From contig JAZSRB010000008.1 in NCBI GenBank assembly GCA_045538275.1, positions 15,750 through 79,749 on the forward strand: 64,000 bases of DNA. Direction: 5' to 3'. Under the pieces are notes generated by a model. It saw nothing but the letters and a program-made list of their open reading frames with translations. It ran no database searches and was not told the DNA's origin. Shown here piece after piece: positions 1-64,000 of this stretch (position 1 is the first letter of the stretch; each line of letters begins with the position of its first letter). The position numbers and the translations under genes are program-made. This DNA is from Akkermansia sp. (GTDB taxonomy: Bacteria; Verrucomicrobiota; Verrucomicrobiia; Verrucomicrobiales; Akkermansiaceae).

Positions 1-164
1 TGAGCCGCCGCCACGGCGGCATGCCAGCGGCGGTCATCGCGGCCATCAATGCAGTAGCCGATAAGCCCCTCACCGCAATCATCATTGAAATACGGCTTGG
101 AAACCGGGCGAATCAGCGAACAGGAAGCCAGCACCAACGGGAGGATTAGATAGAGCACTTTCAT
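1..164 (-). CDS. Putative lipoprotein, 5' part only (runs off the left edge of the window)
   Basis: Manual translation from ATG 164: MKVLYLILPLVLASCSLIRP..., with lipobox LASC. ATGA overlap with the stop of the upstream Sel1 gene. No stop before base 1. Confidence 0.7.
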   Translation of the reverse strand, partial: MKVLYLILPLVLASCSLIRPVSKPYFNDDCGEGLIGYCIDGRDDRRWHAAVAAA

Positions 165-1303
165 GATTCAGATATACTAACGGTAGGTTGTTTAAAATCT
201 TTTTCCGCACGAGTGCGCCAGTACTGAGCAGCGGCAGCATCCTTCTGCACACCGCGCCCCTGTTCATAACAGGATGCCAGGGCCAGCTGAGCCTCAGCAC
301 GCCCCTGCTCTGCGGCCAGGCGATACCAGAGCACCGCCCGGGTGTCGCTCTGCGGCACACCTTCGCCCAGCTCATAGGCACGCCCCAGATAATATTGAGC
401 CAGGTCATCCCCGGCATTCGCCGCCTTTTGAAACCAATCGGCCGCAGCCGCAACATCCCTGTTTGTTCCCTCTCCATACAGATAACACATACCCAGGTTA
501 AACATAGCATCTACAAATCCCTGGAATGCGGATTTCTCATACCACGCCACAGCCTGTGTCAAATCGCGAAGAACGCCGGCACCGGAAGAATAACAGACCC
601 CCAGCGCGCATTGCGCCGCCGCATTCCCACACTCTGCAGCTGCGCGGAACCACGCAGCGCTTTCAGCCGCGCGGGCTGCTTCCCGGTGGCAGCATAGCCC
701 GGCCTCATACGCCGCAAGGGAATAATACGATGTAGCCATCTCCAGCCCCAGATTGGCAGCCGCAGCATACCAGCGGGCAGCCTCACCCCAATTCTGAGGC
801 ACATGCACGCCGGTTTCACAGGCCACAGCAAGCACAAACGCAGCATTAGGCCGAGTAACTGCCTGCTTCTGCAAAATTTCCATTCCACGGGGGTGCATAT
901 GCCGCAGCAACGCCTCAGCAAAAGGATAACTCATCTGCACCCCGGAAAGATGCCCCATGCGCTCCGGGTGAGTGCGCGCCACAGATACTAACTGCAACAT
1001 GGCAGATTCATGACCGGCAGCCAGATCAACCAACGCACGCAATGCACCGGCATCATGCCCCAGCAGCAAATCCAGCTCTGCAGCTGCAGACTGGTGCACC
1101 GGGGCACGCTGCACCAGCTCCAGCAAAGCGGCAGAATCCCCACCACCGGCAGCTCGAGACGCCAGATTCTGAGCCGATGGTGCAAGTACCATCCATCCTC
1201 CCGCTATGCCTAACGGCACCAGCACCACCAGAAGCAACACCTGCACCGCAGCCTGAATGGCACGGCGAGTCGGAGAACGCAAATCTTTCTGCAATCCGGG
1301 CAT
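161..1303 (-). CDS. Sel1/TPR-repeat membrane-anchored protein
   Basis: N-terminal TM segment and multiple Sel1 repeats (AQCALGVCYSSGAGV..D...AVAWYEKSA, AQYYLGRAYELGEGV, AQLALASCYEQGRGV). Confidence 0.9.
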   Translation of the reverse strand: MPGLQKDLRSPTRRAIQAAVQVLLLVVLVPLGIAGGWMVLAPSAQNLASRAAGGGDSAALLELVQRAPVHQSAAAELDLLLGHDAGALRALVDLAAGHESAMLQLVSVARTHPERMGHLSGVQMSYPFAEALLRHMHPRGMEILQKQAVTRPNAAFVLAVACETGVHVPQNWGEAARWYAAAANLGLEMATSYYSLAAYEAGLCCHREAARAAESAAWFRAAAECGNAAAQCALGVCYSSGAGVLRDLTQAVAWYEKSAFQGFVDAMFNLGMCYLYGEGTNRDVAAAADWFQKAANAGDDLAQYYLGRAYELGEGVPQSDTRAVLWYRLAAEQGRAEAQLALASCYEQGRGVQKDAAAAQYWRTRAEKDFKQPTVSISES

Positions 1304-1436
1304 CTAACGTACTATCCGGCATTCTACCCGCAGAAACCAACCGGAGCAAGCAAAAAATCCCCGTATTTCAGGCGGAATGGTGAAATTATCGGAAATCATT
1401 TGCCTTTTGGTGGAAATGGTGTATACTTGCCGCGCC

Positions 1437-3041
1437 ATGCTGACCATCAAGAAACTCACCAAAGCACACGCCGGCCGCACCCTCTTTTACGAGACCGAGC
1501 TGGTTGTCAACTGGGGCGAGCGCATTGCGCTGGTAGGACCCAACGGAGCGGGAAAATCCACCCTGTTCCGCATGATTCGCGGCGATGATACGCCGGATGA
1601 AGGTCAGATTGTCATGGACGATTACGCCGTAGTCGGCTACCTGCAGCAGGAAGCCGGCGACCCCACCGACCGTACCGTGCTCGAAATTGCCATGAGCACC
1701 ACCCCGGAAATGGGTGATGCTATCCGCACGCTGCGCGAATGCGAAGCCAAGGGCGACAACTCCAGCGATGAGTACGCCGCCGCCATGGATACCTTCATTT
1801 CCCACGACGGCTACCAGATTGAGCCCAAGGCCAAGAAGATTCTGAAGGGACTCTCCTTCAAGGACGAGGATTTCCACCGCCCAGCCCGCGAGATGAGCGG
1901 CGGTTGGGTGATGCGCGCGCACATGGCGCAGCTGCTCACAGCCGAGCCGGATCTCCTCATGCTGGACGAGCCCACCAACCACCTGGATTTGATGAGTCTG
2001 CTGTGGTTCCAGCGCTACCTCATGAATTACCCGGGGGCTATCTTCATGATTTCGCACGACCGCGATTTCATGGATTCGCTCGTAGAGACCGTGTACGACA
2101 TTGAAAATGGCGAACTCGTGCGCTACACCGGCAACTACACCCGCTTCCTGGAACTCAAGGAACAACGCTATGAGCTCGTGCTGGCCGCCTGGCGCAACCA
2201 GCAGCGCGAAATCGCCCACATCGAATCCTTCATCGAGCGCTTCCGCTCGGTAGCATCCAAAGCTTCGCAGGTGCAGAGCCGCATCAAGCAACTGGAAAAG
2301 ATGCGCCGCATCGAAAAGCCTCGCCAGAGCCGCCGCGTGTTCAAATTCATCTTCCCGCAGCCCCCGCGCAGCATGCAGAAAGTGCTGGAGCTGGAAAAAG
2401 TGGGTCAGAGCTACGGCGAGAAGCGCATTTACAAGAACCTCGACCTCCTCATCGAGCGTGGCGACCGCATCGTGCTCGTAGGTCCGAACGGCGCGGGCAA
2501 ATCCACCCTGCTCAAGATTCTGGCCGGCGTCATCCCCATCGACGAAGGACAGCGCGTGCTCGGCACCACCACCCGCATCGGCTACTTCTCACAGATGCGC
2601 TCGGAAAACCTCACGCCCAACTTCACCGTGCTGGAGGAAATCATGAAGGCCGACCCCGAGCTGCGAGAGGAAGAAGCCCGCGCCGTGCTCGGCTCCTTCA
2701 TGTTCCGCAAGCTGGACTGCGAGAAGCGCGTAGAGGTGCTTTCCGGTGGTGAGAAATCGCGTCTCAGTCTGGTGAAATTCCTGGTGAACCCGCCCAACCT
2801 CCTGCTCATGGACGAGCCCACCACCCACCTCGACCTCATGAGCGTAGAAGCACTTTCCCAGGCACTCAAGCGCTACGAAGGCACGCTGGTATTCATCTCG
2901 CACGATGTGCACTTCATCCGCTCCCTGGCTGAAAAGACGCTGCACATCAGCCACGGCACCGTCACCCCCTATGCCGGCGGATATGATTACTATCTGGAGA
3001 AATCAGGGCTGCTGGATAATCCGGATGCTATGGATCAATAA
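1437..3041 (+). CDS. ABC-F family ATP-binding protein (translation factor-type)
   Basis: Two NBDs (GPNGAGKST twice, SGG signature motifs, LDEPTNHLD/MDEPTTHLD), no TM segments. Start set at ATG 1437 (MLTIKKL), just after a TATACT -10 box. Confidence 0.93.
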   Translation: MLTIKKLTKAHAGRTLFYETELVVNWGERIALVGPNGAGKSTLFRMIRGDDTPDEGQIVMDDYAVVGYLQQEAGDPTDRTVLEIAMSTTPEMGDAIRTLRECEAKGDNSSDEYAAAMDTFISHDGYQIEPKAKKILKGLSFKDEDFHRPAREMSGGWVMRAHMAQLLTAEPDLLMLDEPTNHLDLMSLLWFQRYLMNYPGAIFMISHDRDFMDSLVETVYDIENGELVRYTGNYTRFLELKEQRYELVLAAWRNQQREIAHIESFIERFRSVASKASQVQSRIKQLEKMRRIEKPRQSRRVFKFIFPQPPRSMQKVLELEKVGQSYGEKRIYKNLDLLIERGDRIVLVGPNGAGKSTLLKILAGVIPIDEGQRVLGTTTRIGYFSQMRSENLTPNFTVLEEIMKADPELREEEARAVLGSFMFRKLDCEKRVEVLSGGEKSRLSLVKFLVNPPNLLLMDEPTTHLDLMSVEALSQALKRYEGTLVFISHDVHFIRSLAEKTLHISHGTVTPYAGGYDYYLEKSGLLDNPDAMDQ

Positions 3042-3166
3042 GTCCGCCGCAGGCGGATATCGCCGCGATATCGTCTGCGCAGCAGATATCGTCCTGCCGG
3101 AACGGCAGGATATCGTTCCCGTTTACGGCAACGCTTATCCCCTTCCCAACCATTGGGAAAGGGATT
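3039..3166. repeat. Array of short hairpins punctuated by GATATC (left copy, REP-like)
   Basis: GATATC at 3056, 3067, 3085 and 3109 separating hairpins tccgcc-gca-ggcgga, gatatcg-ccg-cgatatc, tctgc-gca-gcaga, tcctgccg-gaa-cggcagga, plus two further imperfect stems. Confidence 0.8.
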
Positions 3167-3180
3167 GCGTTTACCCGGAA

Positions 3181-3615
3181 TCAGAAGGTCAACATCGTAT
3201 AAAGAGCCCGTATCAGGTAATAAGCCGGCACTCCGATTGCCACCAGCACCAGAAGAAGTTGCAACACTTTCTTACGCATCCAGAGTCCCTTCCCTTTCTT
3301 CAATTCCTTGAGCACGTGCAACAAGGATGAGATATATGGCAGCATCAAGGTAAACAGAAAAGCCAGTATCAGAACCACGTACACCATCGCCGGCATTTTT
3401 CCTGGCATGACAATATCATAGGTCAGCACACCGAAAAGCGCCAGGAGCACGAGAAATTTCAACACAAGCAGCGCATAAATCACCGGGTGCTGCCGAATCC
3501 GGATTTTACGATACTTATCCACGTAGACCATACCATCCTTTCCCGGCAGAATATGCGTGCGAAAAAACAGGCCTGCCAAAAACGCCATGAGGATGATAAA
3601 GAATACTTCTAACAT
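3181..3615 (-). CDS. Hypothetical 4-TM membrane protein
   Basis: 144-aa ORF with four hydrophobic segments and an internal repeat (ILPGKDGMVYV / VMPGKMPAMVYV). Visibly more AT-rich than its neighbours. Confidence 0.75.
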   Translation of the reverse strand: MLEVFFIILMAFLAGLFFRTHILPGKDGMVYVDKYRKIRIRQHPVIYALLVLKFLVLLALFGVLTYDIVMPGKMPAMVYVVLILAFLFTLMLPYISSLLHVLKELKKGKGLWMRKKVLQLLLVLVAIGVPAYYLIRALYTMLTF

Positions 3616-3668
3616 GACCTCATTATAGCAAGCGCACCCGAATCAACAAGGAAAAAGCGATTCTGATG

Positions 3669-3757
3669 TAAGTCCGCCGTAGGCGGATATCGTCGCGGCA
3701 TCGCCGCGATATCTCTCCTGCGGGAAGACGATATCCTCCCGTTGGTCGGACGGGAAA
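3669..3757. repeat. Array of short hairpins punctuated by GATATC (right copy)
   Basis: Starts with TAAGTCCGCCGTAGGCGGATATCG, matching 3039-3062 at 23/24 positions. GATATC at 3686, 3708 and 3730. Confidence 0.8.
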
Positions 3758-3786
3758 AATGGGCCTGGCGCTGCTGCACCAGGCCC
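3753..3786 (-). terminator. Rho-independent terminator closing the terminase-containing unit
   Basis: Stem gggcctgg/ccaggccc (3761-3786) followed on the minus strand by ATTTTT. Confidence 0.65.
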
Positions 3787-3795
3787 GTTGGTTCC

Positions 3796-3924
3796 TCACA
3801 GCAATCCTGCGGCTGCACAGGCGCCGATGATGGCACCGGCAATGAGCTTGGCCCAGGATTCCTTGATTCCCCAACCAGTCAGCAGACTGGTCAGCCAGTT
3901 GTGTTGTGTATTATGCGTATTCAT
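3796..3924 (-). CDS. Small hydrophobic protein (42 aa) downstream of the terminase, possibly lysis/holin-like
   Basis: Manual translation: MNTHNTQHNWLTSLLTGWGIKESWAKLIAGAIIGACAAAGLL*. Begins 16 nt after the TerL stop and ends just before a terminator. Below the ORF-track length cut-off. Confidence 0.65.
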   Translation of the reverse strand: MNTHNTQHNWLTSLLTGWGIKESWAKLIAGAIIGACAAAGLL

Positions 3925-3940
3925 AGGGGAATTTTCTGCA

Positions 3941-5545
3941 TCACATGCGAGCGCGGCGGGGCGTTAAACGCAGCTGCACGGGGTAGGCCATGCCATGCGT
4001 CAGCGCCTCGGCAAACATACGGGCGGCATCTGCCGAGTGCGAAGAAGCATCGTGCACCGGGGTTTCACGATAGGTGCCGCTGGCCCCGGCGGGAGCGGTG
4101 CGGTACATTTCCAGGCAGCTGAGGCCGGAGGGTTCCTTTTCCCCGCGCGGGTTGACGCGCTGCTGCAGGGTATCGCGGTGGAACCAGCTGTGCGCCAGGA
4201 TACCACGCAGCGAATTGATACCGCGCCAGATATCCGGTGTGCGGGGCACCACCCGCACGGCGCAGATTCCCTCGCGCGCCAGACTTTCCACATAGGACTG
4301 CCCGTGCGGGTCGCGGTGGGCGGCATCGTGCGGCAGGAAATGCGCGGCAATATGGCCATAGCTCATCTCCCATTCGCGGATTTTTCCGGCAAAGTGCTCC
4401 AGCGGCAGCTGGTTGGCTGAATAGTGGTTCAGCCAATAGACATTGCCGCCGTAATTCTGCACCAGCCAGATGGAGGTGTGGTCGCTGAGTCCTAAATCCC
4501 ACGCGGTGTAGAGCGGCTCCTGCGGGTTGTAGTCGAACGCACAGCCAATGCGTCCCTTTTCGCGCAGCCGGGCAATCTGCGCACCGTAGATGGCGCCATC
4601 GTTGCCGGTGGCAAAGGCTTCATCCGGCGTGGAGGGGTATTCCTGCCGCATGGCAGCACCCATGGTGCGCTCCATGCGGGCGTACCAGAGTTTCTGTGCG
4701 TGGGTAAGCTGCACCCCGCACTCCTGCTCCAGCTTCTCGAAATAGGCAGCCTGGGCATCGGACCAGCCGGCCTTACCCTGCAAGGCATAGTCCGGGTTAT
4801 CGAACCAGCTCATGAAGAAGAAGCGGAAATCGAGCGGCGAAAGCTCCTCTTTGGCACAATTTTCCATGGCCTGTGAGGTCATTTCATAGTTCACGCCGTA
4901 GCGGCCCCCCTCATGCGTACTTTCCAGGATGATGGTACCCTCTGCCGGCACGGTATTAATGGCACCTGTTCGGATTTCACGTGCGCGCCAGGGCGCATGC
5001 ACCGAAACATGCGCCAGCTCGCTCACATGCAGCAGCTGCAGTGTGCCGCCGCGCAGGGTGGTACCCAGGCGGATATCGCTGCCATTGGCAAAGGCAAGGC
5101 GGCCGCGGGCATCCGCCGCGGGGTGCCAGGCTCCCTTTTTCACCATGCCGCTCTGCTGCTTGATGAGGTAGCCTACGCAGGCAAGAGCCTGTTCCTCCTC
5201 CGTAGCATGCGGCGGCAGGTAATCGAGGTGCTCCCAGGCAAAGCGCACCTTTTCGAGCTTCTGCTCGGCATCCGGCAGGGTCTTATCAATGATTCCCGCG
5301 TGGAAATTCGGCGTGAACAGGCAGTTATCCAGCATGAGCATGGCCACATAGGTGGAAATGCCCAGCTGGCGCGCCTTGAGCACCACATTGCGGTGCCACA
5401 GGTTGCGGTGCAGCCGCAGCTGCGCCGCATTGGGGGTGAACCTCTGCATGCGCCCGGATTTATTCTCAATCCAGTACAGGTTATTCAGGCGCCAGAGCGG
5501 GTCGCTCAGGCGGCTGCGGAACTGGGGATCAATAGAAGTCAGCAT
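3941..5545 (-). CDS. terL: Phage terminase large subunit (TerL)
   Basis: Walker A-type VLKARQLGISTY, Walker B LLHVSE, coupling motif ESTHEG, and RNase H-like nuclease motifs AWDLG, PHDA, HSADAARM. Start chosen at ATG 5545 (MLTSIDPQ); 5569 and 5572 are alternatives. Confidence 0.9.
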   Translation of the reverse strand: MLTSIDPQFRSRLSDPLWRLNNLYWIENKSGRMQRFTPNAAQLRLHRNLWHRNVVLKARQLGISTYVAMLMLDNCLFTPNFHAGIIDKTLPDAEQKLEKVRFAWEHLDYLPPHATEEEQALACVGYLIKQQSGMVKKGAWHPAADARGRLAFANGSDIRLGTTLRGGTLQLLHVSELAHVSVHAPWRAREIRTGAINTVPAEGTIILESTHEGGRYGVNYEMTSQAMENCAKEELSPLDFRFFFMSWFDNPDYALQGKAGWSDAQAAYFEKLEQECGVQLTHAQKLWYARMERTMGAAMRQEYPSTPDEAFATGNDGAIYGAQIARLREKGRIGCAFDYNPQEPLYTAWDLGLSDHTSIWLVQNYGGNVYWLNHYSANQLPLEHFAGKIREWEMSYGHIAAHFLPHDAAHRDPHGQSYVESLAREGICAVRVVPRTPDIWRGINSLRGILAHSWFHRDTLQQRVNPRGEKEPSGLSCLEMYRTAPAGASGTYRETPVHDASSHSADAARMFAEALTHGMAYPVQLRLTPRRARM

Positions 5546-8500
5546 CTTCAGGAAGGTGTTCGTTATCATCATCCAGGGGGGGAGGCAGCTCCTCCTCGCT
5601 ATAGTTGTTCGGGTATGGCGAAACAACGCGGTTCAGCACCGTCTGAATCAACTGCACATCCTCCGGTTTCTTGCGCAAGACATCGCAGAATTCCACCAGA
5701 GCCTGTACATGCTCATCACGGTTCACGCCAAATTCTGCCAGCAACATATGGCGAGCCAGCTCACTTGTTAAAGCCTCGCCACGTGTCAGCTGGTCTGGCT
5801 CACGAGTCAGCAGGAAATAGGACAAGCGGGAATCCTGGAATATTTGCATGAACATTTCTTCATTGTTGATATTACGTTCCTCACCTCTTTCCCAATCCTC
5901 TGCGCTCCTGGTCCGGTGCTTCAGCAGATTATCCATATACACCTTCAACTGACGCTTGCGCCAGCGGCAATTAGAGGCATAATCATACATGCGCTCCAGC
6001 TCAAAATCAAACAGATTCAGCGGGGTAAGAGTATGCGGTATCTCATGCGGTTTTCGTGCCATACGAGGACGCAACAGCGGAATGCCATCCGATGTTTGTA
6101 CCACATATGGTGCACGCTGATGCGGGCTGGCGGAATCCGGCATACCCGGCATCAGACGCACCATCTGGTCTGGCAGACGTGTCGTACGATACACCGTCAC
6201 ATACTGCAGGCGCGAGGTATCCAGCTCTCCCGGACGGATTCCCCCAAGCTTCACCCCACAGACAGTCGGAGGATTATCCGCCCCCATCCCATCGGCCCAT
6301 TCTGCCACGCGCTCATAATGCCGCATGAACGATTCCAGGCCGACCTCCGGAGTCCAGCGATTATCCACCTTGCCAGGGGGCTTACCGTCCACCCCGCCAT
6401 AGCGTTCCATATCCCACCAGATGCCATCCGGGCCGACATAGGGCACCTTCACCACGCTGCGGCGAAGCTCAGAAAGCAGACGCAGAGCTGGCATGACACG
6501 TTCATCACCATGGTATTCAGGAGGCAATTCCACCTGATTTTCCATAGAATACCCCTTTTGGACCAGGTCCGGGCGGAACACACGTGTATTCCCCCCCTTG
6601 GTATAATCCGGTTCCGCAATATTATCGGTCTGAATCGGGTTCAACGACATTCGGCAGATTTCACTACCCCCGCGTTCCGTAATACCATATGCACGCAACT
6701 CCGGGTACTTCTGCAACACCTCACCCAATTCCTGCATGGCAGCCTCCGGCGAACGGGTACCGAATACATCCGCCAATTCCGACTGCAACAGGGTGCGTTC
6801 AGATTCGGGCAGAAGTTTCCAGCCCCGCGCCGGGTCATCCAACAGGTTCCAGAGAGCCTGCCCCGCTGCACGGAACGTGCGTTCCCCACCATAAGCAAAG
6901 CACCATCCCTGCTCAAAGCGGCGGGCGGAGTCCGGTTCATAGGCATTTCTGAGGTATTTTTCCAAAGGAATAGGATTATCCTTATTATAGCGACGGCGAA
7001 GGGCTGCCACATCTGGAATCATCTCCTTGACCTGCTCAGCCGCAATGCGGTTCGCACGCACCAGTCGCTCACGATAGTTGATAGCCGATTCCTGTATCGT
7101 AAACTTGCTGAACGGTGTGGTGTAGAACCATTGTTTCACCGAATTCGGCAGCTGGGACTCGCGCATATGCGCCAGCATATACCGTACATTGAGCTCAGAC
7201 ATGCAGCTGGCCAATCGCGCATTCATTTTTACCGGGTCTCCAGGATGAATTAAATTCGGATACCGGCGGCGCATGATACGGCGTTTCGATCCGGTGATGC
7301 GGGTATCATCCATCTTATAATCACGCCCGATTTCCAGAACCTGGTCGCGTTCCTCCGGCGACAGCAGATTCTCACGCACCAACAAATCGGCCACTTCCTC
7401 CGGTTCAACCCATTTGGAGGACAGCATACGATTCCAATACGCCTTGAAACTGAGTTGCGCAAGCGAAAGCGGGGTCAGCGGGCGGCTGTGACGCACCAGG
7501 TAACGGTCTGTTTCATCCTTTACCAGCTTCAGCGTATGGTCCAGGCGGCGGCCTTTGTAACGGGTCCAGTTCTTATTCTCCCGGACAAACTCAAGCCCCA
7601 CCTTGAACAAAGTGGAATCCCCCATCCATTGCGCGCAGAGGTCACGAGCCGCAGTATTACACAAATGGTCATAGCCCAGATATGCTTTCTGCTGCATCGG
7701 GAACATATTGCTGCGCAAATACGACACGCGCTCCGCAGCATCCTTGACCATACCACGTTGTAATTCCGGAATCAGCATATTCTTGCCCATGGGAAGGAAC
7801 GAGGTTTCCACATTACCTACTACCGAATTTACCACATAGCCAGGGAATTCGAACCACGGCGTATAACGGCCATCGGGACGCTTCATGCGCCAGAGCTTTC
7901 CCCCCTTGCCATCAGGAGTGCTCTCTAGATCGTTCCCGCTCAAGTCCGAATAACGGAGCATCACCTCGCTATTCATGTCGTACCGGGCACGATTATCGCT
8001 CATATCAGGCCGGATTTCTGAAAGCGGCTTGGGGTCCCATACCTTCCGGTCCAGGCAGTCTCCAAACTCCCGATTCAGCAGATGCGCGTAAATATCTGCC
8101 GGGGCGTGCGCCATGCATAGCGCATCCTGGAAATCCCGGGTATGCGGAATAACCTGCATGAGGGCATCTGCGCAGGAACGCAGGCTGAGAATAATGCGAT
8201 AAGCCTCCACTAACTGAGGTGCATCCGTTTTTCGCGGCAGACGGGTCCGCTTTACAGCATGTTCATAGCAATTGGTAAAGGCATGGCGCGGTTCATCTCT
8301 CAACCACCGCGGAGCATGACCTGAATAATGGCGGCGCTGCATATACATATGCCCGATACGCTCACACAGCATATTCAGAGACTCCTCACGAGGCATGCCG
8401 CGCTGCCAGCGGTCAATGGCAGCGCACACTTCACTATGAATGAGGGCGCGCCGCTGCTCGCTGCGATAACGAGCCTCCTTCTGGCTCTTGTTGATACGCC

Positions 8501-10676
8501 TCAGACTATCCAACGTTTCCGTGTTCAACAAATAACGATAGCCAAGTCTCTTCACTTCCTCCACGTAATCATTCATAACCGCGCGGATAGCCTCCTCCCG
8601 GAACGGGCTGTAAAAGCCATTCAACTGAGCCTGTTTGGGAATTTCTGCCGGTTTTCCCTGAGCAATACGGAGCATGCGCTGATCGTATTCCTTGAGCTGC
8701 TGTTTATTCTTCAGCATCTCCCCATTTGCCAGCTGAAACCACTCATCATACAGCAGCAGGTAAGGAATCGCCTGCTCTGCATTCAACGGGCGGCGTTTCT
8801 TCCCGGTGGCATTCTCCACCAGCATATCAAATGTCTCCGGGTCATTCACATCCCGTTTCACCAGCTCCGGGCGCGACAAGCCATCCCGGTCAGCGCGTTT
8901 CTGCAGGAAAGCACGGGCGGTTTCTTCCTCCTGGAAACCGATATGATGCTCCGTATTGAGCAGCTTGAGAGACCTCAGCACCTCCTCCAGCGGGCCGGTA
9001 CCCGCCCACCGGCGGCTGCTGCAGAGAGCCTCCCTCAGCAACTCATTCTTCGCATGAATGTCAGGTTCATCCAGAATACGTTTCCGGGTTGCTTCATTCA
9101 CCCCCCAATCTGCCAGAATCTCCCCATTATCCAGCAACGCAGAGGGGGAGCGGAAATGGTGCAATGCCGCGCGACCAGACGCTATCAACACATACGGCAA
9201 GTTCATAGCAGCCTCTCGCATATTAGTTTCAATATCGGTGAAATTATCACCGAAGCTTTCCCAATCAATGTTGGAGGCCACCTTATCTACACGGGCTGCC
9301 AGCTCCTGCATACCCAGTTCAGTAGCCTGCGCAGCCTTACCCGCCAGAAGCATCTTGGCATTCTCCGCCGTCAGCGTACCCAGCCCCTGGAGCGCGGCTA
9401 GTGAATACCCCGCCACCCCCGCATTGCGGGCTTTCATGAAGTTGGCAATTGTGCGGTTAAGCATCTGCGCGCCGACGCGGGTCATTCCCATGTAAATCCC
9501 AGCCTGCAGCCCACCAGCCAGAATGCCAGCGGCTGTCTGAAGTTCCTGGCGTCCCTTGGGTGAGCGCTGGCGCGCCTCTGCCACCGCCGCCCCCGTACCA
9601 GCCAGAGTCAGCGCAGCAAAGCCGGCCCCTCCCATGAAAGCCATGGCAGCCCCGGGGATTGCCCCGGCAGCATCCACCGCCATCTGCTCCGCCAGGTGAG
9701 CATCTTCACCCAGGTCAATGGGGAATAATTCGCCTTGTGCCACGCTGCGTAATTCATGCAGAGCCTGAAGCCGCTTATCGGCAGCAATGCTGTACCGGCG
9801 CAGCGTATCGCTATCAAAGGTCTCACCGGCAGCCCGCGTAAGCGCCGTTGAAACATGACCAATCCCCTGCAGCAGGGAATGCCCCACATCTGCCGTACCG
9901 CGGCGCATACTGTGCAGCACAGCCTCTCCCAGATGCGCCGGTTTTTCCTCCAACGCACGGGTGGAGTCCAGCGAACGGGCCACAGCATACACACGAGCCC
10001 GGGCATCGGCATCCATATCAGCCAGCGCATCCACAGCCTGCACCAGGTCAGGAGTATTGGTAATTACCTTGGGGAAAGTGACCAAATCTGTTTCCAGCGT
10101 CTTAATAAGTTCCCATGCCTCCGAGAGAGATTCGGCCAGGGGCATATACTGCTCACGCTCCTGGTAACCAAGCTGCAAAGCTGCCTCATACACGCTACGT
10201 TCGGCGGCATCCTCCGGCTGTTTCGTATCCTTGCCCTGCAGCGCAGCATGATAAGTCTGCTCGTAAAGCTGGCGGGCTTTCTGGCGCACAGGGACCTCGC
10301 TGTTCTGTACTGAAAGTGCAGTAAACAGCTCTGGTTCAGTATCGCGCACCCCCAGTTCCCGAGAAATATTCCGCCGCAGTTCAGACCATTCGGCACGCAC
10401 CTTCTCGCGCTCCAGCCCACGGTGGTCCACCACCCAGGAGCGGTTGATACTGGACATAAGCTGGTAGTCCCGCTCCTCAGCCGGGCGGGATTCATCATCA
10501 GCTCCAGCCTTATGGCGCACCTCTGCCGGCACGGTAGACGGGTCACCAGTCAGCAAGGTGTTCCAATACTGGCTCTTCTCCCATTCCTTGCCGGAATTCA
10601 CCTCGCGCAGCGGCGGAAGCGACTCCAGCGGTACGGGCTTTCTGATTTCTTCTATTTCTTGTTCCATGTTATTCAT
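5529..10676 (-). CDS. Very large hypothetical protein (1715 aa), phage internal-virion/DNA-ejection-like
   Basis: Uninterrupted 5.1-kb ORF. Helical N-half with a Gly/Ala-rich hydrophobic segment (AAGAIPGAAMAFMGGAGFAALTLAGTGAAV). Its 3' end overlaps the terL start. The function is inferred from context only. Confidence 0.8.
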   Translation of the reverse strand: MNNMEQEIEEIRKPVPLESLPPLREVNSGKEWEKSQYWNTLLTGDPSTVPAEVRHKAGADDESRPAEERDYQLMSSINRSWVVDHRGLEREKVRAEWSELRRNISRELGVRDTEPELFTALSVQNSEVPVRQKARQLYEQTYHAALQGKDTKQPEDAAERSVYEAALQLGYQEREQYMPLAESLSEAWELIKTLETDLVTFPKVITNTPDLVQAVDALADMDADARARVYAVARSLDSTRALEEKPAHLGEAVLHSMRRGTADVGHSLLQGIGHVSTALTRAAGETFDSDTLRRYSIAADKRLQALHELRSVAQGELFPIDLGEDAHLAEQMAVDAAGAIPGAAMAFMGGAGFAALTLAGTGAAVAEARQRSPKGRQELQTAAGILAGGLQAGIYMGMTRVGAQMLNRTIANFMKARNAGVAGYSLAALQGLGTLTAENAKMLLAGKAAQATELGMQELAARVDKVASNIDWESFGDNFTDIETNMREAAMNLPYVLIASGRAALHHFRSPSALLDNGEILADWGVNEATRKRILDEPDIHAKNELLREALCSSRRWAGTGPLEEVLRSLKLLNTEHHIGFQEEETARAFLQKRADRDGLSRPELVKRDVNDPETFDMLVENATGKKRRPLNAEQAIPYLLLYDEWFQLANGEMLKNKQQLKEYDQRMLRIAQGKPAEIPKQAQLNGFYSPFREEAIRAVMNDYVEEVKRLGYRYLLNTETLDSLRRINKSQKEARYRSEQRRALIHSEVCAAIDRWQRGMPREESLNMLCERIGHMYMQRRHYSGHAPRWLRDEPRHAFTNCYEHAVKRTRLPRKTDAPQLVEAYRIILSLRSCADALMQVIPHTRDFQDALCMAHAPADIYAHLLNREFGDCLDRKVWDPKPLSEIRPDMSDNRARYDMNSEVMLRYSDLSGNDLESTPDGKGGKLWRMKRPDGRYTPWFEFPGYVVNSVVGNVETSFLPMGKNMLIPELQRGMVKDAAERVSYLRSNMFPMQQKAYLGYDHLCNTAARDLCAQWMGDSTLFKVGLEFVRENKNWTRYKGRRLDHTLKLVKDETDRYLVRHSRPLTPLSLAQLSFKAYWNRMLSSKWVEPEEVADLLVRENLLSPEERDQVLEIGRDYKMDDTRITGSKRRIMRRRYPNLIHPGDPVKMNARLASCMSELNVRYMLAHMRESQLPNSVKQWFYTTPFSKFTIQESAINYRERLVRANRIAAEQVKEMIPDVAALRRRYNKDNPIPLEKYLRNAYEPDSARRFEQGWCFAYGGERTFRAAGQALWNLLDDPARGWKLLPESERTLLQSELADVFGTRSPEAAMQELGEVLQKYPELRAYGITERGGSEICRMSLNPIQTDNIAEPDYTKGGNTRVFRPDLVQKGYSMENQVELPPEYHGDERVMPALRLLSELRRSVVKVPYVGPDGIWWDMERYGGVDGKPPGKVDNRWTPEVGLESFMRHYERVAEWADGMGADNPPTVCGVKLGGIRPGELDTSRLQYVTVYRTTRLPDQMVRLMPGMPDSASPHQRAPYVVQTSDGIPLLRPRMARKPHEIPHTLTPLNLFDFELERMYDYASNCRWRKRQLKVYMDNLLKHRTRSAEDWERGEERNINNEEMFMQIFQDSRLSYFLLTREPDQLTRGEALTSELARHMLLAEFGVNRDEHVQALVEFCDVLRKKPEDVQLIQTVLNRVVSPYPNNYSEEELPPPLDDDNEHLPEDADFY

Positions 10677-10682
10677 AATGTC

Positions 10683-11918
10683 TTATTCCGGTTGGTAGCA
10701 CACCCAGTTATCACTTTCTTCCTGCAGCTGAGTGAGCCATTGTTCACTTTCTTTTTCCGGGCGCCTCATCAAGCGCTGCAGAGCCTCCTCCTGCAAACGG
10801 CCGAGACATTGCACAGCCTCCGCATCTCCCGGGCAACCGAAGCGGCCTTCATGGTACATATTCCACAATCTGCGGCTCATACCGCTGCGCTGCTGCGGCG
10901 GCACCTGCGCACTCTTTTGCAAGCGCTGCAGCAAAAACAATCTCTGCTCAGCCGGAATCGGCGCCAAGGCAATGTCCACCACGAATTGCTCGTCATCTCC
11001 ATCGGCACGTTCATCTATGCGGCGCAACCAGTTGCAAGCCTCTACTGAGGAAAGAGCCCTCCTGGGGCACTGCAGTTTTTCCACGGAATCCGGCTTGATT
11101 ACACCGGCTGCCACCGCACTGTGCAGAGCAGCGGCATCGGGTTCAGTTCCCTGCTCAACCCCAGCAGCCAGCTGCAATGCCAGCGCGCTGAATACCCCCT
11201 TGCGGGCCTGTTCCACTTCTCCTTCCAAGGCGCGGATATCCTCCGCCCCCTGGGGGCGGGGGTCCGACTCTGCATCCCAGGCAGCCAGCGCCTCGTGCGG
11301 ATTCTGCTGCAAGCGCTGCTGCCAGCGCGAATGAAGGCTGCGGCTCTGTGCATCCGACAACTGCTGCTGCATATCTTCCTCCGGCACAAAAATTTCGCGT
11401 CCCTGTTCCAGCCATTGGCAGGCGGCTTCAGCATCTCCCCGCAGCACTGCGGAATCCACCTGCTCCTGCCACCGGCGGCGCGATTGGTGGAGACGCTCCA
11501 CCTCCATACGGCGGCGCCCTTCCAACGAATAGCGGCAACCATAAGCCTCGCTCATCCTGCGTGCCCGCTCCCGAGTCTCCCCACTGAATTGCTCCAGCAT
11601 TTGCTGCACTCGCGGAGTATAGGCCTGATTCCAGCTGTAATCCCAGTCCCGTACCGGATTTTCCAGCAGCTCCTCCGTAGTTTCCCGCGCAATTTCATCA
11701 AGCATACCGGCCACATCCGCATCATTTCCTGCGGATGATACCCGGTAGATAGCATCTGCCAGCTCAGCAACACCTGCGCCAGCAGCAGCAACGCCCTGCC
11801 CCAGCACCCGGCCAGAGCGGCTCCAATCATTTAACGCATTGAGCGGCAAGTGCACTCCCTGACGCGGATACGCCAGCATGCCCCACTCTTTCATTCGAAT
11901 AGCCATGCTGAGAAGCAT
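10683..11918 (-). CDS. Hypothetical helical protein (~410 aa), phage ejection-protein-like
   Basis: N-terminal Gly/Ala-rich amphipathic segment (GRVLGQGVAAAGAGVAELADA) followed by a Q/E/R-rich helical region. Stop is 6 nt from the next start. Start uncertain (11894, 11906, 11918 or 11942). Confidence 0.75.
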   Translation of the reverse strand: MLLSMAIRMKEWGMLAYPRQGVHLPLNALNDWSRSGRVLGQGVAAAGAGVAELADAIYRVSSAGNDADVAGMLDEIARETTEELLENPVRDWDYSWNQAYTPRVQQMLEQFSGETRERARRMSEAYGCRYSLEGRRRMEVERLHQSRRRWQEQVDSAVLRGDAEAACQWLEQGREIFVPEEDMQQQLSDAQSRSLHSRWQQRLQQNPHEALAAWDAESDPRPQGAEDIRALEGEVEQARKGVFSALALQLAAGVEQGTEPDAAALHSAVAAGVIKPDSVEKLQCPRRALSSVEACNWLRRIDERADGDDEQFVVDIALAPIPAEQRLFLLQRLQKSAQVPPQQRSGMSRRLWNMYHEGRFGCPGDAEAVQCLGRLQEEALQRLMRRPEKESEQWLTQLQEESDNWVCYQPE

Positions 11919-11988
11919 GGCACGATACCCCCACCGGGTCAATCATACCCGGTGGGTCGGCAGCGCGTTCCAGCCTGTACCCGCAACC

Positions 11989-12663
11989 CTACGGCACCAA
12001 CTTCATATCATCATCAAACACTATACGAAGCGGTTGAGCAGTAGGAATTTCCAACTGCTCAACACCAGCCGGGCTCAGTCCACGCAAGTGCATCACCAGC
12101 GCCCGCAGACTGTTACCATGCGCCACCACCAGCAACCGCTCCCGCGCATACAGGCGGGGGCGCAATTCCTCCTCCCAGCAGGCGCGCACACGCCGCAGTG
12201 TATCCTTGAGAGATTCCGTAGCCGGCAACAGCGACGGAGAAACACCTGCATAGCGAGGGTCATTCCCCGGCCAACGCTCATCGCCCATGGGAATCGGTGG
12301 CGGGGGGCAATCAAACGCACGCCGCCAGCGGTGCACCAGCTCCTCCCCCATTTCCTGTTCCACCTCCCGCTTATTCCGTCCCTGCAGAACACCGTAATGC
12401 TTCTCATTCAAACGCCAGTCTTTGTACACAGGAACCCAGGCACAATCCAACCCTGCCAGCACAATATTGAGCGTATGAATCGCCCGCATAAGCAGAGAGG
12501 TACACGCCGCGCCACACACAAACCCGCTTTCTGCCAGGCGGCGCCCGGCCAGCTCGGCCTCATGCCGCCCCCTCACAGACAAAGGCACATCTGCCCAGCC
12601 AGTAAATCGGTTGTCGGCATTCCATTGAGATTCCCCATGCCTCAGCAACACAAGTTCTTTCAT
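11989..12663 (-). CDS. gpmA: 2,3-bisphosphoglycerate-dependent phosphoglycerate mutase
   Basis: LVLLRHGESQWN, FTGW, RLNEKHYG.LQG, ESLKDT and VAHGNSLR motifs. Confidence 0.96.
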   Translation of the reverse strand: MKELVLLRHGESQWNADNRFTGWADVPLSVRGRHEAELAGRRLAESGFVCGAACTSLLMRAIHTLNIVLAGLDCAWVPVYKDWRLNEKHYGVLQGRNKREVEQEMGEELVHRWRRAFDCPPPPIPMGDERWPGNDPRYAGVSPSLLPATESLKDTLRRVRACWEEELRPRLYARERLLVVAHGNSLRALVMHLRGLSPAGVEQLEIPTAQPLRIVFDDDMKLVP

Positions 12664-12731
12664 GCAGAAATGATGCGCTATTGGCACTCCACAATTGCAA
12701 AACGGGCAGAATCTGTTACAATACCATACGT

Positions 12732-13163
12732 ATGACCCGGATTCGCCTTATCTTTCTGCTCATCATCCTTTCCTTTATCTGCAGCCTGATACTCATGCTG
12801 CCCGGCTGGTTCAGAGACCCGGAAAAACTGGTGCAGGGCGAGTGGCAGGAAGCAAACAAACTCGGCTTTGTCGAGGTAACCGATTCCACCGCCCGCTGGC
12901 GCGGCAGTAACTACAAGGGGACCTTCCACTACACCTGGGTGCAGACGGACTCCGAACCCTACACCGCTGAAGTCTCCCGCCATAAAGATAAATGGCTCAT
13001 CGGCATCACCTTTGAGGATGATGACCATGCCGTGGTAGATTTTTACATCATGGATAAACTCCCACAGGAAGCCCGCGACTTTATCCGCCAGAAAAACCGG
13101 GCAAAAAGCCGCCCGGAGGACGAACTCAAACTGCGTTTCCGCCGAATCAAAGCGGGAAATTAG
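12732..13163 (+). CDS. Hypothetical exported/membrane-anchored protein
   Basis: N-terminal TM/signal (MTRIRLIFLLIILSFICSLILML) followed by a beta-rich domain. Promoter TTGCAA-16-TGnTACAAT directly upstream. Confidence 0.75.
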   Translation: MTRIRLIFLLIILSFICSLILMLPGWFRDPEKLVQGEWQEANKLGFVEVTDSTARWRGSNYKGTFHYTWVQTDSEPYTAEVSRHKDKWLIGITFEDDDHAVVDFYIMDKLPQEARDFIRQKNRAKSRPEDELKLRFRRIKAGN

Positions 13164-13285
13164 GCTCAAATATCCTCCTCATGCAGATTATCCTTGAAAA
13201 ATCATGTTCTTTGCGTTAAAAGTAGCACAGGGCAATTTTTATGTCCACCAGGATTTCTTACTCGAACCCCAAACATACTAAAACT

Positions 13286-14212
13286 ATGGAAACCTCATTC
13301 AAGATTCACGGCCTCTGCGCAGCCACGCACACCCCCATGAACGCTGATGGCTCCTGCAATCCCAATGCAGTAGACGCACAGGCCAAATTCCTGGCCAGCC
13401 AGGGCATCAAATCCGTCTTCATCACCGGCTCCACCGGTGAATCCGCCCACATGCAACTCACCGAGCGTAAGGAAAACATGGCAGCATGGGGCGAAGCCGG
13501 CAAAAAATATGGCATCGATGTCGTAGTACACACCGGTGGCAACTGCGTTTACGACGGCCGGGAACTTGCGGCCTATGCTGCAAAATGCGGCGCCACCGCC
13601 ACCGCCAGCAACGCCCCCTGCTACTTCAAGCCGGGCAGCATTGACCTGCTGGTAGACAGCCTTGCCGTGGCAGCCTCCGGTGCCCCCGAGCTCCCGTTCT
13701 ACTTCTACGACATTCCCGTGCTCACCCACGTAGGCTTCAACCCCTGCAAAGTCATCGAAGCCTGCGCCAGGAAGATTCCCACCTTTGTAGGCGTGAAGTT
13801 CACCAACCCCGACCTCGCCCTGTACATGGACGCGCTGAACTACGAAGGCGGCAAGTACGACATCCCCTGGGGCGTGGACGAATGGTTCCTGGGCGCCTAT
13901 GCCACTGGTGCCAAGGGTGGTGTAGGCTCCTCATTCAACTACGCCCCCAAGCTGTATGATGACATCATGAAAGCCGTGGACGCCGGCGATCTCGCCGAGG
14001 CTCGTCGCCTCCAGCAACTCTCCGTCACCATGATCAACATCATCGCCGGCAAGGGCTACATGGGCTGCTGCAAGTACCTCATGAGCGAATGGACCGGCGT
14101 CGACTTCGGTCCGGCACGCCTCCCCATGGGCAAGCAGGACAAAGCCACCCTCGATGCGCTCAAGAGCGAGCTCAAGGCCATCGGGTTCTATGACTGGGCC
14201 ATCTACAAGTAA
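13286..14212 (+). CDS. nanA: N-acetylneuraminate lyase (DHDPS superfamily)
   Basis: GSTGE motif, YDIP Tyr, Schiff-base Lys in GVKFT. Adjacent to an AGE epimerase. Confidence 0.8.
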   Translation: METSFKIHGLCAATHTPMNADGSCNPNAVDAQAKFLASQGIKSVFITGSTGESAHMQLTERKENMAAWGEAGKKYGIDVVVHTGGNCVYDGRELAAYAAKCGATATASNAPCYFKPGSIDLLVDSLAVAASGAPELPFYFYDIPVLTHVGFNPCKVIEACARKIPTFVGVKFTNPDLALYMDALNYEGGKYDIPWGVDEWFLGAYATGAKGGVGSSFNYAPKLYDDIMKAVDAGDLAEARRLQQLSVTMINIIAGKGYMGCCKYLMSEWTGVDFGPARLPMGKQDKATLDALKSELKAIGFYDWAIYK

Positions 14213-14232
14213 CACCTTACCCAAGCCTCCTC

Positions 14233-15426
14233 ATGGACACGAAAGCACTTGGCGAATTCTACAAAGACAAGCTGCTCAATGAGGTAGTACCGTTCTGGTT
14301 CCCCCGTTCCCTGGATAAGGAGAACGGGGGGCTCTACCACTGCTATGCCGCAGATGGCACCCTGGTGGACACCGACAAGAACGTATGGGCCCAGGGCCGC
14401 ATGGCCTGGATGCTCCTCACCTGCTACAACAGCATCGAAAAGAACCCGCTCTGGATGGAATGCGCAGAAAGTGCGCTCAGGTTCCTGGAAGAAAAATGCG
14501 CTGACCACCAGCTCAACCGCATGTACTTCCACGTAACGGCAGAGGGCACCCCCATCCGCATGCGCCGCTACGCCTACAGCGAATGTTTTGCCGCCATCGC
14601 GTGGGCAGCCCACTACGGCGCCACCGGTGCTCCCCACAGTGCAGAACGTGCACGCAACTGGTTCGGAGTCTTTGCTGACATCTTCTTCACCCCGGGCAAA
14701 ATGACCCCCAAGGGTACCGGCAACCGCCCCGGCGAAAACCTGGGCTGCCGCATGATTATGCTGGTAACAGCACAAGAAATGCGCCGCTATCTAGGAGACG
14801 AAGGAGGCATCTACACCGCCTGGATTGACCGTTGCATCAACGATCTGCAGACCCTGTTCCTGCATGAGGAAATCAAGGCCGTACTTGAAAACGTAGCACC
14901 GGATGGTTCCATTATCGACCACTTCGATGAGCGCACCCTCAACCCCGGACACGCTATTGAAGGCGCCTGGTTCATTCTGGAGGAAGCCCGCTCCCGTGGC
15001 GGTGACCAGAAAGCCCTTATCGACACCGCCTGCAAGATGATTGACTGGTCTCTGGAGCGCGGCTGGGACAAGAAATACGGCGGTCTGCTCTACTACACCG
15101 ACGTATTCGGAGGCCCGGTGCAGGAATACTGGCACAACATGAAGTTCTGGTGGCCGCACGATGAAGCCCTCATCGGCACCTGCCTGGCCTACGTCATGAC
15201 CGGTGATGAGAAATACGCTGAATGGCACCAGCGCATTCACAACTGGGCATTCGAGCACCTGCAGGACAAAGAACACGGCGAGTGGTTCGGCTATTGCAAC
15301 CAGGACGGCACCACCACCAACGGTCTCAAAGGCTCCATGTGGAAATCATTCTTCCACCACCCGCGGGCCCTCTGGTGCTGCGCACACTATCTCGGGGCCA
15401 TTTCCGCCCCCTCCACACAAGCATAA
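14233..15426 (+). CDS. nanE: N-acylglucosamine 2-epimerase (AGE family)
   Basis: WAQGR, NPGHAIEGAWF, KFWWPHDE and KSFFHHPR motifs typical of the AGE family. Confidence 0.88.
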   Translation: MDTKALGEFYKDKLLNEVVPFWFPRSLDKENGGLYHCYAADGTLVDTDKNVWAQGRMAWMLLTCYNSIEKNPLWMECAESALRFLEEKCADHQLNRMYFHVTAEGTPIRMRRYAYSECFAAIAWAAHYGATGAPHSAERARNWFGVFADIFFTPGKMTPKGTGNRPGENLGCRMIMLVTAQEMRRYLGDEGGIYTAWIDRCINDLQTLFLHEEIKAVLENVAPDGSIIDHFDERTLNPGHAIEGAWFILEEARSRGGDQKALIDTACKMIDWSLERGWDKKYGGLLYYTDVFGGPVQEYWHNMKFWWPHDEALIGTCLAYVMTGDEKYAEWHQRIHNWAFEHLQDKEHGEWFGYCNQDGTTTNGLKGSMWKSFFHHPRALWCCAHYLGAISAPSTQA

Positions 15427-15446
15427 TTTCACCAACATACTGAAAC

Positions 15447-16628
15447 ATGATTATCGGCATACTCAATTCCGGCGGCGACTGCCCCGGCATCAATGCGGTG
15501 ATTGAAGGCTACGTCTCCGCTGCCTACCGCCGCGGTTGGCGAGTCATCGGTTTCCACGACGGCTTCGAAGGTCTGCTCCCTGTAGCAGGCGGCCGCCGTT
15601 ATGAAACCCTCACTCCCAGCAAAACACATAAAATCCGCGCTTATGGCGGTACCATTCTCGGCACCACCAGCACCGGCAACTTCAAGGTAGTCACCAACAA
15701 GGTAGGCCGCCGCCAGGTGGATCGCGAAGTTATGGCCAAAGCCAAAAAGACCATTAACGCCCTGGGGCTCCAGGCTCTGGCCGTTATCGGCGGCAGCGGT
15801 TCTGCACGCACAGCCAAGCTCCTCTCCGAGGAAGGGCTTCCCGTGATTTCCATTCCCAAAACCATTAACAACGACCTCTGCAGTGACTCCGACTACACGT
15901 TCGGATTCCACAGCGCCGTTTCCGTGGTAACTGAATCCATTGACCGCATCCGCACCACCGCCAACGCCCACCAGCGCATGATGGTGATTGAGGTAATGGG
16001 CGACATGTCCGGCTGGATTGGTCTTTACGGCGGCATTGCCGCAGCAGCAGACGTAGTACTCATCCCCGAAATCGACTACGACCTTGAAAAAGTGATTGAA
16101 TGCATCAAGGCCCGCAAAGCCACCGGTCAGCGTGAAATCATCGTTGTTGTAGCGGAAGGCTCCCGGCTGAACGGCCAGCTTGTTACGGTTCACAACAAAG
16201 AAAATGGAGATGAACGCCTCGGCGGCATCGGCAACAAGCTCTCCCACATTCTGCAGGAACGCACCGGCATTGAAACCCGCTACTGCGTGCTGGGACACAC
16301 CCAGCGCGGTGGCTCCCCCTGCGCATTTGACCGCATCCTGGGCGTGCGCTTCGGCGTTGAGGCCGTAAAACTCATTGAGAAAAAAGACTTCGGCAAAACC
16401 GTTGTGCTCAATGGTCTCAACATCGACAACGTCCCCATTGAGGAAGCCGTGGCTCACCACCGCTTCGTGAACCCCGATAGCCAGATTATCAGCACTGCTC
16501 GTGACCTGGGCATCATCTTCGGCGACCGCAGCCCGGAGGAAATGCACCATGACCGCAAGCGGGTATGCTCCACCAAAAAGGAACCCGCCCGCAAGTGCTG
16601 CAAATCCAAGTCGGCAAAGTCTAAATGA
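15447..16628 (+). CDS. 6-phosphofructokinase paralog with degenerate active site
   Basis: Pfk fold motifs (GGDCPG, GGTILGT, RYCVLGHTQRGG) are present, but GGSGS, PKTINND and MGD replace GGDGS, PKTIDND and MGR. K/C-rich C-terminal tail. Confidence 0.85.
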   Translation: MIIGILNSGGDCPGINAVIEGYVSAAYRRGWRVIGFHDGFEGLLPVAGGRRYETLTPSKTHKIRAYGGTILGTTSTGNFKVVTNKVGRRQVDREVMAKAKKTINALGLQALAVIGGSGSARTAKLLSEEGLPVISIPKTINNDLCSDSDYTFGFHSAVSVVTESIDRIRTTANAHQRMMVIEVMGDMSGWIGLYGGIAAAADVVLIPEIDYDLEKVIECIKARKATGQREIIVVVAEGSRLNGQLVTVHNKENGDERLGGIGNKLSHILQERTGIETRYCVLGHTQRGGSPCAFDRILGVRFGVEAVKLIEKKDFGKTVVLNGLNIDNVPIEEAVAHHRFVNPDSQIISTARDLGIIFGDRSPEEMHHDRKRVCSTKKEPARKCCKSKSAKSK

Positions 16629-17587
16629 ACAAAGCCCTCACATATCTGTGCGCGTTAGGGGGCATGGTCAGCAGCCTGCTCACCTCATGCTCCCACCAGG
16701 AGATTATAACGCCGGAAAAAACAACCCCCAGCTATGTTGCTATGGAGGTTAACTCCGGGCGTGTGCTTTACTCATCCAACTCCAACCTCAAGCGCCCCAT
16801 CGGCATGCTGACCAACCTGGCCACCGCCGTAGTCGTCATGGACTGGGTAAAGGCATACCAGGTGGACATGAACCGCCTCATCACCGTACCGGCAGGTGCT
16901 GTGGTCTGGCATCGCACCAACCTGCTCCGTCTGCGTGCGGGCGACAGCATCTCCGTGCGAGATGCTCTGTATTCCGCCCTCATGTGGGATGACAGCGCCT
17001 GCGCCACCACCCTGGCCTATGCTTGCGGCAGCAACCTGAGTACCAGCAACCCGGAGGGGGCCTTCATCGCCCAGATGAACAACCTCGCCCGCAAGCTGGG
17101 CATGACCTCCACCGTATTCAAGGGAACCAATGGAGCCGTCATCACCCAGTCATCTGCGCGAGATATGGCCCTGCTGGGCATCTACGCCACCAACGATACT
17201 GATTTGCTGGCCATTACTGCCCAGACCGGCTGCATCGTCACCATACACTCTGCCTCCGGCACACGCCGCCAGACCATCCGCAACAACAACAAGTTGCTCA
17301 GCGGCTCCGGTCATGTGGATGGGCTCAAGGTCGGGCAATCCCGCAGCGCAGGCAGCTGCCTCATGGTGACCGCACGCCGCGCCTCCGTAAAACGCATCAA
17401 CCCCTCCACCGGCAAAGAAGCTACCTTTGCGCAGCGTCTGCTGGTGGTCATGCTCGGCATGCCCTCCTCCAACACCCGCTACAAGGAAGCTGCCCGCTTC
17501 CTGCGCGATGGCTGGAACGCATGGGACGCATGGTTGCCCACTAACGATTACCTGGATAGAACAAAATTCATCATACTTCCCGAATAA
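16625..17587 (+). CDS. Peptidase S11 (D-Ala-D-Ala carboxypeptidase)-like lipoprotein with degenerate catalytic motifs
   Basis: Lipobox LTSC. S11-like segments (SGRVLY..N...RPI, MN..A..LGMT.T.F, DGLK.G....AG.CL). SxxK reads MLTN and KTG reads KVG. ATGA overlap with the upstream pfk paralog. Confidence 0.8.
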   Translation: MNKALTYLCALGGMVSSLLTSCSHQEIITPEKTTPSYVAMEVNSGRVLYSSNSNLKRPIGMLTNLATAVVVMDWVKAYQVDMNRLITVPAGAVVWHRTNLLRLRAGDSISVRDALYSALMWDDSACATTLAYACGSNLSTSNPEGAFIAQMNNLARKLGMTSTVFKGTNGAVITQSSARDMALLGIYATNDTDLLAITAQTGCIVTIHSASGTRRQTIRNNNKLLSGSGHVDGLKVGQSRSAGSCLMVTARRASVKRINPSTGKEATFAQRLLVVMLGMPSSNTRYKEAARFLRDGWNAWDAWLPTNDYLDRTKFIILPE

Positions 17588-17593
17588 AAGCTT

Positions 17594-18694
17594 ATGAACA
17601 TTGGTATTCTCAACGCCGGTGGCGACTGCCCCGGCCTCAACGCCGTGATTGAAGGTGCCGTTGGCGCCGCATCTGCCCGCGGGTGGACCGTCTATGGCTT
17701 CTATGATGGCTTTGAGGGCTTGCTCTCCACGCCTGAAAACGAACGCTGGCGCATCCTGACGCCCGAAAACTGCCTCAACATCCGCTCCACCGGCGGCACC
17801 ATCCTCGGCACGGTAAACAAAGGCAACTTCACCGTGAAAAGCGGTGTTGGCGGCCGTATGCAGATTGCGGAAGACGTGCTGGCCCGCAGCAAGGCAACCG
17901 TAGAACGCCTTGGCCTCTCAGCCCTCATCGTTGTGGGCGGCGATGGTTCCCAGACCATTGGTCAGGAACTCCGCCAGATAGGTCTGCCCATTGTGGGGGT
18001 GCCCAAGACCATTGATAACGACCTGGGAGCCACAGACTACACCTTCGGTTTCTGGACCGCTGTTTCCGTGGTCAGCAAGCAGCTCGACCGCCTGCGCACC
18101 ACAGCCTATTCTCACCAGCGCATCATGGTGGTGGAAGCCATGGGGCGCCACGCCGGCTGGATTGCCCTGTATGGCGGCATCTCCGGTGGTGCAGACGTGA
18201 TTCTCATCCCCGAGATTCCCTTCACCCTGGAAGACGTAGTGCGCAAGGTGGAACTCACCAAGGCCCTCGGCCAGCGCGAAATCATCATCGTGGTAAGTGA
18301 AGGCGCCACCATCGGCGGCAAACTCCTCACGCTGGATGAAGAGACCAAGGGCGAAGTACGCCTCGGCGGTATTGCCGCATTCCTCTCCACCAAGCTCGAG
18401 ACCCTCACAGGCATCGAAACCCGCTACTGCGTACTGGGCCACACCCAGCGCGGCGGCTCCCCGATTCCCTTCGACCGCGTACTCGGCGTGCGCTGCGGAG
18501 CCAAGGCTATCGACCTCATCGAGGAAGGCAAGTTCGGCGAAACCGTGGCCCTGCACCGCACCGACATGGTTTCCATGCCCATCGAAGAAGCCGTGCGTAC
18601 CCTGCACCTGGTGGACAGCAAGAGCCAGCTCATCGAAGCCGCCCGCGAAATCGGCATTTCCTTCGGTGATGCAGCCGATGCAGGCAACATCTGA
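17594..18694 (+). CDS. pfkA: 6-phosphofructokinase (G104/K124 mixed-substrate type)
   Basis: Intact GGDCPG, GGDGS, PKTIDND, MGRHAGW and LGHTQRGG. Confidence 0.93.
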   Translation: MNIGILNAGGDCPGLNAVIEGAVGAASARGWTVYGFYDGFEGLLSTPENERWRILTPENCLNIRSTGGTILGTVNKGNFTVKSGVGGRMQIAEDVLARSKATVERLGLSALIVVGGDGSQTIGQELRQIGLPIVGVPKTIDNDLGATDYTFGFWTAVSVVSKQLDRLRTTAYSHQRIMVVEAMGRHAGWIALYGGISGGADVILIPEIPFTLEDVVRKVELTKALGQREIIIVVSEGATIGGKLLTLDEETKGEVRLGGIAAFLSTKLETLTGIETRYCVLGHTQRGGSPIPFDRVLGVRCGAKAIDLIEEGKFGETVALHRTDMVSMPIEEAVRTLHLVDSKSQLIEAAREIGISFGDAADAGNI

Positions 18695-18720
18695 TACACC
18701 ATCACAATCCACCTCACATC

Positions 18721-18755
18721 CACCCGCCGCAGAGCACCTGCAGCGGGTGTTTTTA
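18721..18755 (+). terminator. Rho-independent terminator after pfkA
   Basis: cacccgccgcag/ctgcagcgggtg stem followed by a T-tract. Confidence 0.75.
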
Positions 18756-18766
18756 TTTGTCAGGGC

Positions 18767-18795
18767 TTGCAATTTCATGCGTATGTGCGTATAAT
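18767..18795 (+). promoter_or_regulatory. Sigma70-type promoter of the P-type ATPase
   Basis: TTGCAA-17 nt-TATAAT. Confidence 0.75.
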
Positions 18796-18811
18796 CAACG
18801 CCCCCGATCTT

Positions 18812-21709
18812 ATGAAAACCTACACCGACATCCACACCGGCCTGACCAGTGCCCAGGTAAAGGAAAGCCGCCAGCAGCATGGCAGCAACGAAATGACCCC
18901 ACCCAGCCGCGACCCATGGTGGGTGGAACTTGCCCGCAAATTTGCCGACCCGCTCATCGTCATCCTCCTGGCCGCAGCCGTCATCTCCTTCATCCCCGTC
19001 ATCCTTTCCCCCGGCGAGCACAGCCCCATCGAAAGCATCGGCATTCTCTGCGCCGTACTGCTCGCCACCACCGTGGGTTTTGTCAACGAATACCGCGCCA
19101 ACAAGGAATTCGACATCCTCAACAAAGTGAACGACGTCACCCCCGTGCGTGTACTGCGCGATGGCAAGCACACCATGGTGCCCAAAAATGAACTCGTGGT
19201 GGGTGATATCGTCACCCTCGAAACCGGTGTGGAAGTCCCGGCAGACGGCGTGGTGCTTGAATCCTCCTCCCTGCGCGTCAACCAGTCCTCCCTCACCGGC
19301 GAATCCGAACCCGTGCTCAAGCAACCCGGCGAGGGCGAGGAAACCCTCCCCGGCGCCTATCCGCGCAACGTGGTGCTGCGCAGCACCCTCGTGACCGATG
19401 GCCACGGCGTCATCTGCATCACCAAAGTGGGCGACCACACCGAAATTGGCAAGGTAGCCGAAGCCGCCACCAAGGAAAGCGGCGTCAAATCGCCGCTCAA
19501 CCTGCAGCTCGAGGGGCTCTCCCAGGCCATCAACGTGCTGGGCACCTCCATTGCCATGCTCCTCTTCGTCTCCCTCGTAGCACACGACGCGCTGCTGGGC
19601 AAATTCGTACTCACCACCAGCCAGTGGTACTACTTTGCCGCCCTCATCGCCGGCATTGCCGCCGCCACGCTGAAAATCTGGTATCCTGTGCTGCGAGACC
19701 TCCTCGGCTACATGAAGGTGCGCATCCCCTCCCCCGCCTGGGTGAAGCAGGGCGGCTTCGGCGCCTGGGGCAAGTGCCTCCTCACCGGTGCCATCATCTT
19801 CGGCGCTGCGCTGGCCGGCCTCATCTACAGCGGCATCCTGCCCGCCGACCCCGCCACCTGGATGCCCCAGGCCGCTGCGGATAAAATCCTCACCTACTTC
19901 ATGATTGCCATCACGCTCATCGTGGTTTCCGTGCCGGAAGGCCTGCCCATGAGCGTGACCCTGAGCCTGGCCTACAGCATGCGCAAAATGGCGAAGCAGA
20001 ACAACCTCGTGCGCGAAATGGACGCCTGCGAAACCATTGGTGCCGCCACCGTAGTCTGCTCCGATAAGACCGGCACCCTCACCATGAACCTCATGACCGT
20101 GCGCGAAGCCAACTTCCCCGGCGTGAACGAACAAGGTGCCGCCGCCCCCATCTTCCCCCTGCTCACCGAGGCCGTGGCCGCCAACTCCACCGCCGACCTC
20201 GATGAAGAAGGCAAGGTGCTCGGCAACGTGACCGAAGGCGCCATGCTCATGTACCTCAACGGCAAAGGCATCTCCTATGCCGATGCCCGCAGCAAGTTCA
20301 GCGTCATCGCCCAACTTCCCTTCCACACCCAGAACAAATTCATGGCCACCTGCGGCAACTCCGCCGTACTCGGTAAAGAGGTCATCTTCCTGAAAGGCGC
20401 ACCCGAGGTGGTACTTTCCAGGTGCTCCACAGCCTACGCCAGCGAGCTCACCGATGCCGCCCGCGAGGAAGTGCTCACCATCATCCGCACCGCCCAGCGC
20501 AAAGCCATGCGCGTGCTCGGCCTCGCCTACAAGGAAGGCCGAGCCGACACCCCCGAAGCAGTCAAGGAAGCCTGCACCGACCTCACCTGGCTGGGCTGCT
20601 TCGTCATCCAGGATCCTGTGCGCCCGGACGTTCCAGCCGCCGTGGCTTCCTGCCACAAAGCCGGCGTGGGGATCAAGATTGTAACCGGCGATAACTTCGA
20701 AACCGCCTGCCAGATTGGCCGCGAAATCGGTCTGCTGCCAGAGGGCGAACTGCCCCAGGGCGCCGTGCTCACCGGCGACCAGTTCGGCCAGCTCACCGAG
20801 CAGCAACTGCTCGATGGCGTGAATGACCTCCGCGTGCTCTCCCGCGCCAAACCCATGGACAAACTGCGCCTCGTCAACGCCCTGCAGGAAAAAGGCCACG
20901 TCGTCGCCGTCACCGGCGATGGCACCAACGATGCCCCCGCCCTCAACCATGCCGATGTAGGCCTCTCCATGGGCATCACCGGCACCTCCGTGGCCAAGGA
21001 AGCCTCCGATATCATCCTGCTGGATGACTCCTTCGCCTCCATCATCCGCGCCATCAAGTGGGGGCGCTCGCTCTACCGCAACATCCAGAAATTCATCGTC
21101 TTCCAGCTCACCGTGAACGTAGCTGCCTGCGGTATCGCCGCGCTGGGGCCCTTCATCGGCTGCGAGCTGCCCCTCACCGTCACGCAGATGCTCTGGGTCA
21201 ACCTCATCATGGACACCTTCGCCGCCCTGGCCCTCGCCTCCGAACCGCCCAGCGATGACGTCATGGAGCAGAAACCCCGCAACAAGTTCGCCTTCATCAT
21301 CACCCCCGCCATGTGGCGCTGGATTCTCTGCCTCGGCATCGGCTTCATCATCGCCCTGGTGAGCTACGTGAAGTGCATGCCCTCGCAGGAGCTTGAACCG
21401 GAAGCCTTCCGCCACTCCGTCACCCTGCTCTTCACCGGCTTTGTGATGCTGCAGTTCTGGAACCTGTTCAACGCCCGCGTCTACGGCACCAACAACAGCT
21501 TCGTGAACGGCATCTTTGCCAACCGCAGCTTCCTTTTCATCCTCGCCGTCATCCTCTTCGGCCAGGTACTGGCCACCCAGTTCGGTGGCGATATCTTCCG
21601 CACCGTGCCCCTCACGCTCTGCGAATGGCTCACCCTCGCCGCGGTCACCTGCCCGGTCCTCATCATCGGCGAAATCGTCCGCCTCATCGGCCGCGTCCGC
21701 GCCAGATAA
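18812..21709 (+). CDS. Calcium-translocating P-type ATPase (PMCA-like)
   Basis: LTGES actuator motif, VPEGLP, DKTGTLT phosphorylation site, KGAPE, TGDGTNDAPAL and QMLWVNLIMDT. Confidence 0.95.
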   Translation: MKTYTDIHTGLTSAQVKESRQQHGSNEMTPPSRDPWWVELARKFADPLIVILLAAAVISFIPVILSPGEHSPIESIGILCAVLLATTVGFVNEYRANKEFDILNKVNDVTPVRVLRDGKHTMVPKNELVVGDIVTLETGVEVPADGVVLESSSLRVNQSSLTGESEPVLKQPGEGEETLPGAYPRNVVLRSTLVTDGHGVICITKVGDHTEIGKVAEAATKESGVKSPLNLQLEGLSQAINVLGTSIAMLLFVSLVAHDALLGKFVLTTSQWYYFAALIAGIAAATLKIWYPVLRDLLGYMKVRIPSPAWVKQGGFGAWGKCLLTGAIIFGAALAGLIYSGILPADPATWMPQAAADKILTYFMIAITLIVVSVPEGLPMSVTLSLAYSMRKMAKQNNLVREMDACETIGAATVVCSDKTGTLTMNLMTVREANFPGVNEQGAAAPIFPLLTEAVAANSTADLDEEGKVLGNVTEGAMLMYLNGKGISYADARSKFSVIAQLPFHTQNKFMATCGNSAVLGKEVIFLKGAPEVVLSRCSTAYASELTDAAREEVLTIIRTAQRKAMRVLGLAYKEGRADTPEAVKEACTDLTWLGCFVIQDPVRPDVPAAVASCHKAGVGIKIVTGDNFETACQIGREIGLLPEGELPQGAVLTGDQFGQLTEQQLLDGVNDLRVLSRAKPMDKLRLVNALQEKGHVVAVTGDGTNDAPALNHADVGLSMGITGTSVAKEASDIILLDDSFASIIRAIKWGRSLYRNIQKFIVFQLTVNVAACGIAALGPFIGCELPLTVTQMLWVNLIMDTFAALALASEPPSDDVMEQKPRNKFAFIITPAMWRWILCLGIGFIIALVSYVKCMPSQELEPEAFRHSVTLLFTGFVMLQFWNLFNARVYGTNNSFVNGIFANRSFLFILAVILFGQVLATQFGGDIFRTVPLTLCEWLTLAAVTCPVLIIGEIVRLIGRVRAR

Positions 21710-21733
21710 TGAGTCCAGCCGCCTCCGCCTTCC

Positions 21734-21765
21734 AACCGCCGCTTCCCCGGAAGCGGCGGTTTTTA
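21734..21765 (+). terminator. Rho-independent terminator after the P-type ATPase
   Basis: aaccgccgcttcc-cc-ggaagcggcggtt followed by Ts. Confidence 0.8.
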
Positions 21766-21874
21766 TCCTCGTGCACCTCCTGCAATCCCATAACAATAAT
21801 TTTTTCCTGGTAAGCGCATGCTTCCTGTGTCATACAGCGCGTTTATTGAGCGTACAGAAAGAAGCACATTTGCC

Positions 21875-21904
21875 TTGTGCTGTTTTGTTGTTCTGTGGTA
21901 CACT
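21875..21904 (+). promoter_or_regulatory. Putative promoter of the small ORF, overlapping a LexA-box-like palindrome
   Basis: TTGTGC-18-TACACT with extended -10 TGn. TGTTC-tgtg-GTACA at 21889-21902 overlaps the -10. Confidence 0.55.
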
Positions 21905-21948
21905 CCGCATGCCGCCTGGTGCGGCAAAAGCCAGGCGGCATATAAACA

Positions 21949-22047
21949 ATGAAATTAGTAATCATGCGCCTGACGGCAGCCCACCTTAACCCGGTGCTGG
22001 CTGAGCAACTAATCTGGATTCTCTTCGTTGCGTTCCAGAGGTGTTAG
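21949..22047 (+). CDS. Small hydrophobic peptide (32 aa), candidate type I toxin
   Basis: MKLVIMRLTAAHLNPVLAEQLIWILFVAFQRC*. Preceded by an 11-bp perfect 5' hairpin (21909-21941) containing the SD-like AGGCGG, and followed by its own terminator. Confidence 0.6.
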   Translation: MKLVIMRLTAAHLNPVLAEQLIWILFVAFQRC

Positions 22048-22054
22048 AATCCAC

Positions 22055-22098
22055 GCCCCGCCCCGGAAAACCGGGGCGGGGCAAAATCTTTTTTTTTT
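22055..22098 (+). terminator. Terminator of the small-ORF mRNA
   Basis: 12-bp perfect stem gccccgccccgg-aaaa-ccggggcggggc followed by a long T-run. Confidence 0.75.
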
Positions 22099-22105
22099 AC
22101 ACATC

Positions 22106-22134
22106 TTGACTTTACCCTCCAACTGTGCTTTAAT
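22106..22134 (+). promoter_or_regulatory. Sigma70-type promoter of the putative sRNA
   Basis: TTGACT-17 nt-TTTAAT. Confidence 0.7.
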
Positions 22135-22140
22135 CATTCC

Positions 22141-22219
22141 CAGCGGGAAACCGCTGTTACTAATTTCATTTATATCAGCCCCCGGGTGTTGCCGCACCGC
22201 TAACGGGGGCTTTTTCTTT
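22141..22219 (+). ncRNA. Putative ~80-nt sRNA, candidate antitoxin
   Basis: Own promoter, 5' hairpin cagcgg-GAAA-ccgctg, AU-rich linker and terminator agcccccg...cgggggct-TTTTCTTT. No ORF. 14-nt and 10-nt perfect complementarity to the upstream small-ORF mRNA. Confidence 0.65.
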
Positions 22220-22610
22220 GGTTAGTGATAGCACCAGCACGTAGAAAAGCCCGCTTGCCCAGATAATCCATAAAGCGCGTGAATGCCCGCTTGCGGTTGC
22301 TCTCTGTCTTAGCTCCAGCCTGTCCCTGAAACTCGGTAAGATACTCGCGAACGGTAGGCATCTTGCCACCCATGCCGCTTGCCTGCGCCACAGAGCGCAA
22401 GGCATCAGCGGCTTGCAGGTAGGTAGTCTGCCCCTTGGCAAGGCGTTCCATGCCGTCCGCTACTTCCTGCGCGAGCTTCTGGGCTTGTCTGGCAGACATG
22501 CCGTCCCTGCCCTTAACGGGTACGCCCGTAGACTTGCGTATCTTCTTGCCGTCCTGCTTCCAGCACGCAACGTAAACGCAGCTGCCCTGTCTTGTTTCAG
22601 TCCATGCCAT
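22200..22610 (-). pseudogene. 3'-truncated tyrosine integrase (N-terminal arm-binding/core-binding part only)
   Basis: Beta-rich N-terminus (VYVACWKQDGKKIRKSTG), then helices and PTVREYL.EF...KT..NRK.A..RF..YLG. No catalytic R-H-R-Y domain. Directly downstream of a tRNA 3' end. The family assignment is by resemblance only. Confidence 0.65.
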
Positions 22611-22645
22611 AATGTGTATGCTGTGGGGTTATCTTTTCTCCGATA

Positions 22646-22745
22646 TGTGCCCCCTGCAAGAGGTGTGTCCCCGGGGGGGGTCCCCTGTGTGTCCCCTCCT
22701 GTGGGCTTATCTGTGTCCCCACGCTACCACAGCAATATGTGCCCC
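22646..22745. repeat. Five direct copies of TGTGYCCCC (putative integrase arm-type sites)
   Basis: Copies at 22646, 22664, 22688, 22712 and 22738 (the last is 8/9), between the tRNA 3' end and the integrase start. Confidence 0.7.
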
Positions 22746-22815
22746 TACAAGATAAAAAATCGCGCTGTAAAGGGACTACGTCCTCTACAGCGCGTTATTT
22801 TCAGTATATTTTGAG

Positions 22816-22889
22816 TTGCGGGAGCAGGATTTGAACCTGCGGCCTTCAGGTTATGAGCCTGACGAGCTACCTGGCTGCTCCATCCCGCG
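22816..22889 (-). tRNA. tRNA-Met(CAT), initiator type (fMet)
   Basis: CGCGGGATGGAGCAGCCAGGTAGCTCGTCAGGCTCATAACCTGAAGGCCGCAGGTTCAAATCCTGCTCCCGCAA. C1:A72 mismatch and CAT anticodon. CCA not encoded. Confidence 0.95.
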
Positions 22890-22969
22890 ATTTTATCAGG
22901 TCACCCTTGCCGGGTGCGACAGGAATATACCACCGGATTCCCGATGCGTCAAGTCCTTTTTGAAAAAAA

Positions 22970-23647
22970 TTAATTTTTTCCTTTGGCTCGCCAATTCTGG
23001 GTCAGAATATCCACCGCAGTCTGGTTGCCGGCCTCAGCGGCATTGACGAGCCACCCCATCATCAGCTCCTCATTCTTAGGCACCCCCTTGCCCGTGGCGT
23101 AGCAAGTGCTGAGCATGAGGCAGGCCTCGCCGTCCCCCTGCATGGCAGCATAGCGCAGGTAGCGGATTCCCTCTGCCTCGCTGGCATTCTTGGCCGTACC
23201 ATTCAAATGCATGCGCGCCAGCATAAGCTGCGCTGGCACCGAATCATCATCGGCCATGCGTTCCAGCCATTTGAGAGCCCCCGGCAGATTCCCTGCCCGG
23301 GCCTCCATCTGCACCAGCGTGTGGCAAGCATCCTCATTTCCCGCGTCAACAGCCGCAGCATACCACTTTCGGGCCTTGGGAAGCGAGCGTTTCACCCCGA
23401 TACCGCGCTCATAGCAAAGCCCCATGGCCGCCATGGCACGGGGTTCACGGCTTTCTGCCGCCCTGGAAAACCAGCGGAAAGCGTGCTTGTACGAGCGGAT
23501 AGCCCCTTTCTGCCCGGTAAGCAGACGGCGGCCGTATTCATACTGAGCCACAGGATCCCCCGCCACGGCAGAGCGCCGAAGCTTGTAGATGCCGTGGCAA
23601 CTGGTCAACACCAGCAGCACCCCGGCTATGAGCCAGAGCTTTTTCAT
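22970..23647 (-). CDS. Sel1-repeat lipoprotein
   Basis: Lipobox LTSC and Sel1 repeats (AQYEYGRRLLTG, AMAAMGLCYERGIGV, ACLMLSTCYATGKGV). Confidence 0.9.
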   Translation of the reverse strand: MKKLWLIAGVLLVLTSCHGIYKLRRSAVAGDPVAQYEYGRRLLTGQKGAIRSYKHAFRWFSRAAESREPRAMAAMGLCYERGIGVKRSLPKARKWYAAAVDAGNEDACHTLVQMEARAGNLPGALKWLERMADDDSVPAQLMLARMHLNGTAKNASEAEGIRYLRYAAMQGDGEACLMLSTCYATGKGVPKNEELMMGWLVNAAEAGNQTAVDILTQNWRAKGKN

Positions 23648-24435
23648 CTGAAATAATTCTGTTGTTTCTCACTAATGGGCATTCCCAGGCGTTCCATAAC
23701 CGCCAGCATATCCTCCCACAGTGCGCGGCGGGCTGAGAGCGCCTCATTACGCAGCAGGTAACTGGGGTGGTAAGTCACACGTACCGGCACGCCCTGGCAT
23801 TCCAGCCATTGGCCGCGCAGCGCATTCACCCCCTGTTGAGTTCCCAGCAACCCCTTGGCCGAACTGCCACCCAGGCACACAATGCAGGCAGGCTGAATCG
23901 CACGGATTTCTGCCATGATAAGCGGGGCGCACGCCGCCAGCTCCTCCGGGCCGGGTGGTCGGTTGGCCGTGCCCTGGTTTTCCCCCATGGAGGGGCGGAA
24001 CTTACACACGTTGGAGATATACACATCCTCGCGCCGAAGCCCCATGGTTCCCAGAATCTTCGTAAGCAACTGCCCGGCAGGCCCCACAAAAGGCTCACCC
24101 TGGCGCTCTTCCTCATATCCGGGAGCTTCGCCCACCAGCATAAGCTTCGCGTGCGGATTCCCCACGGCAAACACCATGGTCTCGCGCAGCGTACCCAGCC
24201 GCCGGGCGGGTTTCCAGTCCGCAGCCTTGCGCCGCAGCACATCAAGCTTCTCCTCCACGCTCATTTCCGGCGCAACCGGGGGCGGCATTGAAACAGGAGC
24301 CGGGGTACCGCGCCTGGCCGCCAGCATCCACTCGCGCAGAATCCCGCGGGCATCATCATCCACCGCCAGACGCTGCTGCCCCCCTTCCACCATGTGAGTA
24401 AGAGATTCCACCGCAAGTTGCTTGAGCGTAGGCAT
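23644..24435 (-). CDS. udg: Uracil-DNA glycosylase, family 4
   Basis: LVGEAPG.EE..QG.PFVGPAG, YISNVCKFRP and TYHPSYLLR. Confidence 0.93.
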   Translation of the reverse strand: MPTLKQLAVESLTHMVEGGQQRLAVDDDARGILREWMLAARRGTPAPVSMPPPVAPEMSVEEKLDVLRRKAADWKPARRLGTLRETMVFAVGNPHAKLMLVGEAPGYEEERQGEPFVGPAGQLLTKILGTMGLRREDVYISNVCKFRPSMGENQGTANRPPGPEELAACAPLIMAEIRAIQPACIVCLGGSSAKGLLGTQQGVNALRGQWLECQGVPVRVTYHPSYLLRNEALSARRALWEDMLAVMERLGMPISEKQQNYFR

Positions 24436-24470
24436 AGTGGCATTCTAGCACATATGCAAGAGATAGCAAG

Positions 24471-24652
24471 GAATTTTGAATGTAGAATTGGGATTTTGAA
24501 TACATTGATTCCGGCAGACTGACGCCTGTGGAATAAGCGATATGCGAACTTGCAGCTCGCCCGGCTTAAGTTCGGAATATATGAAAATCTGCTATGCGCA
24601 GCGCAGGGAATTGTATACATTCTACATCCAGAATTCTACTCTCTACATTCAA
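24471..24652. repeat. Heptad-flanked intergenic element with 11-bp terminal inverted repeat
   Basis: TTGAATGTAGA (24476) / TCTACATTCAA (24642). GAATNNN heptads on the left, ATTCTAC heptads on the right, internal short hairpins. Confidence 0.55.
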
Positions 24653-24670
24653 CATAGACATATTGTCCGC

Positions 24671-24699
24671 TTGACGCCGAATTTCGCATCTGCTAGAAT
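24671..24699 (+). promoter_or_regulatory. Sigma70-type promoter of the methyltransferase (leaderless geometry)
   Basis: TTGACG-17-TAGAAT with extended TGn. ATG begins 8 nt after the end of the -10. Confidence 0.7.
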
Positions 24700-24706
24700 T
24701 CTGACA

Positions 24707-25816
24707 ATGAGCAGCCACCAGCCAACCGGGGAGGACCCGAGGTATCTACAGGAACAGATTATTACCTACCTGGGTAATAAACGGAGGCTGCTCGATTTCA
24801 TTGGCAAAGCCGTACTGCAGGTACGCGAGCGCATGGGGGGACGCAAGCTGCGTTGTTTCGATGCCTTTTCCGGCTCCGGCATCGTGAGCCGCTACCTGAA
24901 ACAACACGCAGAGCTTCTTTTCAGCAACGACCTGGAAAGCTACGCCCGCATACTCAACACCTGCTACCTGGCCAACCGCGACATCGTGAGCCAGGCCAAG
25001 CTGCCGGAATTGCATGCTCACCTGCTGCAGCAGATTGAGCAGAACCTGGCACCCGGTATGCTGGCGGCATACTACGCTCCACAGGATGATACCCACATCT
25101 GCCCCGGAGAAAGAGTCTTCTACACCCGGCGCAATGCCATCTATCTGGACACCGCCCGCCGCTGCATAGGAGCCATCCCGGAAGCAATGCAGCCATTTTT
25201 CCTGGCGCCGCTGCTCTGCGAAGCCTCCGTGCACACCAACACCGCCGGCATCTTCAAAGGCTTTTACAAAGACAAGAGCGGTATCGGCAAATTCGGCGGA
25301 CGGGGAGCCAACGCCCTGCAGCGCATTCTGGCCCCCATTGAACTCCCCCTGCCCATCTTCTCACGTTTCGATTGCGAGAACCATGTGCTGCAGAGTGATG
25401 CCACCGCCGCCGCCGCAACCCTGCCGGAACTTGACCTGGCCTATCTCGACCCGCCTTACAACCAGCACCCTTATGGTTCCAATTACTTCATGCTGAACCT
25501 CCTGCTTCAGAACAAAGAGCCTCAGCAAATCTCGCGCGTATCGGGCATACCGGCAGATTGGAACCGCTCACCCTACAACAAGCGTGCCCAAGTGCAGCAG
25601 GCGCTGGATAAATTGCTACATACCCTGCCCGCACGATTCATCCTCATTTCCTACAATTCAGAAGGCTTCATCCCCCTGCCGGAAATGCAGCAACTCCTCA
25701 GCAGACACGGCAAATTCCAGATCATGGAAACCGACTACGCCACCTTCCGCGGCTGCCGCAATCTGTGTGCACGCGCGCTCTCTGTCAAAGAATATCTTTT
25801 CCTGCTGGAAAAGTGA
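24707..25816 (+). CDS. N6-adenine DNA methyltransferase (D12/Dam-like class), orphan
   Basis: YLGNK..L, motif I DAFSGSG and motif IV YLDPPY. No adjacent endonuclease. Confidence 0.9.
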   Translation: MSSHQPTGEDPRYLQEQIITYLGNKRRLLDFIGKAVLQVRERMGGRKLRCFDAFSGSGIVSRYLKQHAELLFSNDLESYARILNTCYLANRDIVSQAKLPELHAHLLQQIEQNLAPGMLAAYYAPQDDTHICPGERVFYTRRNAIYLDTARRCIGAIPEAMQPFFLAPLLCEASVHTNTAGIFKGFYKDKSGIGKFGGRGANALQRILAPIELPLPIFSRFDCENHVLQSDATAAAATLPELDLAYLDPPYNQHPYGSNYFMLNLLLQNKEPQQISRVSGIPADWNRSPYNKRAQVQQALDKLLHTLPARFILISYNSEGFIPLPEMQQLLSRHGKFQIMETDYATFRGCRNLCARALSVKEYLFLLEK

Positions 25817-25862
25817 CACAGAACTTGCTTGACGAAATCCCTCCTGCGGGTATCATTGGACT

Positions 25863-26234
25863 GTGAATTATCTCTCAACCCTTTCCCACATGAGTGCCTG
25901 TGCGCTGCTCGTATCGCTGAGCAGCTGCTACCCACAGGCATCTGACCCGGAACAACTGCGGCTGGCGCACGAACAGAACGCCGCCCTGCGCCAGGAAATC
26001 GTACGCATGCAGCAGCTCATCAAACAGGCGGGCGATACCAATGCTGACCTGTCTGAAGCCGTGCAGGCCAAGGAGCAGGAACTCACCGATGCGCTCAACG
26101 AACTCAAAGTGGTCAAGCGCCAGGAAACCGAAGCCAAACTCCGCGTCATTGAACTGCAGGACCGTCTGGATGCTTTCCGGGCCAATTTCCGCATGCTGCA
26201 GAACGAAACCATCAAGCTCCACAAACGCCCATGA
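25863..26234 (+). CDS. Coiled-coil lipoprotein
   Basis: Lipobox LSSC followed by a heptad-rich helical region. GTG start right after TTGACG-17-TATCAT (ATG 25890 is an alternative). Confidence 0.75.
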   Translation: MNYLSTLSHMSACALLVSLSSCYPQASDPEQLRLAHEQNAALRQEIVRMQQLIKQAGDTNADLSEAVQAKEQELTDALNELKVVKRQETEAKLRVIELQDRLDAFRANFRMLQNETIKLHKRP

Positions 26235-27181
26235 GCACGCCCACAGAACCAACGGTGGATAAGGAAAAAGAGCTTACCCCCGAAGTAGAAGCCCCCGTGG
26301 CAACCGAAACCGCAGTCATACCCCCGGCATCTGAGGAAAAGTCCGCTGAACCCACCCAGGAGCCCCCGACCCGCCCCAGAAAGAAAACCGGCAAGAGTGG
26401 TTGGCTCATGGACTCCGCACTTGTGCTTGCCCTGGTGGGCATTATCGGTGGCGGCGCATGGTTTATCCAGCAGGAACTTGAAAAATACAACGTGCCCTCC
26501 CCCATGGAACTGGCACAGAACGAATACCTCGAGCTCTGCAAACAACACGAACAACTCCAAGAAGCGGCCTACCGCGCCGATGAGCAAATCCGCATGCGCG
26601 ACCGCATTGCCGGCCTCGAAACTCAGCTCCTCAGCATCAGACGCCAGATTGCCGAACGCCGCAGCGCCACCAGTGAGGAAGAATCACGCGTACACTCCCT
26701 CCAGCGCGAAATCCGCCAGGAGGACAAAACCTCCCGGGCCGTAGCCCGCAGTCTGCTGGTCGGGCTCCCCATCGGCAACGCCGCCACCACCAGCGGACGC
26801 GCCTACCCGAACGCCATCATTCACCGCCTGAAAGCTGGCCGAATCACCCTGCGATTTCCCGAAGGGCAAGCCACATTCCCGCTCTCCAATCTCGTCAAGG
26901 ACAACCTGCCGGACATAGCCCGCTATGCTCTGGGCCTTGATGACATGGTGGATATGAGCGACTTTGACAAAATGCCCAAACGCCGTAAAGGCAAGCTCAT
27001 CACCCCGCGCAAAGCACCGACTCAGGTAGCAGCAGAACCTGCCCCCAGCTACGAACCGGAGCCCACCGCCCCGGTGGTCAACACCCAGGCCCCGGCGGTC
27101 ATCACCGTAGAACCCGGTGGCCTTGATGCAGATTCCGAATCATGGGAAGCCCCAGAAGCCCCGCTTCCCATTGAAGAATAA
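26231..27181 (+). CDS. Hypothetical membrane-anchored coiled-coil protein
   Basis: Acidic/Pro-rich N-terminus, one TM segment, coiled coil, small beta-domain and Pro/Ala tail. ATGA overlap with the upstream gene. Confidence 0.8.
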   Translation: MSTPTEPTVDKEKELTPEVEAPVATETAVIPPASEEKSAEPTQEPPTRPRKKTGKSGWLMDSALVLALVGIIGGGAWFIQQELEKYNVPSPMELAQNEYLELCKQHEQLQEAAYRADEQIRMRDRIAGLETQLLSIRRQIAERRSATSEEESRVHSLQREIRQEDKTSRAVARSLLVGLPIGNAATTSGRAYPNAIIHRLKAGRITLRFPEGQATFPLSNLVKDNLPDIARYALGLDDMVDMSDFDKMPKRRKGKLITPRKAPTQVAAEPAPSYEPEPTAPVVNTQAPAVITVEPGGLDADSESWEAPEAPLPIEE

Positions 27182-27203
27182 CGCCTCCTTATTCCATTAA
27201 CCG

Positions 27204-27244
27204 AAAAAAGCGCGCATCGGAACCATCACCGATGCGCGCTTCTC
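27204..27244. terminator. Terminator between convergent genes
   Basis: aagcgcgcatcgg/ccgatgcgcgctt 13-bp stem with a flanking A-tract. Confidence 0.75.
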
Positions 27245-27261
27245 ACTTCTCTCGCTGAATC

Positions 27262-28395
27262 TTATTTCTTCTTGCGGCAACAGGCCTTATTTTTGGCGGG
27301 AGCCGTGCAATCGGCCTTGGGGGCCAGCGTGCGGTTCATCTGCTTCCAGCTCCAATCCCAGCGGGTAAGTGACGTGAAGCAAGCCGTGAGCAATTTCACG
27401 CTGGCCTCAATATCCACCTTGTGCGCCATTTCAATGCTCTGGTGCACATTACGCACAGGAATAGAGATAGCGCCGGTCACAGCACCACCGGCGGTGAACT
27501 TCTGCATGGCTCCGGCATCGGTACCACCAGCAGCCAGCAGCTCTAGCTGGTAAGGAATCTCACCCTCCTGGCAGAGCGCCGTCATGAACTTCACCATGCG
27601 GGGGTCCGTGATAAGCGTACCATCGTACACCTTCACCGCCGTCCCCTTGCCCAGCACCGTGCACTTATCGTGCGCACCGCTGCCGGGGGTATCAAAGGCG
27701 ATGGTCACATCCAACGCAAACGCAAAATCCGGGTTGATGGCAAGCGTGGCAGCATGTGCGCCGCGCAGCCCCACTTCCTCCTGCACCGTGAACACGGCAT
27801 ACAAATCGTAATCCGGCAGGTTACCGCTCTCCTTGATAGCGCGCACCGCCTCAATCAGCATAAAACAACCACCACGGTTATCAATGCTCTTCACATTCAG
27901 GCAATCGCCCATCTCCACCAAATCGCCGATACGGGTGATAGAATCGCCGATGGAAACATACTTCTCCACCTCCTCCTTGCTCATGCCCAGGTCCACCACG
28001 TAATCCGTCACCTGGGGCATCTTTGAGCGTTCCTCCGGGCTCATCACGTGAATGGGCTTCACACCCATGCAACCGGGCAGATCCTTCGTGCCATGCACCA
28101 CCACGCGCTGCGCGGTCAGGGTCTTGGCATCAAAACCACCCAGGGGCAGAATGCGGATAAAGCCATTGTCATCAATATGGCGCACAATGAAACCGATTTC
28201 ATCCATGTGAGCCGCGCACATAATGCGCTTTTCCGCACTCTTACCCTTGATAAGAGCCACCACATTGCCCACATTGTCCACCTTGATTTCATCAGCCAGC
28301 GGGGTCATCTCCTTGATGACCAGCTCGCGGATGCCATACTCAAAACCGGGAGCCCCGGTTGCCTCGCAGAGGTCTTTGAAGAGCTGGATATTCAT
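27262..28395 (-). CDS. M42 family metallo-aminopeptidase (TET-like)
   Basis: AAHMDEIG, SIDNR, TVQEEVGLRGA, ALDVT, GGTDAG and HQSIE. Confidence 0.93.
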   Translation of the reverse strand: MNIQLFKDLCEATGAPGFEYGIRELVIKEMTPLADEIKVDNVGNVVALIKGKSAEKRIMCAAHMDEIGFIVRHIDDNGFIRILPLGGFDAKTLTAQRVVVHGTKDLPGCMGVKPIHVMSPEERSKMPQVTDYVVDLGMSKEEVEKYVSIGDSITRIGDLVEMGDCLNVKSIDNRGGCFMLIEAVRAIKESGNLPDYDLYAVFTVQEEVGLRGAHAATLAINPDFAFALDVTIAFDTPGSGAHDKCTVLGKGTAVKVYDGTLITDPRMVKFMTALCQEGEIPYQLELLAAGGTDAGAMQKFTAGGAVTGAISIPVRNVHQSIEMAHKVDIEASVKLLTACFTSLTRWDWSWKQMNRTLAPKADCTAPAKNKACCRKKK

Positions 28396-28517
28396 GCCGC
28401 CTACTTTACTCCTTTCCACTCCACTTGGCAAGGGCAGACTCAGTACCAGACATCATTTTCCGGACATGCACACAGGAAACACCTTGCAATGCAGCGGTAG
28501 TGTGTTATGATACAACC

Positions 28518-29915
28518 ATGAACCGCCTGCCGATTCCGCAATATGTGATGGCTCTGGCCCATGTGGCCGCCCTGCGCTCCGAAGACCCCTACCGCAAGGT
28601 GGGTGCCGCTGCGCTGGATAAGGACAACCGCGTGATCGGCACCGCCTACAACGGACTCTTCCCCGGATTCGACGCACCGGAGGGATTCTGGGCATCCCGC
28701 GATGAACGGCAGAAATACATGCTGCACGCCGAAATCAACCTCTGCAGCCTCTTCAAACGCGGCGAAGCGCGGATTGTGGCGTGCACCACCATGCCCTGCA
28801 CCTCGTGTATGCAGGCACTCTGCGCCCACGGAGTCAGGACCATCTACTATGGTGAAGACTACGCCGCCTCCCAGGCGCCGGCTATTGCCGCCATGTATGG
28901 GGTGGAGCTCATCAAAGTGGAGGACTACCCGCTTTCCACACGTTTCCCGCTGGTTGCCCCCAGGGTGGAATCCCCCGCCTGCAATTGCAGCAACGAAGAA
29001 GAAACCCTTCCGGTGGAAAGCCGGCTGCGCGGATGTTTCATGGGCCTTATGTGTGGTGATGCCCTTGGCGCACCGGTAGAATTCCATAGTCCCAGCGATG
29101 TATGTTCCCTGTACCCGGATGGTATCTCGGGCATGGTAGACGGGTGGGGCTGCACAGATGAACGCCGCAGCGGTGAAATCACCGATGATTCCGAAATGGC
29201 CATTGCCCTGCTCCGCAGTCTGCTCAACGAGCAGGGATTCAACTCCCTGGCCATCCAGTCGCAGTATATCGACTGGCTCTCCACCGACCCGGATGACGTG
29301 GGCGGCACCATACGCAGCTCTCTGAACGGCAAGTTCAATGCCGATTCACAAGCCAACGGGGCGCTCATGCGCGTAGCTCCCCTGGCCCTCTATGCCACCC
29401 TGCACCCGGAATGGGACTGGGAAACCGCCGCCATCAAGGAATGCAAGCACACCCACATCAACCCGCGCTGCATTCATGCCAACGTCATCTACGTTGAATC
29501 CCTCATCCTCGCGCTGCAAGGCTACACCCCGCAGCAGATATACACCACAGCCTGCAACCGCGCCCAGGAGCTCGATGACGTGCAGCTTCTCAGCCGTCTG
29601 CGTGCGGCAGAATACGAAGAACCCGAATATTACCCCCAGGCAGGCTGGGTGGAAATTGCTTTCCAATGCGCCTACTACTGGCTGCTGCACGCCACCGATT
29701 ACCCCTCGGCCATGTGCCGCATCGTGAATCGCTGCGGAGACCCCGATACCAACGCCGCCATAGCCGGAGCGCTGCTGGGGGCAATCTATGGCGACTGCGG
29801 CATCCCCCGCGAATGGCAGAATGAAGTACTCTGCTGCCGCTGCGAACGGCCCATGCGCTACCGCGCCGCCCAGGGCATGCAACTGCTGGAGGAGCTCATC
29901 GTCCAAGCCCAATGA
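28518..29915 (+). CDS. Fusion of dCMP deaminase-like domain and ADP-ribosylglycohydrolase
   Basis: N-terminal RS.D....VGA, AYNG, HAE..., PCTSC (Zn-deaminase). C-terminal GDALG, TDDSEM, NGALMR and GDPDTNAAIAGALLGA (ARH/DraG family). Single open frame. Confidence 0.88.
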   Translation: MNRLPIPQYVMALAHVAALRSEDPYRKVGAAALDKDNRVIGTAYNGLFPGFDAPEGFWASRDERQKYMLHAEINLCSLFKRGEARIVACTTMPCTSCMQALCAHGVRTIYYGEDYAASQAPAIAAMYGVELIKVEDYPLSTRFPLVAPRVESPACNCSNEEETLPVESRLRGCFMGLMCGDALGAPVEFHSPSDVCSLYPDGISGMVDGWGCTDERRSGEITDDSEMAIALLRSLLNEQGFNSLAIQSQYIDWLSTDPDDVGGTIRSSLNGKFNADSQANGALMRVAPLALYATLHPEWDWETAAIKECKHTHINPRCIHANVIYVESLILALQGYTPQQIYTTACNRAQELDDVQLLSRLRAAEYEEPEYYPQAGWVEIAFQCAYYWLLHATDYPSAMCRIVNRCGDPDTNAAIAGALLGAIYGDCGIPREWQNEVLCCRCERPMRYRAAQGMQLLEELIVQAQ

Positions 29916-30901
29916 GTGCTCCCCTGCTCCAGGTCCGCGACCTCACGGTCGAGTTTCACTCCCGCGCCGGGGTAAACTACGCCGTCAACGGCGTTTCCTT
30001 TGACCTGAACGCCGGCGAAACCCTCGGCATTGTCGGCGAATCCGGCTCCGGCAAATCCGCCACCTCCTCCACCCTCATGGGACTGCTGCCCAGCCCGCCG
30101 GCCCGCATCGGCCAGGATTCCCGCGCCTGGTTCGACGGCATCGACCTGCTGCACGCCCCGGAAAAAGTGCACGCCACCCTGCGCGGGCGGCGCATCTCCA
30201 TGATTTTCCAGGACCCCATGACCTGCCTGAATCCCTGCATGTGCATCGGCGACCAGGTGGCGGAGCCACTCGTGCTGCACCAGGGGCTCAGCTGGCGCGA
30301 AGCCCGCCGCCTCGCAGTGGAAGAACTGGCCCGCACCGGCATACCCGAGCCGGAAAAACGCGCCCTGGCCTATCCGCACGAATTCTCCGGCGGCATGCGC
30401 CAGCGCGTGATGATAGCCATGGCACTCATCACCCGCCCGCAAATCCTCATTGCCGATGAACCCACCACCGCGCTCGATGTGACCGTGCAGAAACAGGTGC
30501 TCGACCTCCTCCGCACCCGCCAGCAGGAACTGGGCACCGCCATCATCCTCATCACTCACGACCTCGGCGTGGTGCGGCAATACGCCCACCGCATCCAGGT
30601 CATGTATGCCGGCAGCATTGTGGAAAGCGCACCGGCCGAAGAACTTATCCGCCACCCGCGGCATGCCTACACCCGCTCCCTCATGGCCTCCATTCCCGGC
30701 GCGGCAGACAAAGGCAGCCGCCTGCAGACCATCCCCGGTCTGCCCCCCACCCTGCGCGAGCCCGTGAGCGGCTGCGCCTTCCGCCCCCGCAACACCCTGG
30801 GCAACCCCGCCCTCTGCCTCACCGACCGCATCCCTGAGCTCGTGGAAATCACCCCCGGCCACTGGGTGCGCAACTGCCCCGGCTGCATGGCATCCGCATA
30901 A
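29912..30901 (+). CDS. Oligopeptide/dipeptide ABC transporter ATP-binding subunit (OppD/DppD-like)
   Basis: GESGSGKS, FQDPMT.LNP, FSGGMRQRVMIA, DEPTTALD, HPRH.YT and a Cys-containing C-terminus. Confidence 0.93.
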   Translation: MSAPLLQVRDLTVEFHSRAGVNYAVNGVSFDLNAGETLGIVGESGSGKSATSSTLMGLLPSPPARIGQDSRAWFDGIDLLHAPEKVHATLRGRRISMIFQDPMTCLNPCMCIGDQVAEPLVLHQGLSWREARRLAVEELARTGIPEPEKRALAYPHEFSGGMRQRVMIAMALITRPQILIADEPTTALDVTVQKQVLDLLRTRQQELGTAIILITHDLGVVRQYAHRIQVMYAGSIVESAPAEELIRHPRHAYTRSLMASIPGAADKGSRLQTIPGLPPTLREPVSGCAFRPRNTLGNPALCLTDRIPELVEITPGHWVRNCPGCMASA

Positions 30902-30966
30902 GCTAAGCAAAACAAATAGTGCTAACCTCTTGAAAAACAAGGAAGCGATATCTACTATCGTCTTCC

Positions 30967-32403
30967 ATGAACCACAAACTCACCACCGCCGCCGGAGCAC
31001 CGGTGGCCGATAACAACCGCTCGCTCACTGCGGGACCGCGCGGGCCCATGCTTATGCAGGATACCTGGCTTTTCGAAAAGCTCAGCCACCTGAACCGCGA
31101 GGTCATCCCGGAGCGCCGTATGCATGCCAAGGGATTCGGAGCATTTGGCGTGTTCCGGGTCACGAATGATATCACCCGCTACACCTGCGCCGATTTGTTC
31201 TCCTCCATCGGCAAAGAGACGGAAGTCTTTGTGCGTTTTTCCACCGTGGCGGGGGAACGCGGCGCAGCCGATGCCGAACGCGACATCCGCGGCTTTGCCG
31301 TGAAGTTTTACACCCAGCAAGGCAACTGGGACCTGGTGGGCAACAACACCCCCGTCTTCTTCCTACGCGATCCCCGCAAGTTTGCCGACCTGAACCACGC
31401 CATCAAGCGCCACCCGGCCAGCGGCCTGCACAGCCCCGCCGCCAACTGGGATTTCTGGACCTCCCTGCCCGAGGCCTTCCACCAGGTCACCATCGTGATG
31501 AGCGACCGCGGTATCCCGGACGGCTTCCGGCACATGCACGGCTTCGGCAGCCATACTTTCTCGCTCATCAACGCACAGAGCGAGCGCATCTGGTGCAAGT
31601 TCCACTGGGTGTGCCAGCAGGGCATCCGCAACCTGACAGATGCCCAGGCAGCCGCCCTCATTGCCGCCGACCGCGACAGCGCCGGAACCGACCTGTACCA
31701 GGCCATCGCGCAGGGCAATTTCCCGAAATGGAAGCTCTGCATCCAGGTCATGACTGATGCCGAGGCCGCCGCATTCCCCTTCAATCCCTTTGATTTGACC
31801 AAGGTTTGGCCGCACGGGGATTTCCCGCTCATCGAAGTGGGTGAAATGGTACTCAACCGCAACCCGCAGAACTATTTTGCCGAGGTGGAACAGGCCGCCT
31901 TCAATCCGGCGCAGGTGGTGCCGGGCATCGGTTTCTCGCCGGATAAGATGCTGCAGGGGCGCCTCTTTGCCTATGGCGATGCCCAGCGCTACCGCCTGGG
32001 GGTGAATCACCACCTCATCCCGGTGAACCGCCCGCGCTGCCCCTTCCACAGTTTCCACCGCGATGGTCAGATGCGCACCGACGGCAACCTGGGCGATACC
32101 CTCACCTACGAGCCGAATAGCTACCACGAGTGGCAGGAACAGCCGCAATTCACAGAACCGCCCCAGCACATCTGCGGTGATTCCGGTCATTGGGACTACG
32201 CCAACGACGATGCAGACTACTACGCCCAGCCGCGCGCCCTGTTCCTGCTCATGAACAAAAAGCAACGCCAGGAACTTTTCGACAACACAGCCCGCGCCCT
32301 GGCCGGCGTGCCGGAGTTCATCCGCCAGCGCCACCTGGAGCACTGCTTCGCCTGCCACAAGGAATACGGCGAGGGCGTGGCCGCCGCCCTGTCCGCGCCC
32401 TGA
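30967..32403 (+). CDS. katA: Monofunctional heme catalase (small subunit)
   Basis: [32 protein letters not shown] and heme-ligand motif RLFAYGDAQ. Confidence 0.97.
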
Positions 32404-32412
32404 GGCGCGGAC

Positions 32413-34155
32413 TCATGGCTCAACCCAGCGGCCGTGGTCCTTGATGAGCTGCACAAGGTGCTGCACGGCTTCCTCCTGCGGGATATTCATCACCACCGGG
32501 GTGTGGCCCACATAGAGGTTAATCTTGTTCGGGGCGCCGCCTACGTAGCCGAAATCGGCATCGCTCATTTCGCCGGGGCCATTCACGATGCAGCCCATGA
32601 TGGCGATTTTCACGCCTTTGAGGTGCCCCGTGGCCTCGCGGATGCGGGCGGCTGCTTCCTGAATGTTGTAGTGCGTGCGGCCGCAGGACGGGCAGGAAAC
32701 GTATTCGGTCTTGCTCAGGCGCACGCCGGCGGCCTGCAGGATGTTGAAGCCCAGGCGGGCGGCCTTGTCGGGGTCGGTCTCACGGCGGATAAGCACGGCA
32801 TTGCCGATTCCGTCACACAGCAGCGCTCCGGCATTCACGCCGCCGGCCATGGGGGCAGAGAGCGTATCCTGACCATTAAAGAGAGTATCCTTGAGCAGGA
32901 TGCTGTGGCGGGTCGGTATCACCGCAGCCAGCAGACGGAACGCCTGCACGCAGGGCATATCAATACCGTCCTTCACCGTCACCAGCGTGGCGGGAGCATC
33001 AGCCAGAGCAGCGGTGGCGGCAGCATCGCGCGGATCAATCTCCACCGCAGCGCTATCCTCGGCCGAGATTTCCGGCATGAAATCCTTCATCACCGCCGGG
33101 TCGAGAGCCTTGCAGGCAGCCGCGGGAAGCACCACGCGCACCGGTTCATTCCAGCCCAAGGTCACGCCGCCGCGGGTAACCACCTCGGCCTTGCGCTTGT
33201 TGAATTCAAAGGGGTTAAAGGCATCCGGCACTTCCACGGCAAGCGAAGCAGCGGCGGGCATCACGCCCGGCTGGTAGGGAGCCGCCAGCTCGAAACCGGG
33301 GGCAATCTCATACACCGGGTCCTCGGTAAGGGAAACGCGCAGCGTATCGCCAATGCCATCTGCCAGCAGCGAGCCCACACCCGTGGCGCTCTTGATGCGG
33401 GCGTCCTCGCCCTCGCCGGCCTCGGTCACGCCCAGGTGGATGGGGTAGTTCCAGTCGAGTCCCTCCTCTGCCAGGCGCTTCACCAACAGGCGGTAGGCCT
33501 GAATCATCACCTTCACATTGGAGGATTTCATGGAGAACACCAACTGGTGGTAATCCAGCTCGCGGGCAATGCGGGCAAACTCCAGCGCGCTCTCCACCAT
33601 GCCATCCGGCGTGTCGCCATAGCGGTTCAGAATGCGGTCGGAGAGGGAACCATGGTTGGCCCCCAGGCGCATGGCGCGGCCGTGTTCCTTGCAGAAAAGC
33701 ACCAGCGGTGTGAATGCCGTGCGGATTTTCTCGATTTCCTCCTCGTATTCGTAATCGGTGTAGTCACGCTCCACAAACTTCTTCTTATCCACGAAATTAC
33801 CGGGATTCACGCGGATTTTCTCCACCCACTTGGCGGCCTCCATGGCAGCATCGGGTTTGAAGTGAATATCGGCCACCAGAGGCACGTTGCACCCGGCGGC
33901 GCGCAGCTCGCGGGCAATATTCTCCAGATTTGCGGCATACACCTTGGTCTGCGCCGTCAGACGGATGATTTCGCACCCCGCCTCAGCCAGCGCCAGCGAT
34001 TCGCGCACGCAGCCGGCGGTATCCAGCGTATCGCTGGTCAACATGGACTGAATACGGATAGGATTACTCCCACCAATCCCCACATTTCCCACCATCACCT
34101 CGCGGGTCAGGCGGCGCGTATACTGGTACAGACTCGGGCAATGAAGCGTGCTCAT
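32413..34155 (-). CDS. ispG: (E)-4-hydroxy-3-methylbut-2-enyl-diphosphate synthase, long form
   Basis: IRIQSM, VADIHF, RLGANHGSLS, HLGVTEAG, CPSCGRT and MGCIVNGPGE. Confidence 0.97.
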   Translation of the reverse strand: MSTLHCPSLYQYTRRLTREVMVGNVGIGGSNPIRIQSMLTSDTLDTAGCVRESLALAEAGCEIIRLTAQTKVYAANLENIARELRAAGCNVPLVADIHFKPDAAMEAAKWVEKIRVNPGNFVDKKKFVERDYTDYEYEEEIEKIRTAFTPLVLFCKEHGRAMRLGANHGSLSDRILNRYGDTPDGMVESALEFARIARELDYHQLVFSMKSSNVKVMIQAYRLLVKRLAEEGLDWNYPIHLGVTEAGEGEDARIKSATGVGSLLADGIGDTLRVSLTEDPVYEIAPGFELAAPYQPGVMPAAASLAVEVPDAFNPFEFNKRKAEVVTRGGVTLGWNEPVRVVLPAAACKALDPAVMKDFMPEISAEDSAAVEIDPRDAAATAALADAPATLVTVKDGIDMPCVQAFRLLAAVIPTRHSILLKDTLFNGQDTLSAPMAGGVNAGALLCDGIGNAVLIRRETDPDKAARLGFNILQAAGVRLSKTEYVSCPSCGRTHYNIQEAAARIREATGHLKGVKIAIMGCIVNGPGEMSDADFGYVGGAPNKINLYVGHTPVVMNIPQEEAVQHLVQLIKDHGRWVEP

Positions 34156-34320
34156 GCCCTAACTTTACTCCCACCGCGGATGTTTTTCAAGCCCGAACAG
34201 CCCCATGCCCCCGCCAAAGCGCATTTTATCGCCTCGCAAGCGATGTTATGTTCGTTTTGCAGTTGACATTTCGGACAAATGGATTTAACTTAAGTTAAAG
34301 AAACCAATAAAGCTTTCCTC

Positions 34321-34911
34321 ATGAAAAAGTCCTCACGTCGCTTCCTGTTCCTGTCGCTCACGGGCTGCATGCTCAGCTCCTGCGTGTACGTGACTCAATC
34401 AGTACCCGATATGCCATATGAAGGGACCGCCGGACGCACCCAATACCCTGACACCTGGGTGACCACCCAGCCTACTGGCATCAACTATGCGCCCATTCCC
34501 GACCCGGTGACCACCCAGCCCCCCGCAGCTGCACCATCTGCTGCCAATGCTCCGCTGGATCTGACCCAGCCGCTCACCCCGGTGGCTCCCGTCCCCAAAC
34601 CGGCCGCTGCGCCCAAACCCGCTGCTCCGGCACCGGCAGCCAAGCCGGTGGTCAAACCCGCAACGCAGCCCACAGCCCCGGTGCTGCAGCCCATGGTGAG
34701 CACCGCAGCACAGAAGCCGGTGGACATGAGCCAGATTACCAACACCGGCCCTATTCCCGTGGCCACCCGCGTGCCGGGCGACCCCACCCGCGTGTACAAC
34801 CCGCTCAACCCCAGCAAGACCATCCGCGTGGTGGATAAAAACGGCGTCCCCTACCCCAGCGGCAAGGAACTCAAGGTGCGCGGCACCAACTTCCACTTCT
34901 ACGTGCCTTAA
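34321..34911 (+). CDS. Pro/Ala-rich hypothetical lipoprotein
   Basis: Lipobox LSSC, a PAAAPKP low-complexity linker and a small C-terminal domain. Confidence 0.8.
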   Translation: MKKSSRRFLFLSLTGCMLSSCVYVTQSVPDMPYEGTAGRTQYPDTWVTTQPTGINYAPIPDPVTTQPPAAAPSAANAPLDLTQPLTPVAPVPKPAAAPKPAAPAPAAKPVVKPATQPTAPVLQPMVSTAAQKPVDMSQITNTGPIPVATRVPGDPTRVYNPLNPSKTIRVVDKNGVPYPSGKELKVRGTNFHFYVP

Positions 34912-34914
34912 AGC

Positions 34915-35796
34915 ATGAGTTCCCTCCCTTTCGAAAAGGTGTGCATACTGGGCCCCGGTCTGCTTGGCGGTTCCATTGCCATGGCCGTGCACAAGCACCT
35001 GCCCGGTTGCGAACTGCGCATCTGGGCGCGCCGCCAGCAACCGCTCGACTTCGTACGCGAACGCGGCATTACAGAGCACACCTACACCGATGCCCGTGAG
35101 GCCGCCCGGGGCGCGGAACTCGTCATTCTCGCCACCCCCATCGGCGTCTTTGAAGAACTCTCCCGCTACATCCTTTCTGCGGTTTCCAAGGAAGCCATCA
35201 TCACCGACATAGGCTCCGTGAAAGCCTATGTGCACCGCACCACCGGCGCCATGCTCACCAGCCGCGGGCGCTGCTTCATCGGCTCACACCCCATGGCAGG
35301 TGCCGAAACACAGGGCATTGAAAACGCCTATGCCGACCTCATCAAAGGCGCGACCGTAGCTCTCACCAACCCGCACGGGGCCCCGGAAACCAAGGTGAAG
35401 CAACTGGCGGCTTTCTGGGAAGCCCTGGGCACCAGCACCTATATCATGGACCCGGTGAACCACGACCGCACCGTGGCCCGCATCTCCCATTGTCCGCACA
35501 TCCTCGCTGCCCTCTGCGCCCGCGGCGCCACATTCGGGCAGGAGCCCATGGAGGATTTACAGCGACTGGCCGCCAGCGGCTTCCGCGACACCACGCGCGT
35601 CTGCTCCGGCGGCGCGAACATGTGGGCCGATATCCTCTGGGAAAACGATGTAGCCGTGCGCGCCGCCCTGCACGACTGTGTGAACGACCTGCACCACCTC
35701 ATCGACCTGCTCGAAACCCAGGACAAGGAAGGCGTGCGCCAATGGCTCATTGCCGCCAAAAACGCCCGCGAAACCGTGCGGGAAATTGACAATTGA
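34915..35796 (+). CDS. tyrA: Prephenate/arogenate dehydrogenase
   Basis: G.GLLGGS Rossmann motif, TDIGSVK, GSHPMAG, HD...A.ISHCPH and SGFRDTTR. Confidence 0.93.
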   Translation: MSSLPFEKVCILGPGLLGGSIAMAVHKHLPGCELRIWARRQQPLDFVRERGITEHTYTDAREAARGAELVILATPIGVFEELSRYILSAVSKEAIITDIGSVKAYVHRTTGAMLTSRGRCFIGSHPMAGAETQGIENAYADLIKGATVALTNPHGAPETKVKQLAAFWEALGTSTYIMDPVNHDRTVARISHCPHILAALCARGATFGQEPMEDLQRLAASGFRDTTRVCSGGANMWADILWENDVAVRAALHDCVNDLHHLIDLLETQDKEGVRQWLIAAKNARETVREIDN

Positions 35797-35960
35797 CGGA
35801 TGACAATTAACTCTTGATTCCCCCCCTTGCGCAGCAAGAAACAATAGACTCGCCAGCGAGTATCAGGCAACACATGCAAGCCCCTCATCCACCCTTAGCG
35901 TAACGAAAACTCCGAGTTGTGAGAATCAGCACCCCGCCCCAATTATTCACTATTCACTAA
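35787..35960. repeat. Heptad-flanked intergenic hairpin element
   Basis: TGACAAT-TGACGGA-TGACAAT on the left, TATTCAC x2 on the right, and internal mini-hairpins ttgc-gca-gcaa, actcg-ccag-cgagt and aactc-c-gagtt. Confidence 0.5.
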
Positions 35961-35967
35961 TCCTTAG

Positions 35968-37092
35968 TCATTCCGAATAGTATTGCCGGCGGTGGGGATT
36001 CATGTTGCGGCGGTGGTCCTCGCGGTCCTCGCGGTTGCGGAGAAGGTGGCGCTTCTCGCGGCGGCTCACGCGCTCCAGGGTCATCTGGCGCTTTTCATTG
36101 CGGCGCTCCAGCTCGGCAATTTCGGCATCCAGATTGAGGAAATGCTCGTAGCGCTCCTGGGTGAGCGTGCCCGCCTCCAGCGCAGCGCGGATGGCGCAGC
36201 CCGCATCCTTGCGGTGGGAGCAATCCGCAAAGCGGCATTGGCTCTCCAGCGCGGTCAGGTCGGCAAACTGGGCGCGGAGGGTGGCAGCATCGGTCCACAT
36301 GTGAATCTCGCGCATGCCGGGGTTATCAATCAGCACACCGCCGCCGGCCAGAATCACCAGCTCACGCGCCACGGTGGTGTGGCGCCCCTTGCCGGTCACC
36401 TCGTTCACATGGCCGGTTTCCAGCCATTCATCGCCCAGCAGACTGTTCACAAAAGTGCTCTTGCCTACGCCGGAAGAACCCACCACCGTGATGGTGCGGC
36501 CCTTGGGCACGCGGCGGAGATACTGCGGATACCCTTTGCGCCAGCGGGCCACGATGGGGTACACCTCAGCGCAGCCCAGCGAGCGGATTTCCTCCACCGC
36601 GCGCTGCATATCCTCCTCTGGGGCGGTATCGGCCTTGTTCACCAGCACCACCGGCTCTGCCCCGCTCTTGCGGATGAGGGTGAGGTAGCGCTCGATACGG
36701 CGCGGGTTGTAATCGCTCTCGGCATCGGTAATCACCACCACCATATCCACATTCGCGCCGATGACCTGCTCCGCGCAGCTGCGGCCGGGGGCTTTGCGCG
36801 AAAAGCGGTTGCGGCGCGGCAGCATGGCACGGATGACCGGCAGATCCTTGCCCTGACCGGGGTCCACCGCCACCCAGTCACCCACGGTGGGCAGGTCGGC
36901 ATCGGAAACAGCATCGTGCCACACCTTGCCGGAGAGCACCACCTCGTGGTCGCCCTTCCCCTTGGCAATCACCGTGAAATTAATCTTCGTCTCGCGGATA
37001 ATGCGGGCAGGATACCACTCCGGATGCCCCAGCGCCGCCAGGGCCTCTGCATAATCCGGGCCCCAGCCCAGCATCTCCATGGTCACTTTCAT
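35968..37092 (-). CDS. rsgA: Ribosome small subunit-dependent GTPase A
   Basis: OB-fold N-terminus, NKAD, GSSGVGKST, GRHTT, DNPG and Zn-finger CRFADCSH....GC. Confidence 0.95.
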   Translation of the reverse strand: MKVTMEMLGWGPDYAEALAALGHPEWYPARIIRETKINFTVIAKGKGDHEVVLSGKVWHDAVSDADLPTVGDWVAVDPGQGKDLPVIRAMLPRRNRFSRKAPGRSCAEQVIGANVDMVVVITDAESDYNPRRIERYLTLIRKSGAEPVVLVNKADTAPEEDMQRAVEEIRSLGCAEVYPIVARWRKGYPQYLRRVPKGRTITVVGSSGVGKSTFVNSLLGDEWLETGHVNEVTGKGRHTTVARELVILAGGGVLIDNPGMREIHMWTDAATLRAQFADLTALESQCRFADCSHRKDAGCAIRAALEAGTLTQERYEHFLNLDAEIAELERRNEKRQMTLERVSRREKRHLLRNREDREDHRRNMNPHRRQYYSE

Positions 37093-37724
37093 GCGCGGCG
37101 AATCAGCGTGGCGTGTTCAATGATATGCAGGGCTATGTGCTCCTTGGTGTCCTTTTCCAGATACTCCACGTGGTCGGGGTAGACGAGCGCCACCTCGTTC
37201 TCACGGGAATCAAAGCCGATATCGCGGCGGGAAACATCATTCGCCACAATCATATCGCATTTCTTGCGGCGCAGTTTATCCTGGGCGTATTCCTCCACGT
37301 TCTGCGTTTCGGCGGCAAAGCCCACCAGCGTGCCCGTGAAGCCGAACACATCGCGCATGCTGCCCAGAATATCCGGCGTTTTCTCCAGCTCAATCACCAG
37401 GCGCTCGCCGCTCTTCTTCATCTTCTGCTCCTGCACCTCCACCGGGCGGTAATCCGCCACGGCAGCGCAGAGGATGGCAGCATCAGCATATTTCACCATA
37501 TCGCGCACGGCATCATACATCTGCTGCGCGCTCTCCACCGGTATGAAATCCACCCCGGCGGGCACATCCAGCGTAGTGGGGCCGGAGATGAGAATCACCT
37601 CGTGCCCCTCGTGCCGGGCAGCCCCCGCCAGCGCATAGCCCATGCGCCCGGAGGAACGGTTCGTCAGATACCGAACGGGGTCGAGTGCCTCGCGCGTCGG
37701 CCCGGCTGTGATGAGAAACTTCAT
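37089..37724 (-). CDS. coaB: Phosphopantothenate-cysteine ligase (stand-alone CoaB)
   Basis: LITAGPTRE.LDPVRYLTN.SSG.MG, AAVADYRP, PDIL, GFAAET and VAND. Confidence 0.92.
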   Translation of the reverse strand: MKFLITAGPTREALDPVRYLTNRSSGRMGYALAGAARHEGHEVILISGPTTLDVPAGVDFIPVESAQQMYDAVRDMVKYADAAILCAAVADYRPVEVQEQKMKKSGERLVIELEKTPDILGSMRDVFGFTGTLVGFAAETQNVEEYAQDKLRRKKCDMIVANDVSRRDIGFDSRENEVALVYPDHVEYLEKDTKEHIALHIIEHATLIRRA

Positions 37725-37989
37725 GTCGTGGGCGATTCTAGCACGATTCCCATTTCTTGGCAATCCTCAAACAAAATGCGCCATCGCATTTGCGGTGCGA
37801 TGTACAGATTTTTTTTGCAAAAGTACTGACTATCACAGATTTGAAAGAAATATGATGATTTGATTTTATTCCGAGTCTGGATACATCATAAATCTCTATG
37901 TGCTGATTGATAAGCTTATACAACGTTTTAATACTTTATCGCACCGCAAATGCGATACTCTGAAACGTATTCCAACAACTAATTCTCTC

Positions 37990-40194
37990 ATGCTCAGAAA
38001 ACTCATTTTCAAAACTACTGCCACACTCGGGCTGCTGCTGATAACCCTGGGGAGCCTTGCCCAGGCTATCACAGCAAATGATAAGGTAGCTGCAGAACTG
38101 TTCCAGATTCGCACCGAGACTTCATTCCCCGAGACTGTTGCCAAAAAGTTCGAGGCCATGAAAGCACCGCTGAAAGCGGTCATCGATGGAGGAGATGTCA
38201 ACGCCGTGGATGCCGAAGGCAAAACCGCCCTCGTGCACACCGTAGCAGCGGGAGATATTGAATTCATCGCCTACCTGCTCTTCAAGAACGCGGATACCAC
38301 TATCAAGGATAAGGCGGGTAAAACAGCTGCAGATTACACCAATGACAGCCAAATCAAAGCGCTGCTGGCCGCTGATACCCTGCATGGAAAAACGCTTTCA
38401 GACAGCGAAAAGGCCGAAATCCGCAAGAAATATGAGAAAGACTGGGCCGACTCATACCTCGGCGTTAATACTAGTTGTGATGAACTAGTAAAGATTGTCC
38501 AGGCAGGATGGAAGAACACCGACACCAAAGGGAACGACGTAATTCATTCTCTGGTTGAGCAGGACAATATCCGCAGTCTGACGCAGCTCATCACCATGAT
38601 GAAAGCAGGAGCCGACATCAACCGCTGCTGTTATCACGGCGTATGGGGGCTCGACAGCGGTGACCAGACCCCGCTGATTACGGCAGCGTCCGCTATCTCC
38701 AGAAACTACAAAGAGGAGCAAGCCTGCATTCTACTACTGGGGGGAGCAGACCCGAACATTCTCGGAACCCCTATTGAACACGGGGGCCTGAAAACCTCAC
38801 CCCTCTGCGTCCCGTTCCGCCGAAGTGTCGGCTACGTAAACGCACCACACGACCGGCTGCTCATCGCCGCAGGTGCAGCCAAAAGCTACCTGCAAGGCAT
38901 GAAAGAGGTCATCGCTCTCCGCATGGGCGACCGCTGTACGCCAAGTACTAAGGAGCTTTTCCTCCGAGTGCTGGATGAGGCGCTGGACAAAAAGAAGCCG
39001 ACCCCAGATGAAGCAAAAATCATCCTCAACGCCGCAGAGCGATACAAGGATCCCAAGCTCATCAAGGATCTAGCCAGGCGCAAACTTATTCCCACTACAG
39101 GCAGCGGGGATGACGAGGTTGTATGGACACCGACTGATGTCATCAAAAAAGCATCGGGGCAGGATAATCCGGAGGCCCACGCTGCGGCAAAGAAACTGGT
39201 CAAAGCAAAAAAATGGACAGAGAATAAGGAAATTAACTTCCTGCTGGCGGTCACCGCCGAAAACCCGGCCGAAATCAAACGCACAGCCAAAGAACTGGGC
39301 AGTATCAGCGATTTCATCAACAACCAATGTCTTCCCAGGCTCTCCGGCTCCTGGGTCGTCCAACCCACACACAGTAGTCCTTTTGCTCTCATCAGAGATG
39401 CAAAAATTGCCAAGGTGGTTCTCTCCCTGGAGAAAAATCTGGTTCCTGTTCGAGTGAACTGGAACTGCATGACCCCCAAACTGCTGAAACTCTATCTCAA
39501 TGCAAAAATGGACATGAATGCGCCACCATCTGATTTAGATGAAAATAGACGCAGGAAATCCGGCATGAAACAGGAGAAAGACCTCATCAACTGGGGGAAA
39601 ACAAGCCCTGAAATGCTGAATCTTCTGAAAGAGCAAGGGGTAGAACCTCCCGCAGATTTCCTCGATGAAAACCTCGCGCACATGTCTCTCGACACCTTGC
39701 AGGCATTCCTCGAGGCAGGATTCAAACCCGGCGAATCAGCCCTGAACTCCGCCATTTATTCAAATGTCGACGCAGTAAAGAAAATTGACCTGCTGGTCAA
39801 GCATGGTGCCAATCCTCAGGCCAAGGACTATCTCGACAGAGTCCTGGACAAGCCGGAGATAGCCAAGGCTCTTGTGCGTGCAGGCGCATCGAAGGATAAT
39901 GCGCTCAAGACCATTCAGGACAGAATAGCCAAAATGGACAACGGGCCGGTTGCCTCAACGGCCGATGGCTTCTACTCATACGCAGATTACAGAACCTTCG
40001 TAACAGTACGGGATATTCTGGAAGGCAAGATTTCCACCGACCCCGCCCCGGAAGCGGAAGCCGGGCCAGCTGGTGAAACTACAGCTGATAATGACGGGGA
40101 CGATGGCGAAACAAAGAAAAAAGCCAAAAAGAAAGGTAAGAAAAAGAAAGACGGCAAAAAAGGCAAGAAGAAGAAATCCCCAAAGAAGAAATAA
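37990..40194 (+). CDS. Secreted ankyrin-repeat protein with Lys-rich C-terminal tail
   Basis: Signal peptide (MLRKLIF...AQA), ankyrin repeats (VNAVDAEGKTALVHTV, GADIN, TPLITAA, LLLGGADPN) and tail KKKAKKKGKKKKDGKKGKKKKSPKKK. Confidence 0.85.
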   Translation: MLRKLIFKTTATLGLLLITLGSLAQAITANDKVAAELFQIRTETSFPETVAKKFEAMKAPLKAVIDGGDVNAVDAEGKTALVHTVAAGDIEFIAYLLFKNADTTIKDKAGKTAADYTNDSQIKALLAADTLHGKTLSDSEKAEIRKKYEKDWADSYLGVNTSCDELVKIVQAGWKNTDTKGNDVIHSLVEQDNIRSLTQLITMMKAGADINRCCYHGVWGLDSGDQTPLITAASAISRNYKEEQACILLLGGADPNILGTPIEHGGLKTSPLCVPFRRSVGYVNAPHDRLLIAAGAAKSYLQGMKEVIALRMGDRCTPSTKELFLRVLDEALDKKKPTPDEAKIILNAAERYKDPKLIKDLARRKLIPTTGSGDDEVVWTPTDVIKKASGQDNPEAHAAAKKLVKAKKWTENKEINFLLAVTAENPAEIKRTAKELGSISDFINNQCLPRLSGSWVVQPTHSSPFALIRDAKIAKVVLSLEKNLVPVRVNWNCMTPKLLKLYLNAKMDMNAPPSDLDENRRRKSGMKQEKDLINWGKTSPEMLNLLKEQGVEPPADFLDENLAHMSLDTLQAFLEAGFKPGESALNSAIYSNVDAVKKIDLLVKHGANPQAKDYLDRVLDKPEIAKALVRAGASKDNALKTIQDRIAKMDNGPVASTADGFYSYADYRTFVTVRDILEGKISTDPAPEAEAGPAGETTADNDGDDGETKKKAKKKGKKKKDGKKGKKKKSPKKK

Positions 40195-40202
40195 GTTACC
40201 AG

Positions 40203-40236
40203 AACCGGCGGGCAAGCAATCCCCGTCGGTTTTTTC
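40203..40236 (+). terminator. Terminator after the ankyrin gene
   Basis: aaccggcggg/cccgtcggtt stem followed by a T-tract. Confidence 0.7.
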
Positions 40237-40237
40237 A

Positions 40238-40594
40238 TTATTCCACCATCTTGCGCTGAGTGATGCTGCACGAGCGGGGCTGCCCACCGCGCTTGCGGGC
40301 GCGTTTCAGTTCCAGCTGCCGGGGGCTGGGAGCGCCATTGAGACGGTGGTCAAGCTCCTCGCACAGCGTACGCCGCGCCAGATAGCGGTTGATTTCGCGC
40401 TCGCGCTCACAATGGCAACGGATGACAATACCGCTGGGCACGTGGGTCAGATACACGCAATTGTTGGTCTTATTCACCTTCTGCCCGCCCTTGCCGCTGC
40501 CGCGCACGAACTTCTCCTCCAGGTCATTCCTGTGCACACCAAGGCGCTGCATCATTTCCTGGAGCTTCTGCAATTTTTCCGGCGATACGGGCAT
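40238..40594 (-). CDS. arfB: ArfB/YaeJ-like peptidyl-tRNA hydrolase (release-factor-like ribosome rescue protein)
   Basis: FVRGSGKGGQKVNK with the GGQ motif, H.PSG..IRC..ER.R..N and a basic C-terminal tail. Confidence 0.8.
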   Translation of the reverse strand: MPVSPEKLQKLQEMMQRLGVHRNDLEEKFVRGSGKGGQKVNKTNNCVYLTHVPSGIVIRCHCEREREINRYLARRTLCEELDHRLNGAPSPRQLELKRARKRGGQPRSCSITQRKMVE

Positions 40595-40741
40595 GGGGAG
40601 TATCCTAATGCAACAGCAGTAGCAAATCAAGCCGTTTTCTCAAAAAAGCTTTTATCGCCACCTGTTATATGCTACTATGACGGCGCTGCAACCTTGCTGC
40701 CCCACCGCATATTTCACCACACACACCTGCACACCCCGGAT

Positions 40742-41731
40742 ATGAAACATCATCTGCTCACCTCTCTTCCTCTGCTGGTTCTGGCTTTAGACCACCCAGC
40801 GCAAGCTGACACCTGGGGAACACTGAAAGAAAATATTTCAAAAAAATTCAACGATGTAGTGGAAAGCGAAGTCTCCCCGGCCAAGACAGATAAATCTGCT
40901 GCCGGCAAATGGGCGGCAAAAGAAATGGACGAACTCTCCCGCCTGGTGGATCTGTACAAAGGCTCCAGGAATGCAGAAATCCGCCAGCAGGCCGAGGAAA
41001 TGACCGAGGCCATCATCAAGAAATACCGCAAGGTGTACACCTTCCTGGGCTCTACGAAAAAAAATGCCCCGGCAAATGATTCCAAAAAGAAGGTCAGCCT
41101 GAGCAGCCTGGAGCCATTCCACGCCCGGCAGCAGGATGACCGCCTGGCTCTCTACAAGAAATACCTGGAAGTCAATGGTAACTTTATCAAAAACTCCCGT
41201 GGCAATCTGGCAAAGATACAGCCCATAGGCTGCATTCTCCGCACTCACCTGTTTGAGGATTTCCCGCAGGACGGAGCTTCCCGCGTCTCGCTTGACCAGG
41301 CCGCAGAAAAATGGGTCAACAAGGAGAATGAGGATATGAAAACGCTGCTGGGGCTACTCCCCGAATGCGAAGATAAGGCGGTTCTCGCTGAAACCATTTC
41401 GCTCATGGAGCAGATGATTGATTCCTATGCACCGCTTTACAAGGAAATCCAGAAGCTGGCACCCTACCGCAAATACGAAAAAACAAAAAAAATCTTTAAC
41501 ATTGAAATTGAGCTGGATAACCTCAGACAGGCCCACTCAGCGGCAGAGCAAAAACGTGCGGCGCACTATGTTACCTTCCTGGGCGCCAGAAACATTTTCA
41601 ACCGGTACGCCCCAGCCTACAGCGATTATCTGAAAACCATTGAAATCATTCTCACCACCCACCGGGAAAAAAAGGCTGCTGCCGACCGCGGGCGTTTCAC
41701 TTCCAAACGGGCCATGCATTTCGGCAGATAA
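40742..41731 (+). CDS. Hypothetical secreted helical protein
   Basis: Signal peptide MKHHLLTSLPLLVLALDHPAQA and a K/E-rich helical body. The ORF-track extension to 40073 overlaps other genes and is not used. Confidence 0.75.
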   Translation: MKHHLLTSLPLLVLALDHPAQADTWGTLKENISKKFNDVVESEVSPAKTDKSAAGKWAAKEMDELSRLVDLYKGSRNAEIRQQAEEMTEAIIKKYRKVYTFLGSTKKNAPANDSKKKVSLSSLEPFHARQQDDRLALYKKYLEVNGNFIKNSRGNLAKIQPIGCILRTHLFEDFPQDGASRVSLDQAAEKWVNKENEDMKTLLGLLPECEDKAVLAETISLMEQMIDSYAPLYKEIQKLAPYRKYEKTKKIFNIEIELDNLRQAHSAAEQKRAAHYVTFLGARNIFNRYAPAYSDYLKTIEIILTTHREKKAAADRGRFTSKRAMHFGR

Positions 41732-41855
41732 GCCCCCACCGGACGGAGCTTTCAGCCGCAGAACCAGCAGACGGGCAATTTTATTCATTTCCTCCCCGTA
41801 CTGTCCTGCATTTCCCTTGCGTTAAGCGGGCAAGGTATGTTACATTACACCCCTG

Positions 41856-44615
41856 ATGGCTACACTCTGCATACTGGACGGCATGGCGCTCATCTACCGC
41901 GCATTCTACGCCTTTATCAACAACCCGATGCGCAACTCCACCGGGCTGAACACCTCTGCCATGTTCGGCTTCATCAATACGGTGGTGCATCTCATCGAAA
42001 AAGAAAAGCCCACACACATTGTAGCCTGTCTGGACCCCAGCGGCCCCACTTTCCGCCATGAGCGATTCCCTGAATACAAGGCCAACCGCCAGGCCATGCC
42101 GCAGGAACTGCGCGATTCCATTCCCTGGATTGTGGAGATTCTGGCCGCCATGCGCATCAAGACCCTGCGCATGCCCGGATATGAGGCAGACGACCTCATC
42201 GGCACCATCACACGCATGAGCGATGAGGCCGGCAACATGCATGCCTACATGGTTTCCAAGGACAAGGACCTGGGGCAGTTGCTCTCGCCCACCTGCTCGT
42301 TCTGGCGCCCCGGCAAGAAGGGAAGCGATTTCGAGACAGTCGGTGTGACCGAATTCCTGGAGGAATGGGGTATTGAAAACCCGCGCCAGATTATCGACAT
42401 CCTGGCGCTCATGGGCGATGCCTCCGATAATATCCCCGGTGTGCCGGGTGTGGGGGCTGTTTCCGCTAAAAAACTCATCACCCAGTTCGGCAGCATTGAG
42501 AACATGCTCGCCCGCAGCGCGGAAATCAAAGGCAAGATGCGCGAGAAGATTGAGCAGAATGCCGAAGCCGCCCGCCTTTCCTATGAACTAGTGACGATTC
42601 GCCGCGATGTGCCGGTGGAATTGAAGCTGGAGGATTGCAAAGTGCAGGATTTTGACACCAAATCCCTGGCAGATATCCTGCAGAAACTGGAATTCAAGGA
42701 ACTGGCGAAAAAACTCTGCGGCACGCAGCCGGGCGATGCCGATATGGGCGAACTCTTTGCCGCTGCAGCCACCCCCGCCGGGCAGGAGACGGGAGAAATG
42801 CAGCTGGATTTGTTCACCCTGCCCCAGCTGGCGGATATTAACTCCACCCCGCACCAGTACCACCTGGTCAATACCCCCGAGGCCCGCGCCGCCCTGGCCT
42901 CCCGCATGGAACAGGCCCCCCGCTGGGCTTTCGATACAGAAACCACCGGGCTCGACCCGCTCACGGACAGGATGCTGGGTTTCTCGGTCGCCATTGACGA
43001 ACACGAGGCCTACTACATTCCCGCTGCAGAGGAGGGCTGGCTGGATTGCTTTGCCACCGCCTTTGCCGGAACGGCCGAAAAAATCGGATTGAATGCCAAA
43101 TTTGATATCCAGGTGCTGCACCAGGCAGGGCTGGTGGTAAACGGGCCTTTCTTCGACTGCATGCTGGCACACAGTGCACTGTATCCGGAGCTGCGACACG
43201 GCATGGACGAGATGGCCGAAGCCCTGCTGCAATACAAGACGATTCATCTGGAAGACATTGCAGGCAAAGGCAAGGCCATGGACACCGCTGCCGTACCCGT
43301 GAAAACCATGGCGGAATACGCCGCCGAGGACGCGGATGTGACCCTGCGCCTGTACCACGTGCTGCAGCCGCAACTGGTGGAAGCCGGGCAGGACGCCCTG
43401 ATGCGTAGCATTGAGTTTCCCCTGGTGCCGGTGCTGGCCGGCATCGAGGAAGAAGGCATGCGTGTAGAACCGGAGCTGCTGCAGAAGAGCTCCGAGGAAC
43501 TGGGTGCGCAGATTGACAGTCTCCGCGCCCGCATCGATGAGCAGGTGGGGCGGCCCCTCAACCTGAACTCACCCAAGCAGCTTGGCGAGCTCCTCTTCGA
43601 TGACATGAAGCTGCTCGCCAAACCCAAAAAGACCCGCACCGGGCAGTATGTGACCGATGAGGAAACGCTGCGCAAGCTGGTGCCGCTTTCCCCGCTGGTG
43701 GCGGATATTCTGGAATACCGAGAACTGAGCAAGCTGAAAGGCACCTATCTGGATGCCCTGCCCCGCTTCATTTCGCCGAAGGATGGCCGCATTCACTCCA
43801 CCCTGCTGCAAATGGTGACCGCCACCGGACGTCTTGCCTCGCAGAACCCGAACCTGCAGAACATCCCCGTGCGCTCAGAGGCCGGCAAGCTCATCCGCCG
43901 CGCCTTTGTGGCACGCGATGCGCAGCACAGCATTCTCTCTGCCGACTATTCGCAGGTGGAACTGCGCCTCATGGCTGCTCTCTCCGGCGACCCCGGCATG
44001 ATTGCTGCCTTTACCTCCGGCCGCGACATCCACGCCGAAACCGCAGCCCGCATCTACGGCGTGCCGCATGATGATGTGACAGCCGACATGCGCCGCAAGG
44101 CCAAAACGGTGAACTTCGGCATCATCTACGGCATCTCCGCCTTCGGGCTCTCGCAGCGGCTGGACTGCCCGCGCGGCGAGGCCGCCGGACTCATCGAAAG
44201 CTATTTTGCCCAGTTCCCGGGGGTGAAGGACTGCATGGATAAGCTGGTGGCCGATGCCCGCGAGCGTGGCTATGCCGAAACCCTCTGCGGCCGCCGCCGC
44301 AAGCTGCCGGACTTGAACAGCGCCAATTTCAACCTGCGCGCCGCTGCCGAGCGAACCGCCATCAATACCCCGATTCAAGGTACTGCGGCAGACATGATCA
44401 AGATAGCCATGGTGCGCGTGGCCGGGCTGCTGCAGGGGCGCCGCAGCCGCCTTATCATGCAGATTCACGACGAACTCCTCATCGACCTGCACCAGGACGA
44501 ACACGACCTCATCCCGCAGATTACAGAAGCCATGCGCTCTGCCCTGCCCCTTCCCAACGGCGTGCCGCTGGAGGTGGAGGCCAACACCGCCCCCAACTGG
44601 CTCGAAGCACATTAA
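41856..44615 (+). CDS. polA: DNA polymerase I
   Basis: 5'-3' exonuclease (LDGMALIYRAF, YKANR, EADD), 3'-5' exo (FDTETTG, YAAEDAD) and polymerase motifs (SADYSQVELR, AKTVNFGIIYG, QIHDEL). Confidence 0.98.
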   Translation: MATLCILDGMALIYRAFYAFINNPMRNSTGLNTSAMFGFINTVVHLIEKEKPTHIVACLDPSGPTFRHERFPEYKANRQAMPQELRDSIPWIVEILAAMRIKTLRMPGYEADDLIGTITRMSDEAGNMHAYMVSKDKDLGQLLSPTCSFWRPGKKGSDFETVGVTEFLEEWGIENPRQIIDILALMGDASDNIPGVPGVGAVSAKKLITQFGSIENMLARSAEIKGKMREKIEQNAEAARLSYELVTIRRDVPVELKLEDCKVQDFDTKSLADILQKLEFKELAKKLCGTQPGDADMGELFAAAATPAGQETGEMQLDLFTLPQLADINSTPHQYHLVNTPEARAALASRMEQAPRWAFDTETTGLDPLTDRMLGFSVAIDEHEAYYIPAAEEGWLDCFATAFAGTAEKIGLNAKFDIQVLHQAGLVVNGPFFDCMLAHSALYPELRHGMDEMAEALLQYKTIHLEDIAGKGKAMDTAAVPVKTMAEYAAEDADVTLRLYHVLQPQLVEAGQDALMRSIEFPLVPVLAGIEEEGMRVEPELLQKSSEELGAQIDSLRARIDEQVGRPLNLNSPKQLGELLFDDMKLLAKPKKTRTGQYVTDEETLRKLVPLSPLVADILEYRELSKLKGTYLDALPRFISPKDGRIHSTLLQMVTATGRLASQNPNLQNIPVRSEAGKLIRRAFVARDAQHSILSADYSQVELRLMAALSGDPGMIAAFTSGRDIHAETAARIYGVPHDDVTADMRRKAKTVNFGIIYGISAFGLSQRLDCPRGEAAGLIESYFAQFPGVKDCMDKLVADARERGYAETLCGRRRKLPDLNSANFNLRAAAERTAINTPIQGTAADMIKIAMVRVAGLLQGRRSRLIMQIHDELLIDLHQDEHDLIPQITEAMRSALPLPNGVPLEVEANTAPNWLEAH

Positions 44616-44630
44616 TCTCTCTCTCATACC

Positions 44631-45284
44631 ATGGAACTATCTGATATCGAATACATCAAAATAGGAATCTGGAGTTCCGGTATCGTCTTTACCCTGCTTC
44701 TGACCTCGCTGCTGACCAGGATTTTCTACCGGGCAGTCATCAGGCCCTGGCGCCGCATTGCCCCGCTGACTGTGGCCGATCTGAAAATGCGGCGCAAGTA
44801 CAAGCACCTCAAAGAAACCTGCCTGATGAAGCTTATCAAGCTCGGCATCTGGATATCGGGCACAATTTTCACCCTCCTCATGGCATGGGGTATTGCCCTT
44901 TGCATCCGCTATAATTTCCAGGGAGCCCCCATCAAAAAGATATTCTTCCTCATGATGTCCTCCGAAAATGTGGACAAAGCCACCGAACTGGCCGATATTG
45001 AGCGAACATCCACACGCATCGGCTCGACAAAAAATGAAATGCTCCGAGAAATCAAGGCAGAAATTGCCAGAATAGAGCAGGAATCCGGCGATGCTCTGGA
45101 GCACAACCCCGCACTCATGGCAGATTACAAATCGCTCTGCCTGACCCGGGATATTCTGGAGGGCAAAGCCACCAGCACCCCGGCTCAGGAAGCAAAGAAT
45201 ACTGGCGAAGATAAAAGCCCCCAAAAAAAGAAAAGGAAAAAGAAGAAGCGCAACGATTCTTCCACCCTCCATACCAACTATTAA
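44631..45284 (+). CDS. Hypothetical membrane protein with duplicated TM segment and ankyrin-protein-like C-terminus
   Basis: IKIGIWSSGIVFTLLL / IKLGIWISGTIFTLLM repeat. C-terminal ADYK...TRDILEGK...PAQEA and Lys-rich tail. Confidence 0.7.
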   Translation: MELSDIEYIKIGIWSSGIVFTLLLTSLLTRIFYRAVIRPWRRIAPLTVADLKMRRKYKHLKETCLMKLIKLGIWISGTIFTLLMAWGIALCIRYNFQGAPIKKIFFLMMSSENVDKATELADIERTSTRIGSTKNEMLREIKAEIARIEQESGDALEHNPALMADYKSLCLTRDILEGKATSTPAQEAKNTGEDKSPQKKKRKKKKRNDSSTLHTNY

Positions 45285-45298
45285 GCAAACAATTCATC

Positions 45299-45790
45299 AT
45301 GATGACTCTGGTAGGTTTAGGATACGATATTCACCGTTTTTCTGAGACAGAGCGCCCGCTCTGGCTGGGCGGGGTGCAAGTGCACCCCACCAGGGGGCTT
45401 GCCGGCCACAGCGATGCCGATGTGCTCTGCCACGCGCTGGCAGATGCCATTCTCGGTGCCATTGGCGAGCCGGACATCGGCTACTGGTTCCCCCCGGGCG
45501 ATGACAGCTGCAAGAATATCTGCTCACTGCGCATTGTGGAAAAAGCGGTGGAACTGCTCAAAGCCCAGGGTGGCCGCGTGGTGAATGCGGACTGCGCCCT
45601 CATTGCCGAAGCGCCCAAGATTATGCCCTTTGTGCAGCAGATGAAGGAGACGCTGGCCCCGATTCTGGGCGTGGCTCCCCGCCGCGTGGGCGTGAAAGCC
45701 ACCACCAACGAAAAGCTGGGGGCACTCGGCCGCCGCGAAGGCATGGCCGCCTTTGCCACAGTCGCCGTACAAGTTCCCGAAGAAGCTTAA
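45299..45790 (+). CDS. ispF: 2-C-methyl-D-erythritol 2,4-cyclodiphosphate synthase
   Basis: G.GYDIH, GHSDADVLCHA, DIG..FP and VKATT.EKLG. Confidence 0.96.
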   Translation: MMTLVGLGYDIHRFSETERPLWLGGVQVHPTRGLAGHSDADVLCHALADAILGAIGEPDIGYWFPPGDDSCKNICSLRIVEKAVELLKAQGGRVVNADCALIAEAPKIMPFVQQMKETLAPILGVAPRRVGVKATTNEKLGALGRREGMAAFATVAVQVPEEA

Positions 45791-45795
45791 CGACT

Positions 45796-46290
45796 ATGTC
45801 CCCGGAAATTGATTTACTGGCCTTTGCCGCCGTGGAGAATCTGAAAGCTGCAGGGCTCACCGTGACCACGGCCGAGAGCTGCACCGGCGGTATGATTGCC
45901 ACCGCCATCACCGAGGTTCCAGGCGCCTCCGCCGTATTCCGCTACGGCTGGGTGACTTATTGCAATGAAGCCAAGGAACGGCTCTTAAACGTGCCCGCCG
46001 GGCTCATCGAGGAGCACACCGTGGTAAGCGAACCGGTAGTGGCTGCCATGGCCCAGGCCGCCATGCGCCAGAGCGGTGCCGATATCGCCGTGGCCGTTTC
46101 CGGCAATGCAGGCCCCACCGCCGCCGAGGGCGAGCCCCCTGTAGGCACCGTCTGCCTGGCTATTTCCCGCCGCGGAGCCGCACGCCCGGTGCATACTGAA
46201 ACCCTCATTCTCCCCGGCATGACCCGCCGCCAGTTCCGCGAGCGGGTCACCGCCAAAGTGCTGCAGCTCATTGCAGGGGCCGCCTACTGA
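45796..46290 (+). CDS. pncC: CinA C-terminal/PncC nicotinamide-nucleotide amidohydrolase
   Basis: TAESCTGG, GAS..F..G.VTY.N..K, VS...V..MA and GTV motifs. Confidence 0.88.
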   Translation: MSPEIDLLAFAAVENLKAAGLTVTTAESCTGGMIATAITEVPGASAVFRYGWVTYCNEAKERLLNVPAGLIEEHTVVSEPVVAAMAQAAMRQSGADIAVAVSGNAGPTAAEGEPPVGTVCLAISRRGAARPVHTETLILPGMTRRQFRERVTAKVLQLIAGAAY

Positions 46291-46323
46291 AAAAAAGCCT
46301 GAGTTTTTACTCAGGCTTTTTTT
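46291..46323. terminator. Bidirectional terminator
   Basis: aaaaaagcctgagt-tttt-actcaggctttttt between convergent genes. Confidence 0.85.
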
Positions 46324-46328
46324 ACCAG

Positions 46329-48116
46329 TTAATTGATACCCTGGCGGTCGTAAAGCTCCTTGTAGAGCGGGCAGGTGGCATAGAGTTCCTCGTGTGTGCC
46401 ATCACCCACAATCCGCCCATAATCAAACACCAGAATGCGGTGAGCATTGCGAATGGTGCTGAAGCGGTGCGCCACAATCAGCGTGGTGCGCCCCTGTGCC
46501 AACTTATCCAGTTCTTCCTGAATCTCGCGCTCGCTTTCTGCATCGAGTGATGCCGTGGCTTCATCCAGAATCAGAATGGGAGCATCCTTCACAAAAGCGC
46601 GGGCAATGGCCACGCGCTGACGCTGCCCACCGGAAAGGCCGGCTCCGCCCTGCCCCAGCATGGTATCAATCCCCTGCGGCTGGCTATCCAGGAACTTGGA
46701 GACTGCCGCGGAATCTGCTGCAGCAAGGATTTCCTCATCCGTGGCATCCATGCGTCCCAGGCGGATATTCTCCCGGATACTGCCGGCAAAAAGTAGTGCC
46801 TGCTGCCCCACGAGCGAAAGCTGCTCTCGCAAATCGTGCGGATGCAAATCCCGGACGTCTGTACCATCCACCGTCACCGCGCCCTTGGTTACTTCATAGA
46901 AGCGGGGAATCAGCGAGGCAAAGGTTGTCTTGCCGGAACCACTGGGCCCGACAAGCCCCACAATCTGCCCGGCGGGAATGGTTAAATCCACATCCCGCAG
47001 CACCAGCGTCTCCGCATCGTAACCGAAACTGACGTTGCGGAAGCAAATCTCGCCTTTAACCCGTTCCTCAAATTTCTTCGGATTCTCCGGCAGAGGAATG
47101 GTATTGGGCTCCAGCAATACCTCTGAAAGCCGTTTCAGCGCACCTTGCGCCTCATTAAAGCGATTCCAGGCTGTACCGGCACGCTTCATGGAATCGAAGG
47201 TAAAGAACAGAGCGGCGGCAATGGCCATGAAATCGGTGAGCGACAACCCGCACATGCGCCCGCGAACCAGCAGGAAAGCCAGAGCCAGCGCCGTTACTAT
47301 CTCCATGATCGGCACGAGCGCTTTCTGGTACTTCACCAGTTTCACCAGATTCGTACGCAAACGGCGAGAGACTCCCTTGAACGCTTCAATTTCACGTTCT
47401 TCCATGGCATAGGCTCGCACCTCGCGCTGGTTTTCCAGATTCTGCTGCACAGCGGTATTCAACTCACCAAGTCCCTGTTGCGCACGCTGGGATTTCTGAG
47501 ATATGCGCTTACCAAACAGGATAATTGGCCAGGCTGCCAGTGCAATGAACACCAGATTCATCAGGAACAGAATACCCTGCCCGGAGGAAACAAGCAGGAA
47601 CACAAACGCCAGAATGGCACACAATGCCGTAATCGGCTGTTTCACCAGGTCATTGGAAACCGTAGTCAGAATATTCTGCACGCTGGAAGTATCTGCCAGA
47701 ATGCGGCTGATCACATCACCCTTCTGACGGCTCTCCATAAACGCAATCGGCAATTCCTGCACACGGCAGAACACCTGCATGCGCAGCGTTTCCAGAATGC
47801 GGATACCCAGAATATTCACCAACACCGCATTTGCCCACATGGCGAAACCACGCACCACAAAGACGCCGGGCATCATCCCGCAAGCCAGCAGCAGCAGCGT
47901 ATCCGGAGACAAGCTCTGCAATGAGGGAAATAATTGCAGCACCTCAGGAGTGGTACCCCCATCACCCCGGAACACCACCGGAAATACGTACTTCACCATG
48001 AACGGCACACCGGCACCGCTGGCGGCAGCGGCTATCATGCCCGTGACCAGCACCAGCACAAACGTGCTGAGATGCGGCAGCATAAACCGCTTCAGGAAAT
48101 AGACAAGATTTTTCAT
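46329..48116 (-). CDS. MsbA-like ABC exporter (TMD-NBD), copy 2
   Basis: TM domain plus GPSGSGKTT, LSGGQRQR, LDEATASLD and AHR. Confidence 0.92.
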   Translation of the reverse strand: MKNLVYFLKRFMLPHLSTFVLVLVTGMIAAAASGAGVPFMVKYVFPVVFRGDGGTTPEVLQLFPSLQSLSPDTLLLLACGMMPGVFVVRGFAMWANAVLVNILGIRILETLRMQVFCRVQELPIAFMESRQKGDVISRILADTSSVQNILTTVSNDLVKQPITALCAILAFVFLLVSSGQGILFLMNLVFIALAAWPIILFGKRISQKSQRAQQGLGELNTAVQQNLENQREVRAYAMEEREIEAFKGVSRRLRTNLVKLVKYQKALVPIMEIVTALALAFLLVRGRMCGLSLTDFMAIAAALFFTFDSMKRAGTAWNRFNEAQGALKRLSEVLLEPNTIPLPENPKKFEERVKGEICFRNVSFGYDAETLVLRDVDLTIPAGQIVGLVGPSGSGKTTFASLIPRFYEVTKGAVTVDGTDVRDLHPHDLREQLSLVGQQALLFAGSIRENIRLGRMDATDEEILAAADSAAVSKFLDSQPQGIDTMLGQGGAGLSGGQRQRVAIARAFVKDAPILILDEATASLDAESEREIQEELDKLAQGRTTLIVAHRFSTIRNAHRILVFDYGRIVGDGTHEELYATCPLYKELYDRQGIN

Positions 48117-49963
48117 GCTTCAACCTCCTTTTCTTTATCTTCCTCAGCCTGGCGCACCTGCTCATCATACAGGTGGCGGTAGAGCATGCAGCTTTCATAC
48201 AACTCTGCATGGGCACCATCGGCAATGACACGGCCTTCCTCAAACACCAGGATACGCTGTGCCATACGAATAGTGCTGAACCGGTGGGCTATCACAAAAG
48301 TTGTGTGTCCCTTCGCCAGTTCTTCCAGCTCCGCCTGAATAGCAGCCTCACTCTTCATGTCAAGGGCAGAGGTTGCTTCATCCAGCACCAGAACGGGCGC
48401 ATTCTTCAAAAACGCCCGGGCAATGGAAATTCGCTGCCGTTGCCCACCGGACAAACCGGCTCCGCCTTCGCCCAGCAGCCGGTCTATCCCCTCAGGGGTA
48501 CCCTCCGTAAACTCGTCCACCCTGGCCTGCCGGGCTGCGGTAAGCACCTCCTCCCGGGTTGCATCTGGCCGGCCAGCGCGAATATTCTCATATATGGTAT
48601 CGCGGAAAAGCGCGGCAAACTGGGACACGAGGCCAATGCTCCTGGTGCGGTCTGCGCGGGATATCTGGCGCACATCCACACCATCCAGCTTCACGCTGCC
48701 GGAGTCAACATCGTAAAACCGGCACAGCAGATTGATAAAAGTGGTCTTGCCTGAGCCACTCGGGCCCACTAGCGCCACCACCTGCCCGGCTGGCACATGC
48801 ACCGTCACATCTTTCAGCACAATGTTCTCCGCATCGTAGCCAAATGTGACATTTTCAAAATCCACGGCACCGGCTACTGGGTGATTCAGGCGCACTGGCT
48901 CAGCCGGCTCAGGCGTCTCATCCTGTGCGTGCAGAATCTCATTTATGCCATTGATACCCACAGCCATAATCTGGCACTGGTTAGCCACAGTGCCCAGATG
49001 CTTGATCGGTTCATAGCAGAAATAGAACGCAAAGGCAATCGCAGAAAATTGTTCAAGGGTAAGGCCATCGCTGCATCCCTGGTACAACGAATATGCCAGC
49101 GCCAGAGCCGACACCACCTCTACCGATGGAGTCACGCTGCTCTTCCAGGCATTCATGCGGATGATAATTGAGTTAAACCGGCGAATGCAATCACGCAATA
49201 GCCCCTCGCGGTACGATTCCAGATTGAAAGCACGCACTTCACGCTGGGCAGAAAATGTCTCCTCCACCACCGTCGTGATGACATTCATATCCTTCATGGC
49301 CTTTGCCATATGCTTGGCCATGCGCTTGCCTACGCCGCGCACAATCGGCACACAGGCGCAGGAAATAATCAGGTTTCCCAGCAAAATGGCGCTTTCGTCA
49401 TTGGTGCAGGCAGTATAGACCAGATACGCACCGGCCGAAACCAGGGTCAGCGGCTGAATCACCAGTTCATTCAGAATCGTCACCATCCCCTGCTGCGCCA
49501 TCTGGGTATACTGAATGACCGCCGTCATCAAAGCACCGCGCGTGCGACGGTCATGGTATGAGAATGAAAGCCACTGCAAACGGGAAAACACATCCACCCG
49601 CAACTCCAGAAGCCCCTCCGTACCGGCCTGGGTCAGCAGATAGGTGTTAAGATAGGTGGCAAGGCCCCGAATGGCCATTACCAGCGGTATCAACCCGGCG
49701 GCAATCCACATCATTGCCATGCTCATATCCTGCGGAGCAAAACAGGACTGCACCCAGTCCCTCAGCATGGCGGGCGGCTCCATGGTGCCGAATACAATCG
49801 GAAACACATACTGAGTCATGAATGGCAACCCGAAACCAGCAGCCGCGGCAGCCACGATACCAGCCACAACTCCACCGGCTATCAAATACCACCGTGGCAG
49901 CATATACCGCTTCAGCACCGGCTTCAGCACCTCCCACACTTTCTCATTTTCTGCTTTACTCAT
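48113..49963 (-). CDS. MsbA-like ABC exporter (TMD-NBD), copy 1
   Basis: TM domain plus GPSGSGKTT, LSGGQRQR, LDEATSALD and AHR. ATGA-coupled to copy 2. Confidence 0.92.
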   Translation of the reverse strand: MSKAENEKVWEVLKPVLKRYMLPRWYLIAGGVVAGIVAAAAAGFGLPFMTQYVFPIVFGTMEPPAMLRDWVQSCFAPQDMSMAMMWIAAGLIPLVMAIRGLATYLNTYLLTQAGTEGLLELRVDVFSRLQWLSFSYHDRRTRGALMTAVIQYTQMAQQGMVTILNELVIQPLTLVSAGAYLVYTACTNDESAILLGNLIISCACVPIVRGVGKRMAKHMAKAMKDMNVITTVVEETFSAQREVRAFNLESYREGLLRDCIRRFNSIIIRMNAWKSSVTPSVEVVSALALAYSLYQGCSDGLTLEQFSAIAFAFYFCYEPIKHLGTVANQCQIMAVGINGINEILHAQDETPEPAEPVRLNHPVAGAVDFENVTFGYDAENIVLKDVTVHVPAGQVVALVGPSGSGKTTFINLLCRFYDVDSGSVKLDGVDVRQISRADRTRSIGLVSQFAALFRDTIYENIRAGRPDATREEVLTAARQARVDEFTEGTPEGIDRLLGEGGAGLSGGQRQRISIARAFLKNAPVLVLDEATSALDMKSEAAIQAELEELAKGHTTFVIAHRFSTIRMAQRILVFEEGRVIADGAHAELYESCMLYRHLYDEQVRQAEEDKEKEVEA

Positions 49964-50134
49964 GAGTTTTATCTACTCTACCAGATTACGCCCCCACTGG
50001 CAATCATTTTCGGGTACTCGCCGCCACATGTGCGCATTTTTTGTGCCTCATGCTGCAGCATAACACGCCGACTGCTTGACATAGCAGCTCAAATAGTGCA
50101 ATATAGCCGCAGTTTTTTACGTCCGCGCAACGCC

Positions 50135-51478
50135 ATGAAGAGATTGCTTATCCAAACTATCGCTCTGACTGCCTCCGCCACTCTGCTTACCTCCTGCTTC
50201 GATGAAATCAAGCAGATGGTTGCAGGTGAGGAGACTCCGGCTGAACAGTCCGCCGCCGCTGCAGCAGAGGAACCGGCTGCACCGGCAGCTCCTACTGAAC
50301 CCTCCAATGATGATATCACCCGCATGCTTATGGAGCAGCTCAGCGGCTGTGAAATCGCCAACGCCGGCCAGCTCACCTGCAGCACCCCCACCAGAAATAC
50401 TGACAACAGCGTCAGCATGGGTGCCACTATCAAGCTGGCAGTCAAGGAAGACCTTTATGCAAAAGAAGCAGCCCCTGCAGCTTTCAACAAGGAGCGTGAG
50501 GCTGTGAACGAAGCGGCTAATGCCTCCATGAAGCCGGAATCCGTTTACCTCTTCCAGGTCGGTGCCACCACTGACCTCATTACCGATGCCGACCGCCAGG
50601 CCAAACCCCTGCCCGATAACCTGCAGGCTGCCATGAACGAAATGAAAGAACTGGCAGAAGCCCCGGTATACCGCAAGGTAGTCAACGCTGGTGATGAGGT
50701 GGAAGCCTCTGCCACATTCACCGCCATTTATGTGGACAACGCCTGGCAGTTCAGCAACATCGTGGTTGACAACGCCGCCCTGCTGGACCTCAGCGAATAC
50801 ACCGCACAGAGCGCCCTGCCCCAGGAGGCCCCCATCCTCACCCCCGAATTTGAAGCTGCCCGCAAGGCTGCCATCGCAGAGAAAGTAACAGCTTTCAACC
50901 AAATGGCTGAGCCCTACATCAAAGGACGCGAGGAACAAGCCCGCGCCACTCTCACCGAACACCAGGCCCGTGCAGAGGAAGAAGCCCGCCGCATGACAGA
51001 ACAAGCCGCCGCTCAGGAAGCCGCCCGCCAGGAATGCATTCAGGGCTTTGTACAGGCCCTGGCTGATGATAAGCTCTTCGCCGGCGAATGGACCCGAGAC
51101 AAGCGTTTCGGCGAACTTTCCCTGCACATTGAGCAAGCCAAACAGTTCGAGAATGCCGTACAATTCGTCGGCACCATTTACGACACAAAACTGCCTGAAG
51201 CCAGCCTCGATATCGCAGGCCGTTGCGACCTCACCCCCAAGGAAGATGGCACCGCCCAGCTCGATATCACCATCTACGACGGCCAGTACGACCCCGACCA
51301 GCCCACCGCAGAAGTATACGATGCCAAGGATGGCATGCTCTCCCTCAAGCTCAGCAAGGATGGCAAGCTGACCGGCATCATGAGCTGCACCTCCTGGGCA
51401 AATGCACCGGAAAAAGCGTTCCAGATTAACCTGGCCCCCAAGGCCAAGGAAAGCCCGAAAGGCAAGCGCCGCCGCTAA
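50135..51478 (+). CDS. Hypothetical lipoprotein
   Basis: MKRLLIQTIALTASATLLTSC lipobox. Codon usage resembles highly expressed genes. Helical linker and beta-rich C-terminal domain. Confidence 0.85.
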   Translation: MKRLLIQTIALTASATLLTSCFDEIKQMVAGEETPAEQSAAAAAEEPAAPAAPTEPSNDDITRMLMEQLSGCEIANAGQLTCSTPTRNTDNSVSMGATIKLAVKEDLYAKEAAPAAFNKEREAVNEAANASMKPESVYLFQVGATTDLITDADRQAKPLPDNLQAAMNEMKELAEAPVYRKVVNAGDEVEASATFTAIYVDNAWQFSNIVVDNAALLDLSEYTAQSALPQEAPILTPEFEAARKAAIAEKVTAFNQMAEPYIKGREEQARATLTEHQARAEEEARRMTEQAAAQEAARQECIQGFVQALADDKLFAGEWTRDKRFGELSLHIEQAKQFENAVQFVGTIYDTKLPEASLDIAGRCDLTPKEDGTAQLDITIYDGQYDPDQPTAEVYDAKDGMLSLKLSKDGKLTGIMSCTSWANAPEKAFQINLAPKAKESPKGKRRR

Positions 51479-51503
51479 TCAGGCACCCTTGATTCACCCA
51501 CAG

Positions 51504-51540
51504 ACAGGCAGATTCCGGAAGGGTTCTGCCTGTTATCTTA
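51504..51540 (+). terminator. Probable terminator
   Basis: acaggcaga/tctgcctgt stem followed by a T-rich run. Confidence 0.6.
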
Positions 51541-51658
51541 TATACTGATACTGTACCCGCAAGAAATCATGACTCATATTTCCCCAAATACATGTCAGCA
51601 TAGGGTATTATTAGATTGATTTTCCGGTTAGAATACGATAAAATCGCCCCCACACATT

Positions 51659-52543
51659 ATGGCCAGGCAAGCATTAGGAAAAGGGCTCGGCGCCCTCATC
51701 ATGAAGAAGCAGGAGACATCCACACCTCCCGCTAACGTTGTGGCAGATACCGACCGCGTCATCGTTGCCAATGTGAAGGACATCAAGACCTCTCCCTTCC
51801 AGCCGCGCCGCCATTTTGATGACGAGCTGATTGCCGAACTTGCCGCCTCCATCAGCGAACGAGGGCTTCTCCAACCCCTCGTGGTTCGCAAGGTAAATGG
51901 TTCTTTCGAGCTCATTGCCGGTGAACGACGTCTGCGCGCCGTCACCAGCCTGGGGAAAACAACCGTCAAGGTAGTTGTTCACGAAGCCTCTGACCAGGAG
52001 GTAGCAGAACTCGCCCTCATTGAAAACCTGCAACGCGCCGACCTCACCCCGTTGGAAGAGGCGGAGCAATACCGCCTGCTGCAGGAAAAATTCGGCATGA
52101 AGCAGGAAACCATCGCCCAGCATGTGGGTAAATCCCGTGCAGTGGTAGCCAACATGGTGCGTCTGCTCGAACTGGCCCCGGAGGTACGCGGGCTGCTCGA
52201 CCAGCAGCAGATTACCGTAGGCCATGCCAAGGTGCTGCTGCAGCTTAAGAACGCAGACAAGCAGACCCTGGCCGCACACCGCGTGGCGCGCGGCACCCTC
52301 ACCGTGCGCCAGACCGAGCAACTGGTGCGCAACATGCTTTCTCCCGAGGTTGTTCAACCCAAGGAAGAACCCACCCTGCCCCCGGCCTACGCCCGCGTAT
52401 GCTCCCAGCTCTCGCGCGACTTCGGCACAAAAGTCAACATCTCCATGAAAGGCAAGAACAACGGCGTTATCGAAATTCCCTACGCCGGTCGCGAGGACCT
52501 TGTGCGTATTCTCCAGATTTTCGGTATCAGCGAAAACCTGTAA
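51659..52543 (+). CDS. parB: ParB/Spo0J chromosome partitioning protein
   Basis: LGKGLGAL N-terminus, QPRR.F, GLLQPLVVR, IAGERRLRA, IENLQR.DL and HTH GKSRAVVAN. Confidence 0.96.
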   Translation: MARQALGKGLGALIMKKQETSTPPANVVADTDRVIVANVKDIKTSPFQPRRHFDDELIAELAASISERGLLQPLVVRKVNGSFELIAGERRLRAVTSLGKTTVKVVVHEASDQEVAELALIENLQRADLTPLEEAEQYRLLQEKFGMKQETIAQHVGKSRAVVANMVRLLELAPEVRGLLDQQQITVGHAKVLLQLKNADKQTLAAHRVARGTLTVRQTEQLVRNMLSPEVVQPKEEPTLPPAYARVCSQLSRDFGTKVNISMKGKNNGVIEIPYAGREDLVRILQIFGISENL

Positions 52544-53454
52544 TGTGCCGCTTACTACCCTTCCTCTTTCTGCTCTGCAGCTGCGATGATGCCCCACCCC
52601 CGGCGGCACCGCAGAGCGCACCGCCGGCCCCTGCCCCCCTGGTGAACACGCCGGAGTTCAGCGGCCACAACGCCTATGCCCACTGCGCGGTCATCTGCGC
52701 CCTGGGGCCTCGTTACAGCGGTTCCCCGGCATATGAAAAGCAACTCCAGCATCTGGAGCACCACCTTCATGCTATGGGGTGGCAGACAGAGCGAAACACC
52801 TTTTCTGCCCCCAATGGCATCAAGATGTGCAATCTGAGAGCTTTCCGCAGCCCCTCACCGGCTCTGCTCCTGCTCAGCTGCCACATTGACACCAAAACCG
52901 GCATTGCTCCCGACTTTCAAAGCGCAGATGACGGAGCCAGCGGTGCAGCCGTACTCCTGGAGCTGGCGCGTACCCTCGAAGATGACCGCGTGGAACTCAT
53001 TTTCCTGGATGGCGAAGAATCCTTCGCCCCCCGCATGAGTGAGACAGATGGTCTCTACGGTTCGAAATTTGATGTTGCGCGCCGCGGCAGTGCCTTGCCG
53101 CGCTGGCAAATTAACCTGGATATGGTCGGCGGGCGCAACAAGACCATCGCCGTTCCGGCGCTGGATACTTCCGATTTCATGTACGCGCAATACACAGCCG
53201 CAGTGCAGAAACTCGGTTTCAGCGAAACAAGGTGGACTGCCTGGCCCGGCTCCTATCTGGATGACCATGTACCCTATCTTGAAGCCGGGGTGGACAGTCT
53301 GAATCTCATAGCCCACTTCTCCGGCAGCAACTGGTGGCACACCACGCGCGACAACATGAGCCGCATCTGCCCCCGCTCCCTGCGCGAAAGCGGCTTGCTT
53401 ACACAGCAGCTCATCAAGCAGCTGCTCAGCGCAGATTCCGCAAGCGCTCAATAA
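52543..53454 (+). CDS. M28 family metallopeptidase/glutaminyl-cyclase-like lipoprotein
   Basis: Lipobox LCSC, HIDTK, DDGASG, DGEE, NLDM and DDH. TAATG overlap with parB. Confidence 0.85.
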   Translation: MCRLLPFLFLLCSCDDAPPPAAPQSAPPAPAPLVNTPEFSGHNAYAHCAVICALGPRYSGSPAYEKQLQHLEHHLHAMGWQTERNTFSAPNGIKMCNLRAFRSPSPALLLLSCHIDTKTGIAPDFQSADDGASGAAVLLELARTLEDDRVELIFLDGEESFAPRMSETDGLYGSKFDVARRGSALPRWQINLDMVGGRNKTIAVPALDTSDFMYAQYTAAVQKLGFSETRWTAWPGSYLDDHVPYLEAGVDSLNLIAHFSGSNWWHTTRDNMSRICPRSLRESGLLTQQLIKQLLSADSASAQ

Positions 53455-54184
53455 GCTGCTGCGGCACAGCGGCACGCTCCGCCGCCGTATTCAGCGGCAG
53501 CGTATGCGTCAGCACACCGGCGGCATCATAAACCATCAGCACAAGTTGCTTATTAGCCCCATGCAGCACGAGAATGCCGGCAGCATCCTTGAACTGCAGC
53601 GTCACCTCACCGGCCTCGCCCAGCATCCAGCCACGCCCCTGTGGATTCGCATCTCGAGCCAGATGCCGTATCGCCTGCAGATGCTCAGTCACTTCCGCTG
53701 GCACAAGCCCGGCAGGCAGCGCCGCAAGCTGAGCCACTACCTGCTGCCGGCGCTCCCGCATAGCTTTACGAATGGACGGCTCCACCACCAGCGGGCGCAG
53801 CATGCGGTCACCGCCGACTGCAGCTCCGGGATTCGCAGCCCCACCATACTTGCGTACCGGGCGCTCTGCCAAGGTAATCTGCAGCACACGCCGCTTCCCA
53901 TTCTGCAACGTCTCCACCGCCAGCACATTGCCGGGAGCCTGAGTCCGCAGCACAGCCCGCATCTCCTCACGCGAATGCACGGGCGCACCATTCAATGCTA
54001 CTATCACATCTCCCACCTGGAGTCCGGCATCACGCGCCGGGCTGGCAGGGTGCACAGCCTGCACCACCACCCCTTCCGGAGCTGCCGCCGAAACCACACC
54101 AAACATCACACGCGGTTTCTCTGCTGCCAGCGCTGGCAGCAGCATTGAGCAAAACAACAAACTTCGCACCACTTCTTTCATCAC
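53426..54184 (-). CDS. Secreted PDZ-domain protein
   Basis: Signal peptide and PDZ motif (GVVVQAVHPASPARDAGLQVGDVIVALNG). No protease catalytic domain recognised. Confidence 0.85.
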   Translation of the reverse strand: MMKEVVRSLLFCSMLLPALAAEKPRVMFGVVSAAAPEGVVVQAVHPASPARDAGLQVGDVIVALNGAPVHSREEMRAVLRTQAPGNVLAVETLQNGKRRVLQITLAERPVRKYGGAANPGAAVGGDRMLRPLVVEPSIRKAMRERRQQVVAQLAALPAGLVPAEVTEHLQAIRHLARDANPQGRGWMLGEAGEVTLQFKDAAGILVLHGANKQLVLMVYDAAGVLTHTLPLNTAAERAAVPQQLIERLRNLR

Positions 54185-54720
54185 AAATACTCCTCCTCTA
54201 CTTCTACCTCCGTTTTGTTCGGCACGCGGATAACCGTCGTAGTTCCATCAGCATCCAGCACAAAAGCATCCTCGTAAATCACCTCATAGCGGCGCACCGG
54301 GGCTTCGCCGTGCCGCCACTCCACTCGTTCCATGCTGCGGGAATCAATAATATTCCGGCTCATCAGGCCCTGGTTATCCCCCTCCGCCACGGCACTACCG
54401 GGCATAAGCAAAGCACCACTCACCACACAAAGCAGCATTGCCGCCGCCGCAACAGCGCTACCACCCAGCCAATAGCCCTTGCGGCGCGTTCTGCCGGCAT
54501 TCCGGCCAGACTCCACGTACATCTGCACACCCAGCTGCCCCACCAGCCGTGCAGGCATAGCTGCCGGCTTCAGGCGGCGCAGCAACTGCTCTACCTCCCG
54601 GCATTCATGCTCCTCATCAGAGGCCTGCTGCATAGCTGCCAGCAAGCGGCCCTGCAGGCCTGCAGGCATAGCGGCGGGCCTTGTGGCTACGGTCTCAAAA
54701 TCTGTTGTGGATGTTTTCAT
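54181..54720 (-). CDS. Putative anti-sigma factor (single TM)
   Basis: Duplicated cytoplasmic PAAMPA.L motif, one TM segment and a short periplasmic tail. Lies directly after the ECF sigma gene. Confidence 0.65.
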   Translation of the reverse strand: MKTSTTDFETVATRPAAMPAGLQGRLLAAMQQASDEEHECREVEQLLRRLKPAAMPARLVGQLGVQMYVESGRNAGRTRRKGYWLGGSAVAAAAMLLCVVSGALLMPGSAVAEGDNQGLMSRNIIDSRSMERVEWRHGEAPVRRYEVIYEDAFVLDADGTTTVIRVPNKTEVEVEEEYL

Positions 54721-54723
54721 GAT

Positions 54724-55281
54724 TCAGCGTTCTATGGGGTTGGCCTCAAGTTCCTTGCGCAGCGTCTGCAGCGCATAGCGATAGCGAGAGGTTATAGTGG
54801 CTAATTTATTGCCGGTCATATCAGCAATCTGCTGGAAAGTGTGCTCACCCCAGATATGGAGCACAACCACCTCCGCAAACTCTGACGGCAGCTTTCGCAA
54901 CAGGGATTCCAGACGCTCCCGCAGATACTCATCATCCGCTGCACTACTCAGCCATGGTGTTTCCTCCACCCCCTCGCGCAGCGTCTCCTGCTGGGCGGTG
55001 GCATAACTGCGCCGCACCTGTTCGCGGCGGCCGCGGTCCATAGCCAGGTGGCGAATAGCGGTGTAGGCATACGCGCGCCACTGGTTCTGTTCTCCGGCAA
55101 ACGAACCTCCTTCCACCGCATGCACCAGCTGCACCAGCGCCTCCTGCAGCACATCCTCTGCATCAGCCTCGCTGCGGCATTGCTGGCGGGCATACAGCAG
55201 CAACTGCGGACCATACTCTGCCAGCCAGGCCGACCAGTCGATACGCGCCGCGGCACTCTCTGTGGGGGAATGGTGTTTCAT
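54724..55281 (-). CDS. ECF-type RNA polymerase sigma-70 factor
   Basis: AEDVLQEA, AYAYTAIRHLAMD (region 2) and LP.E.AEVVVL......TFQQIA......ATITSRYRYA (region 4). Confidence 0.92.
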   Translation of the reverse strand: MKHHSPTESAAARIDWSAWLAEYGPQLLLYARQQCRSEADAEDVLQEALVQLVHAVEGGSFAGEQNQWRAYAYTAIRHLAMDRGRREQVRRSYATAQQETLREGVEETPWLSSAADDEYLRERLESLLRKLPSEFAEVVVLHIWGEHTFQQIADMTGNKLATITSRYRYALQTLRKELEANPIER

Positions 55282-55343
55282 TTCCTTTATACACTAAGCG
55301 GTTGTTGACCCTTGTTTTATCTTAACTCGCACCACTTTGCCAG

Positions 55344-55387
55344 AAAAAAAGCACAAAGGACAACGTTAAATTGCCCTTTGTGCTTTT
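55344..55387 (-). terminator. Terminator after aspS
   Basis: aaaagcacaaagg/cctttgtgctttt stem with an A-tract on the + strand. Confidence 0.75.
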
Positions 55388-55405
55388 ATCAAATTAACAG
55401 CTCTG

Positions 55406-57253
55406 TCAACCCTGCTGCTCTGCAGCAGCCTTTTCGGCTTCCAGTTTCTGGCGCAGTTTCTCTGGCAGCTTCACCTGGATATGCACATCGCGCAGCTGGT
55501 TGGGTTCTGCCGGGGCGGGAGACTCGCTCATGAGATCGGCGCCGCGGTTGTTCTTCGGGAAGGCGATCACCTCACGGATGGACTCGCACTTGCCGATAAG
55601 CATGACCACGCGGTCCAGACCGAGAGCCAGGCCACCATGGGGCGGAGCACCGAAAGAGAAAGCAGCCAGCAGGTGGCCGAACTGCTCCTGAATGGTGGCA
55701 TCGTCCAGACCGAGAGCGCGGAAGGTAGCGTCCTGGAGCTCCTTCTCGTGGATACGGATGGAACCGCCGCCCAGCTCGTTACCATTGAAGATAACATCAT
55801 AGGCCTCGGCGCAGATATCGGTCGAAATCTCACCCTTGAGCACTTTTTCCACATCCTCCGGCACCGGGCGGGTGAAGGGATGGTGAATAGCGCAGAAACG
55901 CTGCTCCTCCTCGTCCCAGCCGAAGAGCGGGAAGCGGTTCACCCAGAACAAATCCACCTCATCGTTACCCTTGAGAATCTCCATGAAATCCGCACAGGCC
56001 AGACGCACACGCCCCAGAATGGTGCAGCTCTGCTCCCAGTTACCGGCAGCAAAGAACACGCAGTCGCCGCTCTCGATGTTGAGGCGCTCCTTCAGAGCCT
56101 CAATCTCGGCATCGGTCAGGCGCTTGGTAATGGGGCTCTTCCAGCCCTCGCGGTCGTTCACGTCGCGCACCTTGATGTATGCCAGGCCCTTGGCACCAGC
56201 CTCAATGGCGGTCTGAGTGAGGGAATCAATCTGCCCCACAGAAGGGTTGAAGCCCTTGGCGTTGATAGCCTTCACCACGCCACCGGCTGCCACAGCGCTG
56301 GAGAACACGCGGAAATCGCTGTTGGCAAAAATATCGGAACACTCTGTAATCTTCATCTCGAAGCGGCGCTCCGGCTTGTCGGAACCATACTGGTCCATGG
56401 CATCGTGCCAGGTCATGCGCGGGAACGGCGTCACGATATCGCGCCCCACACTCTCCTTGAACACGCGCTTGAGCATCGCCTCAATCCAGCCGTAAATATC
56501 CTCCGGGGTAATGAAGGAGGCCTCAATATCAATCTGCGTGAACTCCGGCTGGCGGTCTGCGCGCAGGTCTTCATCGCGGAAGCAGCGGGCCACCTGGAAA
56601 TAACGCTCCATACCGGCCACCATGAGCAGCTGCTTGTACTGCTGCGGGGCCTGCGGCAGGGCGTAGAATGCACCGGGGGTCAGGCGGCTGGGCACCAGGA
56701 AGTCGCGGGCGCCCTCCGGGGTGCTCTTGGAAAGAATCGGGGTTTCAATCTCCAGGAACCCCTGCTCGTCCAGATAATCGCGCATGGTTTTGGTGATGCG
56801 GTGGCGCAGAATCATGTTGCGCTGCATCACCGGGCGGCGAAGGTCGAGGAAGCGGTACTTCAGGCGGATATCCTCATTGGCTATGTTGCGGTCAAGCTGG
56901 AACGGCAGCACCGCTGCCGGATTCAGCACCGTGAGAGCCGTTGCCTCCACCTCAATCTCACCCGTTGCCAAATCAGGGTTCGTGGCGTCAATCTCGTCTG
57001 TCTTGAGACGGCGCACCACCTTGCCGGTCACCTGAATCACGGTCTCCACGCGCAGCGCCTCAGCCTGCTGCGCCAGATTCGCGTCAATCTCCGGGTGGAA
57101 AACTACCTGGGTCTTGCCGGCACGGTCGCGGAGGTCGATGAAAATCACACCGCCGTGGTCGCGCACGGTGTCCACCCAGCCAACCAGCGTCACAACCTGG
57201 TCTACATGAGCGGGGCGGAGCTCATCGCACGTATGGGTACGGTAACTATTCAT
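55406..57253 (-). CDS. aspS: Aspartate--tRNA ligase, probably non-discriminating
   Basis: YRTHTC, RDHGG (His variant), GARDFLVP, LPQAPQ, FRDEDLRADRQPEFTQ and GAPPHGG.ALGLDR. Confidence 0.97.
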   Translation of the reverse strand: MNSYRTHTCDELRPAHVDQVVTLVGWVDTVRDHGGVIFIDLRDRAGKTQVVFHPEIDANLAQQAEALRVETVIQVTGKVVRRLKTDEIDATNPDLATGEIEVEATALTVLNPAAVLPFQLDRNIANEDIRLKYRFLDLRRPVMQRNMILRHRITKTMRDYLDEQGFLEIETPILSKSTPEGARDFLVPSRLTPGAFYALPQAPQQYKQLLMVAGMERYFQVARCFRDEDLRADRQPEFTQIDIEASFITPEDIYGWIEAMLKRVFKESVGRDIVTPFPRMTWHDAMDQYGSDKPERRFEMKITECSDIFANSDFRVFSSAVAAGGVVKAINAKGFNPSVGQIDSLTQTAIEAGAKGLAYIKVRDVNDREGWKSPITKRLTDAEIEALKERLNIESGDCVFFAAGNWEQSCTILGRVRLACADFMEILKGNDEVDLFWVNRFPLFGWDEEEQRFCAIHHPFTRPVPEDVEKVLKGEISTDICAEAYDVIFNGNELGGGSIRIHEKELQDATFRALGLDDATIQEQFGHLLAAFSFGAPPHGGLALGLDRVVMLIGKCESIREVIAFPKNNRGADLMSESPAPAEPNQLRDVHIQVKLPEKLRQKLEAEKAAAEQQG

Positions 57254-57380
57254 AATAAACGCATTAGAAAATTGAATACAGACAACGCTCCCGGATAAGA
57301 ACGCAGCGGCGTTCATTCTACGCTTTCTTACTCAATTGTCAAGCCGTTTTTAGCCCCACTTGCGGCATGATTAATCAGAT

Positions 57381-58382
57381 TTATTCAGACGCCGCCGGGG
57401 CTGCAACGCCGGAGCAGCGGGGGCAGGCTTCCACCCGGTGGCCGGGGGCAATTTCAACCATGGGGGGGCGCTCTGTCAGCTCCTCCACCGGGATTCCCAT
57501 GCGCTGGCAGAAACGGCAGCCCTGCACCTGGTGGCGGATAGAGGCCACATGCCCGGGAATGGAGGGCAGCAGGGTCTTGCGCACATAATCGCGGCGGGGA
57601 ATAGCCGCCAGCAGGGCCTTGGTGTAGGCATGCACCGGGTTGGCGAAGAGTTCCTCCACCGGGGCGCTCTCCACAATGCGCCCGGCATACATGACCAGCA
57701 CGCGGTCGCAGTGCTGGGCAATCACCCCCAGATCATGCGTAATGAGGAGGGATGACGCCCCCAGGTCCTCATGCAGCTCCCGCAGCAAATCCAGAATCTG
57801 CTGCTGCACGGTGACATCCAGCGCGGTGGTAGGCTCATCGGCAATGATGAGAGCAGGACGACACGCCAGAGCCATAGCAATGACCACACGCTGGCGCATC
57901 CCGCCGGAAAGAGAGCCCGGGTACTGGTTTGCGCACAGGGCAGCGCTGGGAATCTTAACACGGTTGAGCAGGTTGATAGCCTCCACCCAGGCGGCCTCAG
58001 ACGTCAGCCCGCGATGCAGCATGAGCGTTTCGGCAATCTGGTCACCGATGGTATGCACCGGGTTCAGCGCACTCATTGGCTCCTGAAAGATGATACCGGC
58101 ATGTCCGCCACGCAGTTCACGCAAGCGCCGGGGAGACATTTTGACCACATCTTCCCCGTTGAAAAGAATCTCGCCGGCAATAATCCTGCCATTCGGCTGG
58201 GGCAGCAAACGGGCCAGACTCATGGCGGTTACGCTTTTACCGCAGCCGCTTTCTCCCACAATTCCCACACACTTACCACGAGGGATGGTGAAACTGATAT
58301 CATCCACAGCGCGGGAAAGGCCACGTTCAGTCTCGAACGCAATGGTCAGGTTCTTCACTTCCAGCAAATGATCAGTACTCAT
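57381..58382 (-). CDS. Peptide ABC transporter ATP-binding subunit (OppD-like)
   Basis: GESGCGKS, FQEPMSALNP, LSGGMRQRVVIA and DEPTTALD. Confidence 0.93.
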   Translation of the reverse strand: MSTDHLLEVKNLTIAFETERGLSRAVDDISFTIPRGKCVGIVGESGCGKSVTAMSLARLLPQPNGRIIAGEILFNGEDVVKMSPRRLRELRGGHAGIIFQEPMSALNPVHTIGDQIAETLMLHRGLTSEAAWVEAINLLNRVKIPSAALCANQYPGSLSGGMRQRVVIAMALACRPALIIADEPTTALDVTVQQQILDLLRELHEDLGASSLLITHDLGVIAQHCDRVLVMYAGRIVESAPVEELFANPVHAYTKALLAAIPRRDYVRKTLLPSIPGHVASIRHQVQGCRFCQRMGIPVEELTERPPMVEIAPGHRVEACPRCSGVAAPAASE

Positions 58383-60592
58383 GGTGCAACGGGGGGGGCA
58401 ACAGGCAAAGGTATCTCTAAATCAGTCTCCGGGAAAACCTTATCCGAATGGCGGGCACGCATGGTCTTGGCCTTCATGCGTTCATCAATCCAGTACAAGT
58501 GGCTGTCCAGCGGGTCGTAGTAACGGGGCGGGCAAAAGCGGCATTCCGGTTCATCAGGCCAGCGCAGCCAGCGCCACTGAGCAAAACGCCAGTATGAAGT
58601 AGTCCACCCCGGCACCCAGGCAAGAGTAGAGGCAATGAGCTGCTGGGCTTTGTGGTGTGCCGCCACGGCCTCCTGCTCTGTGGTGGCAGCCTTGCAAGCC
58701 AGAATGGCGCGATCCAGAGAGGGCGAGTGCGTAGCGGTAATGTTGGATGTTCCAGGCATGGGGGCGCCATCGTCCTTAAACGCATAGGCTGAATCAAAGA
58801 ACGGCGCAGGATCCGGCAGCGGTGGCGAGAATCCCCAGGAGAAAATGGCCGCCTGATACTGCTTGGATTTGATGCGGGAGTACAGCACGGTGTCATCAAT
58901 CTGCTCCAGGCGCAAGTCCAGGCCACAGCGGGCAGCCTCCTCGCGCAGTATATTCATACAGTTGGTGTAGAGCGGGTCGATACGGCTGCTGAGTACCACT
59001 TGCAGACGCGTGCCATCCGGCTTGCAGAGAATACCATCCGGGCCTTCCTCAGTATATCCGGCGCGGGCAAAGTTTGCACGTGCTTTTTCCGGCTCAAACG
59101 GGAGCGCCTTGATACTTTCATCCGTATACTGCCCGAAGCCGGAGAAATACGATCCCAGGCGCGTGTAATCGCCTCGGAATACAGTATCCAGCACAGCCTG
59201 CACATTCAGCGCATGGTGAAACCCGCGCCGCATTGATTTATTGTTAAACGGCGGCTGGGAGCAATTCAGGTGGAAACCAAAGCAATTACGCGGCCAGATA
59301 TTGCTGAAATGCACGCGCTGAATCAGCCCGCGGTGCGCGGCATCCATCTCCAGCCCCTCGTACCAGAAATCTGCCTCTCGGGCATTGAATACATCCAGCT
59401 GCCCCAGGCGGAACAGCTCGCGAATCTTAGTCCCCTCCGATACAAACTGGTACACGATATGATCCACATTGCAGGAATATCGCGTATACTTGCGGTCAGC
59501 CGCCCACCAGTCGGGCACACGAATCAGGCTCACCTGACGGCCCATAATCACATCATACGGGTTCACCGTGTAACCGCCGGTGGTAGGCGCCACACGCCAC
59601 AGATAGCGTGTGGGATAATCCGGGCCGAATTCCGCGAAGAACGAGGTGCAGCTGGCCGGCACAGATGCATAGAACGGCGCGTACGGCCGTGCCGCCGCCA
59701 GGGTCACAGCCAAATATTGGTTGCCGTATATCTCTATACGCGAAAAATTTCCCATATAGTAGTCATTATAAAATGGTTCCACACTATAGGGAGAGGTACG
59801 CACAAAAAGAGAGGTCACAAAATCACGCGTTGTCAGGCGCGAGCCATCCGTAAAACGTGCCTTTTCGTCAATATGGAAGTATACCGTGCGGCCATCTTTG
59901 GAAACAGCCCAGCGGTCTGCCGAGCCGGGAATCAACTTACCTGTGCCGGGGTGCAGACGAATCAACGGCAGGTCAATATCATCATATATATAACGGCGGA
60001 ACGCATTATTGCTGTTCGGGCCGAACATCCGGAACGTACTGGGGAATGAGCGCTGCAGCGCCAGGCGCAGAGTACCGCCTTTCACCGCCTTGGGACTGCC
60101 CAGCTCCGGCTGGTCCATTCCGTCGTGCCACTCCAGATCCTCCGGCAGCTGGTTTTCGCGCAGAAACAACAGGTAATCCCCCTGCCCTTTGCGCCGACTC
60201 AGATTCATCAGGTTCGGCCAGGTGTTCAGGAAACGCATCCTGGCGCGATACCGGTGCGTGCTGCCAGGGGCAGAGGTCAGGTACTGCACCATGGACGCCT
60301 CACAGGTAGCGCGGTTCTCCTCCAGGTTTGTCTGCACATAATCACGCACCTGTGCATTCCATCGCGCCGGGAATCCGGCAAAGCCCGGCGGCATGTGCCA
60401 ACGTTTCGTGTACATCGGCACATCCGCATTTTCTGAAAATCCCAACGGCAACGTCAAATCCGACGGCGCGCGCCACTCCAACCCCAGAGCTGTACCATCA
60501 TCATCACACCCGGTCAACAAAAGCGCCCCCGGCAGCACGGCTAGTCCGAGCAGCAGGGTGCGGGTCACTTTTCTCAGGGTGCGAATCATCAT
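58379..60592 (-). CDS. Peptide ABC transporter substrate-binding lipoprotein (YejA-like, family 5) with N-terminal extension
   Basis: Lipobox LTGC, P.AVKGG, HPGT..LIPG.A..W, FHID..ARFTDG..LT..D and P.F.NK..R.G. Confidence 0.88.
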   Translation of the reverse strand: MMIRTLRKVTRTLLLGLAVLPGALLLTGCDDDGTALGLEWRAPSDLTLPLGFSENADVPMYTKRWHMPPGFAGFPARWNAQVRDYVQTNLEENRATCEASMVQYLTSAPGSTHRYRARMRFLNTWPNLMNLSRRKGQGDYLLFLRENQLPEDLEWHDGMDQPELGSPKAVKGGTLRLALQRSFPSTFRMFGPNSNNAFRRYIYDDIDLPLIRLHPGTGKLIPGSADRWAVSKDGRTVYFHIDEKARFTDGSRLTTRDFVTSLFVRTSPYSVEPFYNDYYMGNFSRIEIYGNQYLAVTLAAARPYAPFYASVPASCTSFFAEFGPDYPTRYLWRVAPTTGGYTVNPYDVIMGRQVSLIRVPDWWAADRKYTRYSCNVDHIVYQFVSEGTKIRELFRLGQLDVFNAREADFWYEGLEMDAAHRGLIQRVHFSNIWPRNCFGFHLNCSQPPFNNKSMRRGFHHALNVQAVLDTVFRGDYTRLGSYFSGFGQYTDESIKALPFEPEKARANFARAGYTEEGPDGILCKPDGTRLQVVLSSRIDPLYTNCMNILREEAARCGLDLRLEQIDDTVLYSRIKSKQYQAAIFSWGFSPPLPDPAPFFDSAYAFKDDGAPMPGTSNITATHSPSLDRAILACKAATTEQEAVAAHHKAQQLIASTLAWVPGWTTSYWRFAQWRWLRWPDEPECRFCPPRYYDPLDSHLYWIDERMKAKTMRARHSDKVFPETDLEIPLPVAPPVAP

Positions 60593-60593
60593 T

Positions 60594-62189
60594 TTATTCG
60601 TAGTATGTATGGCGGCGCGGGTCGGTAGCCTCGCGCACAGATTCTCCAATAAAGGTCACAATAAGCAAGGTGCTCACCAGCGCCACGAACGCACACGAGG
60701 CCACCCATGGCGAGGATAGTTTCGACAAACCATCATTCAGCAGACGCCCCCAGCTTGCATACGTATCAGGCAGCCCGAATCCCAGATAATCCAGCGAAGC
60801 AAGAGACAAAATCAACGCCGCCACGCTGAATGGCAGCAATGTCACCAGAATACCACGCAGATTCGGCAATATATGCCGCAGCAGAATATGGAACGTGCCG
60901 GCACCCATCACACGGGCCGCAGCCACATAATCACGCGTCTTTTCCTTCATGGTGGCGGTGCGCACCAGGTAGGTCATGTGCATCCACCCGAACATGGCCA
61001 GCAGACTCAGAATCAGAAACAGACCGCGCAACTCCAGCGGCACGAAGTCTGATACTATCATGACCACAAACAAAAACGGCACCTGCGACAAAATTTCAAT
61101 AAAACGCTGCGTCACCAAATCAAACCGGCCGCCGAAATACCCCATGAGCATCCCCATGGTCAGACCGATGAAATAAATCACCGGAAGATACAGCAACGCC
61201 GCCTTGATATTCACCTGCAAGCCGCCATACAGATACGCCAGAATATCTGCTCCCTGGCTGTTGGTACCCAGCAGGTGTCCCCCGGTAAGCGGAGGCGCCG
61301 GGTGGTAATACACCTTGCGCTCGCTGCCAGCCGGGGTCAGCATCATAAACTGCTTCAAATTCAGTACACCGCGGTAGTGTTCCTCCACCAGCCGGCCTTC
61401 CTTATATGTGGCAGAATACACCTCCGTGCGGTCCTGCAGCCACCCCTGGGCATGACCATCCGGCACACCCCGGCGGTAACGCACACGCAAGTGCGGCTGC
61501 TCATTGTCATACAACCGGCATGCCAATCCATTATAGGGAGTCTCTCCATCCGTATCATACAACACGCCATCACGCCACTCCAACGGCTCGGATGGAAACG
61601 ATGCCGCATCCATGGTCGGGTCATATGGTACCGGCGGCATCACCACAAATCCGGAAACGCCGGGCTGCCCCAGGCGGTCGCGCAACGCCCGGTAATCCGT
61701 CTCAGCCCGGGCCTCTGCTCCTTTGTAACCAAACACCTCACCGCGCAGCACCGCACGCGTAAGCGCCGGGCTGTACCAGTCGCCGTCATACACCACCAAC
61801 AGAGCCCTCTTGCCCACCAGGCACTGATCCATGGCCGCCAGCAGCATGATGATACCAAAAGCAATCAGCGACCAATAGCCACGCTTTATACTCTTGAAAC
61901 GCTTCACCTGCTTCGCATGCTTCGGTGACAGCCGCAGACTCGACGCCCGCCGCACCAGCAGATACAACCCCGCCAGCAACAGCAGCAGCATACACAGCCA
62001 GCCAAACCAGTGCACCCGGTCATCTGCCGCCAGATACGGCATCACCTCCCCTGCACAATTCAGCAGCGGAATCTCACGACTCACCGTAAACGGCCAGGAC
62101 AGCGTAGGCAGCAGCCAGCCATGCAGCTCCCCCAGCGCCCCCAGCAGGGCCGCCAGTATCAGCAACAGCGCTATAAGATTCTTGCTCAT
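60594..62189 (-). CDS. Peptide ABC transporter permease (YejE/OppC-like) with periplasmic insertion
   Basis: F...KRGYWS, HLLGTN..G.D, EAA-loop YVAAARVMGA and LDYLGFG...ASWG. TTG 62201 is an alternative start. Confidence 0.9.
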   Translation of the reverse strand: MSKNLIALLLILAALLGALGELHGWLLPTLSWPFTVSREIPLLNCAGEVMPYLAADDRVHWFGWLCMLLLLLAGLYLLVRRASSLRLSPKHAKQVKRFKSIKRGYWSLIAFGIIMLLAAMDQCLVGKRALLVVYDGDWYSPALTRAVLRGEVFGYKGAEARAETDYRALRDRLGQPGVSGFVVMPPVPYDPTMDAASFPSEPLEWRDGVLYDTDGETPYNGLACRLYDNEQPHLRVRYRRGVPDGHAQGWLQDRTEVYSATYKEGRLVEEHYRGVLNLKQFMMLTPAGSERKVYYHPAPPLTGGHLLGTNSQGADILAYLYGGLQVNIKAALLYLPVIYFIGLTMGMLMGYFGGRFDLVTQRFIEILSQVPFLFVVMIVSDFVPLELRGLFLILSLLAMFGWMHMTYLVRTATMKEKTRDYVAAARVMGAGTFHILLRHILPNLRGILVTLLPFSVAALILSLASLDYLGFGLPDTYASWGRLLNDGLSKLSSPWVASCAFVALVSTLLIVTFIGESVREATDPRRHTYYE

Positions 62190-62193
62190 CTGC

Positions 62194-63519
62194 TCAATCA
62201 AATCGCACTCGCGGATCCACCACCGCCACCAGCAGGTCCGATACCAGATTCCCTATGACAATCAGCACAGAGGTCAGCAGCAGCGTGCCCATTATCAGCG
62301 AATAGTCCTTATCCATCAACGCCTGGAAACTCAGCATCCCGAAACCCTGAATATCAAATACACGTTCAATCAGAATCGAGCCTCCCACCACGGTGCAGAT
62401 AACACTACCCAGTGTAGATACAATCGGAATCACCGAGTTACGGAACGCATGCCCCCACACCGCGCGGCGGAACGACACACCCTTGGAAACCGCAGTACGT
62501 ACATAATCTGCCGCCAGGTTCTCCATCAGGTTATTCTTCATCATCATGGTTGTTACCGCAAAGGTCGACACCACATAGCAGGTAAGCGGCAATACTGTAT
62601 GCATGGTCAGGTCGTAAAGTTGCTCCTTAAAGCTCATCCACTCAAACCCAGGACTTACCAGCCCATACAGAGGAAACCACTCCAACCGGGCTCCAAGATA
62701 CACCAGCATCACCGCCCCCAGAGCAAACCCCGGCACCGCATACCCCACAAACACCAGAACACTCGTCACACTATCCAGCCAGCTGCGGTGGTACAGCGCC
62801 TTCATCACCCCCAGCGGAATACTCACCAGATACGTGATAAACGCACCCAGTAACCCGAAATACAGAGACACCGGCAAGCGGTCCATCATCATACGCATCA
62901 CCGGCTCATTATACTTGTACGAAAGCCCCATATTTCCCTGCAGCACCCCCTGAAATGCATAGCGGCTGGCCACCGCACGCCAGCGGCGGCAAAACGGCCC
63001 CCTGGCCAGGGCCTCAATTTCCCCGGCATCCGTTATCTTGCGGCGTTCTGCCAGGCGGGCAGCGCGGTCAGCCGGCGATTCCAGGCGCACCACCCAATCC
63101 TCCTCCTGCATCCACTCCGGCGCCAGGTACTGTGGCACATCGCCCTCCCGGGTCACCTCCAGTACTGCAGAATGTCCGCTCGCAGAAGCAATGGTTATGG
63201 TTGCCATACCGGCATCGTTAAACTCCGCCTTGGCAATCTCCACCGCCTGCGGCAGCAACCCCAGCCATTGCAGATACGCCTTCCACGTAGGCTCCTGCAA
63301 ATTAAAAAGCTCCTCCAGGCGCTCCATATCATCATTCCCCAGGCGGGCATTCACCTGCCCCACAGTCTTCTCTCCCGTCAACGCGCCGATAGCCTGCTCC
63401 TGCAGCATACGCTCCACCGGCCCCCCCGGCACCATACGCGTCAGAAAAAACGCCAAAAACGTGATGCCAATCAACGTAATGGGCATCATCATCAAGCGTC
63501 TGAGGATATAATGTCGCAT
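62194..63519 (-). CDS. Peptide ABC transporter permease (YejB/OppB-like)
   Basis: YILRRL...P.TL.GI, PGGPVE, G.MG.S, RLPVS, DYVRTA.SKG, HAFRNS and IE.VF...G.G. Confidence 0.92.
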   Translation of the reverse strand: MRHYILRRLMMMPITLIGITFLAFFLTRMVPGGPVERMLQEQAIGALTGEKTVGQVNARLGNDDMERLEELFNLQEPTWKAYLQWLGLLPQAVEIAKAEFNDAGMATITIASASGHSAVLEVTREGDVPQYLAPEWMQEEDWVVRLESPADRAARLAERRKITDAGEIEALARGPFCRRWRAVASRYAFQGVLQGNMGLSYKYNEPVMRMMMDRLPVSLYFGLLGAFITYLVSIPLGVMKALYHRSWLDSVTSVLVFVGYAVPGFALGAVMLVYLGARLEWFPLYGLVSPGFEWMSFKEQLYDLTMHTVLPLTCYVVSTFAVTTMMMKNNLMENLAADYVRTAVSKGVSFRRAVWGHAFRNSVIPIVSTLGSVICTVVGGSILIERVFDIQGFGMLSFQALMDKDYSLIMGTLLLTSVLIVIGNLVSDLLVAVVDPRVRFD

Positions 63520-63625
63520 AGCAACTCACGGCATTCTACTCTTTTCCACACCCCGTGGCAAGTTCTGATTCTGTTATCAGCGCAGAAATCATACAAAAAA
63601 TGAGCGCATTCTTCATACAATCGAA

Positions 63626-63653
63626 AGGGCGACCTGTTTTCCAGGTCACCCCT
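63626..63653 (-). terminator. Possible terminator of the tRNA cluster
   Basis: gggcgacctg/caggtcaccc stem just downstream of the tRNAs. Short U-tract. Confidence 0.5.
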
Positions 63654-63674
63654 CACCTCTCATACAAAACTGAG

Positions 63675-63747
63675 TACCCCCGCGCGGACTCGAACCGCGG
63701 ACAAATTGATTAAGAGTCAACTGCTCTACCAACTGAGCTACGGAGGC
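63675..63747 (-). tRNA. tRNA-Lys(CTT), copy 2 in transcript order (no encoded CCA)
   Basis: GCCTCCGTAGCTCAGTTGGTAGAGCAGTTGACTCTTAATCAATTTGTCCGCGGTTCGAGTCCGCGCGGGGGTA. Confidence 0.95.
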
Positions 63748-63776
63748 ATATTGAGCTCACCCGGCTGCTCACAGAC

Positions 63777-63852
63777 TGGTACCCCCGCGCGGACTCGAAC
63801 CGCGGACAAATTGATTAAGAGTCAACTGCTCTACCAACTGAGCTACGGAGGC
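63777..63852 (-). tRNA. tRNA-Lys(CTT), copy 1 in transcript order (CCA encoded)
   Basis: Identical 73-nt body to 63675-63747, followed by CCA. Confidence 0.95.
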
Positions 63853-63896
63853 ACATTGTCTGTGAGCACCCTGCATCTGTGTCCCTCTAGAGGAGA

Positions 63897-63968
63897 AGCC
63901 GCTGGTCAGATTTGAACTGACGACCCACGCATTACGAATGCGTTGCTCTACCCCTGAGCTACAGCGGC
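63897..63968 (-). tRNA. tRNA-Thr(CGT)
   Basis: GCCGCTGTAGCTCAGGGGTAGAGCAACGCATTCGTAATGCGTGGGTCGTCAGTTCAAATCTGACCAGCGGCT. Anticodon loop TT-CGT-AA. Confidence 0.95.
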
Positions 63969-64000
63969 AGATGCTGTGTGCGGCGGCAGCTTACCATACG

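Follow-up and report, generated by a model that had tools for sequence, protein, structure and literature searches.

DraG (TIGR02662; 2woc, 3g9d) is a compact all-helical ADP-ribosylhydrolase (ARH) with the metal ligands E, TDD and DxDT and the catalytic Asp D97. ARH-type immunity proteins, such as "ADP-ribosylarginine hydrolase Tri1" (NF041672; 6dre) and Listeria Lmo0067 (8za7), undo the modification set by a foreign ADP-ribosyltransferase (ART), and the ARG-centred systems described by Iyer, Burroughs, Aravind and co-workers (2022; PMC9503650, section 3.8) are predicted to counter viral ADP-ribosylation. In that survey the word "deaminase" occurs 0 times, and a housekeeping deaminase is absent as a partner. 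ComEB/DCTD-type dCMP deaminases (PF00383), which turn dCMP into dUMP under allosteric control by dCTP and dTTP, have a single-copy housekeeping role beside ThyA, and anti-phage dCTP deaminases (NF041025; PADLOC dCTPase) are CDA-fold enzymes known from dCTP-depletion defence. Here we describe a gene of Akkermansia that joins a dCMP deaminase to an ARH; each half is a member of a well-known enzyme family, so that the fusion implies no new chemistry.

The fused gene lies on the forward strand at 28518..29915 of the window, the whole 64,000-nt stretch of Akkermansia sp. DNA analyzed here, and comprises 465 codons plus a stop (ATG at 28518, stop at 29913-29915). Its 465-aa product consists of a dCMP-deaminase domain (residues 1-146; 28518..28955, +), a linker (residues 147-165; 28956..29012, +) and a DraG-like ADP-ribosylhydrolase domain (residues 166-465; 29013..29912, +). 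Pfam searches matched PF00383 (dCMP_cyt_deam_1) to residues 8-112 with 53.2 bits (cut-off 25) and PF03747 (ADP_ribosyl_GH) to residues 172-432 with 182 bits (cut-off 26), the latter over the full profile (1-287). These matches and the motifs read directly from the sequence agree with the preliminary description of a single ORF with an intact Zn-deaminase and an intact ARH/DraG domain. The same description had called the fusion unfamiliar, and the architecture is indeed unusual: searches of the literature for a deaminase-ARH fusion and for Akkermansia ARHs found no paper on either, and the combination is apparently undescribed so far.

The fusion is genuine and specific to a lineage of animal-gut Akkermansia species. 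It is found intact and at full length in 30 of the 154 Akkermansia species representatives, and assemblies from NCBI, ENA and Logan yield 35 fusion protein clusters at 90% identity. Across these proteins, which range from 461 to 474 aa, the reading frame is preserved despite indels in the linker, and dN/dS values show purifying selection on the deaminase domain as well as on the ARH domain. An assembly or frameshift error, or a decaying accidental fusion with a dead ARH, might be suspected in a 43-contig assembly close to sheep-gut Akkermansia MAGs, the more so as relatives with split deaminase and ARH genes exist. However, many independent assemblies and the 30 species representatives share the same in-frame architecture, and the ARH domain is under purifying selection with invariant catalytic residues, which leaves this explanation with a negligible probability. 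Conservation and purifying selection across the 30 species and 35 clusters thus rule out a read-through or assembly artefact. It had been suggested that separate, adjacent deaminase and ARH genes in close relatives would speak for read-through. Such genes do occur in a sister lineage, where they overlap, and they indicate fusion and fission of a linked gene pair rather than an artefact.

The zinc-binding and catalytic motifs of the deaminase half, read from the sequence, are H70-A71-E72 (HAE, 28725-28733, +) and P93-C94-T-S-C97 (PCTSC, 28794-28808, +). With ComEB/DCTD-type dCMP deaminases it shares the HAE...PCxxC zinc site and the pre-catalytic loop YNG...W..R..KY..HAE.N, and its nearest solved relatives are all dCMP deaminases (human 2w4l, 7fh4, 2hvv, 4p9c and 1vq2). 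It differs from the ComEB/DCTD type by sequence divergence (43-47 bits against the ComEB equivalog TIGR02571, below the cut-off of 219), by a C-terminal tail rich in Cys and by the 300-aa ARH that is attached in this clade. Conservation analysis showed that the domain is 65-92% identical to a single-copy stand-alone orthologue of ~150 aa, which 116 of 121 Akkermansiaceae genomes and 153 of 154 Akkermansia genomes encode. The fusion is the sole dCMP/dCTP deaminase of its genome: its two further CDA-fold genes code for TadA and RibD, both above their cut-offs, and no dcd was found in the genome, which does encode ThyA. Because no other dCMP/dCTP deaminase is present and ThyA is encoded, the deaminase half is predicted to be an ordinary, vertically inherited housekeeping dCMP deaminase, probably of an essential type, with the same single-copy role beside ThyA as the ComEB/DCTD enzymes.

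Comparison of fused, stand-alone and split forms showed that the linker is hypervariable in length and sequence, and that its Cys-rich CxC motif goes back to the C-terminal tail of the deaminase in its stand-alone form. In an AF2 model, linker residues 149-160 are disordered (pLDDT <50). Upstream of the gene, a consensus scan revealed a promoter-like site (28484..28511, +) with a −35 box TTGCAA, a 16-nt spacer and an extended −10 box, TGTTATGAT, whose TATGAT element is preceded by an upstream TG. The ATG of the fused gene follows 6 nt past the −10 element, so that the transcript is probably leaderless. A block AAACACCTTGCAA...TAT(G/C)ATACA..CATG is kept upstream of the gene in all 10 relatives examined, irrespective of the further-upstream sequence, including two relatives, G127 and G191, which have the same synteny and no ARH. 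At its 3′ end, the stop of the fusion overlaps as ATGA with the start of an OppD-like ABC ATPase gene (29912..30901, +; Pfam ABC_tran and oligo_HPY, NCBIfam OppD subfamily below its cut-off). This overlap is conserved in relatives, and the ARH-less deaminase of G127 and G191 is followed by the identical one. The gene had previously been credited with its own promoter and with ATGA coupling to OppD. Both are present and conserved, but they are not features of the fusion, since the ARH-less relatives have them too; we therefore rejected them as fusion traits, as both predate the ARH. Judged by these relatives, promoter and coupling are part of the deaminase gene in its ancestral form. The OppD-like gene has no permease genes next to it, and as far as shown the ATPase is a neighbor and not part of the function of the fusion. 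The neighbors assigned by Pfam are an M42 peptidase, OppD, a catalase and IspG, and judged by them the locus itself is no defence island.

The catalytic site of the ARH half (all positions on the forward strand) comprises E188 (29079-29081), T222-D223-D224 (TDD, 29181-29189), D260 (29295-29297), T312-H313 (TH, 29451-29456) and D408-P-D410-T411 (DPDT, 29739-29750), which are invariant or nearly so in 80 aligned relatives. D260 aligns with D97 of DraG, and the ARH has both the DraG metal ligands and the equivalent of its catalytic Asp. The AF2 model of the domain has pLDDT values of 95-99, and its best Foldseek matches are DraG structures (2woc/2woe) with a target TM of 0.85-0.87, in line with the shared compact fold. 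Besides DraG, the nearest structures with an annotated role are ART-toxin immunity proteins, namely Listeria 8za7 and the toxin/immunity pair 6dre. The protein nevertheless falls below the cut-offs of both families, with 131 bits against 337 for DraG and 75 bits against 490 for Tri1. It also differs from DraG by its attachment to a deaminase and by belonging to a multi-copy accessory family, and from the Tri1 type by the lack of an adjacent ART toxin gene in a Pfam scan of the neighbors.

The two halves evolve at different rates. The dN/dS ratios, which are approximate as many dS values are near saturation, are 0.01-0.06 for the deaminase, indicating very strong purifying selection, and 0.08-0.3 for the ARH. 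At similar dS, the ARH has a dN 4-10 times as high as the deaminase and OppD. A comparison of L033/L034 with L036 gave mosaic dS values of 0.26-0.30 for the ARH, 1.0-1.1 for the deaminase and 0.53-0.67 for OppD, which, like the split genes and the ARH-less loci, speaks for modularity. By its predicted fold, conserved residues and selection, the ARH half is a catalytically complete DraG-like hydrolase, putatively active and functional but fast-evolving.

Members of the ARH family are found in 88 of 154 Akkermansia species in 1-5 copies and are lacking in the other 66 (43%); the large complete Akkermansia genomes have none. Apart from the fusion, the family occurs as solo genes, many of them at other sites, as tandem arrays and as ankyrin-repeat fusions. 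The sister clade of the fused ARH takes the third position in a type III restriction-modification (R-M) operon, mod-res-ARH, and another close solo ARH sits downstream of recA-sprT. At ~40% identity, relatives carry fused IMPase-family, DSP-phosphatase, NADAR, WYL and SIR2-like domains; most of these partners, namely the phosphatases, NADAR and WYL, are of the kind described for the ARG-centred systems in PMC9503650. The Akkermansia ARHs further resemble these systems in their fast evolution and in gain and loss between close genomes, and the fused ARH likewise has no linked ART or sirtuin: a Pfam scan of the genes flanking the fusion found neither domain. A genome-wide search for two ART families, DraT and DarT, found none, in a setting in which control genomes were also without positives. 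Unlike the ARG-centred systems, the fusion locus lacks a Nudix/WYL regulator, phosphatase, chaperone or nuclease, such partners appearing only at ~40% identity. Taken by its sequences and contexts, the ARH family is accessory, expanded and conflict-like, which makes a counter-toxin or counter-phage role of the ARH plausible. A phage origin of the ARH was rejected: the best viral ARH is 41% identical, and no viral ARH is fused to a deaminase.

Linkage of deaminase and ARH, fused or adjacent, persists in three ARH lineages although these are now only 48-53% identical. The ARH tree rejects a single clade of fused proteins (AU p = 0.0002, for a group named after the first tree). The outlier P0036 groups with split, deaminase-adjacent ARH genes of the same synteny; the AU signal hence reflects fusion and fission and is not proof of independent capture, and an independent origin of all fused forms was not upheld. 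Between one and three linkage events may lie behind this pattern. In the OppD tree, G127 and G191 are paired (93/97) within an unresolved star that has no outgroup. Their linker tail is like that of one fused subclade, which hints that their ARH-less state may be due to loss rather than ancestral.

We propose, with moderate confidence, that the protein is bifunctional, combining a housekeeping dCMP deaminase with an independent ARH module that, judged by context and analogy, reverses ADP-ribosylation by foreign ARTs. The N-terminal module would convert dCMP to dUMP by means of a zinc-activated water, with release of ammonia, and the dUMP would feed ThyA. The C-terminal module, drawn from the accessory, expanded and fast-evolving ARH family of the genus, would act as a mono-ADP-ribosyl hydrolase whose binuclear metal site cleaves the glycosidic bond at C1″ of ADP-ribose. 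Its coding region lies in frame between the native C-terminal tail of the deaminase and the OppD start; in this position the ARH would be made from the conserved leaderless promoter of the deaminase and tethered by a flexible linker. The fusion may thereby provide constitutive expression and possibly proximity to DNA-precursor and DNA metabolism. The ARH could strip ADP-ribose put on cellular targets by ARTs of phages or competitor toxins; as no ADP-ribosyltransferase is linked to the gene, it most likely acts on the marks of foreign enzymes. It would thus be an orphan repair or immunity activity, a hydrolase lacking a cognate ART as in the mode of the ARH-type immunity proteins. We infer both enzyme activities, the ARH substrate and any coupling of the halves from architecture, orthology, conservation, selection, distribution and contexts. 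The persistence of the linkage across ARH lineages at ~50% identity hints at some functional coupling beyond this explanation.

Such a coupling is central to a more tentative reading, in which the ARH works in the deaminase's own sphere and the linkage was selected rather than incidental. Its targets might, with no greater confidence, be the deaminase itself, its partners or further proteins of dNTP synthesis or DNA handling, or else DNA or (deoxy)nucleotides that bear ADP-ribose; the ARH would then, doubtfully, be a cis-acting "guard" that protects DNA-precursor and DNA metabolism from ADP-ribosylating attack. The linkage retained in three ARH lineages argues for this, as does the DNA-related nature of the other mapped contexts of close solo ARHs, the type III R-M operon and the site downstream of recA-sprT. 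However, every one of these contexts could be a single historical event, loss of the ARH can leave the rest of the deaminase locus as it was, many solo copies are found elsewhere, and the AF2 model, with its disordered linker and a pTM of 0.67, gives no pointer to a fixed interface. Nor does this subfamily contain a characterized DNA- or nucleotide-directed ARH. Less probable again is a metabolic ARH that hydrolyses a soluble ADP-ribose derivative in NAD or nucleotide salvage, so that the fusion would join two steps of nucleotide metabolism. O-acyl-ADP-ribose, phospho-ADP-ribose or an ADP-ribosylated nucleotide would be candidate substrates. The fusion partner is a nucleotide enzyme, and the ~40%-identity relatives very often carry a fused IMPase-family or DSP-type phosphatase or NADAR, as would suit enzymes that process small phosphorylated ribosyl compounds; the phosphatase-fused relatives could point equally to small-molecule ADP-ribose derivatives as substrates. 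The family is, however, patchy and multi-copy, evolves fast and is linked to R-M, none of which resembles a core salvage enzyme; the characterized nearest structures (DraG and immunity proteins) act on proteins, and ARG domains have been argued to favor macromolecular adducts (PMC9503650).

A defence effector whose ARH, by sensing or processing ADP-ribose signals, turns the deaminase towards depletion of dCTP/dCMP once a phage infects is very unlikely. The fusion has in common with anti-phage dCTP deaminases a CDA-fold domain for deoxycytidine nucleotides, and only this core matches: NF041025 gives 44-49 bits, far under its cut-off of 400, and PADLOC dCTPase gives 55 bits over two short stretches of a 630-position profile, the best one at residues 9-45 of the fusion. 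The N-terminal kinase-like domain is absent, since the deaminase starts at residue 1. Moreover, the deaminase is a vertically inherited, constitutive and not island-borne housekeeping orthologue with a dN/dS of ~0.03 and a promoter common to ARH-less relatives, and the ARH retains a full catalytic site, not a degenerate sensor site. Of the proposed defence or counter-toxin enzyme, the counter-toxin or counter-phage ARH therefore stays plausible, given its conflict-like family, while a dNTP-pool defence is unlikely, the deaminase being a housekeeping orthologue. The other suggestion, two fused housekeeping genes, fits the deaminase and fails for the ARH, which 66 of 154 species lack. We likewise give very little credence to an endogenous DraT/DraG-like cycle, in which the fused ARH would undo a modification set by a host ART on a host protein, perhaps on the deaminase: DraG is the best match in both sequence and structure and the equivalent of its D97 is conserved, but the score is far from the equivalog cut-off, no DraT was found in the genome and no ART nearby, and the ARH is missing from 43% of the species of a genus in which the deaminase is universal.

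With an orphan ARH attached to a housekeeping deaminase, as we favor, the fusion appears to be a housekeeping enzyme that carries an accessory module rather than a new defence machine. If the ARH is a mere passenger on a constitutive gene, this is an ordinary modular gene fusion. The fusion is stably retained in about one fifth of Akkermansia species, and the linkage kept while the ARH diverges to ~50% identity is a Rosetta-stone hint, which suggests that the ARH works alongside dNTP/DNA metabolism. If the ARH does guard this metabolism, it would indicate an unrecognized ADP-ribosylation-based conflict in animal-gut Akkermansia, which would be matched by the R-M-linked, ankyrin-fused and tandem copies of the expanded family. 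The wider finding, possibly the weightier one, is that non-muciniphila Akkermansia carry an expanded, fast-evolving ARH family with no known ARTs, including the mod-res-ARH operon. On this family one could test, concretely and at low cost, the published prediction that bacteria use orphan ARHs to undo ADP-ribosylation by phages or competitors. In the G101 clade, ankyrin and coiled-coil genes lie upstream and would be candidate system partners, but ankyrin matches elsewhere in this genome are weak only.

The open reading frame at window positions 28518–29915 on the plus strand is real, as the preliminary description had claimed, and runs from an ATG at 28518 to a stop codon at 29913–29915 (465 aa). 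Pfam searches place a dCMP_cyt_deam_1 domain at residues 8–112 (53 bits against a cut-off of 25) and a full-length ADP_ribosyl_GH domain, hereafter ARH for ADP-ribosylhydrolase, at residues 172–432 (182 bits against 26). An alternative longer frame with a TTG start at 28425 is used by no relative, and homologues begin with MNRLPIPQY or MSRLSIPEY. The HAE/PCxxC and TDD/DxDT motifs reported earlier are both intact: the deaminase carries its zinc and catalytic motifs as H70-A-E72 and P93-C-x-x-C97, and the ARH carries E188, T222-D-D224, D260, T312-H313 and D408-x-D410-T411, with D260 aligning to the catalytic D97 of DraG. The ARH positions are invariant or nearly so across 80 aligned relatives, both fused and stand-alone. 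In an AlphaFold2 model the ARH domain has very high confidence (pLDDT 95–99), the deaminase fold is recognisable (pLDDT 55–88, from a shallower alignment) and the linker is disordered (residues 149–160 with pLDDT below 50); the whole-model pTM of 0.67 fits two domains joined by a flexible tether. The top Foldseek match of the model in the PDB is DraG (target TM 0.85–0.87), followed by the Listeria ART-ARH immunity protein 8za7, MJ1187, a Thermus ARH-like protein and the toxin/immunity pair 6dre. The protein combines two intact catalytic modules on a flexible linker, a predicted housekeeping dCMP deaminase and a DraG-like hydrolase of an accessory family.

Proteins of 461–474 aa containing both domains form 35 clusters at 90% identity in NCBI, ENA and Logan assemblies. 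In our census of 154 Akkermansia species representatives, the intact full-length fused frame was present in 30, two more had a fused gene fragmented at contig ends, and in another two the deaminase and ARH genes were adjacent yet separate. The fusion protein in the window's own genome (2.1 Mb in 43 contigs, 98% complete) is 98.9% identical over 465 aa, and its ARH domain 100% identical, to that of a sheep-rectum MAG assigned to Akkermansia sp.; the next-closest relatives are hindgut MAGs from buffalo, cattle and sheep. With the deaminase domain as query and proteins of 256–814 aa admitted, no fusion partner other than ARH was found. Apart from the 35 fused clusters, this search gave just four proteins, all deaminase-only with additional sequence at the N-terminus, and for at least two of the four the gene call is over-extended. 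An exhaustive search without profiles across 1.84 billion representatives gave no similar fusion elsewhere among the best 150 matches, and no fused form was found in GenBank phages or IMG/VR, where the closest viral ARH is only 41% identical. The fusion is real, yet confined in its distribution.

Besides the fusion, the genome encodes two CDA-fold proteins, TadA (153 bits, cut-off 150) and RibD (252 bits, cut-off 156); it also encodes ThyA, and a search of it for a dCTP deaminase found none. A stand-alone deaminase gene of ~150 aa, 65–89% identical to fusion residues 2–140, occurs in single copy in 116 of 121 Akkermansiaceae genomes, the deaminase is present in 153 of the 154 species representatives, and all solved structures matching the domain are dCMP deaminases. 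Because it is the only dCMP-type gene and a family-wide orthologue with low dN/dS (0.01–0.06 among fused genes) in a genome with ThyA, the N-terminal half is predicted to be a vertically inherited housekeeping dCMP deaminase supplying dUMP.

A promoter-like site, TTGCAA-16-TGTTATGAT (28484–28511; promoter scan and conservation), is kept in 10 relatives regardless of whether an M42 peptidase, a Ser/Thr kinase with Sel1 repeats, an autotransporter or an integrase lies upstream. As the ATG is 6 nt past the −10 element, the message is probably leaderless. Both the promoter and the ATGA coupling to the OppD-like gene (29912–30901) are present as first described, but they are not peculiar to the fusion: ARH-less species have them too, so they are ancestral to the deaminase gene, and the ARH module has simply taken them over. 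The OppD-like ABC ATPase is itself an orphan, with no permease or binding-protein genes adjoining and a catalase next; a paralogue 43% identical to it is encoded within a few kb of thyA on contig C34.

Two genomes, G127 and G191, share the window's synteny exactly (M42 peptidase, deaminase, OppD), with a deaminase of 164–165 aa, the same ATGA overlap and no ARH, which may reflect loss of the ARH or its never having been present. The fusion linker keeps the C-terminal tail of the stand-alone deaminase (YPL..FPLV...CxC); the ARH coding region is thus placed in frame after this tail and before the OppD start. A single clade of fused ARH domains was rejected (AU p = 0.0002, for a group defined after a first tree had been inspected), and the outlier fused protein P0036 clusters with P0100 and P0101 (support 100/99). 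P0101 and P0068 are separate ARH genes, each overlapping, in another frame, the 3′ end of a 188–200-aa deaminase gene, on many independent contigs and with the same synteny as P0036. In this lineage, therefore, the pair alternates between a single-gene form and a form with two overlapping genes, the switch falling within the hypervariable linker. Separate adjacent genes, which the preliminary description had taken as the mark of a read-through artefact, thus do exist in relatives, but these split forms argue for a persistent gene pair and against an artefact. In this split sister lineage (L040–L043, L056, G225, G122) the overlap is 29–56 nt and the deaminase ends in a long low-complexity tail, a natural two-gene version of the fusion.

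Among fused proteins, identity is 87–100% in the deaminase domain and 48–99% in the ARH domain. At comparable dS, the ARH has a dN 4–10 times as high as the deaminase and the downstream OppD have, and its dN/dS of 0.08–0.3 shows that it is still under purifying selection. Between loci L033/L034 and L036, dS is 0.26–0.30 for the ARH, 1.0–1.1 for the deaminase and 0.53–0.67 for OppD; this mosaic suggests that the ARH segment has been exchanged, on moderate evidence given the shortness of the deaminase stretch and the near-saturation of several dS values. Of the 154 species, 88 have ARH homologues, in 1–5 copies, some in tandem and some fused to ankyrin repeats; the large complete genomes of the genus have none. 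The ARH half has the behaviour of a fast-evolving accessory module. The expansion to up to five copies per genome is seen in non-muciniphila Akkermansia, with tandem pairs and with ankyrin-ARH fusions that have additional ankyrin proteins beside them (L057).

The ARH tree gives the main fused clade a sister group of stand-alone ARHs. Where the surroundings of these were read, four species have the ARH in third place in a three-gene type III mod-res-ARH operon; one, in G149, is located outside such an operon. In several Akkermansia species (L006, L051, L052 and L053; genomes G195, G141 and G171) this operon, whose genes overlap by 4 nt, is inserted beside a conserved housekeeping gene of AsnC/NirD-like type. 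ARH as a restriction-modification accessory gene appears to be undescribed. A second stand-alone group follows recA-sprT, and in another Akkermansia-like genome (L055) a 55% identical ARH is directly downstream of recA and a SprT-like protease gene. The window's genome also has recA and sprT side by side, but the sole ARH found there is the fusion, on a different contig (C14).

We lean, by a modest degree, towards a housekeeping deaminase joined to an ARH that reverses modification by foreign ADP-ribosyltransferases (ARTs): the ARH would strip off the ADP-ribose that phage enzymes or competitor toxins have placed on their targets. ADP-ribose removal is the known action of ARH-type toxin-immunity proteins (NCBIfam NF041672 Tri1; PDB pairs 6dre and 8za7), and the same mode is proposed here. 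ARH relatives of ~40% identity are often fused to IMPase-family or DSP-type phosphatases, NADAR, WYL or SIR2-like domains; most of these partners are known from the ADP-ribosylglycohydrolase (ARG)-centric systems of PMC9503650, whose section 3.8 lists phosphatases, NADAR and WYL and predicts that such systems undo viral ADP-ribosylation. No ART gene is linked to the fusion, and of the two ART families searched, neither DraT nor DarT was found in the genome, the control genomes also being without positives. An endogenous DraT/DraG-like cycle is very improbable.

A real deaminase-ARH coupling, e.g., one that protects dNTP or DNA metabolism or acts on ADP-ribosylated DNA or nucleotides, seems unlikely to us; it would be in line with a linkage that persists across ARH lineages just ~50% identical and with the DNA-related contexts of solo ARH copies. 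A role of the ARH in small-molecule salvage is more doubtful still. The dNTP-depleting defence enzyme proposed at the outset is very improbable as well: anti-phage dCTP deaminases have an N-terminal kinase-like domain of their own, whereas the fusion lacks one, scores 44–49 bits against that model's cut-off of 400, and carries a vertically inherited housekeeping orthologue in place of an island-borne defence deaminase.

Our literature search found no paper on the deaminase-ARH architecture or on Akkermansia ARHs, and deaminases are mentioned nowhere in the 2022 ARG-system survey (PMC9503650). The fusion is built from two known kinds and is no new kind of system. It may itself be a passenger arrangement, yet it points to an expanded and easily testable orphan-ARH family in gut Akkermansia.

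Immediately upstream of the conserved deaminase promoter (window 28484; L013, L036, L037, L039) is a variable insertion spot: the window has the M42 peptidase there, whereas L013 has a phage-type integrase, L037 a 627-aa Ser/Thr kinase with Sel1 repeats and L039 a 904-aa autotransporter. Further upstream, 24542–25816 encodes a D12-class N6-adenine DNA methyltransferase (373 bits against the PADLOC type II MTase model) with no adjoining restriction gene noticed, and its synteny with coiled-coil and hypothetical genes is kept in L037 and L046. A tRNA-Met gene lies at 22815–22889, and 23644–24435 on the minus strand encodes a 263-aa uracil-DNA glycosylase (UDG) superfamily protein with an N-terminal extension of ~85 aa; in genome G101, too, the UDG gene precedes the fused gene, by ~4 kb.
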